Of a DNA stretch of 10,089 nt, positions 1-10,089 are shown piece after piece; the stretch's first letter is position 1; every line of letters begins with the position of its first letter. The stretch is from NCBI GenBank assembly GCA_008080735.1, contig SHMW01000030.1, positions 1 through 10,089 on the forward strand, read 5' to 3'. A program made the position numbers and the translations under genes. The stretch is from Promethearchaeota archaeon. Its GTDB lineage: Archaea; Asgardarchaeota; Lokiarchaeia; Sigyniarchaeales; SOKP01. Below the pieces are notes generated by a model. It saw only the letters and a list, made by a program, of their open reading frames with translations, had not been told where the DNA came from and did no database searches.

Positions 1-211
1 CTGTAATAATAGTTTCTAGGGCACCTATCGCGAGGAATACTAAAGCAAAGAAGAATGCGATAAATACAAATGACAAATATAAAGGTGACTTCACTTTTCT
101 CTCTCTCCATTTGGAGATCATCTTAATTGTGAGATAAATACCCGCGACGATTAATATTAAATAAATAACGAAAAGAGAATAAATTCCTTGATTTATTGGT
201 GTATAAGACAT
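1..211 (-). CDS. Hypothetical polytopic membrane protein, 5' part only (runs off the left edge)
   Basis: Not in the ORF track. Manual translation from ATG at 211 gives MSYTPINQGIYSLFVIYLILIVAGIYLTIKMISKWRERKVKSPLYLSFVFIAFFFALVFLAIGALETIIT..., open to the edge, with two hydrophobic helices separated by a basic loop. A TATA-like TTTATATT lies about 21 nt upstream. Confidence 0.8.
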   Translation of the reverse strand, partial: MSYTPINQGIYSLFVIYLILIVAGIYLTIKMISKWRERKVKSPLYLSFVFIAFFFALVFLAIGALETIIT

Positions 212-231
212 AAGATATATTTCATCGTCTA

Positions 232-250
232 AATATAAATATCTTCTTTC
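232..250 (-). promoter_or_regulatory. Putative archaeal BRE/TATA promoter for a leaderless transcript of the 211 ORF
   Basis: Minus strand reads GAAAGAAGATA-TTTATATT: a purine-rich run followed by a TATA-like box ending about 21 nt before the ATG, with no SD motif. Confidence 0.45.
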
Positions 251-278
251 TTAACTGCATAATAGTAGGGCGTATATT

Positions 279-300
279 AAAAAAGGAAAAAAAAAAGAAA
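279..300 (-). terminator. Oligo-T tract terminator downstream of the symporter
   Basis: aaaaaaggaaaaaaaaaagaaa on + is a long T-rich tract on -, about 20 nt after the symporter stop. Typical of archaeal intrinsic termination. Confidence 0.5.
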
Positions 301-319
301 TTATAATTAAATTTCGGCA

Positions 320-2041
320 TTAGTAGAGTCTATCTCGAGAAACTTCTGGACTGTCTTTTCCTGAGGGAATATTCAATTCTGTTTCAGGTAAGGCTTCTTC
401 TTCCTTCATGACCGAGAAAATCTCATTTAGAAATTCTTTTGGTGGAGCACCATCTTTATCCCTCCATGAAAAGATAACGAATAATACCAAACTGACTGGT
501 ATACATAATATGAATGGATGTGCTGCTTCTAGAGTAAAAGCTATGGGAGATGCGACACCAAATAATTCTAATCTCATCCATTCAATGGAAGCGATATTCC
601 CTAAAGCGTCGGGATAATTGCCAAACCAGAATGCATGTCCTCCTTGATAAAACAGGAAATAATGCAAAATTGAAATTGTTAATGCAATAAGACCACTATA
701 TACTGCTGCCTTCCCAGTTGCTTTTCTCCAAAAGAGTCCTAAAATATAGGGAACTAGAATTACTGATCCCATTGCAGCCCATGCAAACATGCAAATATCA
801 AGTATCGCGCCTAAACCATATATTAAGACAAATATTGAGCCAATAACACCAAATATCACGACTAGAGTAGATACAATTCTTGTTATTTTTAAGGTTTTAT
901 CATCAGAAGCGCCGGTACGTTCTTGATAGACATCAATAGAGTAGCTACTTGCTGCCATCAGAATGATTTTCTCACCCGTTGTCAATGAGGCGGCTGTAAT
1001 CGCTGCCATAACTACTCCCGCAAAAACAGGAGGTAATGTTGCTAACATTAAATAAGGTATAGATGTTCTGTCGCTGGCAGGAAAAAGTCCTGGAGATTCT
1101 ATTTGAAACAGTACTCTTGAGATGGACCCATTAAACCAAGCAAAGAACGCAACTGCGAATGCCCAAGTTGCTGAAATTACTAATCCCCATCGTAATGTCT
1201 TTTTTTCTTTAGCGGTATAAAATCTGGTAATCATTTGTGGTAATCCCCATACTCCGAAACTGGTAACGGCAACCATACCAATTACTGCTAAGCCTGAATT
1301 TCCTGGAAAAGTTGTTAATCCACCCGAATCTAATCCATACGTAGGGTCAGCCTCAATTGCTTGCAAACCCGAAATAAGACCTGGAAATCCTCCAATCGCG
1401 ATCATACCTGCTATAAAAATTACAACAATCCCAACTAAAACGATGATTGCTTCAACAGCATCAGTCAAAATTGCCCCATGACTCCCACCAAAATTCAAGT
1501 ATATAATCGTAATAATGCCAACAATTACAGTAGCGATAATGAAAGTTATTTCATAAGTTGCTGGAATGACCACCGCTAGTAATGTGGCCAAACCCATATA
1601 TATTGATATTACATATATAGTTTGAAAAATTAATTGTACGATGGCGGTAATTGTTTGTAAATTTTTTTCTTGATATCTCTTTCCGAGTAATTGTGGAACC
1701 GTTAAAGAATCAAAATGTTTACCCAAAGCTCTAGTTCTTTTTCCAAAAAATACAAAAGTCATAACAACTCCGACTAATGTATTTAACCCTGCAATCCAGA
1801 GAGTTGCAAGACCCCAATTCCATGAATATCTTCCTCCACCAACAACCATTACAGCGCTAAAATAAGTTACACCAAAAGAGATTCCGAGCAAAATTGGACC
1901 AATAGATCTCCCTGCGACCATAAAATCGCTGAGATTTTTTGTCTTTCGTTTCGCATAGTACCCTGCAATAGCTAGAAATATTAAATAAGCGCCAAATATA
2001 GCCCAAATCGAAAATAGAGATAATGCATCAATATCTGTCAT
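320..2041 (-). CDS. Sodium:solute symporter family (SSS/SLC5, PutP/PanF-like) transporter; substrate possibly an aryl acid or amino acid
   Basis: 573 aa with about 13-14 hydrophobic segments and SSS motifs DFMVAGRSIG, LTVPQLLGKRY, GGSHGAILTD, GLPQMITRFY, AASLTT and LGLFWRKATGKAA. SD-like AAGGAGAGG upstream. Substrate is inferred from context only. Confidence 0.92.
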   Translation of the reverse strand: MTDIDALSLFSIWAIFGAYLIFLAIAGYYAKRKTKNLSDFMVAGRSIGPILLGISFGVTYFSAVMVVGGGRYSWNWGLATLWIAGLNTLVGVVMTFVFFGKRTRALGKHFDSLTVPQLLGKRYQEKNLQTITAIVQLIFQTIYVISIYMGLATLLAVVIPATYEITFIIATVIVGIITIIYLNFGGSHGAILTDAVEAIIVLVGIVVIFIAGMIAIGGFPGLISGLQAIEADPTYGLDSGGLTTFPGNSGLAVIGMVAVTSFGVWGLPQMITRFYTAKEKKTLRWGLVISATWAFAVAFFAWFNGSISRVLFQIESPGLFPASDRTSIPYLMLATLPPVFAGVVMAAITAASLTTGEKIILMAASSYSIDVYQERTGASDDKTLKITRIVSTLVVIFGVIGSIFVLIYGLGAILDICMFAWAAMGSVILVPYILGLFWRKATGKAAVYSGLIALTISILHYFLFYQGGHAFWFGNYPDALGNIASIEWMRLELFGVASPIAFTLEAAHPFILCIPVSLVLFVIFSWRDKDGAPPKEFLNEIFSVMKEEEALPETELNIPSGKDSPEVSRDRLY

Positions 2042-2042
2042 T

Positions 2043-2147
2043 TTATTCTTTCCTCTCCTTGTTTATTTGGTATATAGTATATAATAAAGCAATCAAAACT
2101 CCACCGATACCTAGGCCAATTCCAAGCCAAATTGTCCAATCAAACAT
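2043..2147 (-). CDS. Small single-TM symporter accessory peptide (34 aa)
   Basis: Manual translation MFDWTIWLGIGLGIGGVLIALLYTIYQINKERKE*. One hydrophobic helix plus a charged tail. The stop lies 1 nt before the symporter ATG, and a GTGA motif sits upstream of its own ATG. Confidence 0.75.
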   Translation of the reverse strand: MFDWTIWLGIGLGIGGVLIALLYTIYQINKERKE

Positions 2148-2646
2148 TTTTTTCACTTTTTTTATTTTTTATTTATTGTTTTGATTTTTCCCATTTCATT
2201 CCCATTTAAAAGAATGAAAATTAAACTTACTTATCTATAAACCTATAAAAATGTTTCTTTTTTCTACCTTTTTTGTCGATATATTAACCTAATTTTCAAA
2301 AAAAGTATGATAGATAATTTCAAAAATATTTCCAAAAAAAAATTGGATAGGAAGATTTGATTAAGAAAGAGCGAGATTTTTAATAGAAAATCTGGTAAAA
2401 TATACAAAGAATCTGCGATATTTGATATATCCCACTCTTTTCCCATCAACGCTAAAATTGAGGCTGACCTATTCGGATGAGTAATACATAACTTTGATAA
2501 AATTTCGCAGAAAAAACGCTCTTGTTCTGGCGAAAATTTATCTATTTGAAGAAAAACAAAAAATTTTAATTAATGCATATGTTAATTAGTTTTAATTAAT
2601 GTAGTGAACTAACTAATGCTACTGAAAAAAACGAGTTGTATTTAAT
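2148..2646. promoter_or_regulatory. Divergent promoter region between the symporter operon and the paaK operon
   Basis: About 500 nt AT-rich gap between head-to-head genes. TATA-like TTTATAG occurs twice on - (about 2235-2250) and TTTTAATTAATG twice on + (2564-2575, 2590-2601). Confidence 0.6.
2496..2542. repeat. Imperfect inverted repeat/hairpin upstream of paaK
   Basis: GATAAAATTTCGCAGAA (2496-2512) pairs with TTCTGGCGAAAATTTATC (2525-2542) with one mismatch and one bulge. Confidence 0.6.
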
Positions 2647-3954
2647 ATGGTAAATTATTGGAATAAAGAAGCTGAAACACTCCCTCGCGATGAATTAGAT
2701 GCATTACAAGGAAAGAAATTGCAAAAGCTAGCAAAATATTGCTATGAAAACGTTGAATTTTACAAAAAAAAATTCAAAGAAATTGGTATAATTCCAGACG
2801 ATATTAAAGGAAAAGAAGATATCACCAAATTACCCCTTACTTACAAAGACGACTTACGGGATCATTATCCTTTCGGTCTGAACGCAGTTCCCATGGATCA
2901 AATAATCAGAATTCACGCATCTTCTGGAACAACTGGAAAACCAACGGTAGTTACCTATACCAAAAAGGATATTGATGATTGGACCGAATTAATGGCAAGA
3001 ACGGTTATGGCACCAGGTGTTACCCATAAGGACGTCATTCAGAACGCTTATGGATATGGATTGTTTACGGGTGGTTTAGGATTTCATTATGGTGCTGAAA
3101 AAATTGGCGCATCCGTTATTCCTATTTCTGGTGGCAATACTGAGCGACAATTAATGATAATGCAGGATTTTGGAAGTACTATAATGACTTGTACCCCCAG
3201 TTATGCTCTCTATATTGCGGAATATGCAAAACAAAATAACATAGACGTATCGAAATTAGCTCTCAAAAAGGGAATCTTCGGTGCAGAACCATGGTCGGAT
3301 AATCTCCGTAAAACTATCGAGGATGAGTTAGAAATCGATGCGTATGATATTTATGGACTTTCTGAAATTTATGGTCCTGGAGTATCTGTGGAATGTGAAG
3401 AAAAGAACGGAATGCATATATGGGAAGACTTTTTCATTGTAGAAACACTTGATCAAGAAACTCTTGAACCCGTGCCTCCCGGAGAAGAAGGAATTCTTGC
3501 CTTTACCACCTTAGAAAAAACTGGATTACCACTAATCCGATATATCACAAATGATATCTCGATTTTAAACCGCGAAACATGTACGTGTGGACGGACCCAC
3601 GTGCGGATGAAAAAAGTAACAGGTCGTGCTGATGATATGCTTATAGTGAGAGGTATCAACGTGTTTCCATCCCAAATTGAATCTGCTCTTATGCAGATCC
3701 CAGGAGTTGCGGGGTATTACCAGATTATCATCAATCGAGATATTATTGATTCACTCGAGGTTAAGGTAGAATTAACCGAGGAGACTTTCTCTGATGAAAT
3801 GAAAGTGCTTGAACAATTTAAAAACACGATCGAGGAAAAATTGTATAACATTCTACAAGTAAGAGCTGATGTGGATCTTGTACCCCCAGGTACACTTCCA
3901 CGAACCGAAGGGAAGGCCAAACACGTAATAGATAAGAGATCTAAAAATATTTAA
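2647..3954 (+). CDS. paaK: Phenylacetate-CoA ligase family AMP-forming aryl-CoA ligase
   Basis: 435 aa with [13 protein letters not shown]-loop, [67 protein letters not shown] and a C-terminal GKAK catalytic-Lys region. Confidence 0.95.
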
Positions 3955-3966
3955 GTGATTAGTAAA

Positions 3967-4380
3967 ATGTTAAAGCAAATTAGCGTTTTTTTGGAAAACA
4001 CGCCAGGAATATTAAGTAAATTCACAAAAGTCCTTCAAGATAATGATATAAATATGCGGGCATTAACGGTTGCGGAAACTGCTGATTTTGGTATCTTACG
4101 GATGTTAGTTGATAAAAACGATAAATGTGTGAAAGTTCTTCGTGAGAACAATTATCTTGTATCCATTACAGATGTTATTGCTGTTGATATCCCAGATAAA
4201 CCCGGAGCACTTCATGAGATTGCAAGTATTTTAGGAGAAAATGATATTAATATTGAATACGTTTATAGCACACTTGTAAGGCAGGAAGCCATAATTGTGC
4301 TTAGGGTAGACAATATTGAGAAGGCAACCAAAATTTTAGAAAAAAATGGCGTAAAAGTAGTTAAATCTCAAGAATTTTAA
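3967..4380 (+). CDS. Double-ACT-domain amino-acid-binding protein (BT0572-like), copy 1
   Basis: KQISVFLENTPG...INMRALTVAETADFGILRMLV...AVDIPDKPGAL...INIEYVY, the classic PaaK-associated ACT protein. ATG 3967 is preferred over the track's GTG 3955, which looks like the SD motif. Confidence 0.92.
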   Translation: MLKQISVFLENTPGILSKFTKVLQDNDINMRALTVAETADFGILRMLVDKNDKCVKVLRENNYLVSITDVIAVDIPDKPGALHEIASILGENDINIEYVYSTLVRQEAIIVLRVDNIEKATKILEKNGVKVVKSQEF

Positions 4381-4395
4381 TTTCATCTTTTTTTT
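4381..4395 (+). terminator. Oligo-T terminator after the paaK-ACT1 unit
   Basis: tttcatctttttttt immediately follows the stop codon. Confidence 0.45.
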
Positions 4396-4517
4396 ATTAT
4401 ATATTAAAGTCCAACTTAACACAACAACTATTATATTAAATAAAACATAAAGTAAACTTGATAAATTTTTAGCATTTAACGTAAAATTAAAAAACCGATA
4501 TAGTCTAATACATAAAA

Positions 4518-4940
4518 ATGTTAACTCAGCTAAGTATCTATCTTAAAAACAGGCCCGGACAATTGGCTCGATTCGCAACCTTATTGGTGGAAAATGATAT
4601 AGAAATACGTGCCATAACTGTCGCTGAAAATGAAGAATATGGACTTATCCTACTTCTAGTGGATAAACCAGATAAATGTATTAAATTATTAGAGGAAAAA
4701 GATCATATCTATTCTATTACAAAAGTAATTGCCGTAAAAGTTCTCTCTGATGAAGGACACACCAAAGGCCTCTTAAAAATTTCTAAGGTATTAGGAGAAA
4801 ATAATGTAAATATTGAATATATGTATTCAACTTTGGTGAAAGATGAGTCTCTTCTAATTTTAAGAGTAAATGATAATGAGATGGCAATGGAAGTTCTAAA
4901 GGAAAATAATTTTTTGTTAGAAGAAAGAGAAAAGATTTAG
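4518..4940 (+). CDS. Double-ACT-domain protein, copy 2
   Basis: TQLSIYLKNRPGQL...IEIRAITVAENEEYGLILLLVDKPDK...LGENNVNIEYMYS, colinear with copy 1. Confidence 0.9.
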   Translation: MLTQLSIYLKNRPGQLARFATLLVENDIEIRAITVAENEEYGLILLLVDKPDKCIKLLEEKDHIYSITKVIAVKVLSDEGHTKGLLKISKVLGENNVNIEYMYSTLVKDESLLILRVNDNEMAMEVLKENNFLLEEREKI

Positions 4941-5042
4941 GAGCTTTGATTGTTTTATGATCTATATAAGTAATCTTTTTTAATATATTAAAACGATAAT
5001 ATTTACTTCAAAATTGAATATATAGAAGAGAGTGTTGTGAAA

Positions 5043-5465
5043 ATGAAATATGTGACAGAATTGAGTATATTCTTGCCAAATGAACCTGGAGAATTGGCAG
5101 AATTGTTGAAAGAATTATCTGAAAATGAAATAAACATCCGAGCAATTTCGGTTGTCGAGACAGCTGATTATGGATTAATTCTTTTGTTGGTAGATAAACC
5201 TCAGAAATGCATAGACTATTTAGAGCAAAATAGATATGAATTTACTTCAACTGAGGTAATTGCGATTGAATTTGGAAAGGATGCTTCCGATTTATTCAAC
5301 GTAGCGAATAGCCTCGGAAATAATAAAATTAATATCGATTATCTTTATCTGACCACCACCCCAAAGTATCATTCTGTAATTATCGTCAAAGTGGATGATC
5401 CAGATAAGGCTATTGATGTACTTCAAAAACAAAATTTTGAGTTGATTGAAGGAGAGGATTTATGA
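5043..5465 (+). CDS. Double-ACT-domain protein, copy 3
   Basis: TELSIFLPNEPGEL...INIRAISVVETADYGLILLLVDKP...INIDYLY, colinear with copies 1 and 2. Alternative GTG start at 5037. Confidence 0.9.
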   Translation: MKYVTELSIFLPNEPGELAELLKELSENEINIRAISVVETADYGLILLLVDKPQKCIDYLEQNRYEFTSTEVIAIEFGKDASDLFNVANSLGNNKINIDYLYLTTTPKYHSVIIVKVDDPDKAIDVLQKQNFELIEGEDL

Positions 5466-5620
5466 AAAAATTAATATATCCCTTATTCTCTCCTTGTTTA
5501 TAAACACTCCCTTATAAATGGAAGTAAAATGGAAATTTAACATTAATTTTTTTATTAACTATTCTTTCTGTAATTTAGTATTTGAGCACCTCAATTAGTT
5601 TAATATAATCTTGATTATCA

Positions 5621-6520
5621 ATGGCTTTAGATTTAGATGATAAAGGAAATTTAAGAGCAGCTGAACCAATAGAAGAAAAAGAGAACTATAATGCTCTTTG
5701 TGTGGGAATTGGGGGTACTGGTGTTATTCGAGCCTCAATGATCCTTGGCTGGGCAGCATTACAAGAGGGTTATAAAGTTCGTACCGCAGAAACGCATGGA
5801 ATGAGTCAGAGAGGGGGTTCTGTATCCTCCTATCTTCGGTTTGGCAAGACCCTTGAAGGACCTTTCATGGTGGAAGGAGATTTAGATGTATTGATTGCGT
5901 TTGAAATTTCTGAAGCGTTAAGAAATCTAAACTTTGCCAATAAAGATACATTAATGATAGTCTCAAAAAATGCAGTAATCCCCCCATCGGTTTTGACTCA
6001 TAAAACGCTTAAAATAGATATGACAAAATGCATCGGATGCGGGAATTGCGTTGCACATTGTATTCCAAATCACGTATTTTTTGAATCCCAACAAACACAT
6101 TATTTTACATTGCTAAAAGGTCCTACCCGCAAAGTGATCAACGGCCATACCCGTGTTTTAGAATCGTGTACTGGATGTGCCCAATGTATAATTGATAAAG
6201 TATGTCCTTTTGATGCAATTAAGGCATATAATGAATGGGAATATCCTGAAGTAAAAGCTATGGAGAAAGATATCAAATCAACTTCTCAAAATGTACTCAT
6301 TTTAGATGCTAATAAAATTGCTATAGAGGCGGGAAATATTTTAACTGCGAATGTGGTCTTACTCGGCGTATTAGCGGGTATTAATCGGATTCCGTTGAGT
6401 GTAGAAACTCTTAACAAAACAGTAAAAATGTTCGTTCCTAAAAAAGCTATTGATGTCAATGAAAGAGCATTTAAGGAGGGTTTAAAGATTGGTAAAAACT
6501 TCAAGGAAAAGATATTATGA
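5621..6520 (+). CDS. iorB: Indolepyruvate:ferredoxin oxidoreductase beta subunit with an internal ferredoxin-like domain
   Basis: GIGGTGVI, AETHGMSQRGGSVSSYLRFG, DVLIAFEISEALR, EAGNILTANVVLLG and NERAFKEG are IorB/POR-gamma motifs. Extra segment contains CIGCGNCVAHC and CTGCAQCIIDKVCP. Confidence 0.92.
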   Translation: MALDLDDKGNLRAAEPIEEKENYNALCVGIGGTGVIRASMILGWAALQEGYKVRTAETHGMSQRGGSVSSYLRFGKTLEGPFMVEGDLDVLIAFEISEALRNLNFANKDTLMIVSKNAVIPPSVLTHKTLKIDMTKCIGCGNCVAHCIPNHVFFESQQTHYFTLLKGPTRKVINGHTRVLESCTGCAQCIIDKVCPFDAIKAYNEWEYPEVKAMEKDIKSTSQNVLILDANKIAIEAGNILTANVVLLGVLAGINRIPLSVETLNKTVKMFVPKKAIDVNERAFKEGLKIGKNFKEKIL

Positions 6521-6587
6521 GTTCCCGAAATTCTATTTATAGAGTTATATAATTTAATATTACAATTCGAAATTATTTCAAAAAATA

Positions 6588-8480
6588 TTGGTGTTAAAAT
6601 TGAGTAGACCGTTTTATGCGATGGATGAACCAGATAAAAAGGGGGTAGTATTAGGAAATGAAAGTTTGGCAAGGGGAATATTTGAAGCGGGCATTCAAGT
6701 AGCATCTGGATATCCAGGAACCCCGTCCTCGGAAATAATGGAAACTCTTGCCACAATACATAAATTTTTTCCTAATTTTGATATAGAGTGGAGTACCAAC
6801 GAGGCGGTAGGATTTCAAGTGGCATTAGGCGCTTCAATGTGTAATGCGAGAGGGTTTGCATGTATGAAACACGTCGGCTTAAATGTTGCTTCGGATGCCT
6901 TTATGACCGCCTCCTATGCGGGCGCTCATGGCGGATTTGTGGTTCTTTCAGCCGATGATCCAAACTGTTATTCAAGCCAGAATGAGCAAGATAACCGAAT
7001 CTATGGAATGCACGCACTCTGTCCTGTTTTTGAGGCAATAAATATTCAAGAAGCAAAAGATGTAATAAAATATGCCTTTGATTTTTCAGAACAATTTGAA
7101 AGCTTAGTTATGATGCGAACAACCACACGACTAAACCACGCGAGAGGAGATTTGACCTTAGGCGATATAAAAAAAATAGAGGGTAGAATCTTTAATTTTG
7201 ATAAAGATCGCTCAAGATGGACCTTTTTACCTTCAAATGCAAGGGTCCAAAGGGTAAAGCAGCTTGAACGATACGAAGTTTTAAAGGAATTCTCCAATAA
7301 ATTTCCTTTTACCGAGCTAAATATTCAAGATGGAGCCAAGGTAGGTCTAATATCTTCGGGTGTGCCTTATTCCTATGTGAACGATGCTCTGCTAAAATTA
7401 AATATGGCAGATGATATTTCCACACTTAAATTGGGAATGGTTTTTCCCCAACCAGAAGAATTAATGTTAAAATTATTTGAGAATTCAGAACGAGTAGTTA
7501 TAGTTGAAGAACTGGACCCATTTTTAGAAGATTTTGCGAAAAAGCTAGCTTATGAGAATGATGTAAGAATTGAAATTGCGGGTAAGAAATATTTCCCTCG
7601 AAATGGTGAATTAAATCTCAACAAAGTGATAGCGGGATTAACGGGGTTTTTAGGTATTGATAATCCATTTGTAGATCTACCAGTCAAAACTGAGCATCTG
7701 CATAAAGCTTCTCCAAGACCGCCAGTGTTATGTGCTGGGTGTTCACATCGGAGTACTTTCTATGCATTAAGATTAATGGAAGAAAAGTTGGGTGTAAAAG
7801 CTGTATACTCTTCAGATATTGGATGTTATACGCTCGGGTTTTATAAACCAATTGAAGCTATTGATACGTGTATTTGTATGGGTGCATCTATCGGGATGGC
7901 AAACGGAATTGCGAAATTACATGATGGAACTGTGTTTGCCTTAATTGGAGATTCTACATTTTTCCATACGGGTGTGCCCGGTCTAATAAATGCGGTATAT
8001 AATCAAAATAATGTAAAGGTTATAATATTAGATAATGGCACGACTGCAATGACTGGTGCTCAACCTCATCCCGGAACCGGCGTAAAGATTACTGGTGAAC
8101 CTGGTGTAAAAGTTCCCTTGGAATCAATTTGTAAAGGTGCGGGAATCGATGATGAGCATATGTGGGTTGTTGATTCAAATGAATTGGAACAAACTACCAC
8201 CGCCATTGAAGAGGCTATTAATACAGAAGGACCATGCGTTATAATTTCACGTCATCTATGCACATTACTAGAGAGGAAGGTAAAAAGGGATCTTAAAAGA
8301 ATTCCCGTTGAAATTGACCAAGATAAATGTAATAATTGTATGATTTGTATTAAGAATTTCGGATGTCCAGCAATTACTCTCATAGATAATAGAGAGGTTA
8401 GAGTAGTTAAGGAACAATGTACTGGATGCGGAATGTGTATTGAAATTTGTCCTTTCGATGCAATTCATTCTACTGAATAA
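6588..8480 (+). CDS. iorA: Indolepyruvate:ferredoxin oxidoreductase alpha subunit
   Basis: LGNESLARG, GYPGTPSSEI, EWSTNE, MKHVGLNVASD, DDPNCYSSQNEQDNR, RPPVLCAGCSHR, SDIGCYTLG, TPP-binding GDSTFFHTG...LDN, and a C-terminal 2x[4Fe-4S] domain. The real start may be TTG 6600, which has GGTG upstream. Confidence 0.96.
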   Translation: MVLKLSRPFYAMDEPDKKGVVLGNESLARGIFEAGIQVASGYPGTPSSEIMETLATIHKFFPNFDIEWSTNEAVGFQVALGASMCNARGFACMKHVGLNVASDAFMTASYAGAHGGFVVLSADDPNCYSSQNEQDNRIYGMHALCPVFEAINIQEAKDVIKYAFDFSEQFESLVMMRTTTRLNHARGDLTLGDIKKIEGRIFNFDKDRSRWTFLPSNARVQRVKQLERYEVLKEFSNKFPFTELNIQDGAKVGLISSGVPYSYVNDALLKLNMADDISTLKLGMVFPQPEELMLKLFENSERVVIVEELDPFLEDFAKKLAYENDVRIEIAGKKYFPRNGELNLNKVIAGLTGFLGIDNPFVDLPVKTEHLHKASPRPPVLCAGCSHRSTFYALRLMEEKLGVKAVYSSDIGCYTLGFYKPIEAIDTCICMGASIGMANGIAKLHDGTVFALIGDSTFFHTGVPGLINAVYNQNNVKVIILDNGTTAMTGAQPHPGTGVKITGEPGVKVPLESICKGAGIDDEHMWVVDSNELEQTTTAIEEAINTEGPCVIISRHLCTLLERKVKRDLKRIPVEIDQDKCNNCMICIKNFGCPAITLIDNREVRVVKEQCTGCGMCIEICPFDAIHSTE

Positions 8481-8537
8481 TAACTACTAAGAACTAATAA
8501 AAGTAAGTCGCTTGCACAAAATTCTTGAATATTATGT

Positions 8538-8604
8538 ATTTTTCATTCCCTCTTTTTTCAAAATCGCTCCTAAATGTTCAAATAAGAAAAGAGTAAAAAA
8601 AAGA
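8538..8604. terminator. Convergent oligo-T terminator region between iorA and the downstream membrane-protein gene
   Basis: T tracts on + (about 8538-8558) and A tracts (about 8587-8602, T tracts on -) lie between two convergent stops. Confidence 0.4.
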
Positions 8605-8605
8605 A

Positions 8606-9124
8606 TTAGCTTATTGATTTTGCTCTCGCTTGCCTTGCTTTCTCTGTATTTTCGTTTGTAATATAAAAGCCTATCAAATAACAAATTAAAATGATAAAAA
8701 ACGATGTAAACGCAACCGTATAGAACCATCTCCCTTGATAGTCAATCATCTCCATAATTAACCATTGAAATAGCCACATCACACCACCTCCTATGGTGAC
8801 AAATATCATGTCCCAAGCAGCGTTTAATGCGCTATCTTTTCCTCCTGGTCTCCAGCCCAAATAATAAATAACTGTATTTTCTACAATTTCCCATAAAATT
8901 CCGACAAGAATGGTTAAAAGGAACGCTAGCCACCACGGAAAAAAACCCCCTCCTGGACCAAAAATAAATTCTGGTATCGTTATAAAGAGAGAGAAAAAGA
9001 TAAACGCCGCTATTCCCATATCGATGTGGCCCCAGCTATAGAAATCCCACGGGGAGCGACCTACATAGTCTTGAATATCCCCCACAAAAGGAATATATAC
9101 TTTTTTCTTTTCTTCTTCACTCAT
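8606..9124 (-). CDS. Integral membrane protein, DUF2585/UPF0314-like (H...WExxE...DSxxN..D motifs)
   Basis: About 4 TM helices with DFYSWGHIDMG, ILWEIVEN and GKDSALNAAWD motifs, resembling the DUF2585 pattern as recalled. ATG 9124 is preceded by SD-like AGGTGG; the track's start is GTG 9136. Confidence 0.7.
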   Translation of the reverse strand: MSEEEKKKVYIPFVGDIQDYVGRSPWDFYSWGHIDMGIAAFIFFSLFITIPEFIFGPGGGFFPWWLAFLLTILVGILWEIVENTVIYYLGWRPGGKDSALNAAWDMIFVTIGGGVMWLFQWLIMEMIDYQGRWFYTVAFTSFFIILICYLIGFYITNENTEKARQARAKSIS

Positions 9125-9926
9125 TTTGGTTTCCACCTAAAATAATCTTCAATTTATACTTAAAACTAATGCTTAATATTTATTTCTATTATGATTCCTA
9201 ATAACTCTTTTGGTTAGTATAATTTACCTTTGAAATGGATCTTTAGTGAGATATTTCTTGAATTTTGGGAATAATTAGCTATATTGCTCTAGTTTCTTTG
9301 GAAGGTTGACTCTATGTAAGCACTTGATATAACGCTATTAATTCACTTATGTTAGCTTTCACTAATGAACTGGAATATATTTATTCGTCTTAAATTTCTC
9401 AAAAATGCAGTATAAAATCATTTAGATAGACATAACCTTCCTATTGAACTTTATTCAAGGAAAATGAAAGACCATCACTTCACATAAATTAGATCGTTGA
9501 GAATTGATAATGAACGAGATTTCAGTATTAGATATTAAAATTAGCTATAAATATCAAAGTAATTGGCTCTTATACCTTTTAAATCGAATTTGATTCTCAT
9601 CAAGATCTCAATAAAATCTATCTTAGATTTCTTCTAAACTCAATAAATCGATGTTAATTAGGCAAATGGGTGGATAATCTAAAAAAAATCTCCCTTTCAT
9701 TTCATTTACTCGAAGATCATTTTTTATTTTTTATTAAATCTATGAGCTCTTTCATTCTATATTATTATCTTAAGAAAGTATGGGTAAAATCTAATAAGAA
9801 TGCTAACAAAACCATATCATAACAATATTATTAAAGAAAAGCATAAACACAGCGTTCATAAAATTGACGAAAGATTTATTAATCTAAAAATACATATAAT
9901 GAATTAGAAAAATTTTTTTCGACAGT

Positions 9927-10020
9927 AGTAATGGAATGTTTGTTTTTAGCCATAATTAATTTATTCCTCCACTAATAAATTGTAACGTGCTAATAACTAT
10001 ATTTCAAGCATTCCATTACT
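9927..10020. repeat. Long imperfect inverted repeat/hairpin followed by a T tract
   Basis: AGTAATGGAATG (9927-9938) is the exact reverse complement of CATTCCATTACT (10009-10020). Nested inner arms are TTAGC/GCTAA and AATTTATT/AATAAATT around the loop CCTCCACT. Confidence 0.7.
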
Positions 10021-10089
10021 TTTTTTCTTTTTTCCTTCTGATTGGTTCATAGATTTATTTCTGCGAAGAGATCCTTTACCGATGCGATC

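Follow-up and report, generated by a model that had tools for sequence, protein, structure and literature searches.

The window, meaning the whole stretch of DNA analyzed here, covers positions 1 to 10,089 of a 40.9-kb contig from a MAG of 4.1 Mb that is 93% complete. Judged from its sequence, the window encodes an indolepyruvate/arylpyruvate:ferredoxin oxidoreductase (IOR) of predicted activity, with IorB encoded before IorA; enzymes of this kind convert aromatic keto-acids into aryl-acyl-CoAs and back. The plus-strand genes follow the order PaaK, three ACT-pair proteins, iorB and iorA, and contain the following features together with a divergently transcribed transporter gene:

320 to 2041, minus strand: sodium:solute symporter (SSF), divergent transcription (Pfam SSF, 157 bits)
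2647 to 3954, plus strand: PaaK-like aryl-acid-CoA ligase, AMP-forming (TIGR02155, 542 bits; Pfam AMP-binding and AMP-binding_C_2)
3955 to 4380, 4518 to 4940 and 5037 to 5465, plus strand: three tandem ACT-pair proteins (Pfam ACT_8, 58–93 bits)
5621 to 6520, plus strand: iorB, IOR beta subunit, OFOR domain III with a nested ferredoxin domain, 299 aa
5996 to 6238, plus strand: inserted 2x[4Fe-4S] ferredoxin-type domain, 81 aa (aa 126–206), in place of the canonical loop of 4–5 residues
6029 to 6061, plus strand: Cys motif 1, C137-x2-C140-x2-C143-x3-C147, then I-P; four Cys in 62 of 62 homologues
6167 to 6208, plus strand: Cys motif 2, C183-x2-C186-x2-C189-x5-C195-P196; four Cys in 62 of 62 homologues
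6588 to 8480, plus strand: iorA, IOR alpha subunit, TPP domains plus its own C-terminal 2x[4Fe-4S] domain, 630 aa, TTG start as listed
8307 to 8468, plus strand: IorA C-terminal ferredoxin domain, aa 574–627 (Pfam Fer4; C-x2-C-x2-C-x5-C-P and C-x2-C-x2-C-x3-C-P)

The reading frames of iorB and iorA differ. The score of the PaaK-like ligase on TIGR02155 lies under the equivalog cut-off of 646.

The assignment to the IOR family is clear for both subunits. IorA passes the equivalog model TIGR03336 of NCBIfam with 717 bits (cut-off 650.9) and carries the Pfam domains POR_N, TPP_enzyme_C and Fer4. For IorB, the best families by far are IOR_beta and its PRK06853 siblings. The IOR_beta model TIGR03334 matches in two stretches with 182.4 bits, under its equivalog cut-off of 205.8, because the insert breaks the match in two. 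Similarly, the Pfam POR domain (PF01558) is found at 116.4 bits against a cut-off of 27.4, again in two stretches, the first of which covers aa 31–136 and profile positions 1–115 of 173; the insert sits between profile positions ~113 and 103–107. The N-terminal half of IorB is ~50–60% identical to canonical IorBs of the metagenomic clusters P0121–P0126, and canonical IorBs align with both halves of the protein, GxGGxG motif included. IorB corresponds to domain III of OFOR enzymes, which binds CoA, and apart from the insert the enzyme is an ordinary IOR. The pairing of IorB with an adjoining IorA is kept at all related loci examined.

A sequence-only reading of this DNA had described a 299-aa IorB with an eight-cysteine segment of ~80 aa at 5996–6238, composed of the two motifs listed above and a 35-residue spacer. 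This description matches the translation exactly: the cysteines of IorB are at positions 27, 137, 140, 143, 147, 183, 186, 189 and 195, and 35 residues separate C147 from C183. Of its two flanking landmarks, IPPSVL starts at aa 120 and EYPEV at aa 207. When aligned with canonical IorBs, the insert occupies the site between the conserved IPP(S/M)(V/I) and EYP elements. Canonical IorBs are indeed shorter, as had been stated, with 190–215 aa in total and 4–5 residues at this site.

Between the two POR stretches, four Pfam ferredoxin models exceed their cut-offs (bits/cut-off): Fer4_10 (34.4/25.5), Fer4_6 (29.5/25), Fer4_7 (28.3/27) and Fer4 (26.7/21.1), with the Fer4_7 match spanning aa 136–199. 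Spacing in the second motif varies: it is x5 in the Loki clade and the standard x3 (C-x2-C-x2-C-x3-C-P) in the divergent clusters P0127–P0129 and P0143. A possible origin of the insert from the ferredoxin domain of IorA was also considered; the two resemble each other at the level of the motifs only, with 16 of 28 identities around motif 2.

We modeled IorB with AlphaFold2, using a 118-sequence alignment as input. The model had a pLDDT of 90.8 and a pTM of 0.79, and ten-residue blocks across the insert ranged from 82 to 95. In Foldseek searches against the PDB, the host fold matched OorC (3g2e_C, 8ys5_B) at a TM score by target of 0.84–0.85; further domain III matches were PorC, the gamma-type chains of OGOR and StOFOR, and the single-chain PFORs 6cin and 1b0p. 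No IOR structure was found in the PDB copy searched. The insert alone matched FwdG, the 2x[4Fe-4S] subunit of formylmethanofuran dehydrogenase (7bkb_L, 8rja_L and 5t5i_G), with TM scores by target of 0.68–0.78 and 28–29% identity; for 7bkb_L and 8rja_L the values were 0.74–0.78 and 28%. Thus the split POR domain, the Fer4 models and the predicted fold agree with the earlier proposal of a ferredoxin-like domain in the middle of IorB. At the sequence level, insert residues 7–79 align with residues 4–76 of 9sfi_U and residues 7–78 with residues 66–135 of 7bkb_L. Because these 80-aa ferredoxins align end to end with the insert and have the same spacing between motifs, the 35-aa linker, which had been called unusually long, is normal. 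Taken together, sequence and model indicate that the insert is a complete clostridial-type di-cluster ferredoxin domain of ~80 aa nested in the middle of the POR domain.

In the model, the insert exits right after strand beta-5 (residues 111–115) and returns before the helix formed by residues 211–221. The exit point lies at the C-terminal edge of the parallel Rossmann-like sheet, and the GxGGxG loop (G29–G34) is found on the same edge.

Conservation of the cysteines among homologues had been set in advance as a point on which the proposal could be refuted. All eight insert cysteines are kept in 62 of 62 inserted homologues, the most distant of which is only 32% identical. Conservation also extends to residues that are not ligands: G139 and A199 are present in 100% of the 62 homologues, G175 in 98% and N174 in 85%, and G141, N142, T184 and G185 are nearly invariant. 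The prolines P149 and P196 are each found in 54 of 62. The invariance of the cysteines together with these conserved residues therefore points to purifying selection on a folded, ligand-binding domain. Additionally, the insertion point is unchanged among lineages at 32–47% identity. We infer that the insert most likely binds two [4Fe-4S] clusters through the eight invariant cysteines.

The earlier reading had also held that these clusters would come in addition to those of IorA, and the partner subunits bear this out. The IorA of the window and 7 of 7 other IorAs adjoining inserted IorBs have kept their own C-terminal eight-cysteine domain, so the insert supplements this domain and does not represent its relocation. 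In OFORs, a proximal cluster is expected in the TPP domain. Each alpha-beta protomer is thus predicted from sequence to contain five [4Fe-4S] clusters, of which one is the proximal cluster, two are in the IorA ferredoxin domain and two in IorB. A search for a docking surface in the IorAs that partner inserted IorBs revealed no obvious patch, with gaps of at most ~4 columns and 7 scattered substitutions.

To place the architecture among known proteins, we used several searches. A word-indexed search of 5.8 billion proteins recovered ~115 clusters with the inserted architecture, from independent assemblies and sources. The complete inserted proteins among them are 283–331 aa long, and the shorter rows mostly end at contig ends. 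Below these clusters, matches fall abruptly to canonical IorBs of 206–208 aa. When 1.84 billion 50%-identity representatives were searched with HMMER, only P0058, P0127, P0128, P0129 and P0143 were matched contiguously through the insert; the other matches, down to 99 bits, were canonical IorBs of ~190–215 aa aligned in two stretches, or otherwise short or extended forms. Named carriers are Promethearchaeota (former Lokiarchaeota), Lokiarchaeia, Hermodarchaeota, Sigynarchaeota, Helarchaeota and Candidatus Sifarchaeum subterraneum. Other insert-bearing contigs have Asgard-type neighbors, namely Arf/Roc GTPases, Robl_LC7 and a RING finger protein. A scan for the insert plus its flanks in one genome per prokaryotic species gave a split POR domain in 7 of 68 loci among the matches listed. 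Five of these seven are Promethearchaeota/Sifarchaeum MAGs and two are uncultured-archaeon MAGs near the Asgard family, 72–79% identical to the query; the other loci listed encode unrelated ferredoxin-domain proteins. A tblastn match on a Selenomonas plasmid that apparently reached into the insert was rejected, as the protein is a canonical IorB of 192 aa.

POR and Fer4 domains do occur together elsewhere. The ESM Atlas contains POR+Fer4 clusters of similar length (277–327 aa) from Actinomycetota, Pseudomonadota, Myxococcota, Berkelbacteria and Thermoproteota. For the Pseudomonadota cluster, superposition with our model extends over 206 residues only. In the Berkelbacteria ORF, POR is matched in two stretches spanning aa 4–202, the stretch between the two matches is partly X because bases were withheld and has no Cys motif, and the Cys motifs are located at aa 238–290. 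Because these motifs come after the POR domain, the Berkelbacteria protein is a C-terminal gamma-delta fusion of the oxalate-oxidoreductase type, and it was rejected as an instance of the same architecture. Among the POR matches in the five genomes searched, the twelve full-length ones are all contiguous and two further ones are partial. In this survey the nested form was found in Asgard archaea only. Bacterial proteins that combine POR and Fer4 at similar length exist, and the single one examined has its ferredoxin domain at the terminus. Within the reach of our searches, the nested arrangement is confined to one clade of Asgard IorBs.

Within the phylum of the window, a full-length inserted match was found in ~27 of 400 genomes. 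Five genera of the window's own family are represented; the remaining genomes belong to the same order (a second family and one further genome), to three other families of its class, or to two families outside that class. Instead of the inserted form, ~65 of the 400 genomes have a close canonical IorB, which matches over residues ~17–124 with 44–63% identity. No genome contained both forms among matches with E < 1e-26; this mutual exclusion is a pattern and not a statistic, as the genomes are related. The two forms even alternate within the genus of the window, where three other species have the inserted form (75–78% identity) and two have only the canonical form. Since related Asgard genomes, including these two of the same genus, run a canonical IorB, the insert is not needed for IOR chemistry. 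We considered whether the Asgard canonical IorBs are recent losses of the insert and rejected this: the IorAs paired with same-genus canonical IorBs are only 50–52% identical to the IorA of the window, compared to 78% for the IorA of an inserted orthologue. The low identity at the same-genus canonical loci thus indicates a separate lineage.

A maximum-likelihood tree calculated without the insert columns implied three state changes. When the 62 inserted rows were forced into one clade, the likelihood was 21.7 lnL units better than that of the quick free search, and the AU test gave p = 0.68. The constraint is thus not rejected, and a single acquisition in Asgard archaea is consistent with the data. 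A single origin of the insert in Asgard archaea is probable.

What might the inserted domain do? According to the mechanism we propose, the loop after the fifth beta-strand of IorB acquired a complete 80-aa clostridial-type ferredoxin domain, whose two clusters would be redox-active and part of the electron path of the enzyme. These clusters could extend or branch the chain that runs from TPP through the proximal and medial to the distal cluster. The insert would then be a built-in ferredoxin-like port, serving as an exit for electrons in oxidative decarboxylation or as their entrance when aryl-acyl-CoA is reductively carboxylated. We favor this relay, or electron-port, reading with moderate confidence; that the insert binds clusters, that these are redox-active and where they sit in the chain are all presumed. 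Ferredoxin folds that have two clusters and a full set of ligands act as modules for electron transfer. The nearest structural match, FwdG, is a relay subunit, and the host is an Fe-S redox enzyme; both speak for a relay. The geometry of a relative is also compatible: in OorDABC of H. pylori, OorC meets OorD/OorB at a ligand site that is 11.8 Å from the proximal and 13.0 Å from the medial cluster (PMC12307629), so parts of domain III lie within tunneling range. On the other side of the balance, no conserved redox-partner gene was found beside the inserted loci examined, where the neighbors are PaaK, ACT proteins, transporters and unrelated genes. A search for fusions of IorB with IorA or with a redox partner gave none at E ≤ 1e-10 among proteins of 525–2000 aa, although this is weak evidence. 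The earlier suggestion that the insert could tether the electron carrier or connect the enzyme to one specific partner is accordingly conjectural. The absence of an obvious change in IorA and the use of the canonical enzyme by relatives also speak against a relay, and the x5 spacing in place of x3 in motif 2 of the Loki clade is a further counterpoint.

Three other explanations were weighed against the relay reading. The insert could be a dedicated low-potential entry port for the anabolic direction, which would be a directional refinement of the main explanation and not a contradiction of it. The operon, with its symporter, ligase, ACT sensors and IOR, would then serve to recover aryl acids, which reductive carboxylation would turn into aromatic 2-oxoacids, and the extra clusters would play the role that PorE/PorF have in the anabolic POR of Methanococcus maripaludis, a precedent for additional Fe-S proteins on such an enzyme (PMC13768988). 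The gene neighborhood fits: of the three IOR-like pairs in the genome, only the inserted one has PaaK, ACT proteins and an SSF symporter beside it, and PaaK and/or ACT neighbors recur at 5 of 7 divergent inserted loci examined (L007 and L008 have neither). Additionally, methanogens use PaaK and Ior for the synthesis of aromatic amino acids from aryl acids (PMC6737245). However, the methanogen and bacterial Ior enzymes encoded beside PaaK and ACT have a canonical IorB, as at the Selenomonas plasmid locus, and this context therefore does not require the insert. Moreover, the ligase scores below its equivalog cut-off, and sequence does not reveal which way the flux runs. We regard an anabolic entry port as rather unlikely.

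Alternatively, the Fe-S domain could lie off the electron path and have a structural or regulatory role, either bracing or gating the mobile domain III or sensing redox state or oxygen and thereby turning the enzyme off. Because the insert shares a sheet edge with the GxGGxG loop in the model topology, it could influence CoA binding or the movement of domain III, for which a closure of 7 Å has been described in PFOR (PMC13768988); that canonical enzymes function without the insert is also in keeping with such a role. Yet sensor or structural Fe-S sites are usually single clusters, whereas a two-cluster fold with eight invariant ligands, whose nearest fold is an electron-relay subunit, carries the hallmark of electron transfer, and we consider a role off the electron path unlikely. 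That all of the data come from MAGs raises one more question, namely whether the insert is without function, as a relic or as a mobile element that happens to be in frame, or is an error of annotation or assembly. Nothing specific points in this direction, and the recurrence of the architecture in over 100 protein clusters whose assemblies and sources are independent, the invariant cysteines, the confident fold and the constant insertion point across lineages at 32–47% identity make it extremely improbable. Conservation effectively refutes it.

The relay reading also has a bolder form. The inserted domain might provide a second, physically separate electron port on the CoA-binding subunit, which could dock to a hydrogenase, a formate dehydrogenase or a membrane complex independently of free ferredoxin, or could split or merge the flow between two partners. 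This is quite improbable in our estimation. If true, a second port would represent a new wiring principle for 2-oxoacid oxidoreductases, and one that occurs in the archaea most closely related to eukaryotes.

In the anaerobic metabolism of amino acids and carbon, low-potential electrons enter and leave mainly through OFORs. The OFOR variants known so far all draw on one set of seven domains, copies of which have been rearranged or fused. A ferredoxin domain located inside domain III, on top of a three-cluster chain, is an arrangement for which we found no description. Full-text searches of the literature (IorB 4Fe-4S; IOR structure or cryo-EM; Asgard or Lokiarchaeota indolepyruvate) returned no account of the insert, and the Asgard genome papers merely list ior among the 2-oxoacid oxidoreductases. 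A 2026 review of PFOR diversity covers forms of one to five subunits and the PorE polyferredoxin, and contains no ferredoxin domain within domain III (PMC13768988). The architecture is rare, and the ferredoxin domain nested in IorB is apparently undescribed, in agreement with the sequence-only reading, which knew of no described Ior of this kind. Metabolic models of Asgard archaea center on amino-acid fermentation, syntrophic electron disposal and aromatic-acid salvage. If the inserted clusters do relay electrons, the enzyme would show how OFORs gain electron ports, and would be a tractable target for expression, EPR and cryo-EM. The insert alternates with a canonical paralogue between close species and therefore offers a natural comparison.

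Compared with known systems, the enzyme is closest to canonical IorAB (Pyrococcus furiosus/Thermococcus type and the anabolic Ior of methanogens; TIGR03336 and TIGR03334). The likeness includes adjacent genes, an IorA over the equivalog cut-off, and PaaK and ACT neighbors, as at many archaeal and bacterial ior loci. The differences are found in IorB, which has 299 aa here and ~190–215 aa in the canonical enzyme, and which contains an 81-aa di-cluster ferredoxin domain where the canonical subunit has a loop of 4–5 residues. The gene order, iorB and then iorA, also differs from that of the canonical loci.

As an isolated domain, the insert shares its fold, overall length and inter-motif spacing with FwdG and other 80-aa ferredoxins (7bkb_L, 8rja_L, 5t5i_G; 9sfi_U). 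The FwdG-type ferredoxins are free-standing subunits of other enzymes, however, and no specific orthology between them and the insert could be detected; the x5 spacing of the insert in motif 2 of the Loki clade differs from theirs as well. PorE and PorF, compared here by description, resemble the insert in providing Fe-S centers beyond the three standard OFOR clusters and are thought to supply electrons for reductive carboxylation. In contrast to the domain nested in IorB, they are separate polyferredoxin-like polypeptides.

The III+V chain of oxalate oxidoreductase from Moorella thermoacetica (5c4i_B; NF045790) likewise combines domain III and a 2x[4Fe-4S] domain in one polypeptide. Such fused gamma-delta subunits, which include the bacterial POR-Fer4 proteins, are of similar length (277–327 aa), and the Foldseek TM score between our IorB model and 5c4i_B is only 0.30. 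In these fusions the ferredoxin domain is C-terminal to domain III and is the sole domain V of the enzyme, whereas the insert of the window's IorB is nested within domain III and comes in addition to the domain V of IorA.

The window's own genome holds two IOR-like pairs in addition to the iorB-iorA pair of the window (loci L092 and L093):

G000:C34:27430-30013, IOR-like pair on another contig
G000:C64:11586-15103, IOR-like pair on a further contig

The beta subunits of both pairs are canonical, at 214-217 aa, and their IorAs share 36-38% identity with the window IorA. Pfam gives no Fer4 match in the 690-aa alpha subunit of the C64 pair, and its Cys pattern at the C-terminal end is altered. 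The C64 alpha and beta genes flank a 207-aa ORF that is encoded on the opposite strand and has no Pfam match. The PaaK/ACT neighbours found beside the window iorB are absent at both pairs.

Upstream of the window iorB, following the PaaK-like ligase gene, lie:

Window 3955-5465 (+), three paralogues of the ACT-pair type in tandem (141, 140 and 142 aa)

Related loci, by comparison, usually carry one copy (L004, L009, L097). The iorA ORF is listed as starting at TTG 6588, and an in-frame ATG occurs 11 codons further 3' (M12; window 6588-6623). Because of this ATG, and because homologues align to the window IorA from about residue 5-8, the true iorA start is uncertain. Downstream of iorA, a hydrophobic 176-aa ORF (window 8606-9136, minus strand) without a Pfam match is followed by ~950 AT-rich bases (GC ~27%) containing no ORFs of at least 60 aa.

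Two features concern single divergent loci with an inserted iorB. In the partner IorA of L006 (4119-6008), the second ferredoxin motif reads C-x5-C-x2-C-x3-C-P rather than C-x2-C-x2-C-x3-C-P. At L004, a C_GCAxxG_C_C family protein (2125-2565), putatively a redox-active Cys protein, is encoded directly upstream of iorB; none was seen at the other loci.

Every Asgard locus examined, inserted or canonical, shares the order iorB then iorA (window 5621-8480; L095, L096, L098, L011). This is opposite to the iorA-iorB order of the Selenomonas plasmid.
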